Shown here: in pieces, positions 1-41,630 of the stretch
How the letters are laid out: every line of letters begins with the position of its first letter
Position numbering within the stretch: position 1 is the stretch's first letter
Source of the DNA: a virus
Strand: one strand, 5' to 3'
Length of the DNA stretch: 41,630 nt
Virus genome (UHGV): UHGV-1355554
Position numbers and translations under genes: made by a program
The notes under the pieces: generated by a model
Databases searched by the model: none
Seen by the model: the letters and a program-made list of their open reading frames with translations, nothing else
What the model was told of the DNA's origin: nothing

Positions 1-338
1 ACTTTTTTTAAATCTTCAATACCATTTTTTTGTTTATATCTATGTGTATACTTATATATGTTCGCTTTGTAGAAACCGCGTAGCTCCTCATATGTTAGTA
101 GGTCATCTTCTAACACGTCAAATAGTTGTTTACCTGAAGTGGTTTTGTAACGTTTGGTGTTTTCTAATTCTTCAGATTCAATTACACTGCCAGTAATATG
201 TGAACCTTTAATTATTTTACCAATTGTATTTTCTAATTCTTCAGACTCAGCACCTATAATTTCATATACTTCGCCAATCGTTAAGGTGGGTGTTCCATCA
301 TTGTCTATACATCTAACTTTGTCTCCAACTTTAAACAT
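1..338 (-). CDS. Hypothetical protein, 5' part only (gene runs off the left edge). N-terminal KOW/SH3-like motif and an internal ESEELENT duplication.
   Basis: Minus-strand ATG at 338 preceded by RBS AGAGAGGA. Open reverse frame continues to position 1. Missed by the ORF track because no stop lies in the window. The plus-strand ORF 154-381 is antisense to it. Confidence 0.5.
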   Translation of the reverse strand, partial: MFKVGDKVRCIDNDGTPTLTIGEVYEIIGAESEELENTIGKIIKGSHITGSVIESEELENTKRYKTTSGKQLFDVLEDDLLTYEELRGFYKANIYKYTHRYKQKNGIEDLKK

Positions 339-369
339 TATATCAAATCCTCTCTTTGTTTATATATTT

Positions 370-399
370 ATAATATCATAGAGTATCTTACTTGTCAAC
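370..399 (-). promoter_or_regulatory. Sigma-A-like promoter (TTGACA, 18-bp spacer, TATTAT) for the leftmost gene
   Basis: Minus-strand TTGACA at 394-399 and TATTAT at 370-375, about 30 bp upstream of the RBS. Confidence 0.35.
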
Positions 400-460
400 A
401 CAAAACTTTTATTTTATGCTATAATAAATTATAGGGATTCCTCCTCCCTCCTCTCGTTAA

Positions 461-485
461 GACTAGCCAATTGGCTAGTCTTTTT
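461..485. repeat. Perfect 20-bp palindrome GACTAGCCAATTGGCTAGTC followed by T5. Hairpin terminator or dimer operator.
   Basis: Read directly. It lies immediately 3' of minus-strand gene 475-675 and upstream of the next promoter. The T-tract is on the plus side only. Confidence 0.5.
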
Positions 486-675
486 GTTTATAGCTTTGAA
501 TATCTGATAAATATCCAAAAACCTCACGTGCTGAATGAAACTCAACTCTATGAGTGTCTTGTGGTTCATTAACATGAAAAACCTCTACATAGTATTTTAA
601 CTCAAATCTTGATTGACTGAATATTGTCACACAATATCCATTTTTAAACTCTGTGCTAAATAGTTGTTTATCCAT
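475..675 (-). CDS. Hypothetical protein (66 aa)
   Basis: ORF packed tightly in the minus-strand operon. Confidence 0.45.
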   Translation of the reverse strand: MDKQLFSTEFKNGYCVTIFSQSRFELKYYVEVFHVNEPQDTHRVEFHSAREVFGYLSDIQSYKQKD

Positions 676-677
676 TA

Positions 678-884
678 TTATTCCTCCTTATATTTATTAT
701 GACTCATAGCCTGAGTTACATACATGTGGGCTTTTAAGTAGTCTTCTTTTGAAATAATATTAAAACTATCTAAGGCTGTTAAGTACCCATAACAATAGTA
801 GAAATATTTGTCAGACACCTTAAGTTTCTGATTCTTTGGTGGTAGTAGTTGGTCTAGTTTAGTGATTAATTCATCGTAATTCAT
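678..884 (-). CDS. Hypothetical protein (68 aa)
   Basis: ORF abutting the 885-1631 gene in the same operon. Confidence 0.45.
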   Translation of the reverse strand: MNYDELITKLDQLLPPKNQKLKVSDKYFYYCYGYLTALDSFNIISKEDYLKAHMYVTQAMSHNKYKEE

Positions 885-1631
885 TTATTCTTCCGCCATT
901 CTTCGTAATTCACGCTTTCTAACTGATTCATATGTTCTTAACACCTCCTCTTCTGATAGCGGTGGATTTAATGAAATTTGGTTTACATATAAGCTCCATA
1001 CCCTAACCGCGTCATGATCCATTCCTGTTGCGAATAGCTTACCGATTGTTGAGGCTAAAAATATATTCCTTGACCCAGCTCCTGTGCCAGTAAGTATACT
1101 TTCCATTAATTGACCAGTCCATTTCTTCTCTCTCTTCTTATTCTTTTTTGTAATCGTTTTATCTGTAAACATTTCTATCCATTTCTCAGGTAGTTCTGCT
1201 ATTTCTACGTCACGTACTACTTCATAATACTTACCATCAATTTGACTAGGTGGTGCTACAACGTAGCGACCGTGCGTCTGAAAATCAACGCCTTCAAGTT
1301 GTGAATGATTTTGTATAAATTGTGTGTCATTGTATTTTTCATCTAATTTGAAGTAATAGTGCAATCCACCACTTGGAGTCTTAATGACTTGCGTTTTTGG
1401 TAGAGTAATGTCATACGTATCTAAGAACTCTTTTAAGTTACCAAGACCATCTACTCCATTATGGTTGTCAATGTCAATGACTGCAATTCCACTTTTTGAT
1501 CCCGTGAGTGTGCCAACGTTACCCCCTTCTTGCACCCATGATTTAATCAACTCTTCTGATTCTCCATCAAACGCTCCAGCCACTAGAGGTGCTTTACCAT
1601 TTTTCTGTAGTCTTAATTGTTTCATTGTCAT
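885..1631 (-). CDS. Primase-polymerase (AEP/Prim-Pol N-domain plus PriCT_1 C-domain)
   Basis: Motifs GIAVIDIDNHNG and SGGLHYYF, typical of bifunctional primase/polymerase. C-terminal FLASTIGKLFATGMDHDAV...SLNPPLSEEEV resembles PriCT_1. RBS AGGAGG. Confidence 0.7.
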   Translation of the reverse strand: MTMKQLRLQKNGKAPLVAGAFDGESEELIKSWVQEGGNVGTLTGSKSGIAVIDIDNHNGVDGLGNLKEFLDTYDITLPKTQVIKTPSGGLHYYFKLDEKYNDTQFIQNHSQLEGVDFQTHGRYVVAPPSQIDGKYYEVVRDVEIAELPEKWIEMFTDKTITKKNKKREKKWTGQLMESILTGTGAGSRNIFLASTIGKLFATGMDHDAVRVWSLYVNQISLNPPLSEEEVLRTYESVRKRELRRMAEE

Positions 1632-1635
1632 TCCT

Positions 1636-1682
1636 CCTCTTAGTTATGTACTAAGTATAACACCCCAGTTAAGGGGTGTCAA
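1636..1682 (-). promoter_or_regulatory. Early promoter (TTGACA-17-TATACT) with conserved leader and an embedded 20-bp inverted-repeat operator ACACCCCAGTTAAGGGGTGT (1660-1679)
   Basis: Minus-strand -35 at 1677-1682 and -10 at 1654-1659. The leader TAGTACATAACTAAGAGGAGG matches the other early cassettes. The inverted repeat fills the spacer. Confidence 0.5.
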
Positions 1683-1702
1683 CTAGTTTGTCACATTTAT
1701 TT

Positions 1703-3007
1703 TTATTTTACACTCTCCTCTATCATTTCATTGGTAAAATCTTTTCCATTTGTAACTGTCTCAAAGATCTTTTTCTCAATTTGTGTATCTGGAATAATGT
1801 GGATAAAATTAGGTGTACACTCCTGACCAAATCTATCAACTCTAGCTTTTGCCTGAATATAGTCTGTAGAACTTAATGGCATAGAATTGAATACGCATAC
1901 ACTAGCTATTTTCAAGCTATTGATGCCTGTACTAGCACTTTTATATTGGGCTAAAACCACTCCATTATCATAGTCTTTGAAATTAGTCAAATCTTTATTA
2001 TTTCCATTATAACTACTATATGGTCTTTTTAGTTTATTCAACAGTTCTGAAATCATATAAAACTCTGCGTTGTAATTATAAAATATGACCACTCGTTCAC
2101 CACTGTATTCTTCTAGTACTGCTTGTAAACGCTCAAACGGTTCTTTAGACACCTGTTTGTGTACACCTTTAAGAAAACCATGTGATATTTGACGTAGGGC
2201 GTTAAATAATTTACTACTATTGTCTAGCTCAATAATATTATCTAGGTCGTCTTTGTACATTCTGACTTTCTTTAATTTATTATAAAACGCAGGCTTTTTG
2301 GTCTTATAATAAAAATCTTGTGGCATATATGGTTTATCACGTTCATACCTAACACTTACTTTATCAATCATTTGTTTCAATAAGTGCTCGTTGCGGTAAC
2401 CAATAATCTGCATGAATCTAGCGGATCCCATTTGTTGCATGCGTTCAGTTACAAATAATTCATAGAACTCTTTTTTTGGCTTGCGGAACACATTTAACAT
2501 GTGAAGTTGACTATAATAGTTTTCTAGTTTTCCGTTTGCTACTGGTGTTGCAGTTAATAATCTAACGTGAGTGGTCTTTTTACATAAATTCATCATGAAT
2601 TTTGTTACCTTTGATTTTGGTACTGACACCTTATGGCTTTCGTCAATTATGATGTATGTGTTTTTATCAACCCAGTTTGTCAATTCAGTTAAGCGCCAAC
2701 TACTCTCAAAGCTAATGGCTACCCTGTCTGACTCTGACAATAGTTGTTTATTTTTAGTAGTTCCTTTATTTAAAGGGGTAATGGTAATTCCCATTAATTG
2801 ACCATCTTCTGCAAAGTCAGCTACTTTTGGAGCTAGACAAACCACTAGCAATTTACTACAGCCACTTTTCAAGTAGGCTCCAAGTGCTGAGTACGTTTTT
2901 CCAGTTCCAGCGGATGATAAGTCAAAGTTCTTTTTATCAGATAATTCAATAGCTTCTACTTGATGTGGAAGAAGTTCTACTTTACCTATTTTATTCTGCA
3001 TATTCAA
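1703..3007 (-). CDS. SF2 (DEAD/DEAH-like, SNF2-type) DNA helicase
   Basis: Walker A SSAGTGKTYSA, motif II IIIDESH, and C-terminal helicase motifs (QAKARVDRFGQ). Confidence 0.75.
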   Translation of the reverse strand: MNMQNKIGKVELLPHQVEAIELSDKKNFDLSSAGTGKTYSALGAYLKSGCSKLLVVCLAPKVADFAEDGQLMGITITPLNKGTTKNKQLLSESDRVAISFESSWRLTELTNWVDKNTYIIIDESHKVSVPKSKVTKFMMNLCKKTTHVRLLTATPVANGKLENYYSQLHMLNVFRKPKKEFYELFVTERMQQMGSARFMQIIGYRNEHLLKQMIDKVSVRYERDKPYMPQDFYYKTKKPAFYNKLKKVRMYKDDLDNIIELDNSSKLFNALRQISHGFLKGVHKQVSKEPFERLQAVLEEYSGERVVIFYNYNAEFYMISELLNKLKRPYSSYNGNNKDLTNFKDYDNGVVLAQYKSASTGINSLKIASVCVFNSMPLSSTDYIQAKARVDRFGQECTPNFIHIIPDTQIEKKIFETVTNGKDFTNEMIEESVK

Positions 3008-3680
3008 AAGTGTAGCCTCCTGTTTGCTTTTGCTCGTTGTTTAAACATCGTCTCAGCCCTGTTCTACGCACATTAAGCTTTTCAGCTGTTGCGGTTTGAT
3101 TGTGACTATATATCACCTCTCCTGTTTCAATATTAGTAGCTTTGAATAATCTCCCACCTAATGTTTTAGATATTTTATCTCGTGTATCAACTGATAGTTT
3201 TCTACCACGGAGTGCCTCGCTTTTAGCCTTAATGTGTTCAGATGACTGAGGTCTACCTTTTAATTTTGACTCATGCATTAAGTAGTGATTTCTAAGACCT
3301 TTACTGATATTACTCCTCTTTTCTAATGTCCAATTTATATTTTTACTACGTACACTCTGTTGTTTTTTAAATTCTTTGGAATGTTTCATACCTCTTGCTG
3401 GACAGTCACCTCCTACAGATATGTTATATCCATATTGCTGGTCTGTAGTATTGTATTTATTAATCAACTTAATCTCTAGTAGACACGCCTCCGTTTTTGT
3501 TAATCCTTCTTTTATAATAAAGTGATTGAAATTTTCCCACCCATATTTTAATATTGAGTTTTTAAAATGCTTACTACTATAATTTTTTCCATTATTCCAT
3601 CTCTTCAGTGGATTTTGTGACGTTATTCCAAAATATTTTTTATTGTTTACTCTGTTAACATGTAAATATACTATATACAT
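2991..3680 (-). CDS. GIY-YIG homing endonuclease
   Basis: N-terminal YIVYLH...KKYFGITS (GIY-YIG motif). NUMOD-like basic repeats. C-terminal ...TGGYTFEYAE tail shared with the HNH homing-endonuclease DNA-binding domains in this window. Confidence 0.8.
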   Translation of the reverse strand: MYIVYLHVNRVNNKKYFGITSQNPLKRWNNGKNYSSKHFKNSILKYGWENFNHFIIKEGLTKTEACLLEIKLINKYNTTDQQYGYNISVGGDCPARGMKHSKEFKKQQSVRSKNINWTLEKRSNISKGLRNHYLMHESKLKGRPQSSEHIKAKSEALRGRKLSVDTRDKISKTLGGRLFKATNIETGEVIYSHNQTATAEKLNVRRTGLRRCLNNEQKQTGGYTFEYAE

Positions 3681-3730
3681 TGTATCACTCCTTTATTATA
3701 GTATACCATAACGTTTATCATCTTGACACA

Positions 3731-4081
3731 TTAATCAAATATGATTTTATCAATCTCAATTTCTGGCAATTCTGGTTGTTCATATTGACGAGCAATTCCA
3801 TTGTCAATACAGGATAGTAAGGTCATTAAATCGTGAAGGTTATCTCTTAGTAGTAAACCAAATCCATGAGCATCACGTACTTTTTGGAGATAACTTATTT
3901 GCAATGGGTCTGCGGTATAGTCACCAACTTTTAATTCTAAACTAATCCAATAACCCTTATAGCAACATTCCACGTCAGAGCGACCTACTTTGTCAAACAT
4001 GTTGGCTGTATTTACGTTTACTAAAGCACCTTTTTCTTTCAAGTATTTGACAACTTGTTTACTGAACTGACTTTCTTTCAT
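3731..4081 (-). CDS. VRR-NUC (PD-(D/E)xK) nuclease
   Basis: GRSDVECCYKGYWISLELK (D...ExK) and a downstream PLQISYLQKV motif. Confidence 0.6.
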   Translation of the reverse strand: MKESQFSKQVVKYLKEKGALVNVNTANMFDKVGRSDVECCYKGYWISLELKVGDYTADPLQISYLQKVRDAHGFGLLLRDNLHDLMTLLSCIDNGIARQYEQPELPEIEIDKIIFD

Positions 4082-4293
4082 GATTTCTTACTCAATCCCT
4101 TCTTTTTACCTGTTACTTTTTCTTCGCAAATAACTAATACTTCATCAATTGTCATGCCTGAGTCTTTCATATGTGTTAGTAACCCACCATATAGCGCCCA
4201 CAGATATTGCTGTTGTTTTTCCCCATAGTCTGGCATTACCTGAGGTTCTAATTCTGTAGTAATATCATCCCATTCTTTTGACGTTAAGCTCAT
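4078..4293 (-). CDS. Hypothetical protein (71 aa)
   Basis: ORF overlapping its neighbours by 4 nt. Operon context. Confidence 0.45.
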   Translation of the reverse strand: MSLTSKEWDDITTELEPQVMPDYGEKQQQYLWALYGGLLTHMKDSGMTIDEVLVICEEKVTGKKKGLSKKS

Positions 4294-4509
4294 TTATTCT
4301 TCCTCCCAATTAATAATGTTAGTTGTGATAGCGTCTTCTAAGTAGCGTTTTACTCGTTGTGCCTCTTTCAGAGTTAGTGTTACAAAAGCATTATCTTCGT
4401 AATTGTCTATTACTCTAATATAAATATAACGATCATCATCACCCGTTGAAATACGCACTTTCTCATCAATTATTGTGGTTATTTCTTTTGTGTACTCAAT
4501 TTTATCCAT
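4294..4509 (-). CDS. Hypothetical protein (71 aa)
   Basis: ORF with RBS GAAGGAGGA. Confidence 0.45.
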   Translation of the reverse strand: MDKIEYTKEITTIIDEKVRISTGDDDRYIYIRVIDNYEDNAFVTLTLKEAQRVKRYLEDAITTNIINWEEE

Positions 4510-4510
4510 C

Positions 4511-4603
4511 TTAATATCCTCCTTCTTCTAGCCAGTTGATAAGTACTCCAGCTCCATAAATTACTGCTCCAATAAATAAGAACCCCATCATCATAAATGT
4601 CAT
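4511..4603 (-). CDS. Possible 30-aa hydrophobic leader peptide (MTFMMMGFLFIGAVIYGAGVLINWLEEGGY)
   Basis: ATG 8 nt after AAGGAGG, the first ORF after promoter cassette d. It contains the RBS of the next gene. Below the ORF-track size cut-off. Confidence 0.25.
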   Translation of the reverse strand: MTFMMMGFLFIGAVIYGAGVLINWLEEGGY

Positions 4604-4610
4604 GTTAATT

Positions 4611-4662
4611 CCTCCTTTTTATCTTATGAACTAAGTATATCATGATAAAAAAGAAAGTCAAC
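4611..4662 (-). promoter_or_regulatory. Early promoter-leader cassette (TTGACT-16/17-TATACT plus TAGTTCATAAGATAAAAAGGAGG)
   Basis: Same architecture and leader as the cassettes at 7861-7913, 36541-36592 and 37290-37338. Confidence 0.45.
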
Positions 4663-4690
4663 AGATAATGTCAACTTTCTTTCAAAATCA

Positions 4691-4909
4691 TTAAACTTTT
4701 TCTGAGGTCGTAATTGAAACAATGTTATTCACGGTTAGAAGTACCTCGTATTTATATGTTCCCATTCCAATTAAGTCTTTTTTGTGTTGAATATAGATTG
4801 TTTCTTCTCCTAACTCTATTGCACGTTTAAATAGAGTAATCAGCTCTCTATCCGTTTCTACCACAAAGGGTTCTGTTGAATTAGTTGTGTAAATCAAATA
4901 TTTTTTCAT
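4691..4909 (-). CDS. Hypothetical protein (72 aa)
   Basis: ORF whose stop overlaps the start of the next gene. Confidence 0.45.
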   Translation of the reverse strand: MKKYLIYTTNSTEPFVVETDRELITLFKRAIELGEETIYIQHKKDLIGMGTYKYEVLLTVNNIVSITTSEKV

Positions 4910-6501
4910 TATTTTTCCTCCACGTCATTGAAAATATTTACATACTCTGTCCCTGCTAGTGCATTCATTAAATATGGTCTGATTGACTCATTGTCTCCGT
5001 TACGTGCAATTTTTAGACCAGTTAGTACGCGGGCTTTACTTGTCCGTTTTTCTTCAAAGCCTTGTTTGAGTAATAGCTCTTTCATTGTACGCCAGTTCAT
5101 TGATTTATTAATATTATTCTCTTTCGTGTACACGTTAAAGATATTCTTCAATAGTGTTAGATTAACAGTTCCTTCTTCATCTTCTACAATAACAGGTACT
5201 TCACTCAAAAACTCTTTAGATGGATCGTTTGATTCAATGTAAGCTTTCTTGAAGGCAATCATATCTTCTGTTTCTGTGAATGGGTTTTCACCATTTGTGC
5301 CTGCGTCTAAAATCTTTTTGAATTGTTGAATGCAGAACCATGCAAATTTACCTAGTTGCTCTTTTGACTCACGTTCTTCACGTTGTTTGTTGAACTCATT
5401 GATTCGTTCACGTGCTTCTGGTGTGTCAAGATTGGTATTAAAGTTTAGAATCAGAATACGTCTATACCATCCATTTGTGCGGTCGTTAAATGCAGGTAGT
5501 TCATTCATTGAGAACATTAACTTAGCATAGTTGGTGAAACTGAAAGCGTCTTTACCTTTTTTCTCAGCGTGAACAGCGTCAAGACCTCCTGAAAGTTTTT
5601 TCAGTGTTTCCGTACCTTTTACAAAGTTGGCACTTGAATCCGCTTCAAAGTTTAGTAATTTATGGTGCAATGAAGCTTTGTCAAAACGATTGTTTTTATC
5701 TGCTAAGCTGTCTAGTCCAACTGCTGAGCTATTTTTGAAACCAATCAATTTGTTCATGATAAATCCACCTACATATGATTTACCATTTGATCCATTACCC
5801 AACAGATATAAGATAGATTGATATTTGTATTCTCTATAATACATGTAACCAATGTATTCATATAATGTCTGCGCTTGGTCTTTTAATAGATAGTCAATCC
5901 ATTGTTTGGCTAGTAGTTCGTCTGTCTCATCTGTTTTAATTAAAGGATATGGGAGTTGAAGTGTGTGGTAATCTTCTAATTTGGTTTCTCTGATATCATT
6001 TGTTTTAAAGTCATATGTGCCATTCTCAAAAGCAATAATATTTGGGTTAGGGTTGTCACCTAGTGGGGCATGCTCACCACGTGTCATGGAGCGATTAGCC
6101 AACTCAGGAGCTAATTTCTTCATTTCTTTACGTATCTCATTCCCAAACTCTGGATTTCTGAATTGTGGTGTGAATTTTGGCGCTAAAATATTTTCAAAGT
6201 ACCAATCAGAATATTTGTAACTACCTAGATTAATTTCAGCCCAAATGCGTGTGTCAGCGTTGTATACATATGGCGCGTTTAAATTAGGATGAGCGTACAC
6301 ATAAGCTAGTTGGTTAAATTTTTCAATAAATAATTCCTGTTGAATCTCAAATTTTGGCTGTGTACCGTCTTTACCACCGTAGTACATTCTTCCTACTTCT
6401 GAATTGAAGTCTACAAACTCCTCACTTGGAAAGTTTTTGTTTGACACTGGTAGTAATTCCTCAACTGGTGCTGAGTAATCTATTTTCGTTAGTTCATTCA
6501 T
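4909..6501 (-). CDS. D5-like primase C-terminal / SF3 helicase (phage-plasmid P4 primase type)
   Basis: Walker A LLGNGSNGKSY and Walker B region FSMNELP. Start taken at the internal ATG 6501 (MNELTKIDY...) preceded by AAGGGGGAA. The track's 6579 start would cover the gene's own promoter. Confidence 0.75.
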   Translation of the reverse strand: MNELTKIDYSAPVEELLPVSNKNFPSEEFVDFNSEVGRMYYGGKDGTQPKFEIQQELFIEKFNQLAYVYAHPNLNAPYVYNADTRIWAEINLGSYKYSDWYFENILAPKFTPQFRNPEFGNEIRKEMKKLAPELANRSMTRGEHAPLGDNPNPNIIAFENGTYDFKTNDIRETKLEDYHTLQLPYPLIKTDETDELLAKQWIDYLLKDQAQTLYEYIGYMYYREYKYQSILYLLGNGSNGKSYVGGFIMNKLIGFKNSSAVGLDSLADKNNRFDKASLHHKLLNFEADSSANFVKGTETLKKLSGGLDAVHAEKKGKDAFSFTNYAKLMFSMNELPAFNDRTNGWYRRILILNFNTNLDTPEARERINEFNKQREERESKEQLGKFAWFCIQQFKKILDAGTNGENPFTETEDMIAFKKAYIESNDPSKEFLSEVPVIVEDEEGTVNLTLLKNIFNVYTKENNINKSMNWRTMKELLLKQGFEEKRTSKARVLTGLKIARNGDNESIRPYLMNALAGTEYVNIFNDVEEK

Positions 6502-6521
6502 TATTAATTCCCCCTTATGTA

Positions 6522-6558
6522 ATGAGTATAGCACAAACTTTTCATTTGTGCTATACTT
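6522..6558. promoter_or_regulatory. 13-bp perfect inverted repeat AGTATAGCACAAA / TTTGTGCTATACT. Both arms carry the TGTGCTATACT extended -10 motif and overlap the promoter of the D5-helicase gene.
   Basis: Read directly. On the minus strand the motif lies about 20 nt upstream of the RBS. Confidence 0.45.
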
Positions 6559-6562
6559 TTGA

Positions 6563-7003
6563 CTAAAAATATTTAGCAATTGATTCCACTGAATCTTTCA
6601 CGTCTAATTGAGTGCCGTCTGACAGTATGACAATTGTGTATTCCCAAGCTTTGTTGTGATAGAATGCTGCAATGTGACTAATGTTTACATATAAGGTGGT
6701 TTCATCAATTCTGGTTAATGTGATTAGTTCGTTCGTTTTATTCATTAAACGTTCTGCTTCTTCTAGTGCTGTAGCTAACTTTAAATACTCGTCTTTTTCT
6801 TTTCTAAATATATCTCCAGTCATTAATGTAAATATATTTCCTGCGTCAGTTAACTTCTCAAGTTCATATATTTTTCCTAGATCATCACGCACTGCCAGTT
6901 TACCCTCATCGCTTGTCTGAATAGTATACACTTTGAATTGTGTAATCCAAGGGCTTGTTGATTTGCTACAAACAACTGTGTCATTCTCTTTAAAATTAAC
7001 CAT
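6563..7003 (-). CDS. Hypothetical protein (146 aa), KOW/SH3-like N-domain paralog
   Basis: N-terminal VVCSKSTSPWITQFKVYTI resembles the 7003-7302 product. Confidence 0.5.
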   Translation of the reverse strand: MVNFKENDTVVCSKSTSPWITQFKVYTIQTSDEGKLAVRDDLGKIYELEKLTDAGNIFTLMTGDIFRKEKDEYLKLATALEEAERLMNKTNELITLTRIDETTLYVNISHIAAFYHNKAWEYTIVILSDGTQLDVKDSVESIAKYF

Positions 7004-7302
7004 TATTTACTCATCCTCTCAATAAACTCATTTAGTAATAATTCTGATTCCTCTTTATCTTCAAGTAAACCAGTGTATTCTCTTAACTGCGCTGTTGTCA
7101 GTTTGTTTAGGTCAAATGTATTTTCTTTTAGTTTAAATTGACAATTCTGCCTATTATTTAGATAATTAATTACCCACTTATCGTTATCAACTAAACAAAG
7201 TTCGTCATAGTTGTTTGATATTACCTCATACTCTTTTCCTGTCGTCCACCATGGTTTATCAGACTTTGTACAAATATATGTTTGCCCTTCTTTTGCGTTC
7301 AA
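7003..7302 (-). CDS. Hypothetical protein (99 aa), KOW/SH3-like N-domain paralog (TTG start)
   Basis: N-terminal YICTKSDKPWWTTGKEYEV. GAGGAGG 11 nt upstream of TTG. Confidence 0.5.
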   Translation of the reverse strand: MNAKEGQTYICTKSDKPWWTTGKEYEVISNNYDELCLVDNDKWVINYLNNRQNCQFKLKENTFDLNKLTTAQLREYTGLLEDKEESELLLNEFIERMSK

Positions 7303-7367
7303 CCTTTTGTTTTCCTCCTCTGTTATGATTACACTACTAATATTACTTTTTGTTAGTGTGATTGTTA

Positions 7368-7529
7368 CTATCTATTATAGTTTGTGGCTTCCTTACAGTC
7401 AATAATTGTATAGTGTTTTTTGGGATATGTCAAGCGAAACTCATCAATTGCTGCTCTCATATTTTCAGCTAGGTAGCTTAATTGAATAGTTTGTGGGTGT
7501 CTTTTTGCTAGAATAATAAATGTGGTCAT
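7368..7529 (-). CDS. Possible 53-aa protein, translationally coupled to the upstream gene
   Basis: ATG lies 1 nt after the stop of the 7531-7854 gene. Below the ORF-track cut-off. Weak RBS. Confidence 0.3.
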   Translation of the reverse strand: MTTFIILAKRHPQTIQLSYLAENMRAAIDEFRLTYPKKHYTIIDCKEATNYNR

Positions 7530-7530
7530 T

Positions 7531-7854
7531 TTAGTTCCATTCCTCCAATTGTTTTAGAATTATGTTGTAGTTGTTTTGCTGTTTCTTATATGCTTCTTCT
7601 GCTTCATATAACTTTGTTTTCACTTCTAATTTCAACTTTTCTTGTGTGATACCGTAATACTTTGTCCAATTGTCATAGTCCATCACCTTTACTTCCATGC
7701 CAAAGACTGTAGTAGGTAAGCCTTCAACATATGACACCTTCACAACATAGGGGTTTCGTGTGATTGGTACGTCAAGCTTCACGTTCTCTAAGTCGTTAAA
7801 TAATTCAGGAGTTACCATAATATAGTCTTCTGTTGCTAATAATAGTTTTTTCAT
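7531..7854 (-). CDS. Hypothetical protein (107 aa)
   Basis: First ORF downstream of promoter cassette c. Confidence 0.5.
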   Translation of the reverse strand: MKKLLLATEDYIMVTPELFNDLENVKLDVPITRNPYVVKVSYVEGLPTTVFGMEVKVMDYDNWTKYYGITQEKLKLEVKTKLYEAEEAYKKQQNNYNIILKQLEEWN

Positions 7855-7860
7855 TTTATT

Positions 7861-7913
7861 TCCTCCTCTTTATCTTATGAACTAAGTATAGCATTGTTAT
7901 ACATCATTGTCAA
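7861..7913 (-). promoter_or_regulatory. Early promoter-leader cassette (TTGACA-17-TATACT plus TAGTTCATAAGATAAAGAGGAGG)
   Basis: -35 at 7908-7913, -10 at 7885-7890, conserved leader at 7861-7884. Confidence 0.5.
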
Positions 7914-7918
7914 CTGTT

Positions 7919-8206
7919 TTATTGTTTTATTTTGATTCCTATGATGAAGAAACCATTGCTAAATCGTTTCTTTTCTACATTGTAGCAGCTCATTATTTCT
8001 TTGTCAATCTTTTTTATTCCTCCTCCATTATCAATTGCAATTTGTTGAATTACTTTTTTATAGTCTGATAGTTTTACTTTGTCTGCTTTATTTCCTGTGA
8101 TTATGATTTTATTATATAGTAGCTTTTCTTCAATGTTAAGTGTTTCTAGCCATGCGGCGTATTGATGCATGATTTCGTGTGGTTTACCTGTAAATGTTAT
8201 TTGCAT
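7919..8206 (-). CDS. Hypothetical protein (95 aa)
   Basis: Second ORF of the leftward operon starting at 8497. Confidence 0.45.
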   Translation of the reverse strand: MQITFTGKPHEIMHQYAAWLETLNIEEKLLYNKIIITGNKADKVKLSDYKKVIQQIAIDNGGGIKKIDKEIMSCYNVEKKRFSNGFFIIGIKIKQ

Positions 8207-8209
8207 AGA

Positions 8210-8497
8210 TTAGCCCTCCTTTTGTTTATGAGGTATATATTTTAAATTTTCTAATTTACAGTTAGCTTGATTACCATCAATATGTTCTAACTCATAGTTA
8301 TAAGGTGGGTTTTGTACATATGTTTGATAGACTAATTTATCAACTCTTACTGTGTGTGCTTTCTTGTTAGTATCATATATTTTTGTGTATATATTATTAC
8401 CAATCCATTTACGTCTAATAGGTTTGTTGTGTCTATTATATACAATACCTCCTTTAGTCACTTCATAATTACTGAACTCAATTATATTGAAAACCAT
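8210..8497 (-). CDS. Small HNH endonuclease (AP2-like N-part plus HNH)
   Basis: C-terminal YNYELEHIDGNQANCKLENLKYIP is an HNH motif. RBS AAGGAGG. Confidence 0.65.
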   Translation of the reverse strand: MVFNIIEFSNYEVTKGGIVYNRHNKPIRRKWIGNNIYTKIYDTNKKAHTVRVDKLVYQTYVQNPPYNYELEHIDGNQANCKLENLKYIPHKQKEG

Positions 8498-8539
8498 ATT
8501 TATTTCCTCCTTTTAATTTATAAACCAATTTTATCATAT

Positions 8540-8570
8540 ATTGAGGTAACGGTCAACTATTTAATTCAAG
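8540..8570 (-). promoter_or_regulatory. Leftward promoter (TTGACC-17-TAAAAT) for the 8497 operon
   Basis: Read on the minus strand as TTGACCGTTACCTCAATATATGATAAAAT. Confidence 0.4.
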
Positions 8571-8900
8571 TAGTGACAAAACAGTGACATTAATTTTGTC
8601 ACTGTTTTTTACAGTAAAAATACTATTATATCAACGTTTGTGAAACCAGTTTTAGCAAAATGACGCAATGACAAAAAATAATTTATTTAAGCCCATATAT
8701 CTATGTTACTACATTATAATGTAGTATTATAATTTATTTTTTTTAATATAATATATTTTGTCATTTTGTCATTATAAAAATAAGAATGTAGATATATCAA
8801 GTGATACAGCGTTTTTATGTGTTAAAATAAGTGACAAAACGATGACAAAAACAAGCGAATTAGTGACAAAATGACAATTTTAGGCTGATTTTTTGTCACT
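8571..8900. repeat. Iteron cluster: at least 10 copies of (G/A)TGACAAAA in both orientations, plus the hairpin CAGTGACA-TTAATTT-TGTCACTG followed by T6
   Basis: Copies at about 8574, 8585, 8595 (inverted), 8662, 8669, 8757 and 8765 (tandem inverted), 8831, 8842, 8863, 8872 and 8891 (inverted). Candidate origin or operator array. Confidence 0.6.
8707..8726. repeat. Perfect 20-bp palindrome TACTACATTATAATGTAGTA, followed by a roughly 35-bp pure A/T tract
   Basis: Reverse complement is identical. The adjacent TTATAATTTATTTTTTTTAATATAATATATTTTG resembles a DNA-unwinding element. Confidence 0.6.
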
Positions 8901-8937
8901 AATAACTGGTCTAATTAACTCACACAGTATCCCTTAT

Positions 8938-8949
8938 CTATGATATAAT
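8938..8949 (+). promoter_or_regulatory. Rightward extended -10 promoter TATGATATAAT
   Basis: About 25 nt upstream of the ATG at 8973. The same motif occurs at 10658 and on the minus strand near 38110. Confidence 0.4.
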
Positions 8950-8972
8950 AGAAACAAAGAGGAGGAGATATA

Positions 8973-9161
8973 ATGAAAGAAGTATTAACCACGATTTTAT
9001 CAATTATATTAAGTCTTTTGATTATCATTGGTTTCGGTTACATTGCTATCTATTTAGGTATGAAGTTACCATATCAATTATTTCAGCAAGGTGATTGGGG
9101 CTTTGCAATTGCACAACTGGTTATCGTATGGAGCTGGTTATTAGGAGGTAATCGCAAGTGA
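8973..9161 (+). CDS. Small membrane protein (62 aa, one or two TM segments)
   Basis: RBS AGAGGAGGAG. Hydrophobic sequence. Confidence 0.5.
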   Translation: MKEVLTTILSIILSLLIIIGFGYIAIYLGMKLPYQLFQQGDWGFAIAQLVIVWSWLLGGNRK

Positions 9162-9367
9162 ATAAGAAAGGGGATAGTTTAATTACGAAAACAGATAAAC
9201 AATTATTATCACTAAACAAAACTGATCTATTAAAAGAGTATCGTGAGTTAGAACGTAAACTACAAAACGTATCAACTAAGACTAAAGAACCAACACTTGA
9301 AGAAGCTATTGAGATAGTAAAGAATCATGACCTGATTGTACGTAAGAAACAAGAATATAACTTTTAG
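9158..9367 (+). CDS. Hypothetical protein (69 aa)
   Basis: ORF overlapping upstream by 4 nt. Confidence 0.45.
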   Translation: MNKKGDSLITKTDKQLLSLNKTDLLKEYRELERKLQNVSTKTKEPTLEEAIEIVKNHDLIVRKKQEYNF

Positions 9368-9380
9368 GAGGTAAACGTAA

Positions 9381-9563
9381 ATGATAACGATTAATATCAC
9401 TTTAGATACTGAGAACAACAAATCTTTTGTTAAATACTTTGAAAGCGAAAATAATCAGCAAGGATTTACAACAGAAACTTTAGAAGAACTTGCTTATTAC
9501 GCTACTACTTTATTGGATGACGTAAGTAATGTAGACAGACAAACAATTATTAGCACTAAATAA
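9381..9563 (+). CDS. Hypothetical protein (60 aa)
   Basis: RBS TTTTAGGAGG. ORF. Confidence 0.45.
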   Translation: MITINITLDTENNKSFVKYFESENNQQGFTTETLEELAYYATTLLDDVSNVDRQTIISTK

Positions 9564-9731
9564 AACAGAACCAACAATAACAGACATCGCTCGCTGGGTT
9601 GCCAGACTTGATGAGTTAGAAGCTGGTCTTCCAATGTATGACGCTCAATATATGCAACATGCTGAAGCATATGCAAGAGCAATGAATGACTTATATGATA
9701 TCAATAGTAAACTAAAGGAGGTGGGAGTATA

Positions 9732-9947
9732 ATGCCATATATGTATTGCAATCAAGAAGGATGTAACGAAACAGTTAAGCTACCAGCACAATACTGTTCC
9801 AAACATAAACGATTAAAGGTACCTAATCCATTACCAGGACCTGAGTCAGTCAAACCGTTACAAGACATCAAAGCATCAGACCTAACAATTAAAGTTGATG
9901 TGGATAAATTTAGCAAGAGTATGAATACAAAGAAGACTACTAAATAA
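9732..9947 (+). CDS. Zn-ribbon-like small protein (71 aa), paralogous to the N-terminus of the adjacent HNH endonuclease
   Basis: CNQEGCNETVKLPAQYCSKHK here versus CAVASCRNYVTLPERYCDAHK in the 9991 protein. RBS AAAGGAGGTG. Confidence 0.5.
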   Translation: MPYMYCNQEGCNETVKLPAQYCSKHKRLKVPNPLPGPESVKPLQDIKASDLTIKVDVDKFSKSMNTKKTTK

Positions 9948-9990
9948 TAGTAGTCTTTTCTTATATATAATAGTAGAAAGGAGTAACGAT

Positions 9991-10383
9991 ATGCCACAAC
10001 GTAAGTGTGCAGTGGCTTCGTGTCGCAACTATGTCACGCTACCTGAGCGCTACTGTGACGCACACAAAGGACACAACAACAGTCAATACAATAAGCATGT
10101 AAGATACAACGATGACAACAAGAAGTATAGTAACTTCTATCATTCAACACAATGGAGGAACGCACGTAAAGCCAAGCTAATGGAGCAACCACTCTGCGAG
10201 GTATGCTTGGCACAAGGCAAGTACACTAAGGCTGATATGATTCACCATATAATCGAATTAAGAAGTCCAAATGGATGGAAACATAGACTTGATTTAAATA
10301 ACTTAGAGTCAATCTGTTACGAGTGTCACAACAAGGAAGAACACAGTTACAGTTGGAAAAATAGAGGTAGGGAACAGCGCTAA
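9991..10383 (+). CDS. Terminase-associated HNH endonuclease
   Basis: N-terminal Cys4 ribbon. HNH core MIHHIIEL...N...CYECHNKEEH. Classic position upstream of the terminase small subunit. Confidence 0.8.
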   Translation: MPQRKCAVASCRNYVTLPERYCDAHKGHNNSQYNKHVRYNDDNKKYSNFYHSTQWRNARKAKLMEQPLCEVCLAQGKYTKADMIHHIIELRSPNGWKHRLDLNNLESICYECHNKEEHSYSWKNRGREQR

Positions 10384-10657
10384 ATCAACAACCGCACAGT
10401 CAAAATTATTTTTAGGGAGACCCAAAATGTTTTTACCCCCTACCTTTTTATAACGAATTAATCGCTGCCCCCTCTTCTTCGCACAAAAGTCCCAAAACCA
10501 ACTTTGAAAAACGTCCTTTTCCCTCGTAAAACGTAATAAAAAACTGGTTTCTTGTGTTGAAACACAAGGATTCACACTACATCTAGTATGCTATTTCCCT
10601 TTAACGAGTATTCCCCCAATAAACAAGATTGAAGCTGGTTTCTTTACACAAGATTCT
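10384..10657. other. Candidate cos/packaging-site region: non-coding, C-tract rich, with direct repeats
   Basis: C-tracts TTACCCCCCTACC, GCTGCCCCCTCTTC, TTCCCTCG and TATTCCCCCAAT. Repeats CTGGTTTCTT...ACACAAG (10544-10570 and 10634-10655), a CTTGTGTT-GA-AACACAAG palindrome and AAAACGT x2. Sits between the HNH and terminase genes. Confidence 0.3.
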
Positions 10658-10730
10658 TTTTATATGATATAATAAAACTATATAAGGGATTTTTTATTTA
10701 AATCAAAATTAACGTAAGGGAGGTAGAACA

Positions 10731-10916
10731 ATGCCAGCTCCAAAACCAATCGTAGTTAAAGATTTAGCCACCGGACAATCTCGAAAGTTTCCGTCACAGT
10801 TCGCAGCAGATAAGTTCTACGGTAAGAAGCTTGGCTATTTTAAGGACGTTCGCACAAAGCTCGGCGGTCGCAACCGTCATTATGAGATTATCGAAATGAA
10901 GGACGAACAAAAATAG
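10731..10916 (+). CDS. 61-aa protein resembling only the C-terminal DNA-binding module of NUMOD4/HNH_3 homing endonucleases
   Basis: KPIVVKDLATGQSRKFPSQFAA...KLGGRNRHY parallels KPIIC..TG...F.S...A...GKRK..GGY in the intact homing endonucleases. TATGATATAAT promoter at 10658 and RBS AAGGGAGG. Confidence 0.4.
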   Translation: MPAPKPIVVKDLATGQSRKFPSQFAADKFYGKKLGYFKDVRTKLGGRNRHYEIIEMKDEQK

Positions 10917-10945
10917 TTGACAACCTCCTTTATTTGTGCTACTAT
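10917..10945 (+). promoter_or_regulatory. Sigma-A-type promoter TTGACA-17-TACTAT upstream of the HNH remnant
   Basis: Read directly. RBS AAAGAGGAG follows. Confidence 0.4.
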
Positions 10946-10972
10946 ACTAGTATGAAAGAGGAGATTTTATTT

Positions 10973-11169
10973 ATGGAAGAAATTTGGAAAGATGTTGAAG
11001 GATATGAAGGTTTATATCAAGTAAGTAATTTTGGAAGAGTGAGGAGTCTAAAGAGTTCTATGGAGCTAGTGAATGTGCTAGACAATTAGGATTAAACCCA
11101 TCACACGTGTCAGAAGTTATAAATGGTAAACGTAATCACACTGGTGGATACACATTCAAATACAAATAG
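10973..11169 (+). pseudogene. Decayed NUMOD4/HNH_3 homing endonuclease: an N-terminal 29 aa joined out of frame to a C-terminal 36 aa, with the catalytic core deleted
   Basis: MEEIWKDVEGYEGLYQVSNFGRVRSLKSS... then, in another frame, ...YGASECARQLGLNPSHVSEVINGKRNHTGGYTFKYK*. Compare the intact copies at 24625, 36771 and 40604. Confidence 0.6.
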
Positions 11170-11175
11170 AAAGGA

Positions 11176-11646
11176 GTGATTATCATAGCCAGACCAAGGA
11201 AATTACTTAACGCAACGAGCAAACACTTAACAACTGAGGAGCGTGAAGCAAAAGAAAAAGAAGAAGAAGTGCTGTATAACTATGAAAAACTAGATTTTAG
11301 TTACTTCCCACCTGGACTAATGCAGGGTGCTTTCAATGAGTGGACGCGCATTGGCTCTTTCATAGGCGATCTACCAATATCAGAACTTGATATGAATACG
11401 CTCATAAGATACTGCAATTACACCTATCTATATCAAGACGCTATTGAACGATTAGAAGTAGAAGGACCCATCACTCCAGATGGTAAAAAGAATCCATTGG
11501 TTGATATTGTTAACTCCTATTCAAAAGAATTGAAATCAACAACCAACGACCTTGGGTTAACAATCAATTCACGAATGAAGATAATTCTTCCAGCAGAGAA
11601 AGAAAAAGAAGTATTAGATCCATTCGCAAAAATGTTTGAAGGATAA
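11176..11646 (+). CDS. terS: Terminase small subunit (P27 family), GTG start
   Basis: ARPRKLL... N-terminus and ...LEVEGPITPDG...LGLTINSRMK core typical of P27-family TerS. AAAGGAG directly precedes the GTG. Confidence 0.75.
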   Translation: MIIIARPRKLLNATSKHLTTEEREAKEKEEEVLYNYEKLDFSYFPPGLMQGAFNEWTRIGSFIGDLPISELDMNTLIRYCNYTYLYQDAIERLEVEGPITPDGKKNPLVDIVNSYSKELKSTTNDLGLTINSRMKIILPAEKEKEVLDPFAKMFEG

Positions 11647-11684
11647 CATACACAAAACTAAAAGTTTGTGGTATAATGGGTACA

Positions 11685-11921
11685 GCAAATAAGTGGTAAA
11701 CATTAGATACACCAAAATATAGGTACTGTCGGAGGTATCTATATTGAACACTCGTGTACGGCGCACGTAAACGACCGCTCGCCACAGTATCTGGCGGATA
11801 GTGTGATAGTATACCCTACTTTACGACAGGAACACTAAAGTGGATATGCACTGAATGTAGGGCGTGTATATTTGCAGATACTAGCCTCCCACTAGTCTAG
11901 CTAACTAGTGGGTCTTTTTTT
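11685..11921 (+). ncRNA. Candidate structured small RNA, or cos-associated element, about 235 nt with its own promoter and intrinsic terminator
   Basis: Extended -10 TGTGGTATAAT at 11667-11677. GC-rich nested helices: CUGUCG/CGACAG, GGUAU/AUACC, CGUG...CACG, UCGCCA/UGGCGG. Terminator at 11888-11921. No ORF with an RBS. Confidence 0.3.
11888..11921 (+). terminator. Rho-independent terminator (9-bp stem CCCACTAGT/ACTAGTGGG plus T7)
   Basis: Read directly. The TGTGCTATAAT promoter for terL follows at 11921-11931. Confidence 0.6.
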
Positions 11922-11963
11922 GTGCTATAATATAAGTGACTAGCATAAAAGGAGGATACATAA

Positions 11964-13736
11964 ATGTTTGACCCAGTACAAGACTATATAGATTTGATTG
12001 AAAAAGGTTATGTAGAAGGTAAGAAATACGTTGTTGAAGATGGGAAATATAAAACAATTAAAGTTGATATTCGTGTAGGAAGTAAAATTAAAAAAGCGAT
12101 TGAACGTCACCAAAAAGAAGTTGAGTTATCTAAAACTCCAGACTATCCATATATTTATAGACCAGAAGAAGCGCTTCCAGTTATTAGGTTTATAGAAATG
12201 CTACCAGAACCCAAGAGTCGTAAACCCATGAAGTTAGCCACCTTCCAAAAATTCATTATTGGTTTACTATATGGGTGGCGCAAAAAGAGAGATAACACAA
12301 GACGTTTTAGAAAAGCCTATATATCTCTAGCACGTAAGAATGGTAAGTCGTTAATTGTGGCTGGTATTGCCTTATACGAGTTTTTGTTTGGTAAGAACCC
12401 AGCAGCCAATCGCCAAGTAGTAGCGGCAGCGAATACAAAAGACCAAGCTGGAATCGTTTTCAGAATGCTAAAGTCTCAGCTGACCGCACTTCGTAGCGTA
12501 TCAAAAGAAGTGAAGAAAAGAACTACCGTTCGTAGATATGATATTGAAGCTAGTGATGAATCAACCGTCAAACCATTATCAAGTGACGCAGACACACTTG
12601 ATGGATTGGACGTTTTGTGTGGTATCCTAGATGAGTATGGCGAAGCTAAAGATACAAGCATTATTGAAGTATTAGAATCCTCACAAGCACAACAAGTAGA
12701 GGGATTAATTCTAATGATCTCCACAGCCACAAAGAATCTGAATGGCCCAATGTTTACAATAGACTATGCTTTTGTTGAAAAGTTACTGAATGAAGAAGTT
12801 AAAGCGGATGCCTATCTCGCATTGTGTTGGGAGATGGATAGTCTAACAGAAGTTGATGATGAAGCGAACTGGATAAAGGCAAACCCTTTGCTAGAAATAC
12901 CAGAAGCGTATGAATCAATGATGGAACACAAGCGAAACTCACTTGATGAATATAAAGGTAAAATGGATTTATCAGGTTGGCTTACAAAAGAAGAAAATTT
13001 CTGGGTTCAATCATCTAAAGATAGTTTTGTAACCAAAGAGGAATGGGACGCAGTGAAAGCACCTACTAATTACAATATTAGAGGTAGAAAAGTATATATT
13101 GGTATTGACTTAGCCAGAACTTCAGACATGACAGCGGTTTCATGGATTATTCCAATAGAAGAAGAACATAAGTTATTGCTAGATACACATGGTTTTGTAT
13201 CATCAGTAGGAGGTATTGACCACAAACAGTCAATTGACAAGATACCATATAGACAGTATGAAGCGATGAACCTCATTCATATTTCTCAACGAGATGATGG
13301 TCTAATTGACACAGAAGAAATGTGTGATTGGATACGTGACTTTATAGATTATAATGACCTGCAACTAGTGGGCATATATTATGATCCATTTATGATGGAT
13401 AAAGCTTTAATTAATCTAAGTAAAACCTATCCAAAAAAACTAATTGAAGTACCGCAGAAAATTAACTATTTATCTTCACCAACTAGAGCATTAAGAGAGC
13501 TAATTCGTAGAGGTGAAGTACTGCACACCAATAATCCTTTATTGAATCGTGCGGCATACAACGCTATGATTAAAGAATACAATGACAGTGTTGCTATTGA
13601 TAAGCAAATAAACAGAAATAAAATTGACTCACTTGATGCCATCATAAATGCGATGAGTGACGCTCAATATCATGATTATGACGCACCAACATTGCAAGAT
13701 TTACTAGATACGGGAGAGTTTGGCTTTGGTTACTAG
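11964..13736 (+). CDS. terL: Terminase large subunit
   Basis: Walker A SLARKNGKS, ATPase and RNaseH-like nuclease domains, 590 aa. Confidence 0.9.
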   Translation: MFDPVQDYIDLIEKGYVEGKKYVVEDGKYKTIKVDIRVGSKIKKAIERHQKEVELSKTPDYPYIYRPEEALPVIRFIEMLPEPKSRKPMKLATFQKFIIGLLYGWRKKRDNTRRFRKAYISLARKNGKSLIVAGIALYEFLFGKNPAANRQVVAAANTKDQAGIVFRMLKSQLTALRSVSKEVKKRTTVRRYDIEASDESTVKPLSSDADTLDGLDVLCGILDEYGEAKDTSIIEVLESSQAQQVEGLILMISTATKNLNGPMFTIDYAFVEKLLNEEVKADAYLALCWEMDSLTEVDDEANWIKANPLLEIPEAYESMMEHKRNSLDEYKGKMDLSGWLTKEENFWVQSSKDSFVTKEEWDAVKAPTNYNIRGRKVYIGIDLARTSDMTAVSWIIPIEEEHKLLLDTHGFVSSVGGIDHKQSIDKIPYRQYEAMNLIHISQRDDGLIDTEEMCDWIRDFIDYNDLQLVGIYYDPFMMDKALINLSKTYPKKLIEVPQKINYLSSPTRALRELIRRGEVLHTNNPLLNRAAYNAMIKEYNDSVAIDKQINRNKIDSLDAIINAMSDAQYHDYDAPTLQDLLDTGEFGFGY

Positions 13737-13748
13737 TACAACTCATGA

Positions 13749-13776
13749 GAGTATGCCTAAACAGCATACTTTTTTC
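13749..13776 (+). terminator. Rho-independent terminator after terL
   Basis: AGTATGC-ctaaaca-GCATACT followed by T6. The TGTGTTAAAAT promoter follows. Confidence 0.55.
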
Positions 13777-13829
13777 TTCTATTTTGTGTTAAAATAGAGT
13801 TAGAAATATCGCAAAAGGAGCGTGAAAAC

Positions 13830-14006
13830 ATGAAATTTGTTGCGGTTATTGTAGCTGTTTTGTATATAATTAGCGCAGTATTTATCGCTTTATCAGCGTT
13901 TTTAGTATCAAATACACTTGGTTTACTTACGTGTGGTATAGGATTCATGATTCCATCAATCGTGCTATACTATGAAGCCACTAACTCAGGAGAAGGGAGG
14001 TCATAA
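13830..14006 (+). CDS. Small membrane protein (58 aa, 2 TM)
   Basis: RBS AAAAGGAG 7 nt before the ATG. Hydrophobic MKFVAVIVAVLYIISAVFIAL.... The ORF track shows only an antisense ORF here. Confidence 0.45.
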   Translation: MKFVAVIVAVLYIISAVFIALSAFLVSNTLGLLTCGIGFMIPSIVLYYEATNSGEGRS

Positions 14007-14009
14007 TAC

Positions 14010-15215
14010 ATGGGATTATTTATAAATAAGGATACACCAGTCACAGAACAACAGCTTATTGATTATATCAATACTGGCACAGTATATAGTACCAATTTTA
14101 CAGGACTAAAAGCGCTTACAAACTCAGATATTTATACAGGTGTGAATATCATTGCTGGGGATATTGCGCAAAGTCCATTCAAACCGATTAACAACAGTAG
14201 CATAGATGAAAACCTGTTAACATTACTAAACAAAGAACCAAAAACGAATCAATCACACTACACTATGATGTATGCAGTAGTGTCAAACCTAATTTTAACT
14301 GGTAATGCATATGTTCTCATTCATAGGAATAACGATGGCTCAGTTAAAGAATTGGAGTTTGTTGAAACACAACAAGTAAACGTAATCAGAGACCTTGCAA
14401 CAGGTTTATACAGATATGAGGTTAACATGCCATATGGTAATATCATGTATAAATGCAAGCCTAACGACATTTTACACTTCAAGTTAAGCACAACAGATGG
14501 GTGGTTAGGCCGTTCACCACTATTATCTCTTAATGAGGAAATATCACTACAAACCAACGGACTAAAAGTACTAAACAATTTCTTTTCAAAAGGTGTATTC
14601 TCAGGCGGCATTCTTAAATTATTGAATGGTACCGTAAACAACCAAACGAAAGCCAAAATTAGAGAAGACTTTGAGAAAGTGAATGGCGCTGGAGGAACAA
14701 TCGTTCTTGATGAAACTCAAGAATTCAATGAGAACAAAATCAACACAGAAGTACTAAAATTAATTCAAGCCAATAAATTTAGCACGCAACAGATTGCCAA
14801 AGTATTGGGTATTCCAGTAAGTAGATTTGGACAAGAACTAGTCAACTCATCTGACACAGGTCAGAATGATATTTATATTGCCAGCACTATTGCGATGTAT
14901 GAGTCATCTATCTGCGATGAGATAAATCTAAAATTAGGAGTAGAGTTGGAATTAGATTTATCTAAACTACGCCAAGATACAAAAGAAGATAGACTGCGTA
15001 GAATTGCAGAAGGAAGAGTGAAGTCTGAATTTGCACAAGCCTTAACGGTAAATGACGCACGTGAGTATCTTGGTTTTACTGAGATTGAAGGAGGAGAAGC
15101 CTTACTTGGTCAAACACCAGAAACAAGTGAAAATAAAACAGAACAGGATGTGAATGTTAATGAAGAAGAACTTGGAGATCAGAGCCCTACAGACACTGGA
15201 GAAGACAGAGGATAA
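14010..15215 (+). CDS. Portal protein (HK97 family)
   Basis: 401 aa. Position after terL. Acidic C-terminus. Confidence 0.85.
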   Translation: MGLFINKDTPVTEQQLIDYINTGTVYSTNFTGLKALTNSDIYTGVNIIAGDIAQSPFKPINNSSIDENLLTLLNKEPKTNQSHYTMMYAVVSNLILTGNAYVLIHRNNDGSVKELEFVETQQVNVIRDLATGLYRYEVNMPYGNIMYKCKPNDILHFKLSTTDGWLGRSPLLSLNEEISLQTNGLKVLNNFFSKGVFSGGILKLLNGTVNNQTKAKIREDFEKVNGAGGTIVLDETQEFNENKINTEVLKLIQANKFSTQQIAKVLGIPVSRFGQELVNSSDTGQNDIYIASTIAMYESSICDEINLKLGVELELDLSKLRQDTKEDRLRRIAEGRVKSEFAQALTVNDAREYLGFTEIEGGEALLGQTPETSENKTEQDVNVNEEELGDQSPTDTGEDRG

Positions 15216-15711
15216 TGTAGTAGAAGGATATGCACTAAAATTTAATAAAGAATCACGTAATTTAGGTGGATTTGTGGAGACCATTTCACCAGAAGCATTA
15301 GAAGGGGTAGACTTAACAGACGTACGGTGTTTCATGGATCATGATTCTAGTAAACTATTAGGACGCACCTCAAGTGGTACACTGGAACTGAACGTAGATG
15401 ACATTGGGTTACATTTTCGTTGTGTACTTCCTGACACAAGCAATGGACGTGACGCAATGGAACTTGTAAAACGTGGTGACTTAAATCAATGCTCGTTTGG
15501 TTTCACAGTAGCTAAAGACAAATGGACAAAAGGTAAAGACATCATGAAACGTTCAATCAACAAGATTGGTTCATTATTAGAAATTTCTCTAGTATCCATC
15601 CCAGCCTATGATGACACAGACGTACGAGTTGCGACACGCTCATTAGAAGAAGCTGTTAATGAATTAGAGAAACAACGCTTAGAAGTTGAATTGGAGCTGT
15701 TGGGCTTGTAA
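15160..15711 (+). CDS. Prohead maturation protease (HK97/S78 family); start uncertain (15154 or 15160)
   Basis: Motifs GYALKFNKES...GGFVE, HDSSKLLGRT and DLNQCSFGF. Confidence 0.8.
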   Translation: MKKNLEIRALQTLEKTEDNVVEGYALKFNKESRNLGGFVETISPEALEGVDLTDVRCFMDHDSSKLLGRTSSGTLELNVDDIGLHFRCVLPDTSNGRDAMELVKRGDLNQCSFGFTVAKDKWTKGKDIMKRSINKIGSLLEISLVSIPAYDDTDVRVATRSLEEAVNELEKQRLEVELELLGL

Positions 15712-15780
15712 TTTAAAGCCCACAACTTCTAATATGTATGCTATAATTAAAACAGAAAGCTAGTGAAGGAGTGAGATTGA

Positions 15781-17013
15781 TTGAATCGTGAAGAGCAAAT
15801 CAACAAGGCACATGATTTATTGTCAGATGGCAAATTTGAAGAAGCACGTAGTTTAGTTGAAGCCATTAAAAAACAAGACGCAGAAGAGTTAGAAAAAAAA
15901 GCTTCTGACAAAAAGCCTGACGAAGATAAAAACGTTGAAGAAACAAAAGATGAAGAAAAAGAAGAACCAAAAGAGCAAGAACCAGAAAAAAAAGAAGAAA
16001 AAGAACCAGAAAAAAAAGAAGAAAAAGAACCAGAGAAAAAACAAAAAGATGAAGAAAAACGCTCATTAGAGCAAAAAGGAGAAGAAAAAAATATGGAAAA
16101 AGTAGTGTTAGATGGAAAAGAAATCTCTCAACCAGAAACAGAAGTTCGTGGATTTTTAAATTATGTACGTTCTCATAACCCTAAAATGGACTTGCGAGCG
16201 CTTCCAGAAGGTGTAAAATCAACGGATGTGGGTGCTATTATCCCTCAAGATATTGTCACAAAAACAAAAATGTTACCTGAAACAGTTGTGGATTTACGAA
16301 ATCTAGTTCAAACAGTGAAAGTAAGCACACCTACAGGTAAATACCCTATTTTGAAATCAACAGAAGCAGTAATGCACACTGTTGAAGAACTTGAAGCAAA
16401 TCCAGACTTGGACAAACCACAATTTGACAATGTATTATATGATGTTGATACTTATCGTGGACAAATTCCAGTTTCTCGTGAATCTTTAGACGATTCAGAT
16501 GAAGATTTAGGCGCTTTAATTGCACGTCATATTCAGCGCATTGCATTGAATACAGCCAACTCTAAAATTGTTGAAAACTTGAAAACAGCAACACCTAAAA
16601 CTGTTAAGAATTTGGATGAAATCAAAGCAATCATCAATACTGAGTTTGACCCAGCATACAACTTACAGTTTATTGTATCTCAATCATTCTACAATGAAGT
16701 AGACTTAATGAAAGACAATGAAGGACGTTACCTGTTACAACCTTCAATCACTGCTCAATCAGGAAAATCTCTACTTGGTTTGAATGTGACTGTACTATCT
16801 GATAAATTGCTAGGCGGTTCAGCAGGAGCTAAAGTAGCATTCTTAGGTGATCCAGCTGGATTTACATCATTCTTTGACCGTAACGAAATGGCAGTCCGTT
16901 GGCAAGAACATCAACATTATGGTGAAATTCTAGCAGCAGCAATGCGTTTTGACGTTAAAAAAGTAGACGCAGCAGCTGGTAAATTCTTAACTCTTGCGCC
17001 AGCGGTAAAGTAA
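15781..17013 (+). CDS. Major capsid protein (HK97 fold) with an N-terminal KE-rich delta/scaffold domain; TTG start
   Basis: No separate scaffold gene. Roughly the first 110 aa are Lys/Glu-rich with a tandem EPEKKEEK repeat. The C-terminal 300 aa are HK97 MCP-like. Confidence 0.85.
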   Translation: MNREEQINKAHDLLSDGKFEEARSLVEAIKKQDAEELEKKASDKKPDEDKNVEETKDEEKEEPKEQEPEKKEEKEPEKKEEKEPEKKQKDEEKRSLEQKGEEKNMEKVVLDGKEISQPETEVRGFLNYVRSHNPKMDLRALPEGVKSTDVGAIIPQDIVTKTKMLPETVVDLRNLVQTVKVSTPTGKYPILKSTEAVMHTVEELEANPDLDKPQFDNVLYDVDTYRGQIPVSRESLDDSDEDLGALIARHIQRIALNTANSKIVENLKTATPKTVKNLDEIKAIINTEFDPAYNLQFIVSQSFYNEVDLMKDNEGRYLLQPSITAQSGKSLLGLNVTVLSDKLLGGSAGAKVAFLGDPAGFTSFFDRNEMAVRWQEHQHYGEILAAAMRFDVKKVDAAAGKFLTLAPAVK

Positions 17014-17082
17014 CAACGCCTAGTAACGTAGCAACTCAAGACGTTACTGCAACAGGCGTTACTATCACAGCAGTGTAACATT

Positions 17083-17120
17083 AGGTGAGTGAAGCGATTA
17101 TGCTCACTCACCTTTTTATT
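17083..17120 (+). terminator. Rho-independent terminator after the capsid gene
   Basis: 10-bp stem AGGTGAGTGA/TCACTCACCT followed by T5. Confidence 0.55.
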
Positions 17121-17146
17121 ATAAAATAGAAAAGGAGAGTTGTCAA

Positions 17147-17323
17147 ATGACACGTACATTCAAAGTATATAACGGAGAACAAGTAATCAAAGAAGGAGCT
17201 TCACCGTTAGCAATCACTGATTTAACAGCATCAACACAATATAATTTGAAGATTTCAGCGGTTGAAGACGGTAAAGAGTCAGCAAAAGTAGATGTTCCAG
17301 AATTTACAACATTAGCAGAATAG
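17147..17323 (+). CDS. 58-aa protein encoding the C-terminal half of an FN3/Ig-like domain
   Basis: RBS AAAAGGAGAG. FKVYNGEQVIKEGASPLAITDLTASTQYNLKISAVEDGKESAKV matches the C'-G strands of FN3/Big domains. Confidence 0.45.
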   Translation: MTRTFKVYNGEQVIKEGASPLAITDLTASTQYNLKISAVEDGKESAKVDVPEFTTLAE

Positions 17324-17344
17324 GAAGGGGTTACCCCCTTCTTT
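17324..17344 (+). terminator. Short GC hairpin GAAGGGG-ttac-CCCCTTC with a weak U-tract
   Basis: Read directly. Confidence 0.35.
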
Positions 17345-17358
17345 AAGGAGGTTAGATA

Positions 17359-17628
17359 ATGTTAACAGTAGCAGAAATTAAAAATAATTTGCGTATTGAC
17401 TATGATGAGGATGACGCCTACCTAGAAATGTTACTTGGAGCAGCACAACTCTACATTTTAGGTAGTATTGAAGTAACCGTATTACCAGATGACCCAAAAA
17501 CAAATACCCTAATATTCATGCTTGTATCCTTATGGTATGAAAATCGTGTGCCAGCAACTAACGCAATGCAACAACAAGTACCATTCACTATTACAGCAAT
17601 GATTCATCAATTGAGGGGTGTTGTATAA
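17359..17628 (+). CDS. Head-tail connector / DNA-packaging protein (gp6-like)
   Basis: 89 aa, MLTVAEIKNNLRIDYDEDDAYLEMLL.... Position after the capsid gene. Confidence 0.65.
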   Translation: MLTVAEIKNNLRIDYDEDDAYLEMLLGAAQLYILGSIEVTVLPDDPKTNTLIFMLVSLWYENRVPATNAMQQQVPFTITAMIHQLRGVV

Positions 17629-17963
17629 TGGCAAACATCAAGACATCAAAGTTGAATCAGCGGATTACACTACTAGTGAAAACGCGTTCACGAAATGAGT
17701 ACTTTGAGTGGATTGAAACATGGAATCCAGATAGAAAAATATGGTGTTCCGTCAAACAGCAGTACTTTAAAGACTATCAAGACACGTATGGAACAACGCT
17801 AGCTAATACAACAAACTTTATTATTAGATACGACACAGGACAACTGGTTTCAAAGTCTAATCGTATTGAATTCAAAGGTAAGCAATATAGAATAGAGGAC
17901 ATTCTGGAAGGTTCATTTGATAGAGACTTCACTACATTAGTATGCAAACAAGTGGAGGACTAA
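17628..17963 (+). CDS. Head closure / head-tail joining protein
   Basis: Size and synteny. Confidence 0.45.
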   Translation: MANIKTSKLNQRITLLVKTRSRNEYFEWIETWNPDRKIWCSVKQQYFKDYQDTYGTTLANTTNFIIRYDTGQLVSKSNRIEFKGKQYRIEDILEGSFDRDFTTLVCKQVED

Positions 17964-17964
17964 T

Positions 17965-18336
17965 ATGAAAAAGAACTATGTTGATTTCAGCTCAGCCTAT
18001 AAAGCAATAGGGAAAACGGAAAAGCAATTTGAAAAGGCAGCCGTCAAAGCGGTAGAAGTGGCTGGAGAATATGCGTCAAAACAGTTGAAGACCAAGACAC
18101 CAATTGATTATGATACAAAAACACATATGCGAGACCACATTGTCTATAGTAAACCAACAGTAAATAAACCAGTTTCAGAAGTTGGTTTTGACAAGCAAGT
18201 CGCCTGGCGCGCGCATTTTGTGGAGTTTGGGACGATTAAACAACCACCACAAGCCTTTATACAAAAAACAATGAGAGACATAGAAAACAAAGTAGCAGAT
18301 ATTATTCAATCAGAAATGATGAGGAGGTTAAAATAA
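17965..18336 (+). CDS. HK97 gp10-family tail component
   Basis: HFVEFGTIKQPPQAF motif. Confidence 0.6.
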   Translation: MKKNYVDFSSAYKAIGKTEKQFEKAAVKAVEVAGEYASKQLKTKTPIDYDTKTHMRDHIVYSKPTVNKPVSEVGFDKQVAWRAHFVEFGTIKQPPQAFIQKTMRDIENKVADIIQSEMMRRLK

Positions 18337-18701
18337 TGAAATTACCAATCCTAATGATTGCTGAAGTATTAGAAGAATCTATCCCAGAGATAAACTGGTT
18401 TGTCAATCAGATTGAAGAAGAAAAACAAGTAAATCCACCATACCCTCTAGGACGCATTGTAGAGCTATCTGGCGACTATGTAGATTATGCCTCAGAACAA
18501 CCTAATTATCTAACAACAAGCGTTCAGGTGGACGTCTGGGTGCGTGACGTACAAGAATCAAACAAGTACTACTTTCTACTTGATAAAGTTATGAGAGAGC
18601 AAGGTATTCAATGTACTTATACAGAAGAAACACAAGACCAGGACTTGAAAGAAGGACGCAGGATTATTAAGCGTTATGTATTATCTCAGCGTGTCTTGTA
18701 A
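18336..18701 (+). CDS. Tail completion / terminator protein
   Basis: Synteny immediately upstream of the major tail protein. Confidence 0.4.
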   Translation: MKLPILMIAEVLEESIPEINWFVNQIEEEKQVNPPYPLGRIVELSGDYVDYASEQPNYLTTSVQVDVWVRDVQESNKYYFLLDKVMREQGIQCTYTEETQDQDLKEGRRIIKRYVLSQRVL

Positions 18702-18762
18702 TTAAACACAAACACTTAATAATGTGCTATAATTACTATAGAAACAAAATAAAACAAAGGAC

Positions 18763-19338
18763 GTGATTATTATCGCTTTAATCGGATTTGAAAAAGCCAT
18801 TATCTCTGTGCCAAAAGTAAGCGGAGAAGGCGTAGACCAGTTAGTAATTGATAAAACAGGTGGAGGTACAATTGAAGCAAGTATCTCAGGAATTTCACCA
18901 GACCAAACAACCGTATATGCGTCAAATGTACCTATTTGGGTATCAGCAAAAGGTGTTGGTGAGTTAACAGCCTCATTAAACGTGTTTGACCTTTATAAAA
19001 ACAACGTTTACGAGCGTGTTATGGGTATCACTCGTGACGAAGATGGTGTAGCAATGGTTGGACAAGATACAGAAGCACCGTATGTGTCAGTAGTATTTGT
19101 ATCAAGCACCGCAGATGGTAAGAAGATGTTCCTTGGTTTGACAAAAGGACGTTTCTCACATCCAGAATTAGCCTTGAACACATCAGAAGCTGGTGGAACA
19201 GAACCAAATACAGAAACAATTGAAGGTTCATTTGTAACGGACTCACGTGGTATTGCATACATGAGTGGTGTGGAAGATGGTTCTAAGTTAACACTAGACA
19301 AATTCATCAACAAAGTTAACAACGTATCAGCAGGTTAA
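18763..19338 (+). CDS. Major tail protein (GTG start)
   Basis: 191 aa, highly expressed-type position. TGTGCTATAAT promoter at 18725. Strong terminator downstream. Confidence 0.7.
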   Translation: MIIIALIGFEKAIISVPKVSGEGVDQLVIDKTGGGTIEASISGISPDQTTVYASNVPIWVSAKGVGELTASLNVFDLYKNNVYERVMGITRDEDGVAMVGQDTEAPYVSVVFVSSTADGKKMFLGLTKGRFSHPELALNTSEAGGTEPNTETIEGSFVTDSRGIAYMSGVEDGSKLTLDKFINKVNNVSAG

Positions 19339-19343
19339 CCCTT

Positions 19344-19376
19344 AAACCTAGTCTTAATTGACTAGGTTTTTTATTT
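19344..19376 (+). terminator. Rho-independent terminator after the major tail gene
   Basis: 10-bp stem AAACCTAGTC/GACTAGGTTT, loop TTAATT, then a T-run. Confidence 0.6.
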
Positions 19377-19440
19377 GCACAAGTAAGTGAATTTATGTTA
19401 TAATGAACTAGTAAAGAATTTAAAAATTGGAGGAATTGAA

Positions 19441-19770
19441 ATGATTACATTAAAATTAGAAATTGACGGAAAAACAAAAGAGTTTAAACAAAAATCAGTT
19501 AAGGTGCGTTCAATGCGTGAAATGATGAAATTCCAAGCACGTATGGAAAAGGTACAATCTGGAGAGGAAGAAATGTCACCATTAGAACAAATTGACGCAA
19601 TGGTTATGTTAGTGGCGGATGTATTTGACAATCCAGAAGTAAACTTTGAAACCATCATTGATGGAGTTGAAGCAGATAAACTAGAAGAAGTACTGGGTGG
19701 CGTATTTGACGCTATTGGTGGTGGACAAGCAGCACCAGCAAAAAAGGAGAAAAAGACCTCTCAGAAATAA
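19441..19770 (+). CDS. Tail assembly chaperone G
   Basis: ATG at 19441 with RBS TTGGAGGA. The track's 19387 start lies upstream of the TATGTTATAAT promoter at 19394. Confidence 0.7.
   Translation: MITLKLEIDGKTKEFKQKSVKVRSMREMMKFQARMEKVQSGEEEMSPLEQIDAMVMLVADVFDNPEVNFETIIDGVEADKLEEVLGGVFDAIGGGQAAPAKKEKKTSQK
19740..19746 (+). promoter_or_regulatory. -1 programmed frameshift slippery heptamer A_AAA_AAG
   Basis: Zero frame reads GCA AAA AAG GAG.... The -1 frame continues as GGA GAA AAA GAC ... into the 19794-20000 ORF. Confidence 0.6.
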
Positions 19771-20000
19771 GTTGGGAGGAACATCTTGAAGCAATGGATA
19801 AAATGTACACTGACCTTTTATCCAGTGAGTCTGGAACATGGTCTCTATCAGAAATTAACAACGCAGATTATAATTTACTAATGGAACTATTTACAAAAGA
19901 CAATAAACCTAAAAAAGAAAAACTGCAAGATCCAATAGATTTCTTTGGTACATTTATGAGTCCACAAGATATGGCAAAAGTAAAAGGTGAGACACTTTAG
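19746..20000 (+). CDS. T-extension of the G-T tail chaperone fusion, reached by -1 frameshift
   Basis: The -1 frame from the slippery site is open to the stop at 19998-20000. Conserved G/GT arrangement upstream of the tape measure gene. Confidence 0.55.
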   Translation, partial: GEKDLSEISWEEHLEAMDKMYTDLLSSESGTWSLSEINNADYNLLMELFTKDNKPKKEKLQDPIDFFGTFMSPQDMAKVKGETL

Positions 20001-20024
20001 CACACCGCTAGAGTGTCTCTTTTT
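19989..20024 (+). terminator. Hairpin GAGACACT...AGTGTCTC plus T5, a terminator/attenuator in front of the tape measure gene
   Basis: Overlaps the end of the T-extension ORF. The TGTTATAAT promoter follows at 20026. Confidence 0.45.
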
Positions 20025-20067
20025 ATGTTATAATAGATTAAGAAAGCAAGCAAAAGGAGTGAAATGC

Positions 20068-23000
20068 ATGGCACAAGATAGACCTATAGGAAATATGAAA
20101 TTTGGCATTGGTTTTGATGGGTTTGATGAGTCTTTAAATACATTAGATAAATTAAATAAAGCCTTAAAACAGTCAGAGTCAAGCATGAAGGCGACCATGT
20201 CAACCTTTGATAAGGCTGGTGCCTCTGCTGAAGACCTATCACGCAAACAGCAAGGGTTAATTGATACTACAGAATTACAAGCAAAGAAAATACAATTGTT
20301 GGAAAAACGTAGAGAAGAATATATTCAGACCTACGGAAAAGAATCTAAACAAGTGGCTAATGTTACAACCCAAATTAACACCGCTACTGTTAAATACAAC
20401 AAGCTATCAAAAGAGCTTGACTCAACGAAACAAGCTTACATCCTAGCTAGTGCTGGTGTGGATAAATACGCTTCAGCAATCAAAGACAATGAAAAAGCAA
20501 TGAATGATGAAATTAAAGCATTCAAAGAAGCTGGTGATAAAGCTGGAGAGTTGGAAGCAAAGCAACGTGGACTAACAAAACAAGCAGAGTTGACAGAGCA
20601 AGCCATTGAATCACAAAAACAAGCAATAAACAAAATGGCTCAAGAATTTGGTGAATCATCTACACAAGTAGCACAAGCACAGACTAAATTAGAAGAGTTC
20701 AAACGCTCAGCAAAAAACACAGATACACGTTTAGATGGAGTAACTAGCGCACTATCTGAGTTGAAAAAAGAAGCTTCTAATGTAGACGATAAAGTAGATA
20801 AAGCTGGAGACGCACTTGAAGAAGCAGGTAAACAAGGTAATAAAGCGGAAGCTGGTTTTAAAAATGCCACTAAAGAATTTAGCGCATTGGCAACCGGTTT
20901 AGCTGTTGCCATATCAACAAAAGCACTAGATATGGCAACTGAGGCAGCAAACGCTCTGAAAGAATCATTCAATGAAGTAGTGGAAGCCTCAAATAGATTT
21001 CAGGGTAAAATGGGAATTACGAAAGGTGAATCTAAACAATTCCTAAATTTTGCGAATGAGTTAGTAAAATCAGGAATGGTAGATAGCTTGGAAGAAGCTC
21101 AAGAGGCTATTACTCAAGTATACCAAACAGCTGGTAAAAAAGTTACGCCAGAAGGATTGAAACAACTAACAAAATACGCAATATCATTCAGTAAAACATT
21201 TGATACAGATGTGAATGAGACCATGCGTGGTGCTTCACGTATGATGGAAAACTTTGGTATCAGTGCTGAAGAAGCTTTTGACTTACTGACAGCAGGCGCA
21301 CAAAAAGGATTGAATCAATCAAATGAGTTAGCAGATAATATGGCTGAATACTCTCAATTATTTGGTCAAATGGGATTTACAGCAGAGGAAACCTTTAGTT
21401 TACTTGAAGCTGGTCTAGACGGTGGAGCATATAACTTAGACAAAGTAAATGATTTAATTAAAGAGATGGGTATATCATTAACAGACGGACGTTTTGAAGA
21501 AAACACAGACATGTTCAGCGAATCCACAAGGAACTTATTCAATGAGTGGAAAAACGGAAAAGCCACTCAGGGTGAAGTAGTTAAGGCTATGATGAATGAC
21601 TTTGCGAATATGGAAGGTGGGTATGACGCCCTAAATAGAGCAGGTACAGTTTGGTCTGCACTAGGTGAAGATAACTCACTTAAAGTAATCAAAGCAATGG
21701 CAGGAGCTAGTACTTCCTTTGGTGAAACTAAGGGTAGTGCAGAAGATTTGAATAACACCATGACTAATACTACAGCATGGGAAGCCTTTACTAATGGGGT
21801 GAAAGGAACGGTAAACTCAATAGCTATATGGGCACAAGAGTTTACTGGTGGGATGACAGAACCAATTGAGAATTTCTTCAATAATACATTACCTAATGCT
21901 ATGAAAACACTAGATTTCTTTTTCTTTTTTGTTAGTAACTTCATCTCAAATTTAAAAGATATTATTGGTAAAATGTGGTCTGGACAGGACACAGTAAGTG
22001 ACCAACACATTTTAAACATGATGGGGTTCAGTTGGGAAAGTATCTGGGCGTTAGATGATTTCATCACACAAGTTAAGGAGAAGGGTGAAGTATTAACCCA
22101 GTATATTAAAGGTTTCTGGCAGTTGTTTACTGGTGATGAAGCTACCCAAATGCAAGGGTACTCCTTACTCCGTTCATTAGGAATGAGTCAAGAAGATATA
22201 GCAGCACTAGAAACAGCTAAAGAAAATATTATGAAGGCTTTTGATTCTGTAAAAGAGGTAATAATAAACCTCCTTGAAGATGGTTTGGATAAAATGATTC
22301 AAGCATGGAAAGACTTAGTTCAGATTTGGCAGGACGTTATAGCACCCGATTTATTACCACTGTTTCAACAGTTCGCAGACTGGCTCAGTCGTCTCACAGG
22401 CGATTTAGCAGTTATTAGTGGGGCATTAGACAATTTCGGTGGGTCAGGAAAACGCAACAGTAATATTATTATTGAAGCATTCTCAATACTATGGGAAACA
22501 CTGAAAATAAAACTTGGGCTCATCATGGCAACAATAGAAACAACCATGATTATCATTTCTAGTACAATCAAGATTTGGAGTGATATTTTCAAAGGTGATT
22601 GGGAAGGCGCTTGGAATGGTATTAAAGGTATGTATGATCGCATATCTGATTCAATCAAAACCAATTTGAAAAACACATTCTTAGGTGATATGATTAAAAG
22701 TATTGAAGACTGGAACATTAGGACAACAACGGCGTTCACTGGTTGGATTACTGACATATCTATTAAGTTTGGTACATGGCTAACCAACATGAAGACGTGG
22801 TTCAAAAACTTACCAGGAGAATTAGCTGAGAAGTTTAAATCAGGAGGAAGTACATTAGCAAACGCCTTTAAATCTGTATTTAACGGAGCACTAAGAGCCA
22901 TTGGAAAACCAGTAAATGGTATCATTAAAGGTGCTTCATGGATACTTGAAAAATTAGGCGCAGAACCTCTAAAAGAGTGGGACGTACCACAATACGCAAA

Positions 23001-24555
23001 AGGTACCCCAGAAGGTGGACATCCAATCAATGGCCCAATGATGGTTAACGATGGACGTGGAGCAGAAACAGTTATCACACCAGATGGTAGAGCCTTCATT
23101 CCTAAAGGACGTAACGTAGTATTGAATGCACCAAAAGGAACACACGTCTTGACCGCGGAAGAAACAGCTCAACTTCAAGGATCAAAAGCACCAAAATATC
23201 GTTACAAAAAAGGGACAAACTTCTTTGGTAATATGTGGGATAGTGTGAAAAATGTTGCTGGTAATGTAGGCAACACACTAAAAAATGTAGTAGGTGACGT
23301 GTGGGACTTCATTTCAGACCCTGGCGCATTAGCTAGAAAAGTACTTGGTGGCTTAGATGTATTAGGTGGCTTGACAAAATATCCGCTAGAAGTAGGTAAA
23401 GGTATTCTATCTAAAGCAACAAGCGCACTAACTGAAAAGATTACTGGTCTATTCTCATCTGGTAACTTAGATACCTCCATAGGAACAAATGGTGTCTATA
23501 AATACTTAGCAGATGTTGCTAAGTCTGTAATGAAGAAATTCCCAGGGTTTATGGTAACGTCAGGATATCGTGAAGGTGACGCATATTCACATGGTAAACG
23601 TAATGCCATTGATATTGCCCTACCAGGTGTCACAGGCGGCTCACCACGCTACACAGAAGCAGCAAACTATGCGTTTGATAAATTTGCCTCTAAGATTGGT
23701 TACGTGATCACTAATGGTAAAGTTCGTGACCGTTCAGGACAATCAGGTACAGGTATTCATGATGATTGGAGACCCTGGCCCGTTGGAGACCACTACGACC
23801 ACGTGCATTTAAACGGTATAAAAGACCCACAAAACACTCAAATCTCAGGTGATAGCGTGGGAGGTAGTGGAGTAGAAAGATGGCGTAATGTAGCAATTAG
23901 AGCATTGAAAATGACTGGTCAATATAGTACTGCCAACCTAAACGCATTACTTAATCAAATGCGCACAGAGTCAAATGGTAACCCTAAAGCGATTAACTTA
24001 TGGGATCCAAACGCTATGAAGGGTACACCATCAAAAGGTTTAATGCAGGTGATAGACCCAACCTTCAGACAGTATGCAACGCCTGGATTCAACAGTAATA
24101 TCTATGACCCATTATCTAACATTCTTGCTTCCATCAGATATGCCCTCGCAACGTATGGGTCACTAACAAATGCGTATCGTGGAGTTGGTTATGAAAACGG
24201 TGGAATCATCACGAAAGAACACATTGCAAGAGTTGGAGAAGGTAACAAGGAAGAAGTAGTTATTCCACTAACTGGTTCTGGTTTAAAACGCTCTAGAGCT
24301 ATGCAACTATTAGCATATGCAAATGAGAAGTTGAATAAACAGAGTACTTCAACAACGGTTACTACAAATAACTCTAACTCTGACTCTAACCTACAACTTA
24401 TTATTGCTCTAATGCAACAACAAAATGAGCTACTAGTTCAACTCTTAGAAAAGAATACTGATGTTCTAATAGATGGTAAGTCATTAAATCGTGAATTGCA
24501 GAAGATAAACAAAACTGAACAAAGAAACACCAATCGCGCACTAGGGTTAATTTAA
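20068..24555 (+). CDS. Tape measure protein with C-terminal LAS/M15-like peptidase and lytic transglycosylase domains
   Basis: ATG at 20068 after AAAGGAG. Coiled-coil N-terminus. SHGKRNAID...DHYDHVH (H-x6-D...DxxH). ESNGNPKAINLWDPNAMKGTPSKGLMQVIDPTF is an SLT motif. Confidence 0.85.
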   Translation: MAQDRPIGNMKFGIGFDGFDESLNTLDKLNKALKQSESSMKATMSTFDKAGASAEDLSRKQQGLIDTTELQAKKIQLLEKRREEYIQTYGKESKQVANVTTQINTATVKYNKLSKELDSTKQAYILASAGVDKYASAIKDNEKAMNDEIKAFKEAGDKAGELEAKQRGLTKQAELTEQAIESQKQAINKMAQEFGESSTQVAQAQTKLEEFKRSAKNTDTRLDGVTSALSELKKEASNVDDKVDKAGDALEEAGKQGNKAEAGFKNATKEFSALATGLAVAISTKALDMATEAANALKESFNEVVEASNRFQGKMGITKGESKQFLNFANELVKSGMVDSLEEAQEAITQVYQTAGKKVTPEGLKQLTKYAISFSKTFDTDVNETMRGASRMMENFGISAEEAFDLLTAGAQKGLNQSNELADNMAEYSQLFGQMGFTAEETFSLLEAGLDGGAYNLDKVNDLIKEMGISLTDGRFEENTDMFSESTRNLFNEWKNGKATQGEVVKAMMNDFANMEGGYDALNRAGTVWSALGEDNSLKVIKAMAGASTSFGETKGSAEDLNNTMTNTTAWEAFTNGVKGTVNSIAIWAQEFTGGMTEPIENFFNNTLPNAMKTLDFFFFFVSNFISNLKDIIGKMWSGQDTVSDQHILNMMGFSWESIWALDDFITQVKEKGEVLTQYIKGFWQLFTGDEATQMQGYSLLRSLGMSQEDIAALETAKENIMKAFDSVKEVIINLLEDGLDKMIQAWKDLVQIWQDVIAPDLLPLFQQFADWLSRLTGDLAVISGALDNFGGSGKRNSNIIIEAFSILWETLKIKLGLIMATIETTMIIISSTIKIWSDIFKGDWEGAWNGIKGMYDRISDSIKTNLKNTFLGDMIKSIEDWNIRTTTAFTGWITDISIKFGTWLTNMKTWFKNLPGELAEKFKSGGSTLANAFKSVFNGALRAIGKPVNGIIKGASWILEKLGAEPLKEWDVPQYAKGTPEGGHPINGPMMVNDGRGAETVITPDGRAFIPKGRNVVLNAPKGTHVLTAEETAQLQGSKAPKYRYKKGTNFFGNMWDSVKNVAGNVGNTLKNVVGDVWDFISDPGALARKVLGGLDVLGGLTKYPLEVGKGILSKATSALTEKITGLFSSGNLDTSIGTNGVYKYLADVAKSVMKKFPGFMVTSGYREGDAYSHGKRNAIDIALPGVTGGSPRYTEAANYAFDKFASKIGYVITNGKVRDRSGQSGTGIHDDWRPWPVGDHYDHVHLNGIKDPQNTQISGDSVGGSGVERWRNVAIRALKMTGQYSTANLNALLNQMRTESNGNPKAINLWDPNAMKGTPSKGLMQVIDPTFRQYATPGFNSNIYDPLSNILASIRYALATYGSLTNAYRGVGYENGGIITKEHIARVGEGNKEEVVIPLTGSGLKRSRAMQLLAYANEKLNKQSTSTTVTTNNSNSDSNLQLIIALMQQQNELLVQLLEKNTDVLIDGKSLNRELQKINKTEQRNTNRALGLI

Positions 24556-24566
24556 TATTTATAAAT

Positions 24567-24597
24567 AAAGGTGGTTCACAGCCACCTTTATTTGTGT
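24567..24597 (+). terminator. Rho-independent terminator after the tape measure gene
   Basis: AAAGGTGG-ttcacag-CCACCTTT followed by a T-run. A TGTGTTATAAT promoter follows. Confidence 0.55.
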
Positions 24598-24624
24598 TAT
24601 AATTAATAAAAAGGAGGAAGAATC

Positions 24625-25152
24625 ATGAAAGAAATTTGGAGAGATATTGAAGATTATGAAGGTCTCTATCAAGTTAGTAATTTTGGAAGGGTTAAGAGCC
24701 TAAAGCATTCTAAGGAAGGTAAAATACTTAAAGGACGAGTTACAGGTAAAGGTTATTTATCAGTAGTATTATTTAGAAATTCAGTTAGAAAATCAAATAG
24801 TATTCACCGTTTAGTAGCACAAGCATTTATACCAAACCCCGCAAATAAACCTGAGGTTAATCATATTGACGAAAATAAACTTAACAATGATGTAAGTAAT
24901 TTAGAATGGGTTACCTCAAAAGAAAATAGTAATCATGGAACTAGAAACCTCAGAATACATCAAAATAAAGCGGTAACATATAATAGGAAACCAATTATAT
25001 GTGTAACAAATGGTGTAACATATGCAAGCTTAACTGAGGCTTGTAAAAGTTTGGGAGTAACAAAACCCCATGTATGTTCAGTATTAAAAGGTAAACGTAA
25101 GACAACAAAAGGATATGTTTTTAAATACTTAAATGAAGGAGATAATAACTAA
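24625..25152 (+). CDS. HNH homing endonuclease (NUMOD4 plus HNH_3)
   Basis: MKEIWRDIEDYEGLYQVSNFGRVKS. HRLVAQAFIPNP...VNHIDENKLNN...NLEW. Confidence 0.85.
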   Translation: MKEIWRDIEDYEGLYQVSNFGRVKSLKHSKEGKILKGRVTGKGYLSVVLFRNSVRKSNSIHRLVAQAFIPNPANKPEVNHIDENKLNNDVSNLEWVTSKENSNHGTRNLRIHQNKAVTYNRKPIICVTNGVTYASLTEACKSLGVTKPHVCSVLKGKRKTTKGYVFKYLNEGDNN

Positions 25153-27266
25153 TGAGCCAAAATTATGATTTTCTACGATCCTTTACGATTGACGGAAAAG
25201 AAACAAAACATTTGTTTCAAATTGCTAAATTAAATATCCCGTTTTTATCAAAAGAAAACGAGTTTTTTCAAGTAGGCAATACTGATGGAAAAAAGTTTAG
25301 ACACACTAGATTAGGAGATTACGCATTAAGCATTGATGGTTTCATCATCAAAGACAACACAGGTAAAACCGTACCAGAAGTGATGGATGAACTAAAAGCG
25401 TTAGTCAATAGTGACGAACCTCAGAAGTTAGTGTTTGATATTTTTCCAGATAGATATTTCAATGCTATTTTTTCAGGAGTACAGGAGTATGATGCAACGG
25501 ATCCAAGATACACGCCTCTAACACTGGTTTTTGATGTACCTGACGGATTAGCTCATCAAATAGAGCCAAACACTTTTACGAATGTATACTCTACATCAAG
25601 AAACCTTATCTTGGATTCTGAATATCAGAAAAAGGATGTATATTTACATCAAGGAGTCAAGTTAGCAGAAGAAAAACACAATGGATCATCTATTGTGTAC
25701 GTAGATTATAGAGATGGTATCCCATATGGCGGTTCAGCACAAGATGAATACGTGTGGTTACCCATACAATCTATGAATAGACGTAACTTGCCAGAATTAC
25801 AAGTAGGTCAAGATGTAAACTTTTCAATAGAGGCTAAAGTATTGGCTATTGATGAAGATGACACTAGACCAGAGGCAGGTAACTTAGTTCTGGAAGAATG
25901 GTCTGTCAATCCATCAAAAGTTTTGCGTACGCACTTTATCAATATACCAAAAGAAGTAGGAGACTTCAAAAAATATGGTAAGGTAATTAAAATCACAGAC
26001 CCTAACACAAAAGCGCTCAATGTGAACTATGGAATTACTGGATTAGATACTCTTATTCACTGGTCTAAACCAATGCTATCACTATTACCACCAATTGGTG
26101 AGGAAGTGACCACCCCAAGCTACTATCAGGCGATTAATTATGAACCTTCAACGACTGGTATTTCAGACCTACTAAAAGTACAAAACAATGGTACTTACAA
26201 AACAACACCACGTTTCATCTTCACAACACAAGGTGAAAATGGTCTAGTTGCGTTAGCTAAAGATGATGGCTCAGTTTTACAGTTTGGGAATCCTGAGGAA
26301 GTTGATAATGTAACAAACGTGGTTAGTCAACAGGTGGTTTCGTGGAGCTTTTATGGTAGTCAATTGCCTGTAAATATGGAAGTGAATGCTCCAATTGGTT
26401 CAAGCACTCCATATTTTTCAAACAATCCCAATACTCCAAATATTATACAAGGCTCTTGGAATATGGACTTAGATGTGGATAGTGCGCTACCTGTTTGGAT
26501 ACCAGGAGAAACAAAAGGCGTGTGGCATGGGCCTACCCTAAGACACACAATTCCATTGGATTCAACAGGTAATAGAAACGGAGAATTTAGCACACACAAT
26601 CGCTTTAGATTCTATACACCAAATCAGAAACACAGAGGACGTATAGAGTATGTTATTTCAGATGATAATGTTGAAAATTATCTAGGTTTTGTACTAAGAG
26701 ATTCAGCTACAACGAACACCAACATGGTTATGGAGTGTTGGTATAAAGGTAAATTATTGAAATCAATAAAGGTATCACGTAAAGAATTTACAAAAGATTT
26801 CTTTGAAATAAATATGTATCGTTATAAGAAATCTTTAAAATGGAGACTTGTTCAAGTAAAAGGCATAACCAATAACAATACTGTTATAATAGACAAACAA
26901 GTTGTGTTTGATTATAACTTGGATGAAGAGGACACTACACCTATCAAGTATTGGGGCGTTTGGACTGGACGTTATCAAAATTCAAACTATATACGACCGT
27001 TCGTTACTGATACTCAATTTCGTTGGATAAGTACCCCTGTAGTTCAAAACATTAGAAATTATTTCCAAGACGGAGATATAATTGAGATAGATGTTAAGTC
27101 TAGACAAATTCTAGTAAATGGTGTTATAAATAATGAACTTAACGTGGTTGGTAACCAATGGGAGAAATTTACATTAGGTTTAGGAGAAACAATTATACAA
27201 CCTATTGTTTCAAGTTGGGCAAACCCTGCGGAAGTTATTTGTATTGTTGAAGAAAGTTATTTGTAG
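25152..27266 (+). CDS. Distal tail protein (Dit) with a large insertion, an evolved Dit
   Basis: 704 aa immediately after the tape measure protein/HNH. Position and N-terminal Dit-like region. Not verifiable without HMM searches. Confidence 0.5.
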   Translation: MSQNYDFLRSFTIDGKETKHLFQIAKLNIPFLSKENEFFQVGNTDGKKFRHTRLGDYALSIDGFIIKDNTGKTVPEVMDELKALVNSDEPQKLVFDIFPDRYFNAIFSGVQEYDATDPRYTPLTLVFDVPDGLAHQIEPNTFTNVYSTSRNLILDSEYQKKDVYLHQGVKLAEEKHNGSSIVYVDYRDGIPYGGSAQDEYVWLPIQSMNRRNLPELQVGQDVNFSIEAKVLAIDEDDTRPEAGNLVLEEWSVNPSKVLRTHFINIPKEVGDFKKYGKVIKITDPNTKALNVNYGITGLDTLIHWSKPMLSLLPPIGEEVTTPSYYQAINYEPSTTGISDLLKVQNNGTYKTTPRFIFTTQGENGLVALAKDDGSVLQFGNPEEVDNVTNVVSQQVVSWSFYGSQLPVNMEVNAPIGSSTPYFSNNPNTPNIIQGSWNMDLDVDSALPVWIPGETKGVWHGPTLRHTIPLDSTGNRNGEFSTHNRFRFYTPNQKHRGRIEYVISDDNVENYLGFVLRDSATTNTNMVMECWYKGKLLKSIKVSRKEFTKDFFEINMYRYKKSLKWRLVQVKGITNNNTVIIDKQVVFDYNLDEEDTTPIKYWGVWTGRYQNSNYIRPFVTDTQFRWISTPVVQNIRNYFQDGDIIEIDVKSRQILVNGVINNELNVVGNQWEKFTLGLGETIIQPIVSSWANPAEVICIVEESYL

Positions 27267-27277
27267 GAGGATTTACT

Positions 27278-28678
27278 ATGGATTTTTATATAACTGATAG
27301 GAAGTTTAAACTTAAAACAATTGTTAGTACACATGGAAGTACACCTGTGAGTGTGATTGATGCAGTAGACACTAATGTGTTGATTACTGCATCAAGAAAC
27401 TTAAAGTTAACGTTAGGGTTTAAAAAAACAGATAGTGCGCTAATCAAGAAACTGGTTTCTGTAGGCGATTATGTGTTATATGTAGACCCTCAAAACAATT
27501 ATATTTGGCAAACCATTATGTCAGTAGAGCACAATCCATTAATGAACACACGTACCATTGAATGCGAAAGCGCATCTATTGATTTAATAAATGAAACTGT
27601 TAGTGCGTACAAAGCCACCCAACCATATACAATAAAAGCATATATAGAACGTTTTGTATATGACAGTGGTTGGGTAATTGGTATCAATGAAATACCAAAT
27701 CTAACACGCACATTGGAGTGGGAAGGAGAAGCTACGTGCTTAGAGCGCATATTATCAGTAGCAACGCAGTTTGACAATGCTGAGTTAGAATTTTCGTTTG
27801 AGTTTAATGGTAATAATTTAATACAACGTAAAATAAACATTTTAAAAAAACGTGGGCGTGATAATAATATTAAGTTATACGTTAATAAGGATATAAACTC
27901 AATAATAACTAAAGAAAATATTTATGACTTACACAACGCCTTGATTATAAAAGGCGGTACTCCAGAAGGCAGTGACAAGCCAGTAGATTTAAAAGGTTAT
28001 AAATGGACTGATCCAGATGGACGCTTTTTACTACGCCAGAATGACGGCATGCTGATTGATTTAGAAAATGCGCACCACTGGTCAAGAACAAATACACAAG
28101 CTAATTTTATAGTTAGATACAAAACTTATACCTCAACGGATAAACAAAGTTTATTAAATGATGGTATTTCAGAATTAAAAAAATATAGTAGTCCTATTAC
28201 AGAGTATGAAGTTGATATTGCAAACATTGATGTACCTATTAATATAGGGGACACCTTAAACATTGTGGATGAATACGAAGAATTATTTCTATCTAGTAGG
28301 TGTCAAAAAATAGAATATCATTATACAACAAAAACTCTTAATGTGGAATTGTCTGACTTCAAAATTATTGATTCAGGATTATCAAAAGAATTACTGGATT
28401 TGGCAAATTCATTTAAAGATGAGATTAATAAAAACAAGGTATACAGTGTGGAAATTACACCATCACAACCATTCTTTGTTAACGGAGAAGGTACTATTAG
28501 TTTAAGTGCTACGGTTAAAGAAAATGGTTATGATGTTACTAATTCCTTTACAGAATTTACATGGAGTAGATACAAACTGGATGGTACATTAGATGATTGG
28601 TCGAAGACAGGGCAGACAATCAACATAACAGCAGATACAGAACTACGCTACACATACAAGTGTGTAGCTTCAAATTAA
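27278..28678 (+). CDS. Tail-associated lysin / tail fibre N-terminal (Tal-like) protein
   Basis: 466 aa downstream of Dit. Synteny only. Confidence 0.45.
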   Translation: MDFYITDRKFKLKTIVSTHGSTPVSVIDAVDTNVLITASRNLKLTLGFKKTDSALIKKLVSVGDYVLYVDPQNNYIWQTIMSVEHNPLMNTRTIECESASIDLINETVSAYKATQPYTIKAYIERFVYDSGWVIGINEIPNLTRTLEWEGEATCLERILSVATQFDNAELEFSFEFNGNNLIQRKINILKKRGRDNNIKLYVNKDINSIITKENIYDLHNALIIKGGTPEGSDKPVDLKGYKWTDPDGRFLLRQNDGMLIDLENAHHWSRTNTQANFIVRYKTYTSTDKQSLLNDGISELKKYSSPITEYEVDIANIDVPINIGDTLNIVDEYEELFLSSRCQKIEYHYTTKTLNVELSDFKIIDSGLSKELLDLANSFKDEINKNKVYSVEITPSQPFFVNGEGTISLSATVKENGYDVTNSFTEFTWSRYKLDGTLDDWSKTGQTINITADTELRYTYKCVASN

Positions 28679-28689
28679 GGAGGGTTAAC

Positions 28690-29625
28690 ATGGAAGTAAG
28701 TGGTCAAATAGTAATCAACAACATGTCAATAAAAACAAGTCAAGGTACAGTATCATGGCAAGAGGAAGAGCCAAGCAACCCGGTAAATGGTGACACGTGG
28801 TTTAAAGTAGTTAATGGGGCAGCGGTAAATGCGTATATTCGTGAAAATGATGGTTGGGTTGAGGTTGCATTTTCAAGTCAAATTATCGCAGAAGAATTGA
28901 TAGGTAAGATAATAACAGGTGCTGAGATCAATGGTAGTGTTATTAATGGTGGTGAATTCAATAACGCCTTTACAGAAAGCGTTGGCACTGACGCAACTTT
29001 ATCAGGTAATACCACCATTCAACGTGGAATCGTTGAAACACAGTATACTATCAATAATACTAATACAGGCGAATTTTTGTCTAGCGGTCGTCAAACATGG
29101 AACGGTGTAAATATTGAGTCAGTACAAAATGGTGCGGATGGTTTAGCAGCTGCAAGTTCTACATTTGGAGCAACAGGAATAGCCATATATAACAAAGAAC
29201 ACCATAGTCAATTCGGAATGGTTCATCTAGGATATCAAGATTTGATGACCTTACCAAAAAAAGAGATTGTTGAATATAGTCCAGATTTTGAGTCATATGC
29301 ACAAGGTCAAGAACCGTCAGCAGAACGATATATGAGAACCGTCCAATTATATGGCGCTTTTAAAAACAAGAAAAAAGTGCCAGCCAACGTTGGTCACCAG
29401 CCACTATATATGGGAACGCTGCCTTTTGGATATAGACCTTCTGGAACAGTACGTTTTGTAGTACCTGGTAGTGGTGTCACTAGATATGTGTTACAAATAA
29501 ATGATAATGGTAGAATGTATATGTATAACATGGGCGGTTGGAGTGGCTCCTCATATACCATAGTTGACGTTAACCCTGGTTCGTGGTTAAATGTGCAATG
29601 TAATTTTATTGCGGGAAATATTTAG
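28690..29625 (+). CDS. Receptor-binding / baseplate protein candidate
   Basis: ATG at 28690 after AAGGAGGG. Gly/Asn/Thr-rich beta-type sequence. The track's 28597 start overlaps the upstream gene. Confidence 0.4.
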   Translation: MEVSGQIVINNMSIKTSQGTVSWQEEEPSNPVNGDTWFKVVNGAAVNAYIRENDGWVEVAFSSQIIAEELIGKIITGAEINGSVINGGEFNNAFTESVGTDATLSGNTTIQRGIVETQYTINNTNTGEFLSSGRQTWNGVNIESVQNGADGLAAASSTFGATGIAIYNKEHHSQFGMVHLGYQDLMTLPKKEIVEYSPDFESYAQGQEPSAERYMRTVQLYGAFKNKKKVPANVGHQPLYMGTLPFGYRPSGTVRFVVPGSGVTRYVLQINDNGRMYMYNMGGWSGSSYTIVDVNPGSWLNVQCNFIAGNI

Positions 29626-29635
29626 GAGGTTTGAA

Positions 29636-29905
29636 ATGGATATTAGAGAAGTATTTAAACAGGAGTATATTAAGAGATGTTTAGAAAATAATGAACCACT
29701 GACTGGGAATATCAAAGAATTATTCAACCAGTGCCTTGTAGAAGTGTATCATAACTCACCACCTGAAATGGATCAATTCTTACAAGCTATCGTTAGTGAA
29801 TGGCAAGAAGTTAAGGATACAACTAACGAGGGTGACCTGAAACAACAAGTAGAAGATTTAACTAAACGTGTTGAAGAGCTTACTAATATTATAAATCAAC
29901 AATAG
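29636..29905 (+). CDS. Hypothetical protein (89 aa)
   Basis: ATG at 29636 after TTTAGGAGG. A terminator follows. Confidence 0.45.
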   Translation: MDIREVFKQEYIKRCLENNEPLTGNIKELFNQCLVEVYHNSPPEMDQFLQAIVSEWQEVKDTTNEGDLKQQVEDLTKRVEELTNIINQQ

Positions 29906-29930
29906 CCCTCTTTTTGAGGGTTCTTTATTT
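29904..29930 (+). terminator. Rho-independent terminator at the end of the tail operon
   Basis: AGCCCTC-ttttt-GAGGGTT followed by a T-run. Confidence 0.5.
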
Positions 29931-29961
29931 GCGTTTAAACGCACAACTACTCAACTATCAA

Positions 29962-29997
29962 AATTTAAACGCCTTAGAATGCTCGTGAGAGACACAC
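29962..29997. repeat. Lysis-cassette boundary motif A: AATTTAAACGCCTTAGAATGCTCGTGAGAGACACAC
   Basis: 26 of 36 identical to 31705-31740. The core AGAATGNTCGTGAGA matches at 14 of 15. A 12-bp palindrome GCGTTTAAACGC sits at 29931-29942. Confidence 0.5.
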
Positions 29998-30072
29998 TAT
30001 TTCGCTTATATAGGTGGTATAATGATTACAGACCTAGGAAATGAGGTGATAAATGAATAGGAGTGTTTTGCT

Positions 30073-30351
30073 ATGAACTTAAACGATAAGGAGTTTGTTT
30101 CATTAAAAGAACAGTTAGCAAGAATTGAGGTAAAGTTGGATGATATACCTGAGATTAAAGCTGACTTGAAAGACTATGGCAGTCGCTTAGAACGCCAATC
30201 TGAGAAAGCAGATAAGGCTTACAGCATGTCCATGCAGAATAGAGAGGCATTAGCTGACCTCAAAAACAGCTATACATGGTTAACACGTACAACTGTTGGC
30301 GCAGTTATTGGAGCATTAGTTAGTATTGGTTTATCCTTATTTATGAAATAG
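30073..30351 (+). CDS. XhlA-like (haemolysin XhlA family) lysis-associated membrane protein
   Basis: 92 aa with an N-terminal coiled coil and a single C-terminal TM segment. A TGGTATAAT promoter sits upstream. Confidence 0.5.
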   Translation: MNLNDKEFVSLKEQLARIEVKLDDIPEIKADLKDYGSRLERQSEKADKAYSMSMQNREALADLKNSYTWLTRTTVGAVIGALVSIGLSLFMK

Positions 30352-30363
30352 GAGTGATGTAGA

Positions 30364-30645
30364 ATGAAAAAAATCAACTGGAAAGTTCGTTTTAGCAAAG
30401 ACAACCTAACATTTATCTTGCGTTTTATTGGCGCATTAGCAGTACCTATCCTAGCTTACTTTGGTTTGAAGTTTGAGGATATTACATCCTTTGATACATT
30501 ATTGGATGTATTAGTTAGAGCAGTAAGTAATCCTTATGTATTAGGGTTAACTGTAATTAATGCATTAAATATGATTCCAGACCCAACGACTAAAGGTATT
30601 ACAGATAGTGAAAAAGCATTGAACTATACAGAACCAAAGAAATAA
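30364..30645 (+). CDS. Holin
   Basis: 93 aa with two TM segments and a charged C-terminus. Immediately upstream of the endolysin. Confidence 0.55.
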
Positions 30646-30661
30646 GAAAGGAAGTTTTATA

Positions 30662-31639
30662 ATGGCTTATACAGTAGAAAGAAGAATTAGACCAGGCTTA
30701 CCTCAAGTAGGGTATGCTCCATATGGACAAGTTCACGCACACAGCACAGGTAACCCACGTAGTACCGCACAAAATGAAGCAGATTATTTTCAAACTAAAG
30801 ACATCAACACTGGTTTTTACACTCACCTTGTAGGAAACGGACGCGTTATCCAGCTGGCAGAAGTTAATCGTGGAGCATGGGATGTTGGTGGAGGTTGGAA
30901 TCAGTGGGGGTATGCCTCAGTTGAATTAATTGAATCTCATAAAAACAAAGATGAGTTCATGCGTGATTATAAGATTTATTGTGAGTTACTACATGACTTA
31001 GCAAAACAGGCTGGCTTACCTACCACAGTTGACCAGGGTAATACTGGTATCATCACGCATAACTATGCCACACATAACCAACCAAACAACGGTTCTGACC
31101 ATGTTGACCCTATTCCATATCTTGGTAAATGGGGTATCAATCTAGCGCAGTTTAGAAGTGATGTTGCTAACGCTAAAAGTAACAACAAACCTTCTACAGC
31201 GCCAACACCAGCTCCAGCCAAGCCATCAACACCAAGTCAGCATGATAAGGCAGTTTCTGCAAGCCCAGCAAAACATCAAGGCAATGCATGGGGTAAACTT
31301 GATTACTTTAATGGCCATGGTAAAGACCAAATTCGTGTGGCGGGTTGGTTAGTTCCGGATAAACCGCAAGGGCCAATTGGAAAATATGCGTATGTTATCT
31401 TCATGCAACATGGAACAAACAAAGAGTTAACACGTGTTCAATCTGCGGGAATTAAACGCCCAGACGTGAAGAAAGCATATGGCTATCAAGGTGGACAAGA
31501 ACTTGGGTTTGATGTAACAGTCAAAAAAGATCAGTTCAAAGGTAAAAAAGTGGACGTGATCTTACGTAGAGCGAATAAATCCAACGGTGAAGGCGCAGTA
31601 AACGATGTACGAATTGATTCAATCTATTTGAGTTTATAA
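30662..31639 (+). CDS. Endolysin: N-acetylmuramoyl-L-alanine amidase (Amidase_2/PGRP) plus a Pro/Thr linker and a C-terminal cell-wall-binding domain
   Basis: [17 protein letters not shown]...[12 protein letters not shown].... Linker [18 protein letters not shown]. Architecture like the Listeria phage A511 endolysin Ply511 (Amidase_2 family). Confidence 0.85.
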
Positions 31640-31640
31640 T

Positions 31641-31676
31641 AAAAAGACACTCTTAGTTGAGTGTCTTTCTTTTGTA
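31641..31676. terminator. Bidirectional rho-independent terminator between the convergent lysin and PnuC genes
   Basis: 10-bp stem AAAGACACTC/GAGTGTCTTT with an A-run upstream and a T-run downstream. Confidence 0.65.
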
Positions 31677-31704
31677 TTTAAATGGGTAATTACCTTATTT
31701 GATT

Positions 31705-31740
31705 AATTTAAAGTGCTCAGAATGATCGTGAGAACATCAT
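31705..31740. repeat. Lysis-cassette boundary motif B: AATTTAAAGTGCTCAGAATGATCGTGAGAACATCAT
   Basis: Partner of 29962-29997. Overlaps the stop codon of the PnuC gene. Confidence 0.5.
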
Positions 31741-32438
31741 TTTTTATCATGATTAAACCAATTTGATACAGTGAAAGCAATAATATTATTAGCTAGGTAT
31801 AACGTATATGTGAAGAACAGTACCCAAACGGCATGACCATCAATAGCTGTTACTAACCATAATACAATGCTCATGATACCTTGTGTGAACCAGAAATAAT
31901 ACTGCGCTGAAAACTGGCGGACACATAGGAAAGCACCTGTAAATCCAATTGTAGCACTTAAAGCGTCAATAAACGGGCGTGGTGAACTTAAAACGATTGT
32001 ATCAAGCCCATACAATAAAGCAAAGGTTGCACTGAAAAATAATAGTGTTTGAAGTTTATGTTTTGTTTGTAATTTACGTGGGTTAAATACTTTCCATTTA
32101 CCTAAGATAATTGGAATATCCAACAACAAAATATAAGCTAGTTGCATTAAGATGTCACTATAGTTACCAGTAACCATTGCCACATAACACAGTAATAAAG
32201 CAGATACGAAGCCTAGAATACCATTAATTGGTTTACCTTCTGTAATAGCTAACGTACATGTAAATCCTAACATACCCGCAATTGTACTGGTGAATGATAA
32301 CAGTGTTAAGCCATCTTTAAATCCAATAAGGAATAAGAATAACAAACCAACCCCCAAAAGAATATAGCTTTGTTTATGCCACCCTTTAAATTGCTTTTTG
32401 TAATATTTATATGTTAATAATTGAGTAATGTTTTCCAT
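31737..32438 (-). CDS. PnuC-like nucleoside / nicotinamide-riboside transporter
   Basis: 233 aa, about 7 TM segments, Trp-rich C-terminal helices. Adjacent to the deoxynucleoside kinase gene. Confidence 0.6.
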   Translation of the reverse strand: MENITQLLTYKYYKKQFKGWHKQSYILLGVGLLFLFLIGFKDGLTLLSFTSTIAGMLGFTCTLAITEGKPINGILGFVSALLLCYVAMVTGNYSDILMQLAYILLLDIPIILGKWKVFNPRKLQTKHKLQTLLFFSATFALLYGLDTIVLSSPRPFIDALSATIGFTGAFLCVRQFSAQYYFWFTQGIMSIVLWLVTAIDGHAVWVLFFTYTLYLANNIIAFTVSNWFNHDKK

Positions 32439-32477
32439 GTGTATATAGTTCCCCTTTTAATTAATATTTTTATCTGA

Positions 32478-33281
32478 TTAATATAATTTTTTATTATCTG
32501 TAAACTGGCTTAGCTCATGAAAGGGCATTTTACCAGCGGAATAATTATATAAGTCTAAACCATATTTATTGGCGTTCTTCATATTCCATTTTACGCCGTT
32601 TAGTTTAGCTAGTGTGTATACCGCTTCAACCGTACTTAACGCGTTCACTTCATGAAGCTTATAAATAATTTGTGTAAGCAGTTCTATACGGTCTTGCTTA
32701 CAATTTACATAATCATAAGAAGTTACGTCTAAAACAATTTTTGGAAATCCTAAGTCTTTATCTATCCATTTCTGATAATTTTCGTGATGTCTTTTGAAGT
32801 ACTCAAATAGTTCAGTACCTTCTTCAACCTTTTCAAACTCTCTAGCACGTGTGTTAATGCGTTTAATTTCTTCTTCAAATGTGCAGTTTAAGACAATCAT
32901 TAAATCTGGTGTTTTCTTTGGTAATGGTTCTAATTCTTTTAACATACGATTTAATAATCTATGATAAACTTGTTGTTCCAGTTCGCTTACATGTCCTTCC
33001 TGCACCAACTGGTCTAAAAAGATAGAGTCTTCAAAAATGGAACGGTCTAAAATACCATTGTTAATACTCATAGCCTCTTGAATCATTTCAAATCGTTTAC
33101 TTAACATATCAATCTGAAACAATAAACCATATTTTGCTTTGTCTTGATAAAACAATTCAAGCATTGGATTTTCTTCAACAGGTTCATAGACTGCTTTGGT
33201 CTCCAGTAACTCACTTAATAATTGTGTCATTGAGGATTTACCTACCCCAATTGGTCCAGCTAATGTAATAATCATAATCAA
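32478..33281 (-). CDS. Deoxynucleoside kinase with a roughly 50-aa C-terminal extension
   Basis: P-loop GPIGVGKSS, YEPVEENP, LDRSIFEDSIF (DRS motif) and lid RINTRAREFE. Confidence 0.8.
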   Translation of the reverse strand: MIMIITLAGPIGVGKSSMTQLLSELLETKAVYEPVEENPMLELFYQDKAKYGLLFQIDMLSKRFEMIQEAMSINNGILDRSIFEDSIFLDQLVQEGHVSELEQQVYHRLLNRMLKELEPLPKKTPDLMIVLNCTFEEEIKRINTRAREFEKVEEGTELFEYFKRHHENYQKWIDKDLGFPKIVLDVTSYDYVNCKQDRIELLTQIIYKLHEVNALSTVEAVYTLAKLNGVKWNMKNANKYGLDLYNYSAGKMPFHELSQFTDNKKLY

Positions 33282-33290
33282 ATCCTTTCA

Positions 33291-33512
33291 TTATTTTAAA
33301 TTTTTCAAGTTTTGAGGTTGAAACCCCATTGCAATCAACTCACCATTATTAAAAACTACTGGTAATGTTCTAAGGTTGTTAGCCATTAAATAATTATAGG
33401 CATCTAAGTCCTCCTCTACATTTACCTCTTTAAAATCTAAGTTATTATTTTTCAGCCAGTTTTTTGTGAATTTGCAGGCTACGCAGTTTGTCTTTGAGTA
33501 CACTTTAATCAT
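33291..33512 (-). CDS. NrdH-like glutaredoxin
   Basis: MIKVYSKTNCVACK (CxxC). ATG at 33512 with AAAAGGAGG. The track's start at 33551 lies inside the promoter. Confidence 0.7.
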   Translation of the reverse strand: MIKVYSKTNCVACKFTKNWLKNNNLDFKEVNVEEDLDAYNYLMANNLRTLPVVFNNGELIAMGFQPQNLKNLK

Positions 33513-33570
33513 TTGTATTCCTCCTTTTACTTTATGAATTAAGTATAACACCTCAGTTAAGAGGTGTCAA
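33513..33570 (-). promoter_or_regulatory. Early promoter (TTGACA-17-TATACT) plus leader, with embedded inverted-repeat operator ACACCTCAGTTAAGAGGTGT (33548-33567)
   Basis: Same architecture as 1636-1682. The operator arm differs by a compensatory C>T / G>A pair. Confidence 0.5.
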
Positions 33571-33574
33571 GTGT

Positions 33575-35866
33575 TTAGTCAATGTAGTTTCTGACACTAG
33601 GCGTCTTGTATCCGAGTTTACTTCTTTTGGCATGTGCTTGCTCAATCCTCTCTTTCCACGTTGCACCAAACCACATTACTAGTAAATCCTCTACCTGGTT
33701 TATATAGTACTCTTTATCAATATCATCAAGAGTTATCCATCCTTCACCAATAGCTTCATTGTCAATGGCGTAATATTCAGGAGCATTAGGTAAACCTTTA
33801 GTGTATGAATCATCACCAACAATCGTTGTGCCTTCCTCTTCAATTACAGCTCCTCGTTTCACCTTGAATATTTCAACAGCTTTATTAGGGTCTTTTATTG
33901 CAAATGTACGGTTTACTTTTTGTGCTTTCTTTTCATTACCTTCACTATCACGTACAATAGTATCATCAAATGTCCAGCCAGTTTTAGTAATCATTTGGAA
34001 CTGACGTAGTTCGTCGCATTCATTGATAAACTCTTTATAGTCTTTACCAGCAACTACATAGTTAATGAATGCATTTGAAACAATTGCTTTAGATACTTTC
34101 AAACCATTTGTTAAACCAATAGCACCTTTAAACTTCACTTTTCCATCAGTTGTGACAGCCAAGTAATTATTTACATTGGCTTGATATATTTCTCTGAACG
34201 GATCATCATCTAATGTGTAACCTGTTCGTTTCATCCAATCATTTGCAATCTCATCAATGGCTTTTTCATCTTCTTCACTGAATGGAATATAATAATGTGC
34301 GTCTGTGTTTGATTGAATAATAGTAGCGTGGTCTTCAATCTTTTCTAGTAAATCCCACATGGCCATCTGTCCAGTAATACATACTAATAACCTCATGCGC
34401 GGATCATATAGTTTATTAAACTCAGCTCCCATTGCACCATATTTAGTATTTAGAGGTAGTTTGTAACCATTAATCAATAACTTAGTTGGAATCTGAACGC
34501 CTTTAATTTCAGTAAATTCTTTATTAGAATACTTAGCTTCCATCCGTTCATCTAATAACATTTGATAGATATGCCGCTTATCTTCTGGGATGTTTCTTGA
34601 TAAGTAGTCAAACAATACCATTGTATTTGGATACAACGAACCTACGTCACGTGCGTGGAAGTTTCCTACATGAATAAATGACTCTTTAGCTCCATGAATA
34701 CCACCTACTCCTAAAACCTCTGTTACGTCTCTACGTGGTACATCTAATGAAATGCTGGCATGTCCTTTTTCATTAGCTTCAAAATCATCTGTCATAAACG
34801 CCTGACGGATTGTCTCTGACTCAATTTCAAAACCTTCTGGCAGTTCATACTTGTCTAACTCGTCACCTCTATCAGGTGTTTTTTCAGCCCCTAATAATTC
34901 AGCAGTCAAGTTTGCGTTAGTCATTGAGAGTGCCATTTTATCTAAACCAAAATATAAGGCAATTGCAGCTTTAGCTACTAACATACCTATGTTTTGTTCA
35001 AAGCGTTTTTCCGTAGCTAACACGTCATTTTTACAATATAGCTCGTTCAATACTTGTTCTTCTTCAGTTAGTTCTCTATCTAAATCAAAGTCTACTTCAG
35101 TTTCTTTAATATTAATACCCATGAACGCACTATGTTCTTTCAAACTAAAACCCCTATTGTCTTGATACAAATCCATCCCAAACAGTGGTGTTTTCTTAGT
35201 ATCAAACATTTTATATACTAATGCTCTATCATCACTTTCAATAATCGCTTTTGACACATGAAATGGATTTTTACCTTGTAAATATGCACGCATGACATTG
35301 GAATCATATGAGTGTGAGTTATAACCAACAAATAATGAATCTCTATTCGCTAGATAGAACTTGCGTAACGCATCTAAATCATTATGAATAACTGTCCATT
35401 CTTTAGTGAAGTAATCTCTAAAGACAAATAAATTATCTTTTTTAAATACTTCAATATCATAAATATAAATTGTTTGGTTGGTTAGTGCCTCATTTGGTTT
35501 CTCAGGTAAATCTTCAAGCACTGCTCCTTTTTGATTTATGGTTACATTTGGGAAACCATTGTTGTATTTTAGAGTGATGTTTAGTTGCTGTCCAACTTCT
35601 ATATTTTCCCACGTTTTCCAATCTTGTTTACGAAACTTCATAATATAGATAGTAGCATCTCTACCATCTTTTAAACTTCTAAGCTTAATCTCACGCATTT
35701 TTTTACCTTTTGCAGATAAACGTTCCTCTGATTTAATAACTACAACTTGATGGACACCTTCTACTAGCGGATCAAAACTCTTGGCATTGCCTGCAAGTGC
35801 TGCGAATATTTCTAATAGCTTACTTGCTAACTTTTCAGCACCTTTGAATTCTGCAATATTTTTCAT
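33575..35866 (-). CDS. Family-B DNA polymerase with 3'-5' exonuclease domain
   Basis: Exo I YIYDIEV, Exo II YNSHSYDSNVM, Exo III YCKNDVLATEK. Pol motif A DVGSLYPN, motif B-like KLLINGYKLPLNTKYG, motif C region SNTDAHYY. Confidence 0.8.
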   Translation of the reverse strand: MKNIAEFKGAEKLASKLLEIFAALAGNAKSFDPLVEGVHQVVVIKSEERLSAKGKKMREIKLRSLKDGRDATIYIMKFRKQDWKTWENIEVGQQLNITLKYNNGFPNVTINQKGAVLEDLPEKPNEALTNQTIYIYDIEVFKKDNLFVFRDYFTKEWTVIHNDLDALRKFYLANRDSLFVGYNSHSYDSNVMRAYLQGKNPFHVSKAIIESDDRALVYKMFDTKKTPLFGMDLYQDNRGFSLKEHSAFMGINIKETEVDFDLDRELTEEEQVLNELYCKNDVLATEKRFEQNIGMLVAKAAIALYFGLDKMALSMTNANLTAELLGAEKTPDRGDELDKYELPEGFEIESETIRQAFMTDDFEANEKGHASISLDVPRRDVTEVLGVGGIHGAKESFIHVGNFHARDVGSLYPNTMVLFDYLSRNIPEDKRHIYQMLLDERMEAKYSNKEFTEIKGVQIPTKLLINGYKLPLNTKYGAMGAEFNKLYDPRMRLLVCITGQMAMWDLLEKIEDHATIIQSNTDAHYYIPFSEEDEKAIDEIANDWMKRTGYTLDDDPFREIYQANVNNYLAVTTDGKVKFKGAIGLTNGLKVSKAIVSNAFINYVVAGKDYKEFINECDELRQFQMITKTGWTFDDTIVRDSEGNEKKAQKVNRTFAIKDPNKAVEIFKVKRGAVIEEEGTTIVGDDSYTKGLPNAPEYYAIDNEAIGEGWITLDDIDKEYYINQVEDLLVMWFGATWKERIEQAHAKRSKLGYKTPSVRNYID

Positions 35867-35967
35867 TCCTTACTTCCTCTCTCGTTTGAATATAATATAG
35901 TATATCACGTCTATTGCTAATACACAAGTACAAAATATAAACTCTATGAAGCTCTCTATTGTGTGTC

Positions 35968-36201
35968 TCATTGGAAGAGCCTAAACTGTCTTGGATGACC
36001 TTGCGTTTGCATATATAACACATCATCTAACTTATACACAGCAATCGTTTTCTTCTTGTTTGCAATCATCATTTGCGTTGGATCAATCTTTATATATACC
36101 TCATTAAAATGTCTATTAATGATTACACCATCTTCATCTTTCACTGTAAGTACTAACTTGTCCACTAACATCATGTATTTTTCCTCCTTATTTGAAATCA
36201 T
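35968..36201 (-). CDS. Hypothetical protein (77 aa)
   Basis: ORF. Confidence 0.45.
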   Translation of the reverse strand: MISNKEEKYMMLVDKLVLTVKDEDGVIINRHFNEVYIKIDPTQMMIANKKKTIAVYKLDDVLYMQTQGHPRQFRLFQ

Positions 36202-36520
36202 CTTTATTCATCAATGCACCAATAATATTGAATAGTGAAATAATTGTAGGAATGCCTGTCCAACAGAACACTAGTTTAATAAGTCCTGTTACTGGTTTTC
36301 CAACGTAGAAATCATGTGCGCCAATTCCTCCTAAGAAGAGTGCTAGCAATAAATAAACAGTCAAACTTGGCTTACTAGAATCCTCTTTCATGCTTTTAAG
36401 TTGTGCTAATTTTTCCTTTAAAATTTCGTTTTGTAATTGATCGTTAGTCATTTCTTTTTCCTCCTTATGTGGTGCGTTCATTTTCTTCAATGTTTCTAAT
36501 ACTGGATTTTGTTTTGTCAT
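36188..36520 (-). CDS. TM2-domain membrane protein
   Basis: LLLALFLGGIGAHDFYVGKPVTGLIKL is the TM2 signature. Confidence 0.6.
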   Translation of the reverse strand: MTKQNPVLETLKKMNAPHKEEKEMTNDQLQNEILKEKLAQLKSMKEDSSKPSLTVYLLLALFLGGIGAHDFYVGKPVTGLIKLVFCWTGIPTIISLFNIIGALMNKDDFK

Positions 36521-36556
36521 TTTAATTACGTCCTCTCTTTATCTTATGAGTTAATT

Positions 36557-36769
36557 TTACCATGCAATGTTCACTTTGTCAATTGTTTTCACTGCTAATT
36601 TTAAATCTTTTTCTAGGAAACCTTCTGTGGAACCGCTGTATAACTTAACCATATACTCCCATCCATCAACTGGTTCATACAGCTTATACAGAATCACTCC
36701 TTTGTCACCTTTATCACCAAAACCTTCAAGATTGTCTCGCTCTAGTTCTACTATATTTCCAACATTCAT
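36557..36769 (-). CDS. Hypothetical KOW-like small protein (70 aa)
   Basis: MNVGNIVELERDNLEGFGDKGDKGVILYKL. RBS AAAGGAG. Confidence 0.45.
   Translation of the reverse strand: MNVGNIVELERDNLEGFGDKGDKGVILYKLYEPVDGWEYMVKLYSGSTEGFLEKDLKLAVKTIDKVNIAW
36564..36592 (-). promoter_or_regulatory. Early promoter cassette (TTGACA-17-TAAAAT plus leader TAACTCATAAGATAAAGAGAGGA)
   Basis: Lies inside the 3' end of the upstream ORF. Confidence 0.4.
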
Positions 36770-36770
36770 T

Positions 36771-37319
36771 TTAATCTACTCCTTTATATTTGAATGTGTA
36801 TCCACCAGTTTGTCTGCGTCTACCTTTTAGAACTGATGTAATATTTCCTGAATTAAGTCCCAATTGTCTAGTGCATTCGTTAGTACTATTGAACTTCGTA
36901 GACTCGCCAGTCGTTAGATTAGTTGCAATGATTGGAATACTATTCGTTTTAGCCATTCTTTCATTACGTGTTCCGTGATTAATATTTTCCTTAGTAGTCA
37001 TCCATTCTAAATTTGGAACTTTATTGTTAGTTTTATTCTCGTCTATATGATTAACATCTGACTTATTTTCCGGGTTTGGTATGAATGCTTGAGCTACTAG
37101 ACGATGGATTCTCTTAGTAGATCCAATATTGTTTTTATATAAGTTAACTACTAGATAGCCAGTGATATGTTTACTTCCCTTCAAAATTCTATCAGTATAT
37201 GAACTCTTAACCCTCCCAAGAGCACTAACCTGATACAACCCTTCATATCCTTCAATATCTTTCCAAATCTCTTCCATTTTTATCTTCCTCCTCTTTATCT
37301 TACAAGTTAATTTTAACAT
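36771..37319 (-). CDS. HNH homing endonuclease (NUMOD4 plus HNH_3)
   Basis: [53 protein letters not shown]...NLEW...GGYTFKYKG. Confidence 0.85.
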   Translation of the reverse strand: MLKLTCKIKRRKIKMEEIWKDIEGYEGLYQVSALGRVKSSYTDRILKGSKHITGYLVVNLYKNNIGSTKRIHRLVAQAFIPNPENKSDVNHIDENKTNNKVPNLEWMTTKENINHGTRNERMAKTNSIPIIATNLTTGESTKFNSTNECTRQLGLNSGNITSVLKGRRRQTGGYTFKYKGVD

Positions 37320-37338
37320 GAATACAAAAAGAAGTCAA
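37310..37338 (-). promoter_or_regulatory. Early promoter cassette (TTGACT-17-TAAAAT plus leader TAACTTGTAAGATAAAGAGGAGG) for the HNH gene
   Basis: Read directly. The -35 element overlaps the terminator stem at 37328-37358. Confidence 0.45.
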
Positions 37339-37358
37339 CCATTTAGGCTAACTTCTTT
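37328..37358. terminator. Bidirectional terminator (AAAGAAGT...ACTTCTTT, A-run and T-run flanks) between the SSB-like gene and the HNH gene
   Basis: Read directly. Confidence 0.45.
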
Positions 37359-37368
37359 TACATTTATT

Positions 37369-38061
37369 TTAAAATGGTAATTCTTCGTCTGTTACTGATT
37401 CTTTCTGGTCATCAGGATCAAGTGGTTGTGCTTCTAACCATCCATAAGGTGATTTGGGGTCCAACATGTTTTTGTTGACAGTACAATCCACAACCATTCC
37501 AATAGCCATGTCAGCAGTATCCCATGTTACATTTACATCTTCAAACAGCTCATTGAATCGTGCTTTTGCTTTTGCGAGTTTAGCTTGATTAGGAATAAAT
37601 TTGTTTAATTTCTCAATATATACACCAGAGTTGAAGTTGAATGAATAATACTTGCCCTCATGTTCTACCACTACAGCACGTCCTTTTGCGCTGTCTTTAA
37701 TTTCAACAATTGGTACTTGCTTCAAGCGTTTCAGTGAAACTAATGGTTTCTCAATCTTCTTGAATGAACTTCCTTCTTCAAAGTAGGCTTTTCCCGTCTC
37801 TTCGTCTACGTACATTTCTAACTCTTTATCTTCAAGATTATCAAACGATCCACCTAATATTTCTAATGCTTTTTCAAGGCGTTCTTTACCTTTTACATCC
37901 TCATCCGTGAAGTTGTTCCACGTTTTAGAGTCTTTATCATATGTTTGTTTAAATACTGCGGCTTCATAAATAGCACTATAATCTTCACTGGCTACCTGTA
38001 ACTTCACACTGATATCATCTTCCTCTGCGCTAACAATAATTACTTTTTTCAATTCTGACAT
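37369..38061 (-). CDS. Putative gp2.5-like ssDNA-binding/annealing protein (acidic C-tail ...DEELPF)
   Basis: About 230 aa. Acidic C-terminus ending in Phe, as in T7 gp2.5 and SSB tails. ATG at 38061 after GGAGG. Confidence 0.35.
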   Translation of the reverse strand: MSELKKVIIVSAEEDDISVKLQVASEDYSAIYEAAVFKQTYDKDSKTWNNFTDEDVKGKERLEKALEILGGSFDNLEDKELEMYVDEETGKAYFEEGSSFKKIEKPLVSLKRLKQVPIVEIKDSAKGRAVVVEHEGKYYSFNFNSGVYIEKLNKFIPNQAKLAKAKARFNELFEDVNVTWDTADMAIGMVVDCTVNKNMLDPKSPYGWLEAQPLDPDDQKESVTDEELPF

Positions 38062-38143
38062 TTTAATTTCCTCCAATTAATTTGTTTTATTTTCTCTCTT
38101 ACAAAATCTATTATATCATATATTCCCTTACTTGTGTAGCCTA

Positions 38144-38962
38144 TTACAGTATCTCATAATCAATTTTAAGTTTATTCAAGTCTTCTTTCTTCACTTTGAT
38201 TGTCACATATTCAACTGGTTTAGGAGCCTCCTGTTTTTGCTCGTTCCCCGTGAGTATCACAATATCAGGTACTTTCGTTTCTTTTACCCTAGCCTGTTCT
38301 TTTTCAAGACGTTCTTTCTCAGCAATCATACTGGCATAGTCAATAATAGCTTCTTGCATATTAAAGCCATTTTTAGAGTAGGCAATCAAGATGGCTGAAC
38401 GATCGTCTTTGTCTGGATATTGTGTTTTTAATAGGTCATAGTCCTGTTTAAATGTTTCAAAATAAGAAACCACTGATTCACGTATCTTTTTAGCACTGGT
38501 TGCCTTATTAGTAATTAGTGTTGGATTTTTGGCAATGAACTTATCAAAAGTAAGCCACTGTGGAGCGTTATATGACTTTTGATATTTCTTAAATAAGTCC
38601 TTGATTTGTAACTTGCGTTTTTCCTGTTCACGAGCAGTAATCTCTTTAATTTGAGCATTTATATGACCCTCACCTTCACCAAGCACCTCTTTCAATACTT
38701 TTATTTTCTCGTTGAGTTCGTCATAGGGTGTCATAATTTCACGCTTAACAGCTAGACGTTCTGAATCTAGTTTTTTAATCTCCTTCCTAATCTCAGCAAG
38801 AAGTTTTTTGTTTTCAATAATGTTTTCCTCATTTACTTCTTGCTCTTTCATACGGTCAGCTAATCTCCTAACATCTTCAAGTGTTTTTTCGTAGCCAATG
38901 AATTGTATTTCATGTTTACCTGTAGATTGAATTGATAATTCAAAATTAGTTGACTTTTTCAA
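38144..38962 (-). CDS. Hypothetical coiled-coil protein (start uncertain: TTG 38962 or internal ATG)
   Basis: Long ORF. The N-terminal 40 codons overlap the 3' end of the frameshifted HNH gene. Confidence 0.45.
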   Translation of the reverse strand: MKKSTNFELSIQSTGKHEIQFIGYEKTLEDVRRLADRMKEQEVNEENIIENKKLLAEIRKEIKKLDSERLAVKREIMTPYDELNEKIKVLKEVLGEGEGHINAQIKEITAREQEKRKLQIKDLFKKYQKSYNAPQWLTFDKFIAKNPTLITNKATSAKKIRESVVSYFETFKQDYDLLKTQYPDKDDRSAILIAYSKNGFNMQEAIIDYASMIAEKERLEKEQARVKETKVPDIVILTGNEQKQEAPKPVEYVTIKVKKEDLNKLKIDYEIL

Positions 38963-39438
38963 AATGATACCCTCCTACACTTTTACGTTTTCCACGTATA
39001 ACTCTACTTAAATCACCATTGTCAACATTTAGTTTTTTAGCACAGTCAATTAGACTGTCATATATTACACCTGTTTCTAAACATCTTATTTTAATTGAGT
39101 TGTTTTGACTTGATCGTTTGTTTCTAGTTCCATGATTTGCGTTTTCTTTTGCAGTAACCCATTCTAAATTATCAACTCTGTTGTTTGTTTTATCCTCATC
39201 AATATGATTTACTTGTGGCTTGTTTTCTGGATTGGGTATGAACGCTTGCGCTACTAAACGATGAATATTAACTCTACGCTTATTTTTTTCTATTACTTAG
39301 GTGTACATTCAAGTATCCCGTTTTGTGTGTATTGTAAGATAGTTGTTTATTAGTATACTTTCTACGAACATTTCCTAAGTTGCTAACTTCATATACATCT
39401 TCATATGATTCAATATCACGCCATACTTCGTTCTGCAT
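38946..39438 (-). pseudogene. HNH homing endonuclease (NUMOD4/HNH_3) interrupted by a +1 frameshift in an A7 run (plus-strand T7 at 39283-39289)
   Basis: MQNEVWRDIESYEDVYEVSNLGNVRRKY...HLSNRKK*, then out of frame ...[32 protein letters not shown]...GGYHFEKVN. No ORF of 60 aa or more in the track. Confidence 0.7.
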
Positions 39439-39598
39439 TAACCTCATCCTCCATCTGAAGGCGTTTATACTCTACTGCAAAAAGTTCATCAATCGTATAA
39501 TTTAATTTGAATAACCATTTGTATTTTTCAATTATAGCAAACAGCTGGTTTTCAGTGTATCCATAATCTAATTTCAAAAGGGTTTTATAGTTCATCCT

Positions 39599-39826
39599 CT
39601 ACAGTTCCTCCTTCAGCAAATTCAAGTCATCATCACTCAAGCGGTCAATCAGTTCAATATCTTCTTCACGTACTTCCTCAAAGCGCGCTGCAAACTCTCC
39701 GCTTTCAACTAATACAAGAATGTTTCCAAACTTGTCTACATGTTGTACAGTACCCTCATCACCTTGTGCTGCGTGCATTCCATAATTGTTTGTGAATTTT
39801 ACTAGATCTCCATATTGGTATTTCAT
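39599..39826 (-). CDS. Hypothetical protein (75 aa from ATG 39826)
   Basis: GAGGAGGAAGAAAA precedes the ATG. Acidic C-terminus. Confidence 0.5.
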   Translation of the reverse strand: MKYQYGDLVKFTNNYGMHAAQGDEGTVQHVDKFGNILVLVESGEFAARFEEVREEDIELIDRLSDDDLNLLKEEL

Positions 39827-39861
39827 TTTTCTTCCTCCTCTGTCTTTATGTTTTAATTGTA

Positions 39862-40617
39862 TCATCTTACTAACCAGTTGTCAACATCTTTTTGAGTTAT
39901 TTTTCCTTTTGAACGTTTAATTAACCCCTCAAAAGTGCGATATGTTTCTGACTGGTGTAGTTCTACATTAATCATATCAGGTTTTCCAAATTTGTCAACA
40001 AATAACTCTCTTTCTGTTGTACTCAAGTGACGGTAACTACCATTACTAAACACGTCATATCCAGTGTGCGTTTTAGTTGATTCGTAAAATTCAATGACTT
40101 TAGGGTCATAATTAGCTTCAAGCAATAGTATATCAATCTTTATATCATTTTCCAAAAGATACTTTTCATAGTCTGTCATTGTACTTAAATCAGTGGCAAA
40201 CAGAGTGTTTTGGTTAGGGGTCTCCATAATGAAACCATGTGTTTCTGCATACTCTTCTCCAGCTCCATGATAATTCTGAAGTGTTGTGAACTTAACTTCA
40301 CCAATTTGAAATTGGAAGTCCTCTTTGAATATAAGGTCTAATTGTGGTAAGCTACGTTTTTTCAAGTTGTCTTGTACTTCTTGATTACCTAATATTTGAA
40401 TATGTGGAAAGTTTTCTCTAATCTTTTTATATGTTGTATATACAAGATGATCTTGGTGGCGATGAGTTAACAAAATAAATTGCTTGTTAAATAAATAGGG
40501 CTCAATGTGTTTATATGGCTTCCCTATGTCAATTAAGAATCCTAAATTATCATAATAGATAGAGGCGCAGTTTCCTTTACTTCCTGTATAGTGAATATCA
40601 AAACTAAATTCGTTCAA
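39862..40617 (-). CDS. MBL-fold metallo-hydrolase
   Basis: [11 protein letters not shown] (HxHxDH). TTG start 8 nt after GGAGG is assumed. The track's start at 40632 overlaps the HNH gene. Confidence 0.65.
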
Positions 40618-41125
40618 TGTGCCAACCTCCAACTGTTTTACGTTTACCAGATATTACATCTGATACATGTCCGCTTGATAAACCATATTTTAAACAAAAT
40701 TCTTTCTGAGAATTATATTTTTCTTTGATGTTACTTTTAGTACAAATGATAGGTTTACTATTTGTTATACACATTCTTTTTATTGCAGTGCCATGATTTC
40801 TATTCTCTTTATTTGTCATCCACTCTAGGTTGTATACCATGTTATTAGTCTTATCCTCATCAATATGGTTTACCTGTGGTTTATTTTCAGGGTTTGCTAT
40901 GAAAGTTTCTGCTACTAGACGGTGAATTGTCTTAGTAGATTGAATACCATTTTTAGATAATCCAACTCTTAAATATCCTTTCCTATTTACTGATGGTTTC
41001 AAAATCCTATCCGTAGTATTGGTATTGTTTACAGTATGCCGTTTCAAAGATTTAACTCTCCCTAAATTACTTACTTGATATCTACCTTCATATCCTTCAA
41101 TATCTTTCCAAACTTCTTCACTCAT
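40604..41125 (-). CDS. HNH homing endonuclease (NUMOD4 plus HNH_3)
   Basis: [54 protein letters not shown]...NLEW. Confidence 0.85.
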
Positions 41126-41586
41126 TTATTTCTATCCTCCCATCTAAACCCTTCCAATTCCCATAATTCTTTACCAAGTTCCGTTGCTGTCTTCCATTTA
41201 TCTTTATCTATTGCATTGTTAATTTCAACAATCAGAGCATGTCGTTTTGGCTCTACTTTCTTTCTAAAAGGACGTGCTACACGTTCTACCCCTTCTTTTG
41301 GATTGATGGCGTAACCAATGTTGGTATAGTGACTATTTTGTACGTTGCCATCTTTAAAATATAAATATCCTAGATTATGCTCATTTTTAACAAACATATC
41401 TGCCACTAATTGAGAGATATAGAACTTACGTGACTTCTTATGTGACCCATGAAGAACCACGTACATCTTTCCATTCTTTTGGTCAACTAGTTCCGTTTCA
41501 TATCGGTCTTTGTCTAAATGAAACACATGACCCTCATCTGTTATGGCGTACATATCGTACGGCTCGTTCAATGGTTCAAATCTCAT
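41122..41586 (-). CDS. HNH_3-like homing-endonuclease homolog with a degenerate catalytic motif
   Basis: [10 protein letters not shown] / YVVLHGS...[11 protein letters not shown] align with the NUMOD4/HNH_3 copies. The expected NHIDxxxxNN is [15 protein letters not shown], so the His is lost. Confidence 0.5.
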
Positions 41587-41630
41587 TTTGTTTTTCCTCC
41601 AATTTTATTAGTTGGTCTACATAGACCTTC

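Follow-up and report, generated by a model that had tools for sequence, protein, structure and literature searches.

What does the 20-nt inverted repeat at 1660-1679, which sits in an early phage promoter and has a near-twin in a second one, do: does it bind a protein, or does it act as a folded nucleic acid? The window (the whole stretch of DNA that was analysed, 41,630 nt) is the complete, circularly permuted genome of an Enterococcus siphophage (41.6 kb, 35% GC) from the group of IME-EFm1/EFm5, Aramis, KEN and 9184, with 80-90% nucleotide identity, and one relative aligns through the 1/41630 junction. We indeed found ACACCCCAGTTAAGGGGTGT at 1660-1679 and ACACCTCAGTTAAGAGGTGT at 33548-33567, exactly where the original prediction had placed them, one dyad per site and 31.9 kb apart. 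Both 20-mers are the sole matches in the window at up to three mismatches (chance expectation 0.01), so that a search of the whole genome adds no further copy.

Read on the minus strand, each dyad lies within a TTGACA-N17-TATACT promoter (1682..1654 and 33570..33542). Composite cassette 1 (1654..1682, minus strand) consists of the -35 element TTGACA at 1682-1677, the hairpin dyad ACACCCC-TTAACT-GGGGTGT at 1679-1660 and the -10 element TATACT at 1659-1654; composite cassette 2 (33542..33570, minus strand) has the same parts at 33570-33565, 33567-33548 (ACACCTC-TTAACT-GAGGTGT) and 33547-33542, respectively. The -35 and -10 elements of both sites match the consensus at 11 of 12 positions, with a 17-nt spacer and the TG of an extended -10. 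Only two differences separate the 29-nt cores, and they occupy paired positions (C:G versus T:A), which confirms that the single compensatory pair noticed earlier is the sole change there. The dyad had been described as lying exactly between the hexamers; this proved inaccurate, as its 20 nt exceed the 17-nt spacer, its first three nucleotides (ACA) forming the end of the -35 element and its last three (TGT) the extended -10 TGn. As ACA and TGT are promoter elements in any case, a consensus promoter already supplies three of the seven arm pairs. This by-product is a point against the promoter/attenuator reading that we come to favour below.

The likeness of the two sites does not end with the dyad. 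It extends through ...TATACTTArTwCATAA and reaches 84% over 50 nt (repeat family D6), which makes them paralogous cassettes and more than a common operator. In cassette 1 the promoter is followed by a leader with Shine-Dalgarno sequence, TAGTACATAACTAAGAGGAGGA (1632..1653, minus strand), and transcription is predicted to start near A1649/A1647; in cassette 2 the leader and Shine-Dalgarno sequence are TAATTCATAAAGTAAAAGGAGGAATACAA (33513..33541, minus strand), with a predicted start near A33535. Both cassettes occupy a same-strand intergenic position after an upstream stop codon and have a Shine-Dalgarno sequence and an ATG within ~45 nt downstream. As for an AT-rich tract upstream of the -35 element, a feature looked for in cassettes of the promoter-early stem-loop type (see below), site 1 has AAAATAAAAATAAATG there, and at site 2 the coding end of the polymerase gene adjoins directly.

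Both sites fall in a leftward arm of ~18 kb (8500 -> 1 -> 41630 -> 31737) that carries early, replication and nucleotide genes. Cassette 1 begins 20 nt past the stop codon of a SNF2/DEAD-type helicase gene (1703..3007, minus strand) and is followed by the PrimPol gene (885..1631, minus strand), whose product has Prim-Pol and PriCT_1 domains. Cassette 2 follows the DNA polymerase gene (33575..35866, minus strand, named from the annotation of relatives), its -35 element starting 4 nt and its dyad 8 nt past the stop codon, and precedes a glutaredoxin/NrdH-like gene (33291..33512), a deoxynucleoside kinase gene (32478-33281) and a PnuC-like gene (31737-32438), all on the minus strand. The second promoter had been assigned to an NrdH/DNA-polymerase operon. 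The NrdH part of this assignment stands, but since site 2 lies past the polymerase stop codon, it would drive the NrdH-like, kinase and PnuC-like genes and not the polymerase. The location of the cassettes between same-strand genes further implies that their hairpins are transcribed from the preceding early promoters, that of cassette 1 from P4661 (helicase unit) and that of cassette 2 from P36582 (polymerase unit).

The folding of these sites is exceptional among the promoters of the window. Among 13 promoter-like strings, only these two fold (-15.7 and -13.6 kcal/mol), the rest reaching -1.6 kcal/mol or weaker. The 20-mers alone give -10.5 and -12.6 kcal/mol, or -13 to -15 kcal/mol once the 7-bp stem is extended to 9 bp by U-A and G.U pairs from TTG/TATA, which is the range of the canonical terminators of this genome; the z-scores of the two hairpins are -3.4 and -3.95. 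In each of the seven hairpins that we examined, G.U pairs make the sense RNA the more stable one, with an advantage of 1.4 to 8.5 kcal/mol over the antisense RNA, and this preference points to RNA made by read-through from upstream.

It had also been noted that the other early cassettes lack the dyad. This holds for this particular dyad, but at least three other early promoters overlap different hairpins of their own, and repeat families D6, D8, D10 and D12 connect ~8 early cassettes. The sister cassette at P4661 (4634..4683, minus strand) contains the hairpin GAAAGAAAGTTGACA-TTATC-TGTTGACTTTCTTT at 4683-4650, a 14-15-bp stem with the -35 element TTGACT in its 3' arm, a T-run in the spacer and the -10 element TATACT. 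That at P37338 (37310..37359, minus strand) contains AAAAGAAGTTAGCC-TAAAT-GGTTGACTTCTTTT at 37359-37327, again with TTGACT in the 3' arm and a T-run in the spacer, followed by TAAAAT as the -10 element and an HNH endonuclease gene downstream. With folding z-scores of -3.9 and -4.9, respectively, these two look like canonical intrinsic terminators fused with promoters. A third cassette (6525..6557, minus strand), located directly past the stop codon of the gene at 6563..7003 and ahead of the primase ATG at 6501, is a hairpin with 13-bp arms that holds the extended -10 element TGCTATACT in its 3' arm. The stems thus lie in the spacer (the two dyad cassettes), over the -35 element (4650-4683 and 37327-37359) or over the -10 element (6525-6557). 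In addition, a terminator-like stem at 8578-8608 is found ~20 nt upstream of P8556.

We compared these junctions with those of relatives in IMG/VR loci, 26 of them fetched around homologues of PrimPol and 18 around homologues of the polymerase. L281 ends within the polymerase gene and so misses the polymerase junction; of the 17 others, 14 carry the cassette at the same place, 4 nt past the stop codon, and in the remaining three an extra gene, which reads as an HNH endonuclease gene in L265 and L268, separates it from the polymerase gene. At the PrimPol junction, most relatives carry the CCCC version and L239 carries the CCTC version, while phage 9184 has CCCC at the polymerase junction; the two paralogues thus exchange. 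Across ~40 relatives, the arms stay complementary through four inner stem forms, namely CCCC/GGGG, CCTC/GAGG, CCCA/TGGG (L269) and CCCT/AGGG (Staphylococcus phages), while the loop drifts through seven (TTAACT, TTAATT, TCAATT, TTAAAT, AATTAA, AATTAT and GTAACT). Both promoter hexamers are invariant in the 15 distinct variants. Pairing holds in 97% of the alignment cells, with two pairs changed on both sides (9 cells); none of 500 shuffles reached the observed pairing score, and slid registers were 31-55% paired. Unpaired cells occur only at outer positions 1 and 3, which overlap promoter elements, and one of them (L251) is a G.U pair. Consistent with this, an IMG/VR scan in which arm positions 5-7 were left free returned family members that were all perfectly paired and none that was imperfect. 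The inner four pairs are G:C in all four cases in the main stem version and in three of four in the others.

This pattern bears directly on the reading as an operator, in which the dyad would bind a dimeric phage or host protein that represses both promoters and so co-regulates the replication genes. In its favour, the spacer of a promoter that is optimal in other respects is where a palindromic repressor site is classically found, the outer ACACC/GGTGT positions are nearly invariant, and many small early ORFs of the phage have no assignable function and might include such a protein. However, arm positions 6 and 7 change solely as complementary pairs, in four versions and around a drifting centre, and two variants stand side by side in one genome; the arms covary symmetrically and are not fixed as half-sites. 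Symmetric double changes are demanded by base pairing and not by a dimeric protein, and so favour a hairpin. Of the two possibilities first offered, a dimeric-protein site or a hairpin, the evidence accordingly favours the second.

The search for a protein gave no candidate either. Pfam scans of 30 minus-strand early proteins revealed no helix-turn-helix or repressor domain. Among 185,579 genomes, one per species, the pattern TTGACACC-N10-GGTGTTATACT gave 30 matches, none of them in promoter context in an Enterococcus or Staphylococcus chromosome and one of them in a phage-like 3.4-kb MAG contig, which speaks against a host regulon of promoter-embedded sites. A resemblance to NrdR boxes had been pointed out as well. 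The NrdR box is reportedly (Rodionov and Gelfand 2005) a 16-bp palindrome, acaCwAtATaTwGtgt, usually present in tandem upstream of nrd genes, and tandem boxes are ~three helical turns apart. The dyads share with it the ACAC...GTGT ends, and one of them lies ahead of an NrdH-like gene, but they differ in being 20 bp and not 16 bp long, in having a GC-rich inner stem in place of the AT core and in being single. Neither dyad matches the 16-bp consensus at up to three mismatches, an 18-bp search likewise gave nothing, and a tandem second box is absent at both sites; an NrdR box was therefore rejected. An Rfam search of the whole window gave no family above threshold.

Close relatives provide a further argument. 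L238, the closest one (PrimPol 98% identical in the best segment), lacks the dyad in its PrimPol promoter and has TTGACAAGTATAGC-TAATCAT-GCTATACTTG in its place, a 10-bp stem that includes the -10 element; L246 carries a hairpin of the same type, CAAGTATAGC...GCTATACTTG. The PrimPol junction of L259 has CTACTATATCA...TGATATAGTAG, and the polymerase junction of the more distant DELF1 has GCCCUUGA-UUUUAUG-UUGAGGGC over a TTGATT -35 element. The cassette is present at most orthologous junctions, and these four relatives carry other hairpins there. That hairpins of different sequence and like stability occur at the same junctions suggests that the structure is what counts, and it speaks against an operator recognised by its sequence. 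The genes downstream vary as well. In relatives, at least nine different first genes follow the cassette, among them genes for PrimPol, for NrdH (two alleles), for HNH endonucleases (two) and for a Dam-like methylase, as well as ORFans of 63-91 aa. The idea that only the replication genes are co-regulated in this way is thus not supported, given the methylase, HNH and ORFan genes behind the cassette, the different PrimPol hairpin of the closest relative and the position of the DNA polymerase gene outside the second unit. With unrelated downstream genes, unrelated hairpins at the same junction and the protein and host searches all against it, we regard the operator as improbable, at roughly one chance in ten.

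If the structure matters, it could in principle matter in DNA, the palindrome being extruded as a cruciform under negative supercoiling and so shutting the promoter. The palindrome does fill the spacer, and a selected E. coli promoter is reported to be switched in this way (Horwitz and Loeb 1988). On the other hand, 7-bp arms around a 6-nt centre are rather short to be extruded at physiological supercoiling, and the G.U-dependent stems of the sister cassettes and of DELF1 cannot form as DNA. We consider a DNA-level switch very improbable.

The element is also found well beyond this group. Staphylococcus Sextaecvirus phages SA2, RQ1 and PT1-4 carry a 39-nt version of the cassette that is identical at 35 of 39 positions and lies between a PhoH-like gene and a nucleoside deoxyribosyltransferase or membrane protein gene; of the 21 minus-strand promoter-like sites of SA2, one is such a copy. 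A tblastn comparison of all window ORFs with SA2 (its first 45 kb) matched terminase and a GIY-YIG endonuclease and nothing else; no early protein in common was found, which is a further point against a shared repressor. Among 84 distinct IMG/VR 29-mers of the form TTGACAC-N12-GTGTTATACT, 22 have arms of at least 7 bp that fill the spacer, where ~1.3 are expected, and many of these 22 carry UUCG, UACG or GCAA loops; in a control with an 18-nt spacer (N13), arms of this length occur in 6 of 57 IMG/VR sites. Unrelated environmental phages thus show the design TTG-ACACCnC(C)...G(G)nGGTGT-TATACT again, with UUCG, UACG or GCAA loops. The 22 include a family, not related to the present one, that lies between a MoxR-like ATPase gene and the gene that follows; its stems are 8 bp long with UUCG, UACG or UUAG loops, and one stem position occurs with three types of pair. 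The cassettes lie 4-20 nt past the upstream stop codon throughout, be it in the window, in its relatives or in phage families unrelated to them.

These data allow a neutral origin to be weighed. The promoter itself supplies an ACA/TGT seed, from which template-switch repair could have lengthened the palindrome and preserved its perfect pairing, and recombination between paralogous cassettes could have spread it. Template switching between palindrome arms during replication (quasipalindrome correction) can give symmetric double changes without selection, and the four stem versions amount to few independent compensatory events (~three). The three promoter-forced pairs, the 84% identity of the two sites over 50 nt and the gene conversion seen in the exchanged variants of L239 and phage 9184 all fit such an origin. 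Against it stand the G:C-rich inner four pairs in a genome of 35% GC, the presence of unrelated but similarly stable hairpins at the same junctions of relatives, and the excess of long arms among the IMG/VR 29-mers, many with UUCG, UACG or GCAA loops. A purely neutral by-product therefore seems to us about as improbable as the operator. Selection of the stem as a nucleic-acid structure is well supported, with the caveat that template switching can mimic it and that the independent compensatory events are few, points that also weigh against the promoter/attenuator reading below.

What the hairpin does in RNA is less plain. Its 3' tail UAUACUUAGU is U-poor, with a T-score of 2.65; canonical terminators of this genome score 3.3-4.1, and random AT-rich sequence scores 2.1. 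The tail TATACTTA has 4 T in its first 8 nt. A terminator consensus scan called neither dyad site, the TTNTTT pause motif is absent from both, and the annotation of phage 9184 marks terminators elsewhere and none at the dyad. The hairpin of a canonical intrinsic terminator is thus present and its U-rich tract is lacking, so that termination may be partial or absent. Most intrinsic terminators of B. subtilis, among them ones whose stems end in weak A-U or G-U pairs, are assisted by NusA/NusG (Mandell et al. 2021, PMC8060035), which makes attenuation at the dyads plausible. The dyads resemble these assisted, suboptimal terminators in having a GC-rich hairpin just past a stop codon, with a stem base extended, as in the NusG-assisted ones (PMC8060035), by weak U-A and G.U pairs; they differ from intrinsic terminators in having neither a U-tract nor the TTNTTT motif. 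Termination at the hairpin would be expected from analogy and position, and the poor U-tract weakens this expectation.

The same features could be accounted for if the hairpin served only to protect or process RNA 3' ends, blocking 3'-to-5' exonucleases or marking a cleavage site and so setting the stability of the helicase and polymerase mRNAs, with the promoter overlap reflecting genome compaction. The weak U-tract, the place of the hairpin directly past stop codons and its greater stability as sense-strand RNA suit this reading, which on sequence alone is inseparable from attenuation. The presence of proper T-runs in sister cassettes of the same genome speaks against it, as does the RB49 stem-loop, which has an equally U-poor tail and strongly lowered downstream expression (PMC2839356). 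We hold 3'-end protection as the only function to be unlikely, if somewhat less so than the operator or the neutral by-product.

Taken together, we propose, as the more probable reading but by no means a certain one, that both sites are composite promoter/attenuator cassettes of the promoter-early stem-loop (PeSL) type at the boundaries of transcription units and modules. In each, a host sigma-A promoter close to the consensus (TTGACA, 17 nt, TG-n-TATACT) would be combined with a stable hairpin, rich in GC, that occupies the whole spacer. RNA polymerase coming from the previous early promoter, P4661 in the helicase unit or P36582 in the polymerase unit, would transcribe the hairpin, and the RNA stem may then attenuate or end the upstream transcript, or shield its 3' end. 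New initiation ~7 nt beyond TATACT would set the level of the next unit, that is, PrimPol and the following genes in one case and the NrdH-like, deoxynucleoside kinase and PnuC-like genes in the other. We infer each of these steps, the firing of the promoter, the action of the hairpin in RNA and the termination or attenuation.

Having its own stop, start, leader and Shine-Dalgarno sequence, such a cassette may also mark a boundary at which genes are swapped between related phages. HNH gene insertions are found on either side of it among relatives, in L264 an HNH gene lies between the promoter and the NrdH Shine-Dalgarno sequence, and in L238 and L239 the cassette itself has been swapped. Gene gain, loss and replacement between close relatives are thus associated with the cassette, an association that does not imply recombination at the cassette as their cause. 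The version in Staphylococcus phages, which lies between unrelated genes, and the recurrence of the design in unrelated environmental phages prompt a further, tentative idea: the hairpin-in-spacer promoter may be mobile, a regulatory cassette complete in itself that passes from one phage to another even where their hosts belong to different genera. In that case, shuffling of the PeSL kind would be common to phages at large, T4-like or not, and no peculiarity of one group, and the stem might have a role beyond attenuation, for instance by coupling the arrival of upstream polymerase to the firing of its own promoter.

For a group of Enterococcus faecium phages under development for therapy, the promoter/attenuator reading would change the map of transcription. 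The leftward early arm would be cut into short units by promoter/hairpin cassettes, and the DNA polymerase gene and the NrdH/kinase/PnuC genes would belong to different transcription units. The PeSL design, described only in T4-like phages of Gram-negative hosts, is shown to occur in a siphophage of a Gram-positive host as well, and many metagenomic phages display it too. Such 29-nt stop-and-start units might be compact natural parts for expression design in Firmicutes. The case also cautions that not every palindrome in a promoter is an operator.

Two further known systems offer themselves for comparison. The promoters of the N4 virion RNA polymerase are hairpins, read as extruded DNA by the phage polymerase, and are not known to have -35/-10 boxes. 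A short hairpin is part of a phage early promoter in both cases, but the boxes here follow the host consensus, and no phage RNA polymerase gene was seen among the window proteins scanned. A literature search gave no description of a hairpin-in-spacer element in Enterococcus phages, and spacer hairpins are not mentioned in the LIMEstone and SPP1 papers.

The closer parallel is with the PeSL cassettes of the T4-like phages RB49/phi1, PST and nt-1 (Arbiol et al. 2010, PMC2839356; Comeau et al. 2014, PMC4122927). PeSLs are strong sigma-70-like promoters joined to stem-loops that are effective terminators, located between a stop codon and a Shine-Dalgarno sequence; they fall into five positional subclasses and are associated with indels between close relatives (PMC2839356, PMC4122927). 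The stem-loop most commonly lies between the -35 and -10 elements, and that of RB49 PeSL211/210 cut lacZ expression like rrnB T1 (PMC2839356). The elements described here differ in belonging to a 41.6-kb Enterococcus siphophage and not to T4-like myoviruses of Gram-negative hosts, and in having no sequence homology to PeSLs. Their arms, a C-run then a G-run, overlap the -35 element by ACA and supply the TG of the extended -10, their loop is 6 nt long and AT-rich, the stem type has only two copies, and they lie in a replication/nucleotide module and not in an ORFan-rich hyperplastic region. Common to both are a near-perfect sigma-70-type promoter with a stable overlapping stem-loop and an intergenic location, with a stop codon upstream and a Shine-Dalgarno sequence and ATG downstream. 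Both are also present several times in a genome, in some subclasses with the stem over the -35 or the -10 element, and at sites where gene content differs between close relatives, so that the anatomy of the two sites and of their sister cassettes corresponds to the PeSL description point for point. Reading the RB49 sequence directly, we found TTGACA-GGGGATCACGTATCCCC-TATACT and four more such cassettes upstream of ORFans 185-210, PeSL211/210 among them, in which the stem fills the 17-nt spacer at -10 to -13.6 kcal/mol and the tails have T-scores of 2.1-2.5. The RB49 arrangement TTGACA-GGGGATC...GATCCCC-TATACT, with its U-poor tail, has the same design as the cassettes at 1654-1682 and 33542-33570.

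A second promoter class, ACACAA-N13-TGnTATAAT, was found in five copies in the window, against zero expected. Copies lie at 398-425, 10646-10673, 11650-11677 and 18706-18733 on the plus strand and at 38110-38137 on the minus strand, and four of the five are oriented toward the plus-strand structural genes. Most likely this is a set of middle or late promoters whose -35 motif is non-canonical.

We also observed that the plus-strand copy at 398-425, ACACAA-N13-TGCTATAAT, opens a tiny predicted stand-alone transcription unit (398-490, plus strand) embedded in the minus-strand arm. The promoter is followed by a CU-rich stretch, AUUAUAGGGAUUCCUCCUCCCUCCUCUCGUU, which looks like an anti-Shine-Dalgarno sequence, and the unit is closed by a strong terminator at 459-490 (AAGACTAGCC-AATT-GGCTAGTCTT followed by TTTGTTT), giving a predicted RNA of ~58 nt. 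The unit is conserved over its full length at 86-100% in 18 of the relatives that were fetched, at 92% or more in 15 of them, and its terminator stem carries a compensatory C:G to T:A change among the relatives. An Rfam comparison of the unit returned nothing close to threshold. Its product may be a small RNA of the phage.

Taken together, repeat families D1, D7 and D9 and Pfam show that the window contains five or more paralogous genes or gene fragments for NUMOD4/HNH homing endonucleases, at 36771-37275, 40604-41125 and about 39000-39450 on the minus strand and at 10973-11166 and 24625-25152 on the plus strand; a GIY-YIG endonuclease gene occupies 2991-3680. In relatives, cassette 2, the hairpin-in-spacer promoter before the NrdH-like gene, has HNH genes on either side. 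The final gene of the unit driven by this cassette encodes a PnuC-like nicotinamide mononucleotide transporter (31737-32438, minus strand; Pfam NMN_transporter, E = 9e-23), which is an auxiliary metabolic gene carried by a 41.6-kb virulent-type phage. Elsewhere, ORF 15781-17013 contains a low-complexity repeat rich in Lys, Glu and Pro at 15869-16101 (plus strand; families D2-D5), in which (E/K)n-EP recurs with a periodicity of 9-15 nt.

Staphylococcus Sextaecvirus phages carry a cassette resembling window site 1, the hairpin promoter before PrimPol, flanked by unrelated genes. It is identical to site 1 at 35 of 39 positions in phage SA2 (L001, 2501-2539), in RQ1 (L002) and in L293, a 3.4-kb 'Tissierella' MAG contig that looks like RQ1-type phage DNA that binning placed in a bacterial MAG. 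SA2 and RQ1 diverge directly past ...CATAA, where RQ1 has an additional membrane-protein gene. At position 13425 of L313 (SA2, minus strand), another Staphylococcus-phage promoter, TTGACAcaatcaACCCCtagtgaTATACTGGGGT, whose -10 is bracketed by 5-bp arms, may be an additional stem-over-the-10 cassette.

An unrelated family of environmental phages, represented by IMG/VR loci L119, L122, L133, L137, L145, L148, L152, L180 and others, carries TTG-ACACC[U/A/G]CC-UUCG/UACG/UUAG-GG[A/U/C]GGUGU-TATACT. This cassette lies 16 nt downstream of a MoxR-like AAA ATPase gene, and the product of the next gene begins MSH(T/A)DP or MANLDP. The stem is 100% paired, one of its positions occurs as three different base pairs, and its arm, ACACCnCC, is similar to the Enterococcus-type arm.

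Follow-up and report, generated by a model that had tools for sequence, protein, structure and literature searches.

A candidate iteron origin of replication between the divergent gene arms of a virulent Enterococcus faecium siphophage, and its putative helicase-initiator

Genome context and flanking promoters

The window analysed here is the complete 41.6-kb (41,630 nt) genome UHGV-1355554, which belongs to a virulent cos siphophage infecting Enterococcus faecium. The closest records, at 80-91% DNA identity around the region of interest, are vb_GEC_Ef_S_9, SSBHU, KEN18-22, Aramis, dArtagnan, IME-EFm5 and IME-EFm1. ORF maps show that the gene arms diverge at a single place, a 475-bp non-coding gap (8498-8972) bounded by the leftward replication genes, which begin at 8497, and the rightward genes, which begin at 8973. 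The leftward arm runs from 8497 to 1 and then from 41586 to 31737. Besides several endonucleases of the HNH and GIY-YIG families, its products include a PrimPol (885-1625), an SNF2 helicase (1703-3001), a D5-like ‘primase’ (4909-6501) and, in the second stretch, a DNA polymerase (33575-35866). The rightward arm opens with five small ORFs plus one HNH gene; terminase, structural and lysis genes come after them. The gap is bordered by an HNH endonuclease gene and by small ORFs to which no function can be assigned. In all relatives examined the same position is occupied by a gap of 450-625 bp, which persists in about 35 related phage genomes, though the repeat word within it differs. The cumulative GC-skew minimum also falls at 8-9 kb, but as this is where the coding strand switches it is uninformative and was set aside as evidence for an origin.

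Each end of the gap carries a promoter-like sequence. The leftward one, on the minus strand at 8528-8556, is a σ70-like consensus match (TTGACC-17-(TG)-n-TAAAAT) whose -35 hexamer is TTGACA in the relatives. The rightward one, on the plus strand, is an extended -10 element, TGATATAAT, at 8941-8949, followed by a ribosome-binding site (8958-8967) and the ATG at 8973. Both had been recognized in a preliminary description of the region, and both matches exist, with small corrections to their positions: the leftward promoter lies slightly to the left of the 8540-8570 given there, and the rightward one, placed at 8938, is found as the extended -10 a few nucleotides further on. Approximately 70 bp around the rightward promoter hardly differ between any of the relatives, whichever iteron type they carry.

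The same description had called these promoters early and late, names that go beyond what the gene order shows. The putative rightward promoter drives the five small ORFs and the HNH gene, which end just before the cos site, and a separate promoter-like site (10643-10673) precedes the packaging and structural genes. The cos site itself could be placed from IME-EFm1, whose experimentally determined terminal 20-mer matches 10443-10462, beside the 9-nt CGCTGCCCC (10463-10471), 1.5 kb to the right of the gap.

Two further promoter-like sites lie inside the gap. An inverted copy of the extended -10 TGATATAAT on the minus strand (8625-8633) forms a repeat pair with the rightward promoter and may be an internal leftward promoter. 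The other, TTGATA-18-TATAAT at 8771-8800 on the minus strand, has 11 of 12 consensus matches and reads leftward into the A/T tract described below, although its -35 is only partly conserved in the alignment of type-A phages (those carrying the repeat word of the window). Judged from its sequence and direction, this site may activate an origin by transcription.

Anatomy, enrichment and conservation of the repeats

The gap holds a dense cluster of short repeats. Exact copies of the 9-mer RTGACAAAA number nine within 8573-8899, short of the ten or more that had been claimed, and a single copy occurs in the other 41 kb (at 36512, in the first codons of a gene), so that the genome-wide count suggested earlier as a check does reveal enrichment. 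For the core RTGACR the 475-bp gap has 12 sites; the other 41 kb have 73, from which 0.84 would be expected in the gap (Poisson P = 1e-10). Every other non-coding gap contains one at most. Similarly, TGACAAAA is found 13 times genome-wide versus 4.8 expected, with 9 of the 13 clustered in the gap. An unbiased scan of the whole window for 7-mer clusters returned no other cluster that was not of low complexity.

The sites fall into two inner pairs and two outer groups. The inner left pair, on the plus strand at 8660-8676, comprises ATGACG (8660-8665) and ATGACAAAA (8668-8676), set 8 bp apart and facing the centre. It is mirrored by the inner right pair on the minus strand at 8756-8772, two copies of ATGACAAAA (8756-8764 and 8764-8772) likewise 8 bp apart. 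Counted by their RTGACR cores, the inner sites stand at 8660 and 8668 on the plus strand and at 8759 and 8767 on the minus strand. The left outer group (8573-8602) contains GTGACAAAA at 8573-8581 (plus), GTGACA at 8584-8589 (plus) and GTGACAAAA at 8594-8602 (minus). The right outer group (8831-8899) contains GTGACAAAA at 8831, ATGACAAAA at 8842, GTGACAAAA at 8863 and ATGACA at 8871, all on the plus strand, and GTGACAAAA at 8891-8899 on the minus strand; within it, 8859-8871 and 8891-8903 form a 13-nt perfect inverted repeat. The minus-strand cores of the outer groups begin at 8597 and 8894. The direct, tandem and inverted arrangements noted at the outset are thus all present among the outer groups and inner pairs.

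Between the inner pairs lies a perfect 20-bp palindrome, TACTACATTATAATGTAGTA (8707-8726), which can be written TACTACAT-TATA-ATGTAGTA and which had been reported at exactly this position. The mirror axis of the inner iteron pairs, at 8716, is the centre of the palindrome (8716.5), and together they make up a dyad-symmetric unit of ~113 bp (8660-8772) in the order iteron pair, A/T run, palindrome, A/T run, iteron pair. Palindromes of other sequence occupy the same place in most relatives’ gaps, examples from the set being TACTACATTATAATGTAGTA, ATATGC-N6-GCATAT, TATATGTATATATACATATA, TCTATATA-N7-TATATAGA and TGGTATATACCA. As the position is kept and the sequence varies, it is the palindrome as such that appears to be selected and not its sequence.

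The centre of the unit is also the weakest duplex in the genome. The segment 8709-8758 is the least stable 50-bp stretch, at -45.9 kcal/mol versus a mean of -62.1 (s.d. 4.0), or about 4 s.d. below it. The pure A/T run of roughly 35 bp that had been described is indeed 35 nt long (8725-8759) and is the longest in the genome, the next longest being 23 nt. We regard 8709-8759 as a candidate DNA-unwinding element. Each relative’s gap likewise has a 50-mer of -44 to -49 kcal/mol near its middle.

The hairpin reported in the left part of the gap is present and is longer than claimed, with 12-bp arms AAAACAGTGACA (8578-8589) and TGTCACTGTTTT (8597-8608) enclosing a 7-nt loop. As single-stranded DNA, 8578-8608 folds with -10.8 kcal/mol (z = -4.8). 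The hairpin is made of the three repeat copies of the left outer group and hence is no independent feature. A hairpin element of the relatives, ATCCCTTGGGAGAGTAAGGAT, was looked for and is absent from this genome. The motif GAAACCAGT (8642-8650, plus strand) sits just to the left of the inner left iteron pair and is found at the same place in relatives of any iteron type; RARACCAGT has 8 occurrences versus 1.6 expected.

None of the repeat sites overlaps either core promoter. The nearest iterons stop 16-17 bp upstream of each promoter’s -35 position, and most sites are 60-190 bp away. The repeats could also be imagined as the -35 boxes of stacked promoters, a possibility that we rejected as only one copy (8772) has a correctly spaced -10-like hexamer.

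Comparison with the relatives, which had been proposed as a check, shows that the gap is kept throughout and that, among phages sharing the same word, the repeats are more constant than the spacers. In an alignment of seven type-A phages, 80 of 97 iteron columns (82%) are invariant versus 118 of 254 columns (46%) in the spacers between the two promoters (Fisher P = 4e-10), and the inner right pair is invariant in all seven. This pattern of substitution indicates that the repeats are under purifying selection. In phages of other types the word is a different one.

Co-variation of the repeat word with an SF3 helicase

The gene product encoded on the minus strand at 4909-6501 is annotated as ‘DNA primase’ in the relatives, and its homologues are labelled ‘P4 family primase’ in databases. 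By Pfam it consists of D5_N and DUF5906 (an SF3 P-loop domain) and has no primase domain. Its only sequence match in the PDB is 7OLA, the PriRep5 protein of SaPI5 (phmmer, E = 4e-10), and 7OLA is also the best Foldseek match of its AF2 model (pLDDT 81; E = 2e-18, TM 0.56-0.73). The longest Foldseek alignments (423-440 columns) are to those 7OLA chains in which the C-terminal domain is built. Residues 412-498 are predicted to adopt the order H-H-E-H-H-E-E. When this C-terminal domain was modelled by itself (pLDDT 74), no Foldseek match reached E ≤ 1e-3, and the matches listed are mostly winged-helix regulators. Together, these models are suggestive of a winged helix.

We compared the 41 proteins of the window with the genomes of nine relatives and, in the reverse direction, started from the 48 proteins of IME-EFm1. 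In both directions the helicase is the sole protein that tracks the repeat type. The PrimPol, the SNF2 helicase, the DNA polymerase and the small ORF downstream of the helicase were considered as well and none follows the iteron type, nor does any small ORF among the 41 window and 48 IME-EFm1 proteins co-vary with it. The statement that no initiator is obvious in the window can thus be revised, as this SF3 helicase is a candidate. No initiator of the Rep_3, RepA_N or λ O type was found among the left-arm genes by PHROGs, or by Pfam in the subset also searched that way. Pfam likewise detected no HTH or other regulator domain in the tested small proteins of both arms, and the ‘XRE regulator’ label on a gap-neighbouring gene of Bp29 and DELF1 has no Pfam support.

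Two groups of relatives, type A (RTGACAAAA) and type A′ (RTGACR with mixed flanks), have the RTGACR core in common. Their helicases are 97-98% identical to that of the window in seven GenBank relatives (tblastn). Fixed helicase differences between the two types were looked for and none was found, so we treated A and A′ as one specificity. In DELF1 and Bp29 the gap has no BLAST match to the window, yet both carry an A-type helicase and TGAC-core sites. KEN21 has just four strict RTGACR sites. IMG/VR, sampled by single-protein scans, yielded 15 contigs in which the upstream gap is wholly or partly present; their helicases are 96-99% identical and all have a TGAC-core cluster. The RTGACR clusters in these contigs lie 1.3-3.3 kb upstream of the helicase, with 8-13 sites in complete gaps and six in each of two contigs that begin inside the gap. 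The contigs of P0008 and P0009, with helicases 58% and 57% identical, stop short of the divergent gap and were left out.

Where the helicase differs substantially, so does the word. In type B (IME-EFm1 and LG62) the helicase is 29% identical, TGACAAA is absent and the one RTGACR match is at chance level. The type B gaps instead contain 8-9 GGTAC[AC] and six TTGTGT[AC]CC sites (GGTACACAAAA-type; GGTACAC/GTGTMCC), and the helicase gene has been relocated to adjoin the gap. In L053 the helicase is 87% identical to that of type B; GTACAC sites are kept and GGTTCAT repeats are added. The metagenome contig L028 has a helicase 74% identical to that of the window and approximately nine RTGTAGT/ACTACAY sites in the same two-plus-two opposed layout, with no TGAC site except in the promoter’s -35. 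TGTC[A/T]-type sites are still present in L029 and L031, whose helicases have 83% and 80% identity, yet in other replication proteins it is L028 that is nearer the window (PrimPol 83% versus 74% in L029 and 61% in L031). The ATPase core is spared, with residues 201-360 being 95-100% identical to P0007, and the helicases diverge in their N- and C-terminal regions. In IME-EF4, a phage of another genus, a helicase allele of 31% identity pairs with GTGTAGACA repeats, with eight copies of AAAAGTGTAGACA around the A/T centre of the equivalent gap.

On the strength of this co-variation, each helicase allele would specifically recognize its own iteron word. The number of independent events is small: type B, L028, L053 (a partial change) and, across genera, IME-EF4. 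Moreover, the gap is close upstream of the helicase in IME-EFm1, LG62 and L028, and for neighbours such as these in type B and L028 one recombination event could have been enough to transfer the pair, with no functional link between them. In about 33 type A/A′ genomes the helicase and gap are 1.3-4 kb apart and the intervening small genes are highly mosaic; no helicase-iteron recombinants were seen among these genomes.

A candidate origin, its rivals and its relatives

We consider it probable, at roughly 0.7, that 8560-8910 is a dyad-symmetric iteron origin of replication loaded by the D5/Rep-like helicase (4909-6501). Its core would be the two tandem RTGACR(AAA) iterons on each side that face a central A/T-rich unwinding element bearing the palindrome, with the outer iterons, as inverted and direct pairs, extending toward each flanking promoter. 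The helicase would act as a self-loading initiator that recognizes the RTGACR iterons, most probably through its C-terminal winged-helix-like domain. It would assemble on both sides of the A/T tract (8709-8759), presumably as a double hexamer, melt the tract and then unwind outward. The PrimPol (885-1625, minus strand), which has Prim-Pol and PriCT_1 primase domains and is a likely partner at the opened origin, would prime, and the phage DNA polymerase (33575-35866) would extend. Such an origin, with iterons, an A/T-rich region and an element-encoded initiator, would belong to a well-known kind that has yet to be reported in this phage group.

The preliminary description had offered an origin and a multi-site operator as alternatives. 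In the latter case a phage DNA-binding regulator would occupy the repeats and control the divergent promoters, as an early/late or autoregulatory switch, and there would be no origin. The repeats do lie between two promoter-like sites, the inverted pairs at 8573-8602 and 8863-8899 would suit a regulator, being 16-17 bp upstream of the -35 positions, and the word swaps between relatives as in the operators of immunity modules. Operator sites would, however, be expected to overlap or abut the core promoters, which these avoid, and the densest and perfectly symmetric pairs are 110-190 bp from both promoters, around the A/T tract. The promoter sequences are nearly identical across iteron types, the small proteins of both arms that were searched contain no regulator domain that could be the cognate one, and it is the helicase and no small protein that tracks the repeat type. 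Opposed iterons around the weakest duplex, purifying selection and a word co-varying with one replication protein therefore favour an origin, and we consider a pure operator array unlikely. Several points nonetheless count against a helicase-loaded origin, among them the small number of co-variation events, a position unlike that in SaPIs, a C-terminal domain that by itself yields no significant structural match to a winged helix, the four sites of KEN21, and the outer inverted pairs that would fit a regulator.

A slightly smaller chance is given to an origin that works without the helicase, relying on host factors or a priming transcript as in phage c2, with repeats that bind a host protein or shape the DNA. 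The gap does occupy the same position as the Ceduovirus origin, which needs no phage protein and uses a promoter-driven non-coding transcript (PMC7150918). The internal promoter-like sites (8800 to 8771, and TGATATAAT at 8633 to 8625) aim into the A/T tract, and the GAGACCAGT motif and the central palindrome persist whatever the iteron type. These internal sites, however, are only partly conserved, and wholly different repeat words among E. faecium phages are hard to square with the site of a host factor. The match between word and helicase allele speaks against an origin that needs no phage protein. Far less probable is that the gap is a packaging site, a terminator or insulator, or a compositional accident of an A/T-rich spacer, even though some of its repeats can form hairpins and a T run (8605-8610) follows one of these. 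The cos site maps elsewhere, a terminator scan of the gap found none, Rfam at gathering thresholds gave no match in the whole window, and enrichment, conservation and co-variation together rule out chance composition.

By mechanism and helicase fold, the closest known system would be the origin and Rep of the SaPIs. SaPI Reps are self-loading initiator-helicases with a C-terminal winged helix that binds iterons; they are origin-specific and work alongside a separate primase gene (PMC9371898). The corresponding origins have 6-12 penta- or hexanucleotide iterons placed around an A/T-rich centre, each side carrying two or more and the two sides being opposed in orientation (PMC9371898). The gap conforms to this layout, having 12 short sites, an A/T centre and two opposed iterons on each side. 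Similar to SaPIs, the phage has a separate PrimPol-type primase, a helicase whose closest sequence and structural relative is SaPI5 PriRep5, and an iteron word that changes with the helicase allele. In contrast to SaPIs, where the origin is immediately downstream of rep, the candidate is separated from the helicase start by six small genes and lies 2 kb upstream of it. The iterons also have an A-tract extension that makes them 9-mers, the palindrome is exactly on the dyad axis, and the element as a whole is no satellite but a virulent cos siphophage of 41.6 kb that encodes a DNA polymerase. We therefore describe the candidate as one that would work like a SaPI origin and not as a strict member of that class, since its position differs and binding by the helicase is a prediction.

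By position, the nearest parallel would be the lactococcal Ceduovirus phages (c2, bIL67 and 923), which are also virulent cos siphophages of a lactic-acid bacterium. Those of their origins that support plasmid replication are found in non-coding DNA, where the early and late blocks diverge (PMC7150918), and the ORF maps place the gap in the same way. Several unrelated origin ‘types’ occur there too among otherwise similar phages (PMC7150918). The c2-type origins, however, work without phage proteins and depend on the non-coding PE1 transcript (PMC7150918), whereas the repeat type here tracks a phage helicase.

The overall logic would be closest to that of SV40 and the papillomaviruses, with which the phage has in common an SF3 initiator, a dyad-symmetric origin, opposed short repeats, an adjacent A/T tract and divergent transcription units. 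Large T antigen of SV40 and the polyomaviruses and E1 of the papillomaviruses are SF3 initiator-helicases, and in SV40 this protein additionally represses the promoter beside its origin. The resemblance is one of function alone; neither the DNA-binding domain nor the repeat word shows detectable homology, and the hosts belong to another domain of life. Satellite phage P4 provides a further comparison: its α protein fuses primase and helicase and has a C-terminal origin-binding domain, and its ori needs a second repeat region, crr. The phage is like P4 in its D5/P4-family helicase and in octamer-type iterons that, as predicted here, would be read through the C-terminal domain, and unlike P4 in having its primase as a separate gene and a single repeat cluster in the genome.

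No origin is described in the searchable literature for virulent E. faecium phages such as IME-EFm1, IME-EFm5, Aramis and their relatives, several of which are under development as therapy for vancomycin-resistant strains. If the helicase-loaded origin is correct, a cis element and a trans factor would be identified for building replicons or engineering these phages, and the ‘DNA primase’ annotation would be corrected to that of a helicase-initiator with no primase domain. Its main value, however, would be a natural series of helicase alleles (100, 83, 80, 74, 31 and 29% identity) paired with differing iteron words against an almost unchanged genomic background, a data set for how D5/Rep-type SF3 helicases read DNA. 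Phage origins act as phage-resistance decoys in dairy bacteria, and a cloned origin might do likewise.

A more speculative extension, to which we give a low probability, is that the gap is an origin and a transcriptional switch in one and that the helicase-iteron pair is a specificity cassette exchanged among co-infecting enterococcal phages. The helicase would load at the inner dyad and also occupy the outer inverted pairs beside both promoters, so that its build-up would tie the start of replication to the divergent units being repressed or activated, in the manner of SV40 T antigen at its origin. With regard to specificity, the inverted TACTACAT copies of the palindrome match the iteron word of the L028-type helicase, and the palindrome could thus be a second-specificity site.

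Linkage of the helicase gene to the iteron gap

The gene proposed to encode the iteron-reading initiator (4909-6501, minus strand) is annotated as 'DNA primase' in relatives, although it contains only D5_N and SF3 helicase domains; the primase is a separate Prim-Pol/PriCT_1 gene at 885-1625. Where the helicase alleles differ (type B phages, the metagenome contig L028 and L053), the gene always lies one to three small genes from the gap, the non-coding iteron region between the divergent arms. Helicase loci near the gap lie at 38650-40329 in L013, 36070-37749 in L014, 8001-9593 in L028 and 2902-4617 in L053. In the window and the other type A and A' phages, those with RTGACAAAA repeats or RTGACR words in mixed flanks, 1.3-4 kb separates the helicase gene from the gap. 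Judged from gene order, the helicase and the predicted origin appear to travel as one cassette.

The central palindrome of the window (8707-8726) is an inverted pair of TACTACAT; comparison with L028 7125-7573 shows that the L028 phage has this as its iteron word (ACTACAY/RTGTAGT). The helicase of that phage is 74% identical to the one in the window. BUCT630 and dArtagnan possess the window-type helicase, yet their palindromes differ, and thus TACTACAT is not needed by a helicase of this type.

Additional motifs and promoter-like sites

The motif RARACCAGT occurs eight times in the window against 1.6 expected, at 8642-8650, at 10543-10551 and at six coding sites. Gaps of types A and A' and of L028 have a copy of GAGACCAGT or GAAACCAGT next to the inner iteron pair, on its left side, and comparison of the L001-L011 and L028 gaps reveals that its placement is independent of the iteron word. 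In relatives, related ACTGGT copies adjoin the leftward promoter's -35 and also occur upstream of the rightward promoter.

The extended -10 TGATATAAT is present in three identical copies in the window. One lies at the rightward promoter (8941-8949), another is found 5' of the packaging and structural genes (10665-10673) with TTTACA 19 bp upstream, and the third is an inverted copy on the minus strand within the iteron region (8625-8633). Together they suggest a promoter type common to all three and, at the inverted copy, a possible leftward promoter internal to the iteron region. A strong sigma-70-like candidate, also leftward, is located at ~330-400 on the minus strand, where TTGACA is followed by a -10-like TATTAT; it may be a middle promoter. 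Its setting is an A/T-rich stretch inside the leftward arm.

A hairpin, ATCCCTTG(G/T)GAGAGTAAGGAT, is conserved at one to two copies per gap in type A', type B, L028, L029, L031 and even IME-EF4 (gaps of L005, L008-L012, L022, L024, L028, L029 and L031); the window and the remaining type A phages lack it. The first half of the hairpin is similar to ATCCCTTATC, which lies just 5' of the rightward -10.

Genome end and assembly breaks

The cos site lies at 10443-10484, as shown by its match to the terminal 20-mer of IME-EFm1. The experimentally mapped 20-mer, ATTAATTCGTTATAAAAAGG, matches the minus strand at 10443-10462, directly followed by CGCTGCCCC at 10463-10471 and then by CTCTTCTTCGCAC. The reverse complement of CGCTGCCCC, GGGGCAGCG, differs by one mismatch from GGGTCAGCG, the 9-nt 3' overhang of IME-EFm1. 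This puts the iteron region ~1.5 kb from the right-hand terminus of the linear DNA that is packaged.

The assembly of vB_EhiS_268 and two IMG/VR contigs, all three independent of one another, start or stop within the gap (the ends of record CAJDKB010000002.1, L034 28-131 and L046 70-347). As the gap is 1% of the genome, this is more than expected by chance, and the breaks are probably assembly artefacts caused by the A/T tract together with the long imperfect palindrome.

Endonuclease genes and a putative accessory gene

HNH and GIY-YIG homing-type endonuclease genes are numerous in the window genome (2991-3680, 8210-8497, 9991-10383, 36771-37277, 40604-41125 and 41122-41586). The one at 8210-8497 adjoins the iteron gap and is found in just some relatives; within the left arm, mosaicism is strongest in the genes adjoining the gap. 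A gene for a PnuC-like nicotinamide mononucleotide transporter (31737-32438) lies at the leftward arm's convergent end. By tblastn it is matched in none of the nine relatives used for comparison, and so looks like an accessory gene particular to the window phage.

Follow-up and report, generated by a model that had tools for sequence, protein, structure and literature searches.

The genes terS and terL, which encode the small and large terminase subunits, are usually adjacent or overlapping. In the virus genome UHGV-1355554, of which the whole stretch of 41,630 nucleotides (here called the window) was analyzed, they are separated by a gap, and we asked what this gap contains and what it might do there. 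The window is that of an Enterococcus faecium siphophage of the IME-EFm1/IME-EFm5 group, and all 22 similar phage records were those of Enterococcus phages. A first-pass annotation of the sequence had described the gap as a free-standing unit of promoter, structured RNA, and terminator, inserted between the two terminase genes, with a cohesive-end site as the alternative. Since the size of the gap, the promoters, the terminator, the GC excess, and the absence of an open reading frame (ORF) were all found, that observation is confirmed.

Signals in the terS-terL gap

The gap comprised positions 11647 to 11963 and measured exactly 317 bp, as had been claimed. No + strand ORF of at least 20 amino acids was present in it, in agreement with the reported lack of an ORF with a ribosome-binding site (RBS), and a protein-coding reading was ruled out on this ground and on that of arbitrary-length indels among relatives. 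The GC content of 11753-11883 was 47.3%, compared to a mean of 35.1% (standard deviation, 4.8%) for the window; this segment ranked in the top 0.55% of 131-nt windows, which bears out the description of a GC-rich segment of ~130 nt in an AT-rich genome.

Promoter P1, which contains the extended −10 element that had been proposed at 11667-11677, begins 3 bp past the terS stop codon (Table 1). It is a member of a promoter class of this phage, CACAR-N13-TGnTATAAT, of which the window has 9 exact copies, compared to 0.02 expected by chance. Eight of these nine copies are on the + strand, and several are located directly upstream of RBS-bearing genes, e.g., at 8923 and 24577. The early blocks on the minus strand have TTGACA-type promoters instead of this class. 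In an alignment with GenBank relatives, the CACAA box and the TGnTATAAT element of P1 were unchanged in 15 of 15 phages, and the spacer sequence between the boxes was variable, as would be expected of a functional promoter. In many relatives, a second member of this class (P2; ACACAAAAGTCGGATTTTGTGnTATAAT) follows in tandem ~45 nt downstream; in the window, P2 is rearranged into hairpin H0. A TGn together with a TATAAT-like hexamer, the signature of a predicted sigma-A extended −10 promoter, was present at 11669-77, in P1, and again at 11923-31, in the fresh promoter that the first-pass annotation had placed past the terminator for terL. The −35 position of this terL promoter is inside the 3′ arm of the terminator. 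The sequence TGCTATAAT after the terminator was kept in all relatives and also in Efquatrovirus (Enterococcus faecalis phages), despite differing flanks in the latter, and the terL promoter is thus conserved in both genera.

The strong terminator reported at 11888-11921, with a GC stem of 9 bp followed by T7, was likewise found. Its hairpin (11888-11912) had a folding energy of −13.5 kcal/mol (z = −4.45), two pairs of the stem covaried (CG/UA/UG and AU/CG), and the loop was nearly invariant. The features of an intrinsic terminator were present on the + strand, and a U-run was absent from the opposite strand. In the record of phage 9184, the homologous site is annotated as a terminator, and nothing else is annotated in the gap. 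With the start set 7 nt past the −10 element of P1 and the end set at the U-run, the predicted primary transcript is ~235 nt long.

Table 1. Features of the terS-terL locus, with positions numbered along the window
Feature	Position	Strand	Description
HNH endonuclease gene	9991-10383		Pfam assignment
terS	11176-11646		Pfam Terminase_4
Promoter P1	11649-11677	+	−35-like TACACA (11649-54), 17-bp spacer, extended −10 TGTGGTATAAT (11667-77)
Predicted primary transcript	11684-11921	+	~235 nt, start predicted from P1 and end from the terminator
Hairpin H0	11716-11745	+	Arms 11716-27/11734-45, loop GUCGGA; −12.4 kcal/mol, z −5.4
Hairpin H1	11753-11767	+	CGUG/CACG, loop UACGGCG, then A-rich tail UAAACGACCGC
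Hairpin H2	11780-11796	+	CGCCA 11780-84/UGGCG 11792-96; loop AGUAUC 11786-91
Hairpin A	11800-11836	+	AGUGUG 11800-05/AACACU 11831-36; 25-nt loop
Kissing helix C	11814-19/11857-62	+	6 bp, CCCUAC/GUAGGG; 98.9% paired, exchange of AC/GU and CU/AG
Hairpin D	11840-11875	+	12 bp, 11840-51/11864-75; 12-nt loop with kissing strand GUAGGG (11857-62)
Pseudoknot E	11786-91/11877-82	+	H2 loop AGUAUC/GAUACU; paired in 30 of 30 sequences
Intrinsic terminator	11888-11921	+	9-bp stem CCCACUAGU/ACUAGUGGG, 7-nt loop CUAGCUA, then UC and U7
terL promoter	11921-11931	+	Extended −10 TGTGCTATAAT, without CACAA box
terL RBS	11951-11955	+	GGAGG; terL ATG at 11964
terL	11964-13736		Pfam, ATPase and nuclease domains
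Portal gene	14010-15215		Pfam assignment

Conserved fold of the RNA

The proposed fold was tested on an alignment (A1) in which the 3′ domain was represented by 30 distinct sequences and the core by 26. Over the whole fold, 94% of 1,367 cells were standard pairs, and 18 pairs were changed on both sides. None of 500 shuffled controls matched the observed pairing or covariation score, and pairing was only 23 to 51% when the 3′ partners were moved by 1 to 3 columns. RNAalifold, which is unable to draw pseudoknots, independently recovered H2, A, D, and the terminator. The 35 G-U cells in the fold and the slightly better pairing of the + strand (94.0% versus 92.4%) agree with the orientation of the promoters and the terminator. 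Approximately 50 positions were invariant, many of them unpaired (GAUAGUAU, UUGACGA, AAAG, and GCAGAUAC), and the conserved core extended over ~105 nt (11778-11882).

The helix UCGCCA/UGGCGG that had been drawn in the first-pass annotation is H2, and it was confirmed with covariation, being 98% paired with an exchange of CG and UA in nine sequences. Hairpin A had undergone three independent compensatory events, i.e., an exchange of U-A and C-G in type B sequences, a second change of U-A to C-G in L016, and a change of A-U to G-C in EfS9; within its loop are GAUAGUAU, which is invariant, the strand CCCUAC (11814-19) of the kissing contact, and UUGACGAC, which is conserved. In hairpin D (−10 kcal/mol), five pairs were changed on both sides, with AU, GC, GU, and UA types. 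Helix C links the loop of hairpin A to that of hairpin D and is therefore a kissing contact. Pseudoknot E had one compensatory change of A-U to G-C (in EhiS268) and eight G-U pairs. The 3′ strand of E has an alternative partner in helix B (UAGUAU, 11807-12, with AUACUA, 11878-83), which was 94.7% paired without covariation; helix B was dropped in favor of E, with its pairing in every sequence and its compensatory change. Absent from the first-pass annotation were the helices with the best support, namely, A, D, C, and E.

Compensatory changes were found in the core of the homologues, where they support five predicted pairings (the stems of H2, A, and D, the 6-bp loop-loop helix C, and pseudoknot E, which joins the 3′ tail to the H2 loop), and also in the terminator stem. 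As modeled from the alignment, the fold is an H-type pseudoknot (H2 and E) with a long third loop that carries A and D, the loops of which kiss. The evidence for the predicted structure is comparative. The z score of the minimum free energy for the single sequence was only −2.1, compared to −2.6 for the minus strand, and discriminated neither strand nor structure. The copies represent mostly two haplotypes (effective sequence number, 1.29), and because the 26 cores fall largely into these two haplotypes, independent compensatory events are few; the pseudoknotted helices were proposed after inspection of the same sequences that were used to test them.

Support was more mixed for the remaining helices of the first-pass annotation. 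The helix CGUG/CACG (H1) is plausible, with 84% of cells paired, and in some relatives it is swapped for other small hairpins, each with an A-rich tail after it. No covariation for an H-type pseudoknot of H1 with its A-rich tail was seen by eye. The helix CUGUCG/CGACAG, in a nested or kissing version, had one compensatory case (in Aramis) and was broken in two sequences (L045 and L050). The helix GGUAU/AUACC that it was said to enclose was not conserved, and GGUAU forms the 3′ arm of the local hairpin H0. This hairpin was found only in short-form relatives and is derived from the spacer of P2, the promoter that long-form relatives carry at this position; its closing pair, C-G in the window, corresponds to A-U in L016, L050, and Aramis and to a mismatch in L045.

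Distribution of the unit and its relation to known RNAs

The terS-terL gap was found in all 15 GenBank relatives fetched, with lengths of 317 to 1,177 bp, that of the window being the shortest, and the unit is therefore not an insertion peculiar to the window, which corrects the first-pass annotation. Common to all relatives are the post-terS promoter, a 3′ domain of ~180 nt, the terminator hairpin, the TGCTATAAT promoter, and the terL RBS. Toward the 5′ end, a mosaic of hairpin modules differs among otherwise close phages, and with these exchangeable modules, relatives extend the 5′ side to RNAs of up to ~650 nt, the window having the minimal form. Judged by this distribution, the unit dates back to the ancestor of the clade and is most reduced in the window. 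The spacer between core and terminator varied in sequence and length, with an extra hairpin in some relatives, and the aligned sequences thus point to no conserved coupling of core and terminator. In KEN21, two cores are present in tandem, the first without a U-run; in DELF1 and L016, an HNH gene is inserted past the −10 element of the terL promoter; and in EF36P1, a small ORF cassette is located downstream of the terminator. Homing endonuclease genes are inserted nearby, outside the RNA, in relatives such as DELF1 and LG62.

With a covariance model of the core, one core per genome was found, with a score of 112 bits in the window and no second copy there. A pattern scan of IMG/VR added 14 copies, some of which duplicated GenBank phages, and pattern scans of metagenome and genome collections yielded two further distinct phage copies (L069 and L071), the rest being chance matches or duplicates. 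The pattern scan of the bacterial and archaeal genome collection gave no copy of the core, the sole match being due to chance.

In Efquatrovirus, the TerL of which is 65 to 67% identical to that of the window, an extended −10 promoter directly past terS is followed by 300 to 500 nt of hairpins, a terminator, TGCTATAAT, an RBS, and terL. These hairpins also show compensatory changes. The core differs, and the covariance model found no counterpart of the E. faecium-type core in Efquatrovirus; at least one 5′ module is common to both phage groups, with compensatory differences. The Efquatrovirus RNA region had matches in 106 phage records, none of which annotates it. In more distant phages with HNH, terS, and terL genes (Streptococcus OlisA3, Lacticaseibacillus R23.9, and Staphylococcus vB_SauS_308), the genes were 11 or 21 bp apart or overlapped, and no such RNA was present. 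Because these distant phages are without the gap, gap and RNA are lineage specific to these Enterococcus phages.

Searches of the window and 14 relatives against Rfam 15 at gathering thresholds, which covered pRNA, GOLLD, ROOL, and riboswitches and also HEARO, group I introns, C4, and EAR, gave no match. At permissive E values, the gap, three long-form relatives, and one Efquatrovirus gap had matches at chance level only, and the best subthreshold scores were those of SSRC38 (22.9/80 bits), abiF (19.9/37), and PreQ1 (16.4/39), with E values of 0.1 to 1.3. The abiF-like and PreQ1-like module matches were present only in relatives, were not significant, and were not used. A group I intron or homing endonuclease remnant was also rejected, the element being located between complete genes with no Intron_gpI match at E values up to 10, and a scan of the sequence for tRNA and tmRNA found neither.

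The phi29 pRNA is a phage-encoded, free-standing, packaging-associated structured RNA of 120 to 174 nt with its own promoter and with two hairpin loops, the complementarity of which covaries between relatives. The RNA predicted here resembles it as a free-standing phage RNA with its own predicted promoter and two loops with covarying complementarity. Phages of the phi29 type are without TerS and have protein-primed genomes, whereas the window phage has a full TerS/TerL/HNH cos system and no Rfam match to pRNA; a phi29-type pRNA was rejected on these grounds. GOLLD and ROOL, the large ornate noncoding RNAs of Lactobacillales, Firmicutes, and the phages of these bacteria, have pseudoknots and variable peripheral domains. 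They are common among the phages and prophages of Gram-positive bacteria, where their niche is that of tRNA clusters. The elaborate fold, the pseudoknots, and the variable peripheral modules are shared with the RNA of the window, which differs in the lack of an Rfam match (window and 14 relatives), in its terS-terL niche, and in its smaller size (~235 nt and at most ~650 nt in relatives). The lambda PR′-6S-tR′ unit, which precedes late and packaging genes, has a comparable order, in which a promoter is followed ~200 nt downstream by a strong terminator and a short terminated RNA results. In lambda, this RNA arises as a by-product of antitermination by Q and has no conserved tertiary fold; here, the fold is conserved, and a separate promoter is located past the terminator.

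In staphylococcal phages, a structured RNA from the terS-terL region, cabRNA, interacts with the CBASS cyclase and triggers defense; it arises within the coding sequences of terS and terL, which are adjacent there, with no dedicated promoter-terminator unit (PMC10686824). The RNA of the window is likewise a structured phage RNA from the terS-terL region; in contrast to cabRNA, with which it has no sequence similarity, it is placed in an intergenic promoter-terminator unit, and nothing links it to CBASS. A comparative survey of IMG/VR intergenic regions describes 14 candidate structured RNAs that are consistently upstream of putative large-terminase genes and that its authors treat as possibly cis-regulatory (Fremin et al. 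2023, PMC10690425). Compared by description only, these candidates share the position upstream of the large terminase with the RNA studied here, which, in contrast, is separated from terL by a promoter. No paper found in the literature searches describes this RNA, and among the records listed, annotation of the gap does not go beyond a terminator, an RBS, or short ORFs of doubtful validity. The terS-terL element is a real, conserved, and unannotated structured RNA unit. Judged against Rfam 15 and the RNAs described in the papers found, the predicted RNA constitutes a putatively new family, its fold being distinctive and its genomic niche new.

Possible roles of the RNA

The GC-rich core had alternatively been proposed to be the cohesive-end site. 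The termini of IME-EFm1, mapped by read statistics, have a 9-nt 3′ overhang, GGGTCAGCG (PMC4445525). This overhang is flanked by ...GAATTTCGTGCGAAGAAGAG and ATTAATTCGTTATAAAAAGG..., and the GenBank record of IME-EFm1 starts with CTCTTCTTCGCACGAAATTC and ends with ...CCTTTTTATAACGAATTAAT, exactly the flanking sequences. In the window, 10443-10491 reads CCTTTTTATAACGAATTAAT-CGCTGCCCC-CTCTTCTTCGCACAAAAGTC, with CGCTGCCCC at 10463-10471. Because the terminal sequences of IME-EFm1 align there, the cohesive end is assigned to 10463-10471, between the HNH gene and terS and 1.2 kb upstream of the gap; the proposal is thereby refuted. The broader reading of the core as a DNA site, for cohesive ends, other packaging functions, or recombination, draws on its place next to the terminase genes and on the local GC excess. 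With the experimentally mapped termini aligning elsewhere (10443-10491) and with G-U pairs and compensatory changes that indicate selection on the RNA rather than on the DNA sequence, we give it practically no credence.

Other readings accept a structured RNA and differ in what it does. Transcribed from P1, it could be a cis-acting leader of terL, in which a ligand or a protein of phage or host origin on the folded core decides between a stop at 11888-11921 and read-through into terL and the late genes, with a riboswitch, the lambda PR′-6S-tR′/Q unit, or put-like antitermination RNA as models. The order of promoter, structured RNA, terminator, and terL fits such a leader, and the reading is also favored by weak subthreshold PreQ1-I-like modules in relatives and by the 14 survey candidates upstream of putative large-terminase genes, which the survey presents as possibly cis-regulatory (PMC10690425). 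It conflicts, however, with the conserved extended −10 promoter between the terminator and terL in both genera and with a core-terminator spacer that is variable in sequence and length and may hold an extra hairpin. Furthermore, no conserved antiterminator pairing with the terminator arms was found, the first of the tandem cores of KEN21 is without a U-run, and no Rfam riboswitch matched at threshold. A transcription-terminating riboswitch or attenuator was rejected in view of the variable spacer, the lack of an antiterminator, and the independent terL promoter, and we consider a cis-acting leader in general to be unlikely.

Since no terminator separates terS from the RNA, the element could also be a structured 3′ untranslated region and insulator of the terS mRNA, which would stabilize the message and prevent occlusion of the terL promoter without any function in trans, as the overlap of the terminator with the −35 position of the terL promoter might suggest. 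A simple terminator would suffice for this, however, and such a reading leaves unexplained the dedicated conserved promoter, often two in tandem, past the terS stop codon, the ~50 invariant positions with their unpaired stretches, the conserved tertiary pairings, and the exchange of modules between genera; we regard it as distinctly unlikely. A packaging-linked RNA that oligomerizes by loop-loop pairing, like phi29 pRNA or ROOL and GOLLD, and acts at the portal or terminase would fit the position between the two terminase genes in two genera and the two hairpin loops with covarying 6-nt complementarity, which in principle could pair between molecules. Set against this are the complete TerS/TerL/HNH cos packaging set of the phage, the close analogues in other genera without any such RNA, the lack of a pRNA, ROOL, or GOLLD match in Rfam, and the different cores in two genera the TerL proteins of which are 65% identical, and a packaging role appears very improbable.

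We favor as probable the reading that a structured, noncoding, trans-acting RNA of ~235 nt is encoded in the gap by a free-standing gene. The autonomous RNA gene of this size in the first-pass annotation is supported, as far as sequence features can do so, by the invariant promoter, the covarying core and terminator, the separate terL promoter, and the absence of an ORF. We are highly confident that the element is a real structured RNA element of the + strand, and the prediction that it is made as a discrete, free-standing transcript is a likely one. In the mechanism that we propose, a promoter of the phage's own CACAR-N13-TGnTATAAT class would start the RNA directly past terS, the strong intrinsic terminator would end the unit ~235 nt downstream, and a separate extended −10 promoter, with an RBS, would serve terL. 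During the middle or late phase of infection, the RNA would be released as a discrete molecule, fold into a compact shape, and act in trans by binding a partner, which in our view would most likely be a host or defense-related protein; as a decoy or scaffold, it might affect which strains support growth of the phage. A role as a base-pairing regulator is less likely than one with a protein partner. As a side effect, the terminator would insulate the terL promoter from upstream transcription, and terS and terL would consequently be expressed from separate promoters.

Among trans-acting functions, a role in host interaction is preferred because accessory modules have been exchanged both among close phages and across genera, because two host-specific genera carry different cores, because the locus is a hot spot for mobile insertions, and because of a swap of the terS-terL intergenic region in phage K38.2. 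This phage evolved during Appelmans training and consists of an Aramis backbone with two dArtagnan segments, which are exactly the terS-terL intergenic region and the Dit/Tal/RBP region, and it gained a host strain (PMC11210271). The intergenic swap may be hitchhiking. A decoy or host-interaction role specifically is put forward only tentatively. More speculative still, and in our estimate rather doubtful, is the proposal that the terS-terL gaps of >120 Enterococcus siphophages (the IME-EFm1/EFm5 group and Efquatrovirus) encode a previously unrecognized class of modular, multiply pseudoknotted RNAs of 230 to 700 nt, the exchangeable modules of which would tune the range of infectable strains, e.g., by decoying defense or abortive-infection sensors, and the kissing loops of which may self-assemble, as in pRNA and ROOL/GOLLD.

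The unit would explain the uncoupling, in two genera, of terminase genes that usually adjoin or overlap. Provided that the RNA is produced and has a function in trans, a compact new fold, with a pseudoknot enclosing two kissing hairpins, would join the few free-standing structured RNAs of phages, and its locus would be one that recombines in cassette form, for which host-range training has furnished one example. Phages of this kind are under development against vancomycin-resistant Enterococcus, and a testable question is thus raised as to what a noncoding RNA cassette may contribute to the strain range or fitness of therapeutic phages.

A second promoter-terminator unit and the promoter classes

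Besides the RNA unit in the terS-terL gap, the window contains a second free-standing unit, at 399-490 on the plus strand, in which a promoter of the same class as that of the terS-terL unit precedes a short predicted transcript and a terminator hairpin (see the table). No gene lies downstream of it on the plus strand; its neighbors are minus-strand genes. The 111-bp region of this unit matched 120 records of Enterococcus phages of both genera (the IME-EFm1/EFm5 group and Efquatrovirus), with identities of mostly 90 to 100%. Most of these records either include it in a hypothetical protein or leave it without annotation.

Two promoter classes were found when both strands of the window were scanned. 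TTGACA-17-TGnTAtAcT precedes the early and replication blocks, which lie on the minus strand (positions 7987, 7893, 4642, 1662, 33550, and 39864, among others), and CACAR-N13-TGnTATAAT occurs mainly within the plus-strand structural block. This distribution over different gene blocks suggests temporal classes of expression, and the CACAA box is perhaps read by a phage-encoded factor.

Coordinates of the features in the window and in related phages
Feature	Sequence	Position	Strand	Remark
Promoter	CACAA-N13-TGCTATAAT	399-425	+	
Predicted transcript		downstream of 399-425 promoter	+	~60 nt
CU-rich, anti-Shine-Dalgarno-like run	CCUCCUCCCUCCUC	~437-452	+	inside predicted transcript
Terminator hairpin, then T-run		459-482	+	end of 399-490 unit
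Cohesive-end site	CCTTTTTATAACGAATTAAT-CGCTGCCCC-CTCTTCTTCGCACAAAAGTC	10443-10491		
51-aa ORF with NUMOD4 motif		10934-11089		followed by an out-of-frame remnant
Hairpin/A-rich-tail module	CGUG-UACGGCG-CACG-UAAACGACCGC	11753-11778		
Hairpin/A-rich-tail module	AGUGG-UUCACCACACU-CCACAUUAAAAAGGGUU	phage 9184 (L003) 1280-1307		equivalents in relatives
Accessory module of long-form RNAs	GGGG-GCGCCUCUUAACAAUGCGUACCA-CCCC	KEN21 (L012) 2241-2259; EhiS268 (L010) 1564-1582		also in dArtagnan and relative L069

Surroundings of the terminase genes

The cohesive-end site was assigned by homology to the experimentally mapped termini of IME-EFm1, which carry a 9-nt 3' overhang; the overhang of the window differs from that of IME-EFm1 by 1 base. 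Directly upstream of terS, the segment at 10934-11170 is a decayed free-standing homing endonuclease. In relatives such as LG62, KEN18, Aramis, and dArtagnan, the same position is occupied by an HNH or homing endonuclease gene that is still intact (150 to 217 aa).

In alignments of the terS-terL gaps of the relatives, Aramis appears to carry, at ~1822-1883 just before terL, a tandem duplication running from the 3' half of the terminator through the terL promoter and ribosome-binding site. The relative IMGVR_UViG_3300029751_000004 carries the RNA core twice (62-169 and 354-425, ~260 nt apart), although one copy is partial. Since this contig, at 77.5 kb, is roughly double the usual length of these genomes, the double core may reflect a concatemer or, as in KEN21, a tandem duplication.

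Accessory modules of the RNA

Small modules recur in these RNAs, in which a hairpin is followed by an A-rich tail and then by a stretch complementary to the loop. One of them matched PreQ1-I weakly (16.4 bits; E = 1.3), and a search for covariation in the putative second helix of these modules found none. The GGGG-CCCC module of the long-form RNAs, absent from the window, gave a weak local match to the Rfam abiF motif that was not significant (19.9 bits; E = 0.92), with agreement at 9 of 11 loop bases. Nonsignificant as it is, this match is suggestive in view of the idea that the RNA would act as a decoy for a host or defense partner.

Follow-up and report, generated by a model that had tools for sequence, protein, structure and literature searches.

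A candidate split FN3 tag-and-catcher module behind the major capsid gene of a virus genome

The window analyzed in this work, by which is meant the whole 41,630-nucleotide stretch of virus genome UHGV-1355554, an Enterococcus phage, carries behind its major capsid gene two short coding segments: a 22-codon tag in the -1 frame of the capsid gene and a small gene of 58 codons, ORF58. The evidence supports the conclusion that these are the two parts of a single FN3 domain, broken in the B-C loop. With a little better than even confidence we read the locus as a naturally split FN3 domain which serves as a non-covalent tag-and-catcher attachment device, both the frameshifting and the binding being predicted steps. 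By this split layout a small protein would probably be clipped onto the capsid. We do not take the locus for a decaying domain, since the same layout recurs in unrelated phages. The features of the locus are listed in Table 1.

Table 1. Features at and downstream of the capsid gene (positions in the window)
Feature	Position	Strand	Details
Major capsid protein gene, HK97-type, 410 aa	15781-17013	+	Stop TAA 17011-17013
Putative -1 shift site A_AAG_UAA	17007-17013	+	Proposed from junction conservation; slippage predicted
Tag, 22 codons in -1 frame, VTTPSNVATQDVTATGVTITAV, FN3 strands A and B	17010-17078	+	Stop TAA 17076-17078
Candidate stem-loop within tag-coding region, 12 pairs	17017-17058	+	6 nt 3' of shift site
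Intrinsic terminator	17083-17122	+	Hairpin 17083-17113, U-tract 17114-17122; found by folding
Shine-Dalgarno (SD) AAAGGAG of ORF58	17131-17137	+	9 nt before ATG at 17147
ORF58, FN3 half-domain ("catcher"), strands C, C', E, F, G, 58 aa	17147-17323	+	Own SD and ATG
Second, weaker hairpin past ORF58, followed by adaptor-gene RBS	17322-17343	+	dG -13.4 kcal/mol, z -1.6
Head-tail adaptor gene	17359-17628	+	Pfam Phage_connect_1, E 3.5e-12

Two pieces of an FN3 domain at the capsid locus

The capsid gene matches Pfam Phage_capsid (E 2.1e-28) and the PHROG 10 major head protein (E 4e-64), and it has 93% DNA identity to Enterococcus phage dArtagnan. Its 3' end is overlapped by an alternate-frame ORF: the -1 frame is open from 16983 to 17078, covers the final 10 codons of the gene and translates as ILNSCASGKVTTPSNVATQDVTATGVTITAV up to its stop, the reading ...GKVTTPSNVATQDVTATGVTITAV ending at 17078. 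Strands A and B are encoded at 17010-17075 in this frame. The coordinates and translations which an earlier note on this DNA had given for the capsid stop, the -1 frame and ORF58 all match the sequence. The split module is placed between the capsid gene and the head-tail adaptor gene.

ORF58 alone matches the Pfam fn3 profile (PF00041) at profile positions 51-82 (E 0.006, 17.3 bits); when the tag is joined to it directly the score is 19.4 bits, the curated threshold being 25 bits, and with an invented 6-residue B-C loop between the two it reaches 27.0 bits over profile positions 2-81. In the PDB the profile of the ORF58 family finds fibronectin FN3 chains with E 6.5e-11 (summed over repeats), and the single domains 1x5x and 2n1k with E 1.3e-4 and 2.5e-4, respectively. 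The AF2 model of ORF58 alone (pLDDT 90.3) comprises strands C-G only and has the FN3 beta-sandwich fold; its top Foldseek matches in the PDB are all FN3 domains, and nearly all of the 50 matches listed are FN3 or FN3-like (probability up to 1.00, TMq 0.42-0.74). Ranked first is domain 2 of Tuc2009 BppA (5e7t_B; 32% identity, rmsd 2.5, TMq 0.68), and the ORF58 family aligns with the BppA half-domain at an hhalign E of 6.9e-6 over 53 columns (hmmsearch E 0.061). When tag and ORF sequences were concatenated, their profile could be aligned over its full length with 10Fn3, FN3con and Tencon, the tag falling in register with strands A-B of canonical FN3. The PDB matches, the Foldseek search and the concatenated alignment place the FN3 similarity suspected in the earlier note above chance. 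The seven FN3 strands are not encoded in one polypeptide, a stop codon, a terminator and an RBS separating A-B from C-G.

Close homologues of ORF58 are stand-alone proteins beginning at strand C in 22 of 22 cases (33-73 aa; all of them 58-73 aa except for one 33-aa fragment, P0020), and the ORF58 match starts at profile position 1-3 in five of six PHROG families. A representative protein search gave 4076 matches, the best 150 of which are mostly giant contiguous FN3 arrays; P0091, P0059 and P0089 have an N-terminal half-domain which is followed by complete repeats. Contiguous relatives such as P0091 have just 8-9 loop residues at the point of the break, and the gap of some 15 missing residues previously postulated does not exist. 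It should be noted that small ORFs of this kind are widely mislabelled "major tail protein", and 660 phage records match.

An HMM trained on the tags of seven annotated phages scores 35.5 bits at the tag of the window, which is the sole such site in the window. In independent loci the clear matches (above about 5.3 bits) are confined to the plus strand, and nearly all of them finish exactly at a stop codon, three leaving one residue. Nine relatives always have 22 codons followed by a stop, at a nucleotide divergence of up to about 35%, and only a weak trace of selection is seen in the tag frame, whose pN/pS is 0.69 compared with 0.93 and 1.24 for the two alternative frames. A search of the PDB with the tag-only profile gave no significant match (E 0.45-5), its ranking alone being suggestive; residues 105-125 of 5e7t_A are among its nine best PDB matches, without a significant E-value. 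When the tag family was aligned with the tail of BppU by hhalign, the two were in register over 22 columns with 41% identity (P 1.4e-4), statistically modest support because the sequences are short.

The hairpin between the two pieces is composed of 9 bp plus 2 bp with one bulge and is followed by UUUUUAUUAU. With a dG of -18.7 kcal/mol and a z of -5.7 (0/200 shuffles equally stable), it confirms the terminator which had been proposed there. A consensus terminator scan overlooked this hairpin because of its bulge and loop, and it was recovered by folding. IME-EFm1 and KEN22 have a hairpin at the equivalent position behind the capsid gene, together with a TTTTATTATA..AAAGGAG cassette. The notion of a 70-nt insert into a domain was rejected: the hairpin/RBS cassette is the resident post-capsid terminator and is present in relatives without the module.

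At the putative shift site AAG is the last sense codon, and Lys-tRNA can re-pair with AAA at 17007-17009 while the stop codon is in the A site. No canonical X_XXY_YYZ heptamer was found at the capsid 3' end of the window, which reads G_GTA_AAG, so that only A_AAG is able to re-pair; the earlier statement that no canonical slippery heptamer was found is thus correct as far as it goes and misses the conserved A_AAG followed by a stop codon. The junction NNA_AAG_TAA is conserved in dArtagnan, L071, L073 and L078 and at the capsid end of the L018 group, Brochothrix phage BtpYZU02 has G_GGA_AAG_TAA, and overall the junction is conserved as NNA_AAG_TAA or G_GGG_GAG_TAR. In IME-EFm5 it reads GCG_AGG_GAG_TAA, without plausible -1 re-pairing, and yet tag and ORF are retained. 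The closest relatives, KEN22 and S_9, have the same GGTAAAGTAACA junction as the window, which leads in the -1 frame into a complete Big_2 domain (E 8e-15). The upstream piece is accordingly positioned, as had been suggested, for addition to the capsid protein by a -1 shift. The earlier note mentioned that relatives may carry an uninterrupted version; KEN22 and S_9 do carry a whole domain, and many phages keep the split. The candidate stem-loop downstream of the shift site (dG -17.7 kcal/mol, z -2.5) is a possible frameshift stimulator: among 8 distinct relatives the share of paired cells is 91.7%, and two pairs show a compensatory change (thin covariation), evidence which is weak since coding constraint confounds it.

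Recurrence of the split layout in other phages

The same layout, an A-B peptide running to a stop and then a start codon with strands C-G, is present in unrelated phages of Enterococcus, Staphylococcus and Brochothrix. A B-C split with its own start codon was identified in SANTOR1, VEsP-2, EH93P1, Brochothrix BtpYZU02, Staphylococcus Clo6 and Staphylococcus phage 187, and the split is also present in Logan contigs. The 53 loci examined in IMG/VR fall into 31 distinct upstream-sequence groups, most but not all of which have a tag just upstream; the catcher genes of L058-L060 and L077 have no tag immediately upstream. Relative to the capsid or tail gene which carries it, the tag is in frame 0, -1 or +1, and canonical slippery heptamers often precede it. 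Slippery sites at the joint between gene and tag include A_AAA_AAG (L014, L075), C_CCA_AAA (L056), G_GGA_AAG (Brochothrix) and G_GGA_AAA (L037), in addition to CCC_TAG (Efquatrovirus) and CCC_TCG_TRA (phage 187, L062, EH93P1), and each of these recoding sites is at the very position required for joining tag and upstream gene. In Clo6, in the tail protein of phage 187 and in L018 the tag is simply in frame. The gap between tag and ORF ranges from overlapping or near-abutting stop and start codons (L018) over 9 nt (Brochothrix) to about 70 nt, and every downstream ORF has an SD plus ATG or TTG. Members of the E. faecium phage lineage have either both tag and ORF58 or neither of them. The catcher half-domain of related phages forms the N-terminal part of larger cargo: Big_2 domains, a HeH motif or a 312-aa protein.

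Near-identical tags are found in several phages on the capsid gene as well as on the tail-tube gene, with only one C-G gene in the stretch examined; C-G genes were looked for beside the second tags and none was adjacent. In SANTOR1 both genes end in CCC_TAG followed by a +1 tag; in a comparison of the 16 C-terminal residues the tags share 81% identity, and the last Ser is encoded by AGT in one and by TCG in the other. Tag likeness is 0.66 within genomes vs. 0.40 between genomes, and 0/44 derangements reach the observed value.

Proposed mechanism and alternative readings

We propose that a minority of ribosomes would slip by -1 at A_AAG/UAA (17007-17013), producing a capsid protein with the 22-residue C-terminal extension VTTPSNVATQDVTATGVTITAV, i.e., strands A and B of an FN3 domain. 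Judging from the signals present, the terminator would attenuate transcription and ORF58 would be translated independently from its own SD and ATG, contributing strands C, C', E, F and G and no others. As homology to a crystal structure suggests, ORF58 may then bind the tag by fold complementation, the hairpin of the tag providing the missing strands. The outcome would be a complete FN3 domain on some capsid subunits, with the same function as the Ig-like domains which other phages fuse to their capsids by frameshifting. In the literature we found no published virion reports of an extended capsid protein or of ORF58 for this phage or close relatives, no proteomic data showing two capsid protein species for this phage group and, in sources mostly outside subscription journals, no prior description of a split FN3/Ig tag on a capsid or tail protein.

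It was proposed in the earlier note that the arrangement is either interrupted or moving towards a separate decoration gene, which the evidence does not support. In the interrupted option the locus would be a relic, in which a contiguous frameshift-added FN3 extension of the capsid protein was broken by the terminator/RBS cassette, leaving the tag as an untranslated fossil and ORF58 as a remnant or as a protein which drifted to an unrelated role. The contiguous Big_2 domain at the same junction in close relatives, the lack of a canonical heptamer in the window, the absence of a slip site in IME-EFm5 and the weak purifying selection on the tag would all agree with a relic. We nevertheless consider it very unlikely, since the identical break point with its own start codon is kept in deeply diverged phages that share no detectable similarity in their DNA and under each of the three frame relations, tags elsewhere are preceded by canonical heptamers, tag-only copies without a C-G gene occur on second structural genes, the close homologues of ORF58, which start at strand C and stand alone, were all counted intact, and assembly in trans in the Tuc2009 structure indicates that the split form is functional.

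ORF58 might also be a real virion or assembly protein while the tag is not made for want of frameshifting, in which case ORF58 would attach elsewhere or complete itself by homo-oligomeric strand swapping. That some catcher genes have no upstream tag (L058-L060, L077), that FN3 scaffolds can swap N-terminal strands (PDB 4m6a is among the fold matches) and that the slip site is non-canonical is consistent with such a protein; the joint gain and loss of tag and ORF58 in the E. faecium phage lineage, the preservation of exactly 22 codons and a stop in the nine divergent relatives, and the conserved junction make it unlikely. We give hardly any credence to translational bypassing in the style of T4 gene 60, whereby ribosomes would take off before the tag stop, skip the hairpin and land near the start of ORF58 to produce one polypeptide. 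The likeness is superficial, in that the last tag codon is directly followed by a stop, a stable hairpin is present and the point of resumption is preceded by an SD-like element, and bypassing was rejected: there is no matched pair of take-off and landing codons in frame with ORF58 (the take-off codon is GTG in the window and GTC, GAG or AAA in relatives, with no in-frame match conserved before the ATG), the gap varies in length from near-abutting signals to about 70 nt, each downstream ORF has its own SD and start codon, and downstream of second tags there is nothing to land on.

Wider meaning and comparison with known systems

Beyond this locus, we hold it to be an even question whether phages of Firmicutes share a general, modular, non-covalent tag/catcher system derived from a split FN3 domain. 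In such a system an A-B tag of about 20 residues on capsid, tail-tube or baseplate proteins, either in frame or recoded by +1 or -1, would recruit any protein which starts (or, in the case of BppA, ends) with a C-G half-domain; therefore one catcher gene could decorate both head and tail, and proteins with catcher and tag could be daisy-chained (Staphylococcus Twort-like phages, L058, L065). If this were the case, many short "frameshift extensions" and many small "major tail protein" ORFs would be its parts, and the very short recoded extensions, the orphan N-terminal FN3 half-domains and the "major tail protein" mislabelling would be explained. End-of-gene frameshifting would then not need to add a domain but only a docking peptide, with the domain and any cargo arriving separately. 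What has been observed as a single contact, in the crystal structure of the Tuc2009 baseplate, would be generalised to a principle of modular attachment, and a natural peptide/half-domain pair would be ready for cargo display on the heads and tails of Gram-positive phages.

In chaperone-usher pili an incomplete Ig-like fold is completed by donor-strand complementation from another polypeptide, and SpyTag/SpyCatcher is an engineered split-domain tag with a covalent isopeptide bond. As proposed here, in these systems strand donation to an incomplete Ig-like fold results in specific and stable attachment; in the pili, however, one strand (G) is missing and the sequence is unrelated, whereas the window would donate two strands (A-B), and no covalent bond such as that of SpyTag is predicted for the window pair.

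Ig-like domains which frameshifting adds to phage structural proteins offer a further comparison (Fraser et al. 2006). Such domains are put on capsid or tail proteins by programmed frameshifting in A2, T3 and SPP1 (gp17.1*), and the direction of the shift varies (PMC5009743). What they have in common with the window is that the 3' end of a major structural gene is extended in another frame, giving a minority of subunits a surface Ig-like/FN3 module, a step which is predicted for the window; KEN22 and S_9 follow this pattern with Big_2. Unlike in those systems, the extension in the window consists of two strands (22 aa) and not of a complete domain, the remainder coming from a separate gene. 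In Listeria phage PSA the capsid and tail genes each have, close to the 3' end, a CCC at which a +1 frameshift produces the proteins Cps-L and Tsh-L (PMC5009743), and "ribosomal slippage" is annotated in its record NC_003291. Similar to the CCC_TAG sites of Efquatrovirus, these are short extensions on the major head and tail proteins with shifts at or near the last codons, but they are unlike the FN3 tags: Cps acquires a HeH-like motif and Tsh an acidic tail of 24 aa. PSA was rejected as a proven example of an FN3 tag as its extensions are unrelated, and a scan of the first 12 kb of its genome revealed no catcher gene.

The tag and ORF58 of the window are homologous to residues 296-321 of BppU and 230-286 of BppA of Tuc2009, respectively (hhalign, Foldseek). 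In structure 5E7T a 25-residue C-terminal hairpin of BppU "completes one of the beta-sheets" of BppA domain 2 (Legrand et al. 2016, PMC4742702); the passages of that paper which describe the hairpin completing the sheet do not contain the terms "FN3" or "fibronectin". BppU ends in ...KVKPPTNLIVSDVTSTSAKISWENGG and BppA in KYRVYLDG...VESDKSESVAFKTTLPK, each directly before the stop. As is proposed for the window, Tuc2009 has a C-terminal beta-hairpin of about 25 residues, PPTNLIVSDVTSTSAKISW (strands A-B by the register found here), on one structural protein, and an incomplete sandwich of roughly 57 residues, YRVYLDG...AFKTT (strands C-G by the same register), on BppA, which is completed in trans. 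In Tuc2009 a baseplate protein carries the tag in frame and BppA has the half-domain at its C-terminus, whereas in the window a -1 frameshift would be needed to put the tag on the major capsid protein, and the gene directly downstream encodes the half-domain as a free-standing protein of 58 aa.

Anatomy of the locus and identity of its two halves

The window comes from an Enterococcus faecium siphophage whose 16600-17700 region is 93% identical to dArtagnan and 92% to IME-EFm5. Between the capsid and adaptor genes lie a 22-codon -1-frame peptide (the tag) and a 58-aa ORF (ORF58, the catcher); the coordinates proposed for them in an earlier note all agreed with the sequence.

Features of the capsid-to-tail region in the window
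Feature	Position	Strand	Evidence or remark
Major capsid protein gene, HK97-type	15781-17013	+	Pfam Phage_capsid E 2e-28; stop TAA 17011-17013
Capsid N-terminus	15781-16110		~100 strongly charged Lys/Glu-rich residues, tandem EPEKKEEK units
-1 open frame	16983-17078	+	from last capsid codons reads ...GKVTTPSNVATQDVTATGVTITAV*
Hairpin followed by U-tract	17083-17113	+	dG -18.7 kcal/mol, z -5.7
Sigma-70 consensus	17118-17146	-	perfect (TTGACA, 17 nt, TATAAT; 12/12)
AAAGGAG (Shine-Dalgarno of ORF58)	17131-17137	+	sequence
ORF58	17147-17323	+	translates to MTRTFKVYNGEQVIKEGASPLAITDLTASTQYNLKISAVEDGKESAKVDVPEFTTLAE
Weaker hairpin	17322-17343	+	3' of ORF58
Head-tail adaptor gene	17359-17628	+	Phage_connect_1
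Tail-tube gene	18763-19338

The minus-strand sigma-70 site is directed back into the capsid gene from within the terminator-to-ORF58 spacer, the sequence of which is kept in relatives, and may act as an antisense promoter or have arisen incidentally from the AT-rich RBS region. The charged capsid N-terminus resembles a scaffolding or delta domain fused to the capsid protein; the called capsid ORF in related contigs has 366 to 411 aa.

ORF58 alone scored 17.3 bits against Pfam fn3 (sub-threshold, profile positions 51-82). Stronger evidence of FN3 identity is provided by a profile built from the 15 homologues nearest to it, which matched fibronectin FN3 domains in a PDB search, by an AF2 model (pLDDT 90) with predicted strands C, C', F and G and an E-strand segment without a sheet partner, and by Foldseek, where FN3 domains were nearly all of the matches listed for this model. 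By eye, YRITYGE...ISINYRT (strands C to G) of human 10Fn3 corresponds to ORF58 and PRDLEVVAATPTSLLISWD (strands A and B) to the tag PSNVATQDVTATGVTITAV, and a profile of 17 concatenated tag and ORF pairs aligned end to end with 10Fn3 (2ck2), FN3con and Tencon. Both pieces are thus FN3, as was claimed when the locus was first described as one domain in two parts. Since in these alignments the tag is A-B and ORF58 is C to G, the break lies in the B-C loop. This loop has just 8-9 residues in contiguous relatives (the protein P0091, for example), and the earlier figure of about 15 missing residues is incorrect.

Distribution of the split and second tags

Phages of the E. faecium lineage have one of three states at this locus: a terminator alone (IME-EFm1 type), a whole Big_2 domain read in the -1 frame after an identical GGTAAAGTAACA junction (KEN22, L003 912-1183; S_9, L004 915-1186; Pfam Big_2 E 8e-15), or the tag with ORF58, which are gained and lost jointly. 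In GenBank the Big_2 of KEN22 and S_9 is a separate short CDS whose internal start would truncate the domain, probably a mis-annotated frameshift extension. The 22 close homologues of ORF58 are all short and stand alone (58-73 aa in 21 cases, a 33-aa fragment in one), and each of the 14 aligned with ORF58 starts at strand C. In the GenBank record of EF36P3 (L002, ~1260-1470), a stretch of N and repeated copies of the 3' end of ORF58 look like an assembly artefact.

Many unrelated phages share the layout of an A-B peptide ending in a stop, followed by a Shine-Dalgarno sequence, a start codon and the C-G half. It is seen in Efquatrovirus phages infecting E. faecalis, the 72-kb EH93P1, BtpYZU02 of Brochothrix, phage 187 and Twort-like myophages of Staphylococcus, and dozens of contigs from IMG/VR and Logan. 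Capsid, tail-tube and other structural genes carry the tag, which is either in frame with them (0) or shifted by -1 or +1. The spacer to the catcher is longest at about 70 nt, where it includes a terminator; it is 9 nt in Brochothrix, and in the L018 group of contigs the stop and start signals nearly abut. In other phages, larger proteins (one of 312 aa) begin with the half-domain and have Big_2 domains, an HeH-like motif or further complete FN3 repeats as cargo, and for five of the six PHROG families matched the match starts at profile position 1-3. Phage records matching catcher ORFs numbered 660 (472 from Staphylococcus). Small catcher ORFs are commonly annotated as "major tail protein" or "tail tube protein" (PHROG 341), e.g., in SANTOR1 (L007/L080) and IME-EFm5 (L006); those so annotated are FN3 half-domains located between capsid and adaptor genes.

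Six-frame fragments of 18 independent loci were scanned with an HMM of seven tags from annotated phages. No match above about 5.3 bits fell outside the coding strand, and a stop codon directly followed nearly every one of them; in three cases one residue lay in between. A second tag, borne by the other major structural gene, was found 2-3 kb from the catcher-adjacent one. The capsid and tail-tube genes of the isolate SANTOR1 both end in ...CCC_TAG with the +1 continuation STPPVVGQVT(TTE/PAD)TSATIELS*, the terminal Ser codon differing between the copies (AGT or TCG); directly after the tail-tube tag a catcher gene is absent, and a terminator and the next annotated gene follow (labelled "head-tail adaptor" in the record, starting MIKIT...). 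Phage 187, L023, L037 and the L018 group show the same two-tag pattern, and tags are more alike within than between genomes. The window has one tag and one catcher only, and the HMM found no tag on its tail-tube gene.

In L016, an Efquatrovirus contig, the tail-terminator and tail-tube genes are separated by an inserted 184-aa ORF (4655-5209) similar to homing endonucleases, which moves the second tag downstream relative to its place in SANTOR1. Staphylococcus phage Clo6 (L011, 931-2348) has a chain of consecutive genes: an "Ig-like protein" has an in-frame A-B tag at its end, the next ORF has strands C-G at its start, Big_2 inside and another A-B tag at its end, and a 78-aa ORF follows. Proteins of L058 and L065 have an N-terminal catcher and a C-terminal tag, and these arrangements suggest non-covalent daisy chains. 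An HeH/SAP-like motif is joined to the head region in three ways: as a capsid-protein extension reached by a +1 frameshift (PSA, L079 5148-5290), as C-terminal cargo of an FN3 catcher protein (L018 group; L018 3001-3309), and as its own gene directly after the capsid gene (Tuc2009, L067 8184-8384).

Recoding motifs and probable translation of the tag

Junctions of out-of-frame tags bear recoding motifs that are in register: A_AAA_AAG (L014, L075), C_CCA_AAA (L056; the heptamer of phage A2), G_GGA_AAG_TAA (Brochothrix), G_GGA_AAA (L037), G_GGG (L037, L068-L070), A_AAA_TAA (L023), CCC_TAG (Efquatrovirus) and CCC_TCG_TRA (phage 187, L062, EH93P1). The junction in the window is GTA_AAG_TAA; NNA_AAG_TAA also occurs in dArtagnan, L071, L073, L078 and, at the capsid gene, in the unrelated L018 group. 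A stem-loop of 12 pairs starts 6 nt 3' of the AAG codon; its pairing (91.7% across eight distinct relatives, with two compensatory changes) is at most suggestive. The constant length of 22 codons (9/9 relatives) and a pN/pS of 0.69 in the tag frame vs 0.93 and 1.24 for the two alternative frames (nine relatives) are weak evidence. Judged from sequence, the tags look translated.

The capsid gene of IME-EFm5 ends GCG AGG GAG TAA (L006 903-914), where relatives have GCG GGG GAG TAA or NNA AAG TAA. This junction allows no -1 re-pairing, the tag and ORF being nevertheless intact; either the shift has been lost, or another mechanism operates, or this is a sequencing difference. In L017 (2890-2985) the sequence ...VVFGGQGN* ends with a G_GGA_AAC heptamer that precedes the tag frame, but 312 codons upstream are open in another frame, which suggests an additional shift or a contig assembly error.

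Proposed assembly and the Tuc2009 precedent

Sequence anatomy, homology and conservation are established by the results above. We infer that a fraction of ribosomes shifts -1 at A_AAG_UAA and that the shifted capsid protein would thereby acquire the 22-residue A-B hairpin; ORF58, produced separately 3' of an attenuating terminator, would then dock to the tag, giving a complete FN3 domain on the surface and placing ORF58 in virions. This whole chain appears moderately probable.

The earlier note had also allowed for an interrupted domain, of which the tag and ORF58 would be the leftover. Such a relic is unlikely: the split recurs in many unrelated phages, a fossil leaves the tag-only copies unexplained, and the FN3 split is conserved rather than decaying. 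Less improbable, and still unlikely, is a functional ORF58 beside a tag that goes untranslated in this phage, which draws some support from the inability of the IME-EFm5 AGG_GAG junction to slip. Translational bypassing we regard as very improbable.

Ig-like domains added by frameshift are textbook knowledge (PMC5009743). A literature search covering few subscription journals returned no description of a recurrent tag/catcher module made from a split FN3, of frameshifting adding a tag alone, or of one catcher for both head and tail. The hairpin contact itself is already published for the Lactococcus phage Tuc2009, where the baseplate protein BppU is reported to have a 25-residue C-terminal extension, a beta-hairpin by which a beta-sheet of BppA domain 2 is completed (PMC4742702). 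Among the Foldseek matches listed, the best for the ORF58 fold was 5E7T chain B, domain 2 of Tuc2009 BppA. BppU ends ...KVKPPTNLIVSDVTSTSAKISWENGG and BppA ends ...KYRVYLDGTPVGGSKLLSFDLENLKAGTSYNVQVSQINGNVESDKSESVAFKTTLPK; the former is an A-B tag and the latter a C-G half-domain, homologous to the tag and ORF58, respectively (hhalign E 6.9e-6 for the C-G half, P 1.4e-4 for the A-B tag). Because the halves joined in 5E7T are homologous to those of the window, completion of the same fold in trans is an observed mechanism of attachment.

Follow-up and report, generated by a model that had tools for sequence, protein, structure and literature searches.

Bare I-HmuI-like endonuclease genes that probably borrow resident expression signals in an Enterococcus siphophage genome

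The I-HmuI-like endonuclease genes at 24625, 36771, 40604 and 38946 of the analysed phage genome are, in all likelihood, bare free-standing genes that use expression signals resident in the phage and that have spread by homing. Their mobility is strongly supported by comparison with related phages, between which they appear to have jumped recently. Presence/absence polymorphism of the type known for T4 seg/mob genes was found, with occupancies of 1/9, 4/10, 0/10 and 0/10 at the tape-measure/Dit, 36771, 40604 and 38946 sites, respectively; uniform presence of the same genes at the same loci, which would argue against recent mobility, is clearly not the case.

The whole stretch of DNA that was analysed (41,630 nt, here called the window) is an Enterococcus siphophage genome of about 41.6 kb, which may be a metagenomic assembly, and EF36P1 and KEN21 are about 89% identical to it. 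Ten relatives were included in the presence/absence comparison, nine of them informative for the tape-measure/Dit site. Three endonuclease lineages (24625, 40604 and 38946) are always located at the same site, including in metagenomic phages. An earlier sequence-only reading had counted nine endonuclease genes or remnants, several of them as self-contained terminator-promoter-gene cassettes, with 24625 and 36771 as the highlighted copies. All of the listed genes exist; the genes at 9991 and 41122 are core genes and not mobile, and the cassette claim fails, as the signals in question also occur in endonuclease-free alleles.

Results

I-HmuI of Bacillus phage SPO1 has the catalytic residues D74, H75 and N96 (PMC12724721). 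Its architecture of NUMOD4 N-terminal strands, HNH_3 nuclease and C-terminal NUMOD-like helix-turn-helix within about 170 aa was found for the products of 24625, 36771 and 40604, all three intact and of the type read from the sequence, with Pfam scores for NUMOD4, HNH_3 and the I-HmuI_NUMOD-like domain above or near the cut-offs. In the alignment, the equivalents of H75 and N96 are kept in all intact copies. Unlike in I-HmuI, the residue equivalent to D74 is Asn in all copies (VNHID vs VDHKD), so that enzyme activity is an assumption here. A second difference is location, since I-HmuI is encoded inside a group I intron; the copies in the window had been described as free-standing, and this was confirmed, as no Rfam intron family reached the threshold anywhere in the window, every copy lies between intact ORFs and the host genes match those of the relatives in length.

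At the tape-measure/Dit site, the following features were assigned:

24560..24596, + strand, resident intrinsic terminator hairpin 3' of the tape-measure gene (-19.7 kcal/mol, z -6.25; terminator scan)
24575..24603, + strand, putative resident sigma-70-type promoter, TTCACA, 17 nt spacer, TG-extended TATAAT (promoter scan, 11/12 match)
24625..25152, + strand, intact free-standing I-HmuI-like HNH homing endonuclease gene, 175 aa (Pfam, 1U3E alignment)
25135..25143, + strand, Shine-Dalgarno (SD) sequence of Dit, GAAGGAGAT, inside the last endonuclease codons (read from the sequence)
25152..25440, + strand, co-converted 5' tract of Dit, BUCT630/SSBHU type (sliding identity)

The gene at 24625 is positioned between the tape-measure gene and Dit, with its stop TAA overlapping the Dit ATG (TAATG), and its protein aligns with I-HmuI (PDB 1U3E) over the full length (E=1.9e-28). 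Upstream, the -35 box of the promoter lies within the hairpin, and the RBS AAGGAGG is found at 24611-24617. Hairpin, promoter and RBS had been recognized correctly; that the gene had brought its terminator and promoter along was not borne out, as both are resident in the relatives. The hairpin and the TGTGTTATAAT box at 24560-24603 are identical in sequence in the tape-measure/Dit interval of the endonuclease-free EF36P1 and KEN21, and homologous versions were detected at this interval in SSBHU, 9184 and IME-EFm5. From their presence in empty alleles, the two signals can be assigned to the phage backbone, the hairpin lying outside the mobile element, and the endonuclease ORF downstream would make use of them, so that the putative resident promoter may now drive both the endonuclease gene and Dit. 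The sequence TTTGTGTTATAAT is kept in all empty tape-measure/Dit alleles and in all metagenomic occupied alleles. It recurs at four other late-region sites, of which 10933 precedes an endonuclease remnant and 11665, 11919 and 13783 have no adjoining endonuclease gene.

Eight of the nine informative relatives are empty at this site, BUCT630 alone being occupied. All homologues of the 24625 protein (98%, 70% and 70% identity) are encoded in the tape-measure/Dit interval, and the backbones that carry them have a Dit of 1059, 1043 or 688 aa. The BUCT630 endonuclease shares 52% aa identity with the 24625 protein and has an unrelated DNA-binding region (38-48% at the nucleotide level); it was rejected as a donor, and the near-identical copies are those of metagenomic contigs. 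Such a divergent enzyme at the same place suggests that occupancy of the tape-measure/Dit site does not map simply onto one lineage.

Sliding identity along the 5' tract of Dit gave 87-95% to BUCT630/SSBHU vs 54-77% to EF36P1/KEN21. The last window before the crossover reached 82-83% to EF36P1/KEN21, and from 25452 onwards Dit switches to 90-100% identity with these two phages. As the left flank (the 3' end of the tape-measure gene) and the rest of Dit are of the EF36P1/KEN21 type, donor-type Dit sequence (25152-25440) is accompanied by EF36P1-type outer flanks on both sides, the arrangement known from co-conversion of T4 seg/mob genes; a Dit 5' end differing in type from the remainder of the gene is the expectation under co-conversion. 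From 24675 to 25320 (the endonuclease body and about 170 nt of Dit), identity to four metagenomic contigs (L017-L020) is 96-100%, while the flanks of these contigs show 52-64% (tape-measure 3' end) and 46-70% (Dit) identity to the window. The hairpin of these contigs differs from that of the window, and the shared patch starts at about 24675, inside the endonuclease ORF. In SSBHU an empty allele has nearly the same Dit 5' end as the occupied alleles, and therefore the target site is not placeable within the tract.

The copy at 36771 is located behind a second module of this kind:

36771..37277, - strand, intact I-HmuI-like endonuclease gene, 168 aa (Pfam)
37327-37359, - strand, resident terminator hairpin (-17.5 kcal/mol, z -7.4)
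37310-37338, - strand, putative resident promoter TTGACT, 17 nt spacer, TG-extended TAAAAT, overlapping the hairpin (promoter scan)

Four of the ten relatives are occupied here (KEN21, Aramis, KEN20 and KEN18), while EF36P1, EF36P3, BUCT630, SSBHU and IME-EFm5 are empty. Hairpin and TG-extended -10 box were found in five empty alleles, within 88-89 nt in EF36P1, BUCT630, SSBHU and IME-EFm5. The terminator reported before 36771 is thus real and is accompanied by a promoter; as parts of a cassette, neither holds, both being present in empty alleles. The last codons of the gene, AAAGGAGTAGATTAA, provide the putative SD of the next gene at 36769. Endonuclease copies at this site have dN/dS values of 0.18-0.23 among each other. 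With respect to co-conversion at 36771, occupied and empty relatives could not be told apart by their flank identities at a resolution of 400 nt.

Two further copies are located in the early operon:

40604..41125, - strand, intact I-HmuI-like endonuclease gene, 173 aa (Pfam)
38946..39447, - strand, frameshifted endonuclease gene (three-frame translation)

Neither carries signals of its own, their stop/start junctions overlap, and both sites are empty in all ten relatives. The 40604 gene is flanked by the 154-aa HNH-like core gene on one side and the metallo-hydrolase gene on the other, with an ATGA overlap upstream, and a new hydrolase start, TTG, would have its SD in the GGAGGT codons (GGW motif) of the endonuclease gene. 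Homologues (98%, 84% and 77%) are always found between the 154-aa gene and the hydrolase, and KEN22 and L032 show a deletion scar of the gene, a shared 17-codon ORF. The frameshift at 38946 had been read correctly, with NUMOD4 in one frame and the HNH and DNA-binding part in the next; it is due to one extra A, as a run of A7 at 39283-39289 corresponds to A6 in the intact orthologue of L032. Intact orthologues (92% and 87%) are located before DUF1351, and the 3' end of the copy (GGAGGGTATCATTTTG) offers a putative SD and TTG start for the DUF1351 gene.

Among 25 related endonuclease ORFs, collected by a sequence signature that misses some copies, 21 have the SD of the next gene inside the ORF and its start -20 to +7 nt from the stop. 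By sequence only, the genes correspond to the T4 type of promoter-less cassette with embedded downstream signals. A rule that insertion always takes place downstream of a promoter was rejected, as in KEN22 an endonuclease gene preceding the tape-measure gene is located 5' of the resident promoter module, with a different hairpin behind it.

The remaining mobile or polymorphic genes are the following:

10917..11175, + strand, endonuclease remnant with an internal deletion, preceding the small terminase gene (alignment; Pfam NUMOD4)
2991..3680, - strand, gene of a 229-aa GIY-YIG homing endonuclease, located 5' of the helicase gene (Pfam)
8210..8497, - strand, short HNH_3-type protein, 95 aa, without C-terminal DNA-binding domain (Pfam, PHROG)

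The stub noted at 10973 was confirmed by a NUMOD4 match (E=3e-13). Alignment with the full-length copies of KEN21, KEN20 and EF36P1 and the empty alleles of SSBHU and IME-EFm5 revealed an internal deletion: the remnant keeps the promoter (10933-10945 region), the RBS, about 24 NUMOD4 codons and, in another frame, the codons of the C-terminal DNA-binding part, where AAAGGAG precedes the terminase start. Occupied alleles of the small-terminase site have a promoter TTGACA...TGTGCTAtTATAAT and the empty alleles of SSBHU and IME-EFm5 do not, which makes this site an apparent exception, the only one in agreement with the promoter part of the cassette model. The GIY-YIG gene, likewise named correctly (PF01541, E=1e-8, with a NUMOD-like region), may also have a promoter of its own, as a TG-extended -10 box upstream is common to the BUCT630 copy. 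BUCT630 is the only relative sharing this gene (89.5% aa identity); EF36P1 and KEN21 have an HNH endonuclease instead, and C-terminal similarity was found as well. The gene at 8210 had been called AP2-like. Neither Pfam nor PHROG gave an AP2 domain, and the label had to be dropped in favour of HNH PHROGs (phrog_959, E=1.6e-16) and an HNH_3 match of 23.9 bits, below the Pfam cut-off of 24.8. It is polymorphic, being present only in SSBHU, KEN20, KEN18 and KEN22.

Three genes that had been added to the endonuclease load are found in all ten relatives:

9991..10383, + strand, core HNH gene (PF01844, E=2e-9), predicted packaging-associated type (Pfam)
10731..10916, + strand, core 61-aa ORF
41122..41586, - strand, core gene, 154 aa, HNH_3-derived, catalytic His lost (PHROG, alignment)

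The HNH domain of 9991 was confirmed, its status as mobile load was not: the protein is 83-95% identical in 10/10 relatives with dN/dS of 0.05-0.12, and about 800 nt separate the gene from the small terminase gene that follows. In family, position and universal presence it resembles the packaging-associated HNH proteins, and it is a non-mobile core gene and no homing endonuclease, with a putative role in packaging; we take it to be of the HK97 gp74 type ('HrdP' in Skunavirus). For 41122, HNH family homology (phrog_959 and phrog_59, E about 1e-11) and loss of the catalytic His agree with the description as a degenerate copy, and decay was ruled out by its presence in 10/10 relatives (81-97% aa) under purifying selection (dN/dS 0.10-0.26). 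The proposal that 10731 encodes a stand-alone endonuclease DNA-binding domain is unproven, as Pfam gave no match, the assigned phrog_10805 is of unknown function and hhalign against the profile of this domain gave a probability of 37%.

Discussion

From these data, a bare ORF without terminator or promoter would insert either directly downstream of a resident terminator-promoter module, as at the tape-measure/Dit and 36771 sites, or into a translationally coupled junction of the early operon, as for 40604 and 38946. The 5' end of the endonuclease gene would take over the leader and RBS position of the displaced gene, and its last codons (...KYKGVD*, ...NEGDNN*, ...GGW/GGY...) would hold the SD of that gene, at two sites together with a new TTG start and the first few codons. 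With these elements in the endonuclease 3' end, operon polarity would be preserved. During co-infection the enzyme would then nick or cut the endonuclease-free allele of a related phage, and repair would copy the endonuclease gene and adjacent donor sequence.

It is highly unlikely that each endonuclease gene travels as an insulating self-contained cassette of terminator, promoter, RBS and gene. The signals directly upstream of 24625 and 36771, the promoter restricted to occupied small-terminase alleles and the -10 box shared by the two GIY-YIG copies would suit this picture, but hairpin and promoter of both HNH sites recur, in identical or homologous form, in all endonuclease-free alleles that were examined, the near-identity to L017-L020 begins within the ORF beyond a differing hairpin, and the junctions of 40604 and 38946 overlap without own signals. 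Empty alleles are also unlikely to be secondary deletions, because about 20 phages share the terminator and promoter.

Two observations speak against passive passengers, be it that ordinary homologous recombination between co-infecting mosaic phages, without an induced break, produced the patch at 24606-25440 or that the enzymes are inactive: across divergent backbones three separate lineages are each bound to one site, and in a stretch reaching about 0.3 kb leftwards and 1.8 kb rightwards the sole foreign tract adjoins the endonuclease gene. The general mosaicism of these phages (visible elsewhere in the tape-measure gene and the helicase surroundings), the Asn at the D74 position and the divergent BUCT630 endonuclease at the same site would fit passengers, an explanation that we nevertheless consider improbable, since purifying selection acts on the intact ORFs and related enzymes give marker exclusion in lactococcal phages (PMC12724721). 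There is very little chance that the patch is a chimera assembled from two phage strains occurring together and that a homopolymer sequencing error gave the A7 run. The closest matches of the patch are indeed metagenomic contigs, and the frameshift is indeed a single extra A in a homopolymer; a chimera, however, would have to switch twice in about 0.8 kb, both times within a short conserved stretch, the junctions are functional by sequence (RBS intact, stop/start overlap TAATG), and the isolate genome BUCT630 has the same architecture at the same site.

Spread of bare genes by homing is an ordinary, already described situation and conceptually not new compared with T4 seg/mob genes or the HNH endonucleases of Skunavirus. 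To our knowledge, the sites between tape-measure gene and Dit, between the 154-aa gene and the hydrolase, and before DUF1351 are not those described in Skunavirus. The T4 genes are intergenic promoter-less cassettes that rely on upstream phage promoters, contain expression signals of the downstream host gene inside the endonuclease ORF, which has been argued to favour retention, and spread by intronless homing, in which flanking markers are co-converted (PMC2988022). The promoter-less intergenic genes, embedded downstream signals and co-converted flank described here are alike; the embedded signals in T4 are mostly promoters, whereas those of the window are SDs and, at two sites, a new start and N-terminal codons, and homing in T4 was demonstrated experimentally, whereas here it is inferred from comparative sequence. 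In Skunavirus, I-HmuI-like HNH endonucleases are clustered by site, occur several per genome and include truncated copies, and a separate packaging HNH has no part in homing (PMC12724721). The window, although its hosts are Enterococcus phages, shares with them several copies and sites per genome, the link of lineage and site, different endonucleases at one site, truncated copies and a separate packaging-type HNH. In the literature on Enterococcus phages we found genome reports only and no analysis of these endonuclease sites.

The attractive but wrong picture that these elements bring insulation signals is thereby corrected: they would take the first-cistron position behind phage terminator-promoter modules or enter translationally coupled junctions. 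The tape-measure/Dit copy is a clean natural example of what appears to be recent homing, with about 650 nt virtually identical between otherwise 50-60% divergent backbones and a defined co-conversion tract in Dit, an essential tail gene. Where Enterococcus phages are used therapeutically, tail-gene segments may be exchanged between phages by this route.

Possible, if somewhat short of probable, is a retention ratchet, in which the endonuclease 3' ends have become obligatory translation-initiation regions of genes including Dit, small terminase, metallo-hydrolase, DUF1351 and helicase, so that loss would occur only by internal deletions that keep both ends. Traces of such events would be seen in the 17-codon scar ORF that KEN22 and L032 have in common, and in the remnant at 10973-11175. 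On the conserved GG(Y/W) and KYK(E/G) codons of the DNA-binding domain, selection would act twice, for the protein and for the ribosome-binding site.

Recoded downstream starts also affect annotation. The ATG listed for 36771, at 37319, lies inside the -10 box, and the true start is 37277 (MEEIWKD...). A wrong start may also have been called for the hydrolase, where the ORF list offers 40632 and a TTG near 40617 is a better match to the SD.

Nuclease genes of the window and its phage group

Megablast grouped the window with virulent Enterococcus faecium/gallinarum siphophages (EF36P1/P2/P3, KEN18-22, BUCT630, SSBHU, IME-EFm1/5 and Aramis) at an identity of ~86-90% across 50-75% of its length; it returned no near-identical record, and the window may be an assembly. 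Complete sequences of 10 relatives formed the comparison set. KEN18 and KEN20 each have 9-10 genes annotated as HNH endonuclease, including the packaging HNH and a 154-aa core gene, and as related Enterococcus phages carry as many endonuclease genes as the window or more, its load is typical of the group.

Nuclease and related genes of the window
24625-25152, + strand, intact I-HmuI-like copy (Pfam NUMOD4 + HNH_3 + I-HmuI_NUMOD-like)
36771-37319 (true start 37277), - strand, intact I-HmuI-like copy (same Pfam domains)
40604-41125, - strand, intact I-HmuI-like copy (same Pfam domains)
39447 to 38946, - strand, frameshifted copy (NUMOD4 in one frame, HNH + DNA-binding in the next)
10973, internally deleted stub (~24 NUMOD4 codons; C-terminal DNA-binding codons in another frame)
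2991-3680, GIY-YIG gene (Pfam)
9991-10383, PF01844 HNH (Pfam)
8210-8497, short HNH_3-type protein (Pfam, PHROG profiles)
41122-41586, HNH-family core gene, 154 aa (phrog_959/59, E ~1e-11)
10731-10916, 61-aa core ORF (phrog_10805)

Pfam domains confirmed the three intact genes proposed by the sequence-only reading, as well as the GIY-YIG gene and the PF01844 HNH, and both the frameshifted copy and the stub proved real. The supposed AP2-like HNH at 8210 is instead a short HNH_3-type protein, in which Pfam and PHROG profiles found no AP2 domain. The 24625 protein matched I-HmuI over its full length (1U3E; E=1.9e-28). Asn replaces the metal-binding Asp74 of I-HmuI in every I-HmuI-like copy of the window (VNHID vs VDHKD), a residue reported to be kept by the Skunavirus enzymes (PMC12724721). 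Copies at the 36771 site are under purifying selection (dN/dS 0.18-0.23).

Expression signals at the insertion sites

The genes at 24625 and 36771 had been read as self-contained terminator-promoter-gene cassettes. Directly upstream of 24625 the claimed signals are indeed present, namely a hairpin (24560-24596; -19.7 kcal/mol, z -6.25), a promoter (TTCACA-17-TG-TATAAT, scoring 11/12) and the RBS AAGGAGG. However, alignment of this junction between the tape-measure gene and the tail gene Dit with endonuclease-free relatives showed that 48 nt of EF36P1 and KEN21 match the window bar a single mismatch in the lower stem, which is A/T-rich (TATTTATATATAAAGGTGGTTCACAGCCACCTTTATTTGTGTTATAAT), followed at once by the leader and the Dit ATG. 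A different hairpin, annotated as a terminator in phage 9184, precedes the same TTTGTGTTATAAT box in SSBHU, 9184 and IME-EFm5. Being found in endonuclease-free alleles, terminator and promoter are features of the phage backbone. At the 36771 site, empty alleles of 88-89 nt (EF36P1, BUCT630, SSBHU and IME-EFm5) contain both the hairpin (-17.5 kcal/mol, z -7.4) and a TG-extended -10 box; since the ATG at 37319 belongs to this -10 box, the gene starts at 37277. The cassette reading is thus wrong for both copies on which it rested. The TTTGTGnTAnnAT motif has four further late-region occurrences, one (10933) 5' of the endonuclease remnant and three without an adjoining endonuclease gene. The intergenic modules at 24560-24603, 19990-20035 and 37310-37359 are composite: the loop or 3' arm of the preceding terminator hairpin also houses the promoter's -35 hexamer, as in GGTGGTTCACAGCCACC. 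They are kept across the phage group.

Junction comparison revealed no terminator or promoter signals of their own for the 40604 and 38946 copies, whose upstream ends overlap the stop codon of the gene before (ATGA). An exception to the resident-signal pattern is the site before the small terminase gene, where occupied alleles and the window remnant have a promoter (TTGACA...TGTGCTAtTATAAT) that is missing from the empty alleles of SSBHU and IME-EFm5.

At the 3' end, 21/25 HNH_3-type endonuclease ORFs of the window and ten relatives have the start of the next gene at -20 to +7 nt of the ORF end, with its Shine-Dalgarno sequence (SD) inside the ORF. The last codons of 40604 provide the hydrolase with GGAGG and a new TTG start (MNEF-SFD... 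vs M(KTETM)SFD...), and those of 38946 do the same for DUF1351 (MKKSTN-FELS... vs MG-FELS...); in endonuclease-free relatives the hydrolase starts with ATG (MKTETMSFD or MSFD). ORF calling placed the start of the hydrolase (39862-40632) at the TTG at 40632; the sequence suggests rather a TTG ~15 nt downstream, near 40617 (GGAGGTTGGCACA-TTG-AAC-GAA-TTT), giving MNEFSFD....

Mobility and site specificity

Occupancy of the insertion sites in the 10 relatives
Tape-measure/Dit site (24625), occupied in BUCT630 only, empty in 8, not covered by EF36P3
36771 site, occupied in 4/10
40604 site, occupied in 0/10
38946 site, occupied in 0/10
Site before the small terminase gene, empty in 2, full copy in 7; KEN22 has part of a different endonuclease, the window a deleted remnant

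The endonuclease genes are real and the earlier inference of mobility is right. The condition that the sequence-only reading had named as speaking against recent mobility, relatives without presence/absence differences, does not hold: relatives differ in the presence of these genes, for instance at the tape-measure/Dit and 36771 sites. Homologues sought in a large protein collection lay between tape-measure and Dit genes for the 24625 lineage (98%, 70% and 70% identity, on backbones with a Dit of 1059, 1043 or 688 aa), between the 154-aa gene and the Lactamase_B_2 hydrolase for the 40604 lineage (98%, 84% and 77%), and before DUF1351 for intact orthologues of 38946 (92% and 87%); each of these lineages is bound to a single site. 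The BUCT630 endonuclease at the same tape-measure/Dit junction (16717-17247) is 52% identical to 24625 with an unrelated DNA-binding region, and 72% identical to the window's 36771 gene at another site. It shares with 24625 the last ~15 nt (AAGGAGATAATAA), and the Dit 5' ends are 92-95% identical.

Upstream of the helicase gene, the window (2991-3680) and BUCT630 carry a GIY-YIG endonuclease, and EF36P1 (25415-25903) and KEN21 (26060-26542) an HNH endonuclease. Both types end in ...QTGGY(T/V)FEYA(E/K)*, with codons overlapping the helicase SD and start (~3007), and ~50 aa of their C-terminal DNA-binding regions align at 35-38% identity, which suggests a swap of the nuclease module at a fixed junction.

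Around 24625, the tape-measure gene is EF36P1-type over its final 300 nt (85-92% vs 53-65% for the other type) and Dit from 25452 to its end is EF36P1/KEN21-type (90-100%). Dit 25152-25440 is BUCT630/SSBHU-type (87-95% vs 54-77% to EF36P1/KEN21, the latter climbing to 82-83% in the final sliding window ahead of the crossover). Over 24675-25320, four metagenomic contigs of different sample origin match the window at 96-100% identity; their flanks are of another type (tape-measure 3' ends 52-64%, Dit past 25475 46-70%). The left crossover lies within the conserved -10 box, leader or first codons and the right one ~170-290 nt into Dit. Such a pattern is the footprint expected of a recent homing event, and argues against a 24625 gene that is ancestral and was lost elsewhere.

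Architecture, resident signals, site specificity, polymorphism, co-conversion patch and purifying selection are backed by the data. During co-infection the enzyme would nick or cut the empty allele, presumably near the Dit 5' end, although the target cannot be pinned to that tract because SSBHU has the donor-type version in an empty allele. Both the embedded SD and the resident promoter are presumably in use. Caveats are the Asn at the Asp74 position, the divergent BUCT630 endonuclease at the tape-measure/Dit junction and that the window may be an assembly. For T4, Edgell, Gibb and Belfort described free-standing promoter-less cassettes relying on upstream promoters, host expression signals inside the endonuclease ORF favouring retention, and intronless homing with co-conversion as route of spread (PMC2988022). 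The arrangement read from the window's sequence matches that of these T4 genes, and also that of the I-HmuI-like endonucleases of lactococcal Skunavirus, with many sites, site-wise clustering, different enzymes at one site, truncated copies and a separate packaging HNH (PMC12724721). It is thus a well-documented further case of a kind already known from both.

Conserved genes and decaying copies

The gene at 41122-41586 had been taken for a degenerate copy. It does belong to the HNH family of the endonucleases (phrog_959/59, E ~1e-11), with the catalytic His replaced (NHID to YFKD), but presence in 10/10 relatives (81-97% aa identity) and purifying selection (dN/dS 0.10-0.26) rule out decay and identify a conserved core gene, possibly a domesticated endonuclease. 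An endonuclease insertion site follows directly downstream of it. The 10731 ORF, which had been read as a stand-alone endonuclease DNA-binding domain, is likewise a core gene (10/10 relatives). Its likeness to that domain is weak and putative (hhalign probability 37%, 36 columns), and immediately downstream of it comes the endonuclease hot spot in front of the small terminase gene. The 9991 HNH (10/10 relatives, 83-95% aa, dN/dS 0.05-0.12) corresponds to the packaging-associated class, comparable to Skunavirus 'HrdP' (PMC12724721), and not to a homing enzyme.

The sole lesion of the 38946-39447 gene, otherwise 94% identical in nucleotides to an intact orthologue, is A7 instead of A6 at 39283-39289. 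Possible causes are a sequencing error, a slippage-prone tract and inactivation that happened very recently. At the 40604 site, KEN22 (33399-33448) and the metagenomic contig L032 (559-608) have a 17-codon scar ORF, ATGAGTGAAGAAGT|AATATCTGGTAAA(A/C)GTAAAACAGTTGGAGGTTGGCACATTGAACGAATTTAG, in which the window's 40604 gene is reduced to its first 14 nt and last ~50 nt. The hydrolase SD and TTG start are retained with these last ~50 nt, and a deletion derivative of the element thus circulates in more than one phage. The remnant in front of the window's small terminase gene is built alike, with both gene ends kept. At that site, the different HNH_3 endonuclease of KEN22 (4046-4375) opens with SD-ATGGCA, which is that of the terminase gene itself, and this stretch recurs behind the ORF. 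In effect, the insert lies between two short copies of the host gene's start region.

Follow-up and report, generated by a model that had tools for sequence, protein, structure and literature searches.

A phage cassette encoding an NrdH-like redoxin, a deoxynucleoside kinase and a PnuN-like transporter, with a probable role in deoxynucleoside uptake and trapping

Facilitated diffusion followed by trapping of the imported compound by a kinase has been demonstrated for Pnu transporters, with uniport in proteoliposomes shown only for PnuT (PMC5749112). NARP3, a phage pair of kinase and PnuC, has been demonstrated to work by the same uptake-and-trapping mechanism: its NadR-like RNK-NMNAT enzyme Bas30_86 and its PnuC protein Bas30_87 act on nicotinamide riboside (NR) (Sci Adv 2026; PMC13464706). 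NARP3 is the closest validated analogue of the cassette described here. A further branch of the family, PnuN, has been predicted by comparative genomics to transport deoxynucleosides and to be NrdR-regulated in Lactobacillales (Rodionov and Gelfand, 2005, as cited in PMC7749635), and a search of the searchable literature returned no transport assay for PnuN. The parts of the cassette considered below are already annotated in related phages; the focus here is on the pairing of kinase and transporter and on the C-terminal tail of the kinase.

The window analyzed is the whole 41,630-nucleotide stretch of the viral genome UHGV-1355554. An ORF check placed three consecutive genes on its minus strand, for the redoxin, a deoxynucleoside kinase (dNK)-family protein (32478-33275) and a PnuC-family transporter in that order (Table 1), and all of these reading frames were present at the positions reported in the initial annotation. 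The intergenic gaps are 9 nt and 39 nt, ribosome-binding sites (RBSs) are present, and a single terminator is shared. The cassette is bounded by this bidirectional terminator and by a near-consensus promoter-like site, which lies immediately past the stop codon of the polymerase gene and 5' of the redoxin gene. The adjoining polymerase (763 aa) is of the family-B type, as had been proposed, and the motifs DIE, DVGSLYPN and KLPLNTKYG were read directly in its sequence. Pfam and PDB sequence searches returned no match for this protein, and the family-B assignment is based on the motifs, the PHROG match and one weak NCBIfam match. Base composition was uninformative about a recent foreign acquisition of the module (GC of 0.31-0.33 compared to 0.35 for the genome).

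Table 1. Positions in the window of the cassette features and of the neighboring polymerase gene.
Feature	Position	Strand	Basis
Promoter-like site	33542..33570	-	TTGACA-17 nt-(TG)TATACT; 11 of 12 consensus positions plus extended -10 TG; consensus match only
Glutaredoxin-fold, NrdH-like redoxin, 73 aa, CVAC	33291..33512	-	PF00462, TIGR02194, 1H75
Deoxynucleoside kinase catalytic core, residues 1-205 of 265 aa	32661..33275	-	PF01712, folds, motifs
Kinase C-terminal tail, residues 206-265 plus stop codon	32478..32660	-	Three predicted helices, orphan domain
Pnu-family transporter, PnuN-like subfamily, 233 aa	31737..32438	-	Profiles, AF2 model, TM6 motif, pocket signature
Bidirectional intrinsic terminator	31643..31668	.	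10-bp stem, T-runs on both strands; lies where the PnuC and endolysin genes converge
956-nt segment (kinase C-terminal third, spacer and PnuC)	31747..32702	-	blastn breakpoints versus L163 and L164
DNA polymerase, neighbor outside the operon	33575..35866	-	phrog_1252 (E=1.2e-169) and family-B motifs

The transporter matched PF04973 (E=9.4e-23; 81.5 bits versus a cutoff of 27.3), phrog_1880 (E=3.4e-59) and TIGR01528 (74.1 bits versus a cutoff of 42.45), and the sole significant PDB fold match of its AF2 model (pLDDT 91) was PnuC 4QTN, with a TM of 0.80. The eight helices of the model comprise one N-terminal helix and a SWEET-like 7-TM core, as in 4QTN. Thus, profile and fold both bear out the earlier assignment of a 7-TM PnuC-family transporter. 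Because TIGR01528 is an equivalog model whose cutoff is exceeded, automated pipelines name this protein a nicotinamide riboside transporter. Inspection of the pocket suggests that this automatic name is probably wrong. The PnuC motif WxxW(x)3D/N is replaced in TM6 by Y180-x-x-W183-x-x-Q186-G187, which leads us to expect a different substrate. The NR contacts Q99, Q171, N189 and Y217 of 4QTN correspond to I111, A169, G187 and Y214 (in the numbering of PMC13464706, Q124, Q196 and Y242 correspond to I111, A169 and Y214), such that three of the four NR-coordinating residues are replaced and only the Tyr is kept. Mutation of the TM6 Asn/Asp abolishes binding in both PnuT and Bas30_87 (PMC5749112; PMC13464706). 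An Asn or Asp was found at this position in none of 30 subfamily members, and the PnuC proteins of N. mucosa and E. coli both have Asn. The pocket signature NDAYWQGYN is common to all 60 close phage homologues, and position 187 within it is the same in all 80 Lactobacillaceae homologues (best 80 loci).

Bacterial homologues, which are 41-58% identical to the phage protein overall and carry an identical or near-identical signature, connect this subfamily to deoxyribonucleotide metabolism. NrdR-type boxes are enriched 14-fold 5' of the Lactobacillaceae homologue genes, and tandem NrdR-like boxes 30-31 bp apart occur at 16 bacterial loci, whose products show 44-47% identity to the phage transporter and the same pocket signature. 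Orthology to PnuN is supported by these NrdR-box loci, which were used in place of the original L. acidophilus PnuN sequence. No NrdR boxes were detected at the closest bacterial homologues (Pediococcus, Fructobacillus and Weissella; 46-58% identity), and one scan of a genome collection gave no Enterococcus PnuN orthologue among the best 80 loci. Likewise, no NrdR box was found in the phage module or 5' of it, the matches in the phage being scattered sites with three mismatches and one unrelated site with one mismatch at 10574; this result implies that the phage genes are outside NrdR control. Together, the missing NR-binding residues and the tie to the NrdR regulon narrow the expected substrate from "nucleoside" to "deoxynucleoside". 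These sequence comparisons place the transporter in a distinct Pnu subfamily that is probably not the nicotinamide-riboside PnuC.

The kinase reading frame extends from 32478 to 33281, and its likely start is the ATG at 33275 behind GAAAGGA, which gives a protein of 265 aa. Residues 5-205 matched PF01712 (E=1.7e-36; 126.4 bits versus a cutoff of 27), and the P-loop (GPIGVGKS), the E-P motif (YEPV), the DRS motif and the Arg-rich lid (RINTRAREFE) were all present, as the initial annotation had claimed for a dNK-family kinase. In the family alignment, E31, P32, D77, R78, S79, R143 and R145 are invariant, and conservation reaches at least 90% at G10, G12, K13 and R139. Fold matches were the dAKs of Giardia (8PUU) and M. 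mycoides (2JAQ/2JAS) and human dGK and dCK. AAA_28, the NadR-RNK-type family, scored 21 bits, below its threshold of 27, and the protein has no NMNAT domain. The broad kinase superfamily that contains dNK also includes the NR kinases of eukaryotes (PMC11681623), so that action of a dNK-like enzyme on NR is conceivable.

These results bear on whether the locus could act in NAD+ salvage in the manner of NARP3, where the transporter would import NR, the dNK-like kinase would convert it to NMN and the host would finish NAD+, counteracting NAD+-depleting defenses. An architecture identical to that of validated NARP3 (PMC13464706), in which a kinase gene immediately precedes one of the PnuC family, the TIGR01528 score above cutoff and the place of eukaryote NR kinases within the dNK/NMP-kinase superfamily (PMC11681623) are all consistent with such a pathway. 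However, the Asn and two Gln residues that bind NR are replaced throughout the subfamily, the kinase is recognized by PF01712 rather than by AAA_28, and the window contains no NMNAT domain or gene and no NadR or Nampt. Moreover, the neighbors of dNK-PnuC are deoxynucleotide genes in every lineage and never NAD genes: in EFP01 the pair has nrdD and Grx on its flanks, in phage 9183 it has terminators of its own and neighbors encoding a nucleoside deoxyribosyltransferase and an NrdH-like Grx, and the PnuC gene of Lactobacillus phage 8014-B2 lies beside a polymerase, Grx and a nucleoside deoxyribosyltransferase. The bacterial homologues have NrdR boxes instead, and Rfam, run on the window plus three bacterial loci, detected only tRNAs and no riboswitch, including no NAD riboswitch. 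We consider NAD+ salvage improbable.

We favor, as fairly probable, a model in which redoxin, dNK and Pnu-type transporter form an early or middle operon that supplements dNTP supply through deoxynucleoside uptake and trapping, in a phage that brings its own polymerase and lacks a ribonucleotide reductase (RNR). The Pnu-family protein would act as a uniporter in the host membrane, through which external deoxynucleosides, its presumed substrate, would diffuse into the cell down their gradient. The co-translated dNK would phosphorylate them to dNMPs, probably with a range of dA, dG and dC like that of its nearest characterized relatives. Because the transporter could not carry dNMPs, the deoxynucleosides would be trapped and the gradient would stay inward, and host kinases would finish the path to dNTPs. 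The redoxin, which is the weakest link of the model, would probably supply reducing power to the host class Ib RNR or to another thiol-dependent step. Family, fold and genomic context support the earlier proposal that nucleoside import and phosphorylation feed phage DNA synthesis, with the likely substrate now refined to deoxynucleosides.

The redoxin starts at the ATG at 33512, preceded by the RBS AAAGGAGG, in agreement with the end coordinate given previously; a longer 86-aa frame starting at GTG was rejected as an over-extension that would swallow the promoter. The protein matched PF00462 (E=1.5e-14), and among solved structures E. coli NrdH 1H75 was the best match (E=2.2e-9). Hallmarks of NrdH are a C-V/M-Q-C active site and a WSGFRP motif. 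In the alignment with 1H75, the phage protein reads CVAC and AMGFQP at these sites, and LPVV is conserved. The score against TIGR02194 (NrdH) was 75.8 bits, below the cutoff of 85.75. Hence, the description as a CxxC NrdH-like redoxin holds for the CVAC motif, the glutaredoxin fold and the best relative, but the protein falls short of the NrdH family model and its signature motifs are degenerate. A search of the window found no RNR, as was first reported, and in particular no class Ib NrdEF, which implies that an RNR partner of the redoxin would need to be the host enzyme. The redoxin is kept in sibling phages that lack PnuC, implying that its partner is the kinase/polymerase region and not the transporter.

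The C-terminal extension of the kinase, noted initially as roughly 50 aa, corresponds to residues of about 206-265 and lies beyond the canonical dNK length. Bacterial kinase relatives are 206-219 aa long, and alignments with solved dNKs span only about 205-245 columns, so that part of the query has no aligned counterpart. Three extra helices (215-225, 232-245 and 252-260) are predicted in the tail with pLDDT of 87-96. The pattern ALxLYN...G..PFHELSxFTDN is conserved, with invariant Y, N and D, and specific positions are conserved even between lineages whose tails share only about 30% identity. A Pfam scan of tail members and a PDB profile search found no match to a known domain, and an exhaustive phmmer search of 1.84 billion representatives returned only kinase fragments and two spurious repeat proteins; in these same searches the tail was carried solely by Enterococcus-phage kinases. 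We conclude from the predicted structures and the alignments that the tail is a real, conserved accessory domain of three predicted helices. Our best guesses for its role, by analogy, are higher-order oligomerization that would raise substrate affinity or docking in the vicinity of the transporter. The former has a precedent in Giardia dAK, whose terminal extensions change its quaternary structure and its affinity (PMC11662666). A basic membrane anchor was rejected: the pI of this tail is 9.3, but values range from 4.9 to 9.3 across lineages.

About 19 distinct contigs have a dNK gene 3-55 nt upstream of a PnuC gene. They represent at least four lineages of Enterococcus phages, between which PnuC identity is only about 42-55%. 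At loci where this could be examined, a long-tailed kinase was followed by a PnuC gene in every case (19:0), and 16 of 17 tail-less kinases were without PnuC. The exception, L177, in which PnuC occurs with a tail-less kinase, argues against an obligatory tail-transporter partnership, and obligatory coupling was rejected on this basis. Locus L173, a candidate long form without PnuC, proved to be a frameshifted short form. The recurring functional unit is the bicistron dNK-PnuC, and at the loci examined tail and PnuC are co-present or co-absent with the one exception of L177. Operon linkage of kinase and transporter is a phage feature, shared with the bacterium Alloscardovia (L143), which has a PnuN-dNK operon.

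Comparison to close PnuC-less phages (L163 and L164) by blastn showed that only 92 nt occupy the place of the 956-nt segment, and the last codons of the short-form kinase (CLSRAF-stop) persist as non-coding DNA just past the pnuC stop codon. A simple indel was excluded by these alignments, which show replacement of a segment from kinase residue ~191 to the last pnuC codons. Global alignment by MAFFT put the 3' end of the short form in the wrong place, and the breakpoints given here are those from blastn. One contiguous segment partly explains the co-loss of tail and PnuC in siphophages, as would be expected if the genes were independent morons that are neighbors by chance, with kinase and redoxin acting in nucleotide metabolism, the PnuC-family protein having an unrelated activity, on a different vitamin or nucleoside or on the membrane, and the tail a neutral remnant. 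Consistent with chance proximity, no kinase gene adjoins PnuC in Lactobacillus phages or at 78 of the best 80 bacterial loci, and short-form phages are viable. By contrast, the close dNK-to-PnuC spacing is kept in at least four lineages despite the divergence of their PnuC proteins, and the conserved positions and confident predicted fold of the tail are unlike those of neutral remnants. We therefore regard independent morons as unlikely.

The cassette has a patchy distribution with repeated losses, and many sibling phages have neither PnuC nor tail, which implies that the cassette is dispensable in the laboratory; natural tail-less siblings include KEN22 and the dArtagnan type. Patchiness and repeated loss are typical of arms-race accessory genes and would also be expected of a counter-defense against dNTP-depleting immunity of the dGTPase or dCTP-deaminase type, in which the kinase would re-phosphorylate internal deoxynucleosides and the transporter would top up the pool. 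Such pool repair would use the same parts in the same context as the uptake-and-trapping model and would parallel the restoration of a depleted metabolite by the NARP pathways (PMC13464706). However, the cassette is linked to no defense system or trigger, the same data fit plain pool supplementation, and a uniporter could equally leak internal deoxynucleosides; we give this explanation a low probability. By analogy to NARP, the dNK-PnuN pair and the orphan tail, acting in coupling or oligomerization, might even constitute a dedicated phage "deoxynucleotide reconstitution" system, the dNTP counterpart of NARP. This proposal is speculative and rather doubtful, as are its corollaries that such a system would let phages replicate in hosts whose dNTPs run short or are actively removed by dNTPase or deaminase defenses, and that its transporter would be the first experimentally tractable deoxynucleoside-specific member of the Pnu family.

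If uptake and trapping of deoxynucleosides is correct, then the label "nicotinamide mononucleotide/riboside transporter" is wrong for dozens of genes in phages of Enterococcus, Lactobacillus, Weissella and related phages, which would instead be evidence for phage import of DNA precursors. The Pnu-plus-kinase logic would reach deoxynucleotides, as the second metabolite with a phage-borne uptake-and-trap device. Siblings with and without the cassette would provide a natural test bed for the long-predicted PnuN transporters, for the share of external deoxynucleosides in phage yield in habitats rich in DNA, for example the gut, and for the function of a new small dNK domain. For phage therapy of vancomycin-resistant E. 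faecium, presence or absence of the cassette could then influence the burst size when nutrients or RNR are limiting.

Among known systems, NARP3 is likewise a pair of phage genes in which a kinase gene lies just 5' of a Pnu-family gene, and it shares with this locus the logic, here proposed, of facilitated diffusion followed by phosphorylation. The NARP3 enzyme is a NadR RNK-NMNAT, whereas the kinase here is a dNK (PF01712), and NARP3 is found in phages of Enterobacteriaceae beside NAD genes, compared to Enterococcus and dNTP-gene neighbors for the present cassette, which differs further in a pocket without the NR-binding Asn and Gln, the orphan kinase tail and the associated redoxin. The PnuC/NadR and PnuT/thiamine kinase systems have in common with the phage cassette the 4QTN fold, a 7-TM core plus one additional N-terminal helix, conserved Trp and Tyr positions at the gate and trapping by a kinase (Jaehme et al., PMC5749112; 4QTN), but PnuC and PnuT have WxxW(x)3D/N where the phage transporter has YxxWxxQG. 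The redoxin resembles the NrdH proteins of E. coli (1H75) and C. ammoniagenes (1R7H) in size, glutaredoxin fold, CxxC position and LPVV, and differs in CVAC, AMGFQP, the score below the TIGR02194 cutoff and the lack of a cognate NrdEF in the phage. The kinase shares core, motifs and fold with the non-TK1-like dNKs (M. mycoides dAK 2JAQ/2JAS, Giardia dAK 8PUU and Lactobacillus dAK/dGK), but nothing in solved dNKs or bacterial relatives corresponds to its three-helix C-terminal domain of 60 residues. Finally, bacterial PnuN shares the Pnu subfamily, the pocket signature and the link to deoxyribonucleotide metabolism; the bacterial genes are mostly monocistronic and partly behind tandem NrdR operators, whereas the phage gene is without an NrdR box and in an operon with a kinase.

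The 41.6-kb window covers what is essentially the whole genome of an Enterococcus siphophage. A 41,322-bp IMG/VR contig (L016/L165) encodes PnuC and kinase proteins identical to those of the window, and the nearest isolates are the E. faecium phages KEN22, SSBHU, RG1, IME-EFm5, dArtagnan, and Aramis, with 84-89% nucleotide identity in the polymerase region. Structural and lysis genes are on the plus strand and replication genes on the minus strand; the large early ORFs encode a primase, a helicase, homing/HNH endonucleases, and a metal-dependent hydrolase. The initial annotation had proposed that three consecutive minus-strand genes encode a PnuC-family transporter, a deoxynucleoside kinase (dNK), and an NrdH-like redoxin. 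All three ORFs are real, and the profile assignments of the transporter (PF04973, E=9.4e-23) and kinase (PF01712, 126 bits over residues 5-205) hold. The P-loop, YEPV, DRS, and Arg-rich lid motifs of the kinase are intact, with key residues invariant or nearly so. Judged by their junctions, the three genes form a well-delimited operon (coordinates in the table). As had been claimed, the window contains no ribonucleotide reductase (RNR), nor did we find an NAD-salvage enzyme in it.

Coordinates of the cassette, its surroundings, and comparison loci
Feature	Sequence	Coordinates	Strand	Remarks
Bidirectional terminator	window	31643-31668		common to pnuC and the convergent endolysin gene
Transporter gene (pnuC)	window	31737-32438	minus	39-nt gap to kinase gene
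Kinase gene	window	32478-33275	minus	likely true start ATG at 33275; 265 aa; 9-nt gap from redoxin stop to kinase ORF
Redoxin gene	window	33291-33512	minus	start ATG at 33512, preceded by AAAGGAGG; 73 aa
Promoter	window	33570-33542	minus	near-consensus extended -10; directly past polymerase stop
Polymerase-redoxin gap	window	33513-33574		promoter only
Same gap	KEN22 (L001)	4153-4671		HNH endonuclease
Same gap	dArtagnan (L002)	4140-4340		small ORF
Same gap	L011	3087-3803		DNA methyltransferase, as in RG1
End of homology with short-form phages	window	32703		kinase residue ~191
Return of homology	window	31746		within last three codons of pnuC
Tail-less kinase, then pnuC	L177	3421-4485		metagenomic sibling
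Homing-type endonuclease genes (n=4)	window	2991-3680, 36771-37319, 40604-41125, 41122-41586		spread over replication module
Intergenic region ahead of packaging genes	window	10384-10730		NrdR-like palindrome at 10574
110-aa ORF	window	36188-36520		position conserved in dArtagnan (333-nt ORF)
PnuN-like gene, then dNK	Alloscardovia venturai (L143)	5941-7483		reverse of phage order
PnuN-like gene adjoining phage-type integrase	Lactobacillus assembly (L007)	124-2312
tRNA gene	sister genome (L006)	5737-5826

At every transporter-bearing Enterococcus phage locus, the dNK gene lies 3-55 nt upstream of the PnuC gene on the same strand (≈19 distinct contigs). The count covers ≈41-kb siphophages, ≈72-kb phages (9181, EH93P), the 86-kb Denvervirus group (9183, nattely), and the ≈150-kb Schiekvirus group. 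The long kinase form also occurs in Kochikohdavirus-type myophages (EFDG1 and relatives). In EFP01, anaerobic RNR genes lie upstream of the cassette and a glutaredoxin (Grx) gene downstream, and the order in phage 9183 is nucleoside deoxyribosyltransferase, terminator, dNK-PnuC, terminator, and NrdH-like Grx. Lactobacillus phage 8014-B2 has the transporter between DNA polymerase and a glutaredoxin/deoxyribosyltransferase pair. We found no NAD-metabolism genes in the neighborhoods of EFP01, 9183, 8014-B2, or the Alloscardovia locus. What recurs, then, is a dNK-PnuC pair, kinase first, amid deoxynucleotide genes.

The transporter scores above the NCBIfam TIGR01528 cutoff and matches phrog_1880, and its AlphaFold2 model (30 homologues; pLDDT 91) has a sole significant PDB match, the PnuC crystal structure 4QTN (TM 0.80). 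Pnu proteins bind substrate through the TM6 motif WxxW(x)3D/N; mutation of the motif Asp in PnuT abolishes thiamine binding (PMC5749112), and mutation of the equivalent Asn in the transporter of the phage system NARP3 abolishes nicotinamide riboside (NR) binding (PMC13464706). The window transporter instead reads Y180-Y-F-W183-F-T-Q186-G187. When 30 subfamily members were aligned with N. mucosa (4QTN) and E. coli PnuC, the NR-coordinating 4QTN residues (SEQRES Q99, Q171, N189, and Y217) corresponded to window I111, A169, G187, and Y214, and Asn or Asp occupied the key position in 0 of the 30 members; both PnuC proteins have Asn. The nine-position pocket signature NDAYWQGYN, or its Ser/Ala variants, was present in all 60 close phage homologues, and 80 of 80 chromosomal homologues from Lactobacillaceae lack Asn/Asp at 187 (79 have Gln at 186). 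An alternative is that the pair imports and phosphorylates NR toward NAD+ in the manner of NARP3. Automated models do label the transporter PnuC, and NR kinases occur within the wider kinase superfamily (PMC11681623), but the NR pocket has not been kept, the enzyme family is not that of NARP3, and NMNAT is absent, making this alternative improbable. Judged by its pocket and by the regulon of bacterial homologues, the window transporter is assigned to the putative PnuN type and not to NR-type PnuC. The NrdR-linked bacterial homologues described below belong to the Pnu group, called PnuN in PMC7749635, for which Rodionov and Gelfand (2005) predicted deoxynucleoside transport. The SEED-derived name "PnuC-like NrdR-regulated deoxyribonucleotide transporter" already stands on two GenBank phage records, and we found no published assay of any member of the PnuN-type subfamily. 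The canonical Asp is present in a more distant viral Pnu group (IMG/VR contigs L064-L082; ≈30% identity), whose motif is YxxWxxSD, with Asp as in PnuT; this group probably represents a different substrate class. In one of these contigs (L082), a 209-aa dNK lies 1.6 kb from the Pnu gene.

NrdR-type boxes (16-bp palindrome ACACWANATNTWGTGT, ≤3 mismatches) occurred upstream of the bacterial homologues at 1.86 per kb compared to 0.13 per kb in flanks, and 16 bacterial loci had paired boxes 30-31 bp apart, an arrangement typical of NrdR operators. The pocket signature was common to all 16 two-box loci and identical to that of the phage protein in 15. No boxes were detected at the closest bacterial relatives (Pediococcus, Fructobacillus, and Weissella; L083-L104; 46-58% identity); by contrast, they were seen in Companilactobacillus, Latilactobacillus, and Lacticaseibacillus. 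A kinase gene was absent within 6 kb at 78 of the 80 bacterial loci. One of the two exceptions is Alloscardovia venturai, where dNK directly follows the PnuN-like gene and a weak NrdR-like box lies at -120. Separately, the integrase and tRNA genes found beside the PnuN-like gene in two sister Lactobacillus genomes (see table) hint that a bacterial PnuN-like copy can itself sit at a mobile-element boundary.

The kinase folds like dAK, dGK, and dCK structures. The C-terminal extension noted initially exists: it adds ≈60 residues relative to bacterial relatives of 206-219 aa, and Enterococcus-phage kinases ahead of PnuC are 262-287 aa long. This tail is predicted to form three helices past the last kinase helix (pLDDT 87-96; whole-protein pTM 0.87). 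Its pattern, A-L-x-L-Y-N ... G-x-x-P-(F/Y)-H-(E/N)-L-x-x-(F/I)-x-D, with invariant Y, N, and D, is kept across lineages although tails are only ≈30% identical between them. No relatives of the tail were found in Pfam or PDB, and an exhaustive search found it only on these Enterococcus-phage kinases. Solved dNKs aligned over ≈205-245 columns with query-normalised TM 0.60-0.67, which implies that part of the kinase is unaligned in every match; the lengths of the solved dNKs and the Pfam boundary suggest that this part is the tail. Structurally, the core most resembles Giardia dAK, whose N- and C-terminal extensions make it a tetramer that binds substrate far more tightly (PMC11662666). By analogy, the tail might have a comparable oligomerising, affinity-raising role, which would suit a kinase that must hold internal deoxynucleoside very low behind a uniporter. 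The other obvious idea is that the tail might dock to the transporter. Since the charge of the tail varies between lineages, it is unlikely to act simply as an electrostatic anchor to the membrane.

Sibling siphophages carry either a long form (Grx, dNK of 265-270 aa, and PnuC; the window, L009-L017, and related contigs) or a short form without PnuC (Grx and dNK of 223-237 aa abutting endolysin; KEN22, dArtagnan, L163, L164, and twelve IMG/VR contigs). Some short-form kinases are 82-88% identical to that of the window in the shared part, compared to 80% for myophage long forms. Between the two homology limits, 956 nt in the window face 92 nt in short-form phages, and just past the pnuC stop of the window the last codons of the short form (C-L-S-R-A-F-stop) can still be made out as non-coding DNA. 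In a neighbour-joining tree of the kinase core, built without support values for phages in which recombination is common, bacterial enzymes lie outside, long forms are basal, and short forms, with at least 5 unrelated C-terminal endings, occupy several nested positions. This topology suggests that the phage clade started from the long form with PnuC and that its loss is recurrent. All 19 distinct contigs with long-tail kinases had PnuC, compared to 1 of 17 with tail-less kinases (Fisher's test p=2e-9, for contigs that are phylogenetically non-independent and a siphophage signal that is partly one contiguous segment). The single exception, L177, is the only PnuC case found without the tail: its kinase ends ...YFSKKVYQA, and pnuC, 90.6% identical to that of the window, follows directly. 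Retention of PnuC thus does not strictly depend on the tail. A 264-aa ORF in L173, considered as a long form lacking PnuC, is actually a frameshifted short form.

The redoxin assignment stood in part. The protein matches PF00462, and E. coli NrdH (1H75, E=2.2e-9) is its closest relative among solved structures, but its score falls below the curated NrdH cutoff (75.8 against 85.75), it has CVAC and AMGFQP in place of the CVQC and WSGFRP of NrdH, and the phage genome lacks an NrdEF partner. Since a homologous small Grx accompanies the cassette in three lineages, in varying position, and is also kept in PnuC-less siblings, it belongs to the deoxynucleotide neighborhood and is untied to the transporter. 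It is a reasonable inference that the redoxin serves a host class Ib RNR. The polymerase-redoxin gap is an insertion hot spot in sibling phages. The four endonucleases comprise one homing endonuclease (a weaker GIY-YIG-family match) and three HNH enzymes, two of whose genes adjoin and overlap each other. Elsewhere, the intergenic stretch that precedes the packaging genes has an NrdR-like palindrome with 1 mismatch (ACACTACATCTAGTAT), C-rich runs, and a direct repeat, CTGGTTTCTT...ACACAAGATTC, that occurs twice at a distance of ≈70 bp; this stretch may be a regulatory or packaging-related site. In the 110-aa ORF, the N-terminal half is charged and a hydrophobic segment (GKPVTGLIKLVFCWTGIPTIISLF) lies C-terminally.

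Family, fold, and intact motifs are established, as are the structure of the operon, the recurring linkage, and the deoxynucleotide setting. The best-supported function is deoxynucleoside uptake and trapping that feeds phage DNA synthesis. External deoxynucleosides would enter by facilitated diffusion through the transporter, the kinase would trap them by phosphorylation, and the trapped deoxynucleotides would feed a phage with its own polymerase but without RNR. We infer the substrate of the transporter and kinase, which way the net flux would run, and any role for the tail or redoxin. The cassette is readily testable, because natural siblings with and without it exist.

Many public phage genomes already carry annotations for the component genes, and catalogues of phage "NMN transporters" exist (PMC6163359, PMC11210271). 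In the literature, we found no discussion of the dNK-PnuC bicistron as a unit, of a reassignment of phage transporters to the PnuN type based on pocket and regulon, or of the orphan kinase tail, its co-variation with the transporter, and the repeated loss of the two. Among validated systems, NARP3 of enterobacterial phages comes closest: in it, a NadR-like kinase gene lies directly upstream of a PnuC gene, and the system imports NR and rebuilds NAD+ (PMC13464706). The window cassette likewise has a kinase gene directly upstream of a Pnu transporter gene, but with another enzyme family, no NMNAT, and no conserved NR pocket; it would pair a Pnu transporter with its cognate kinase.
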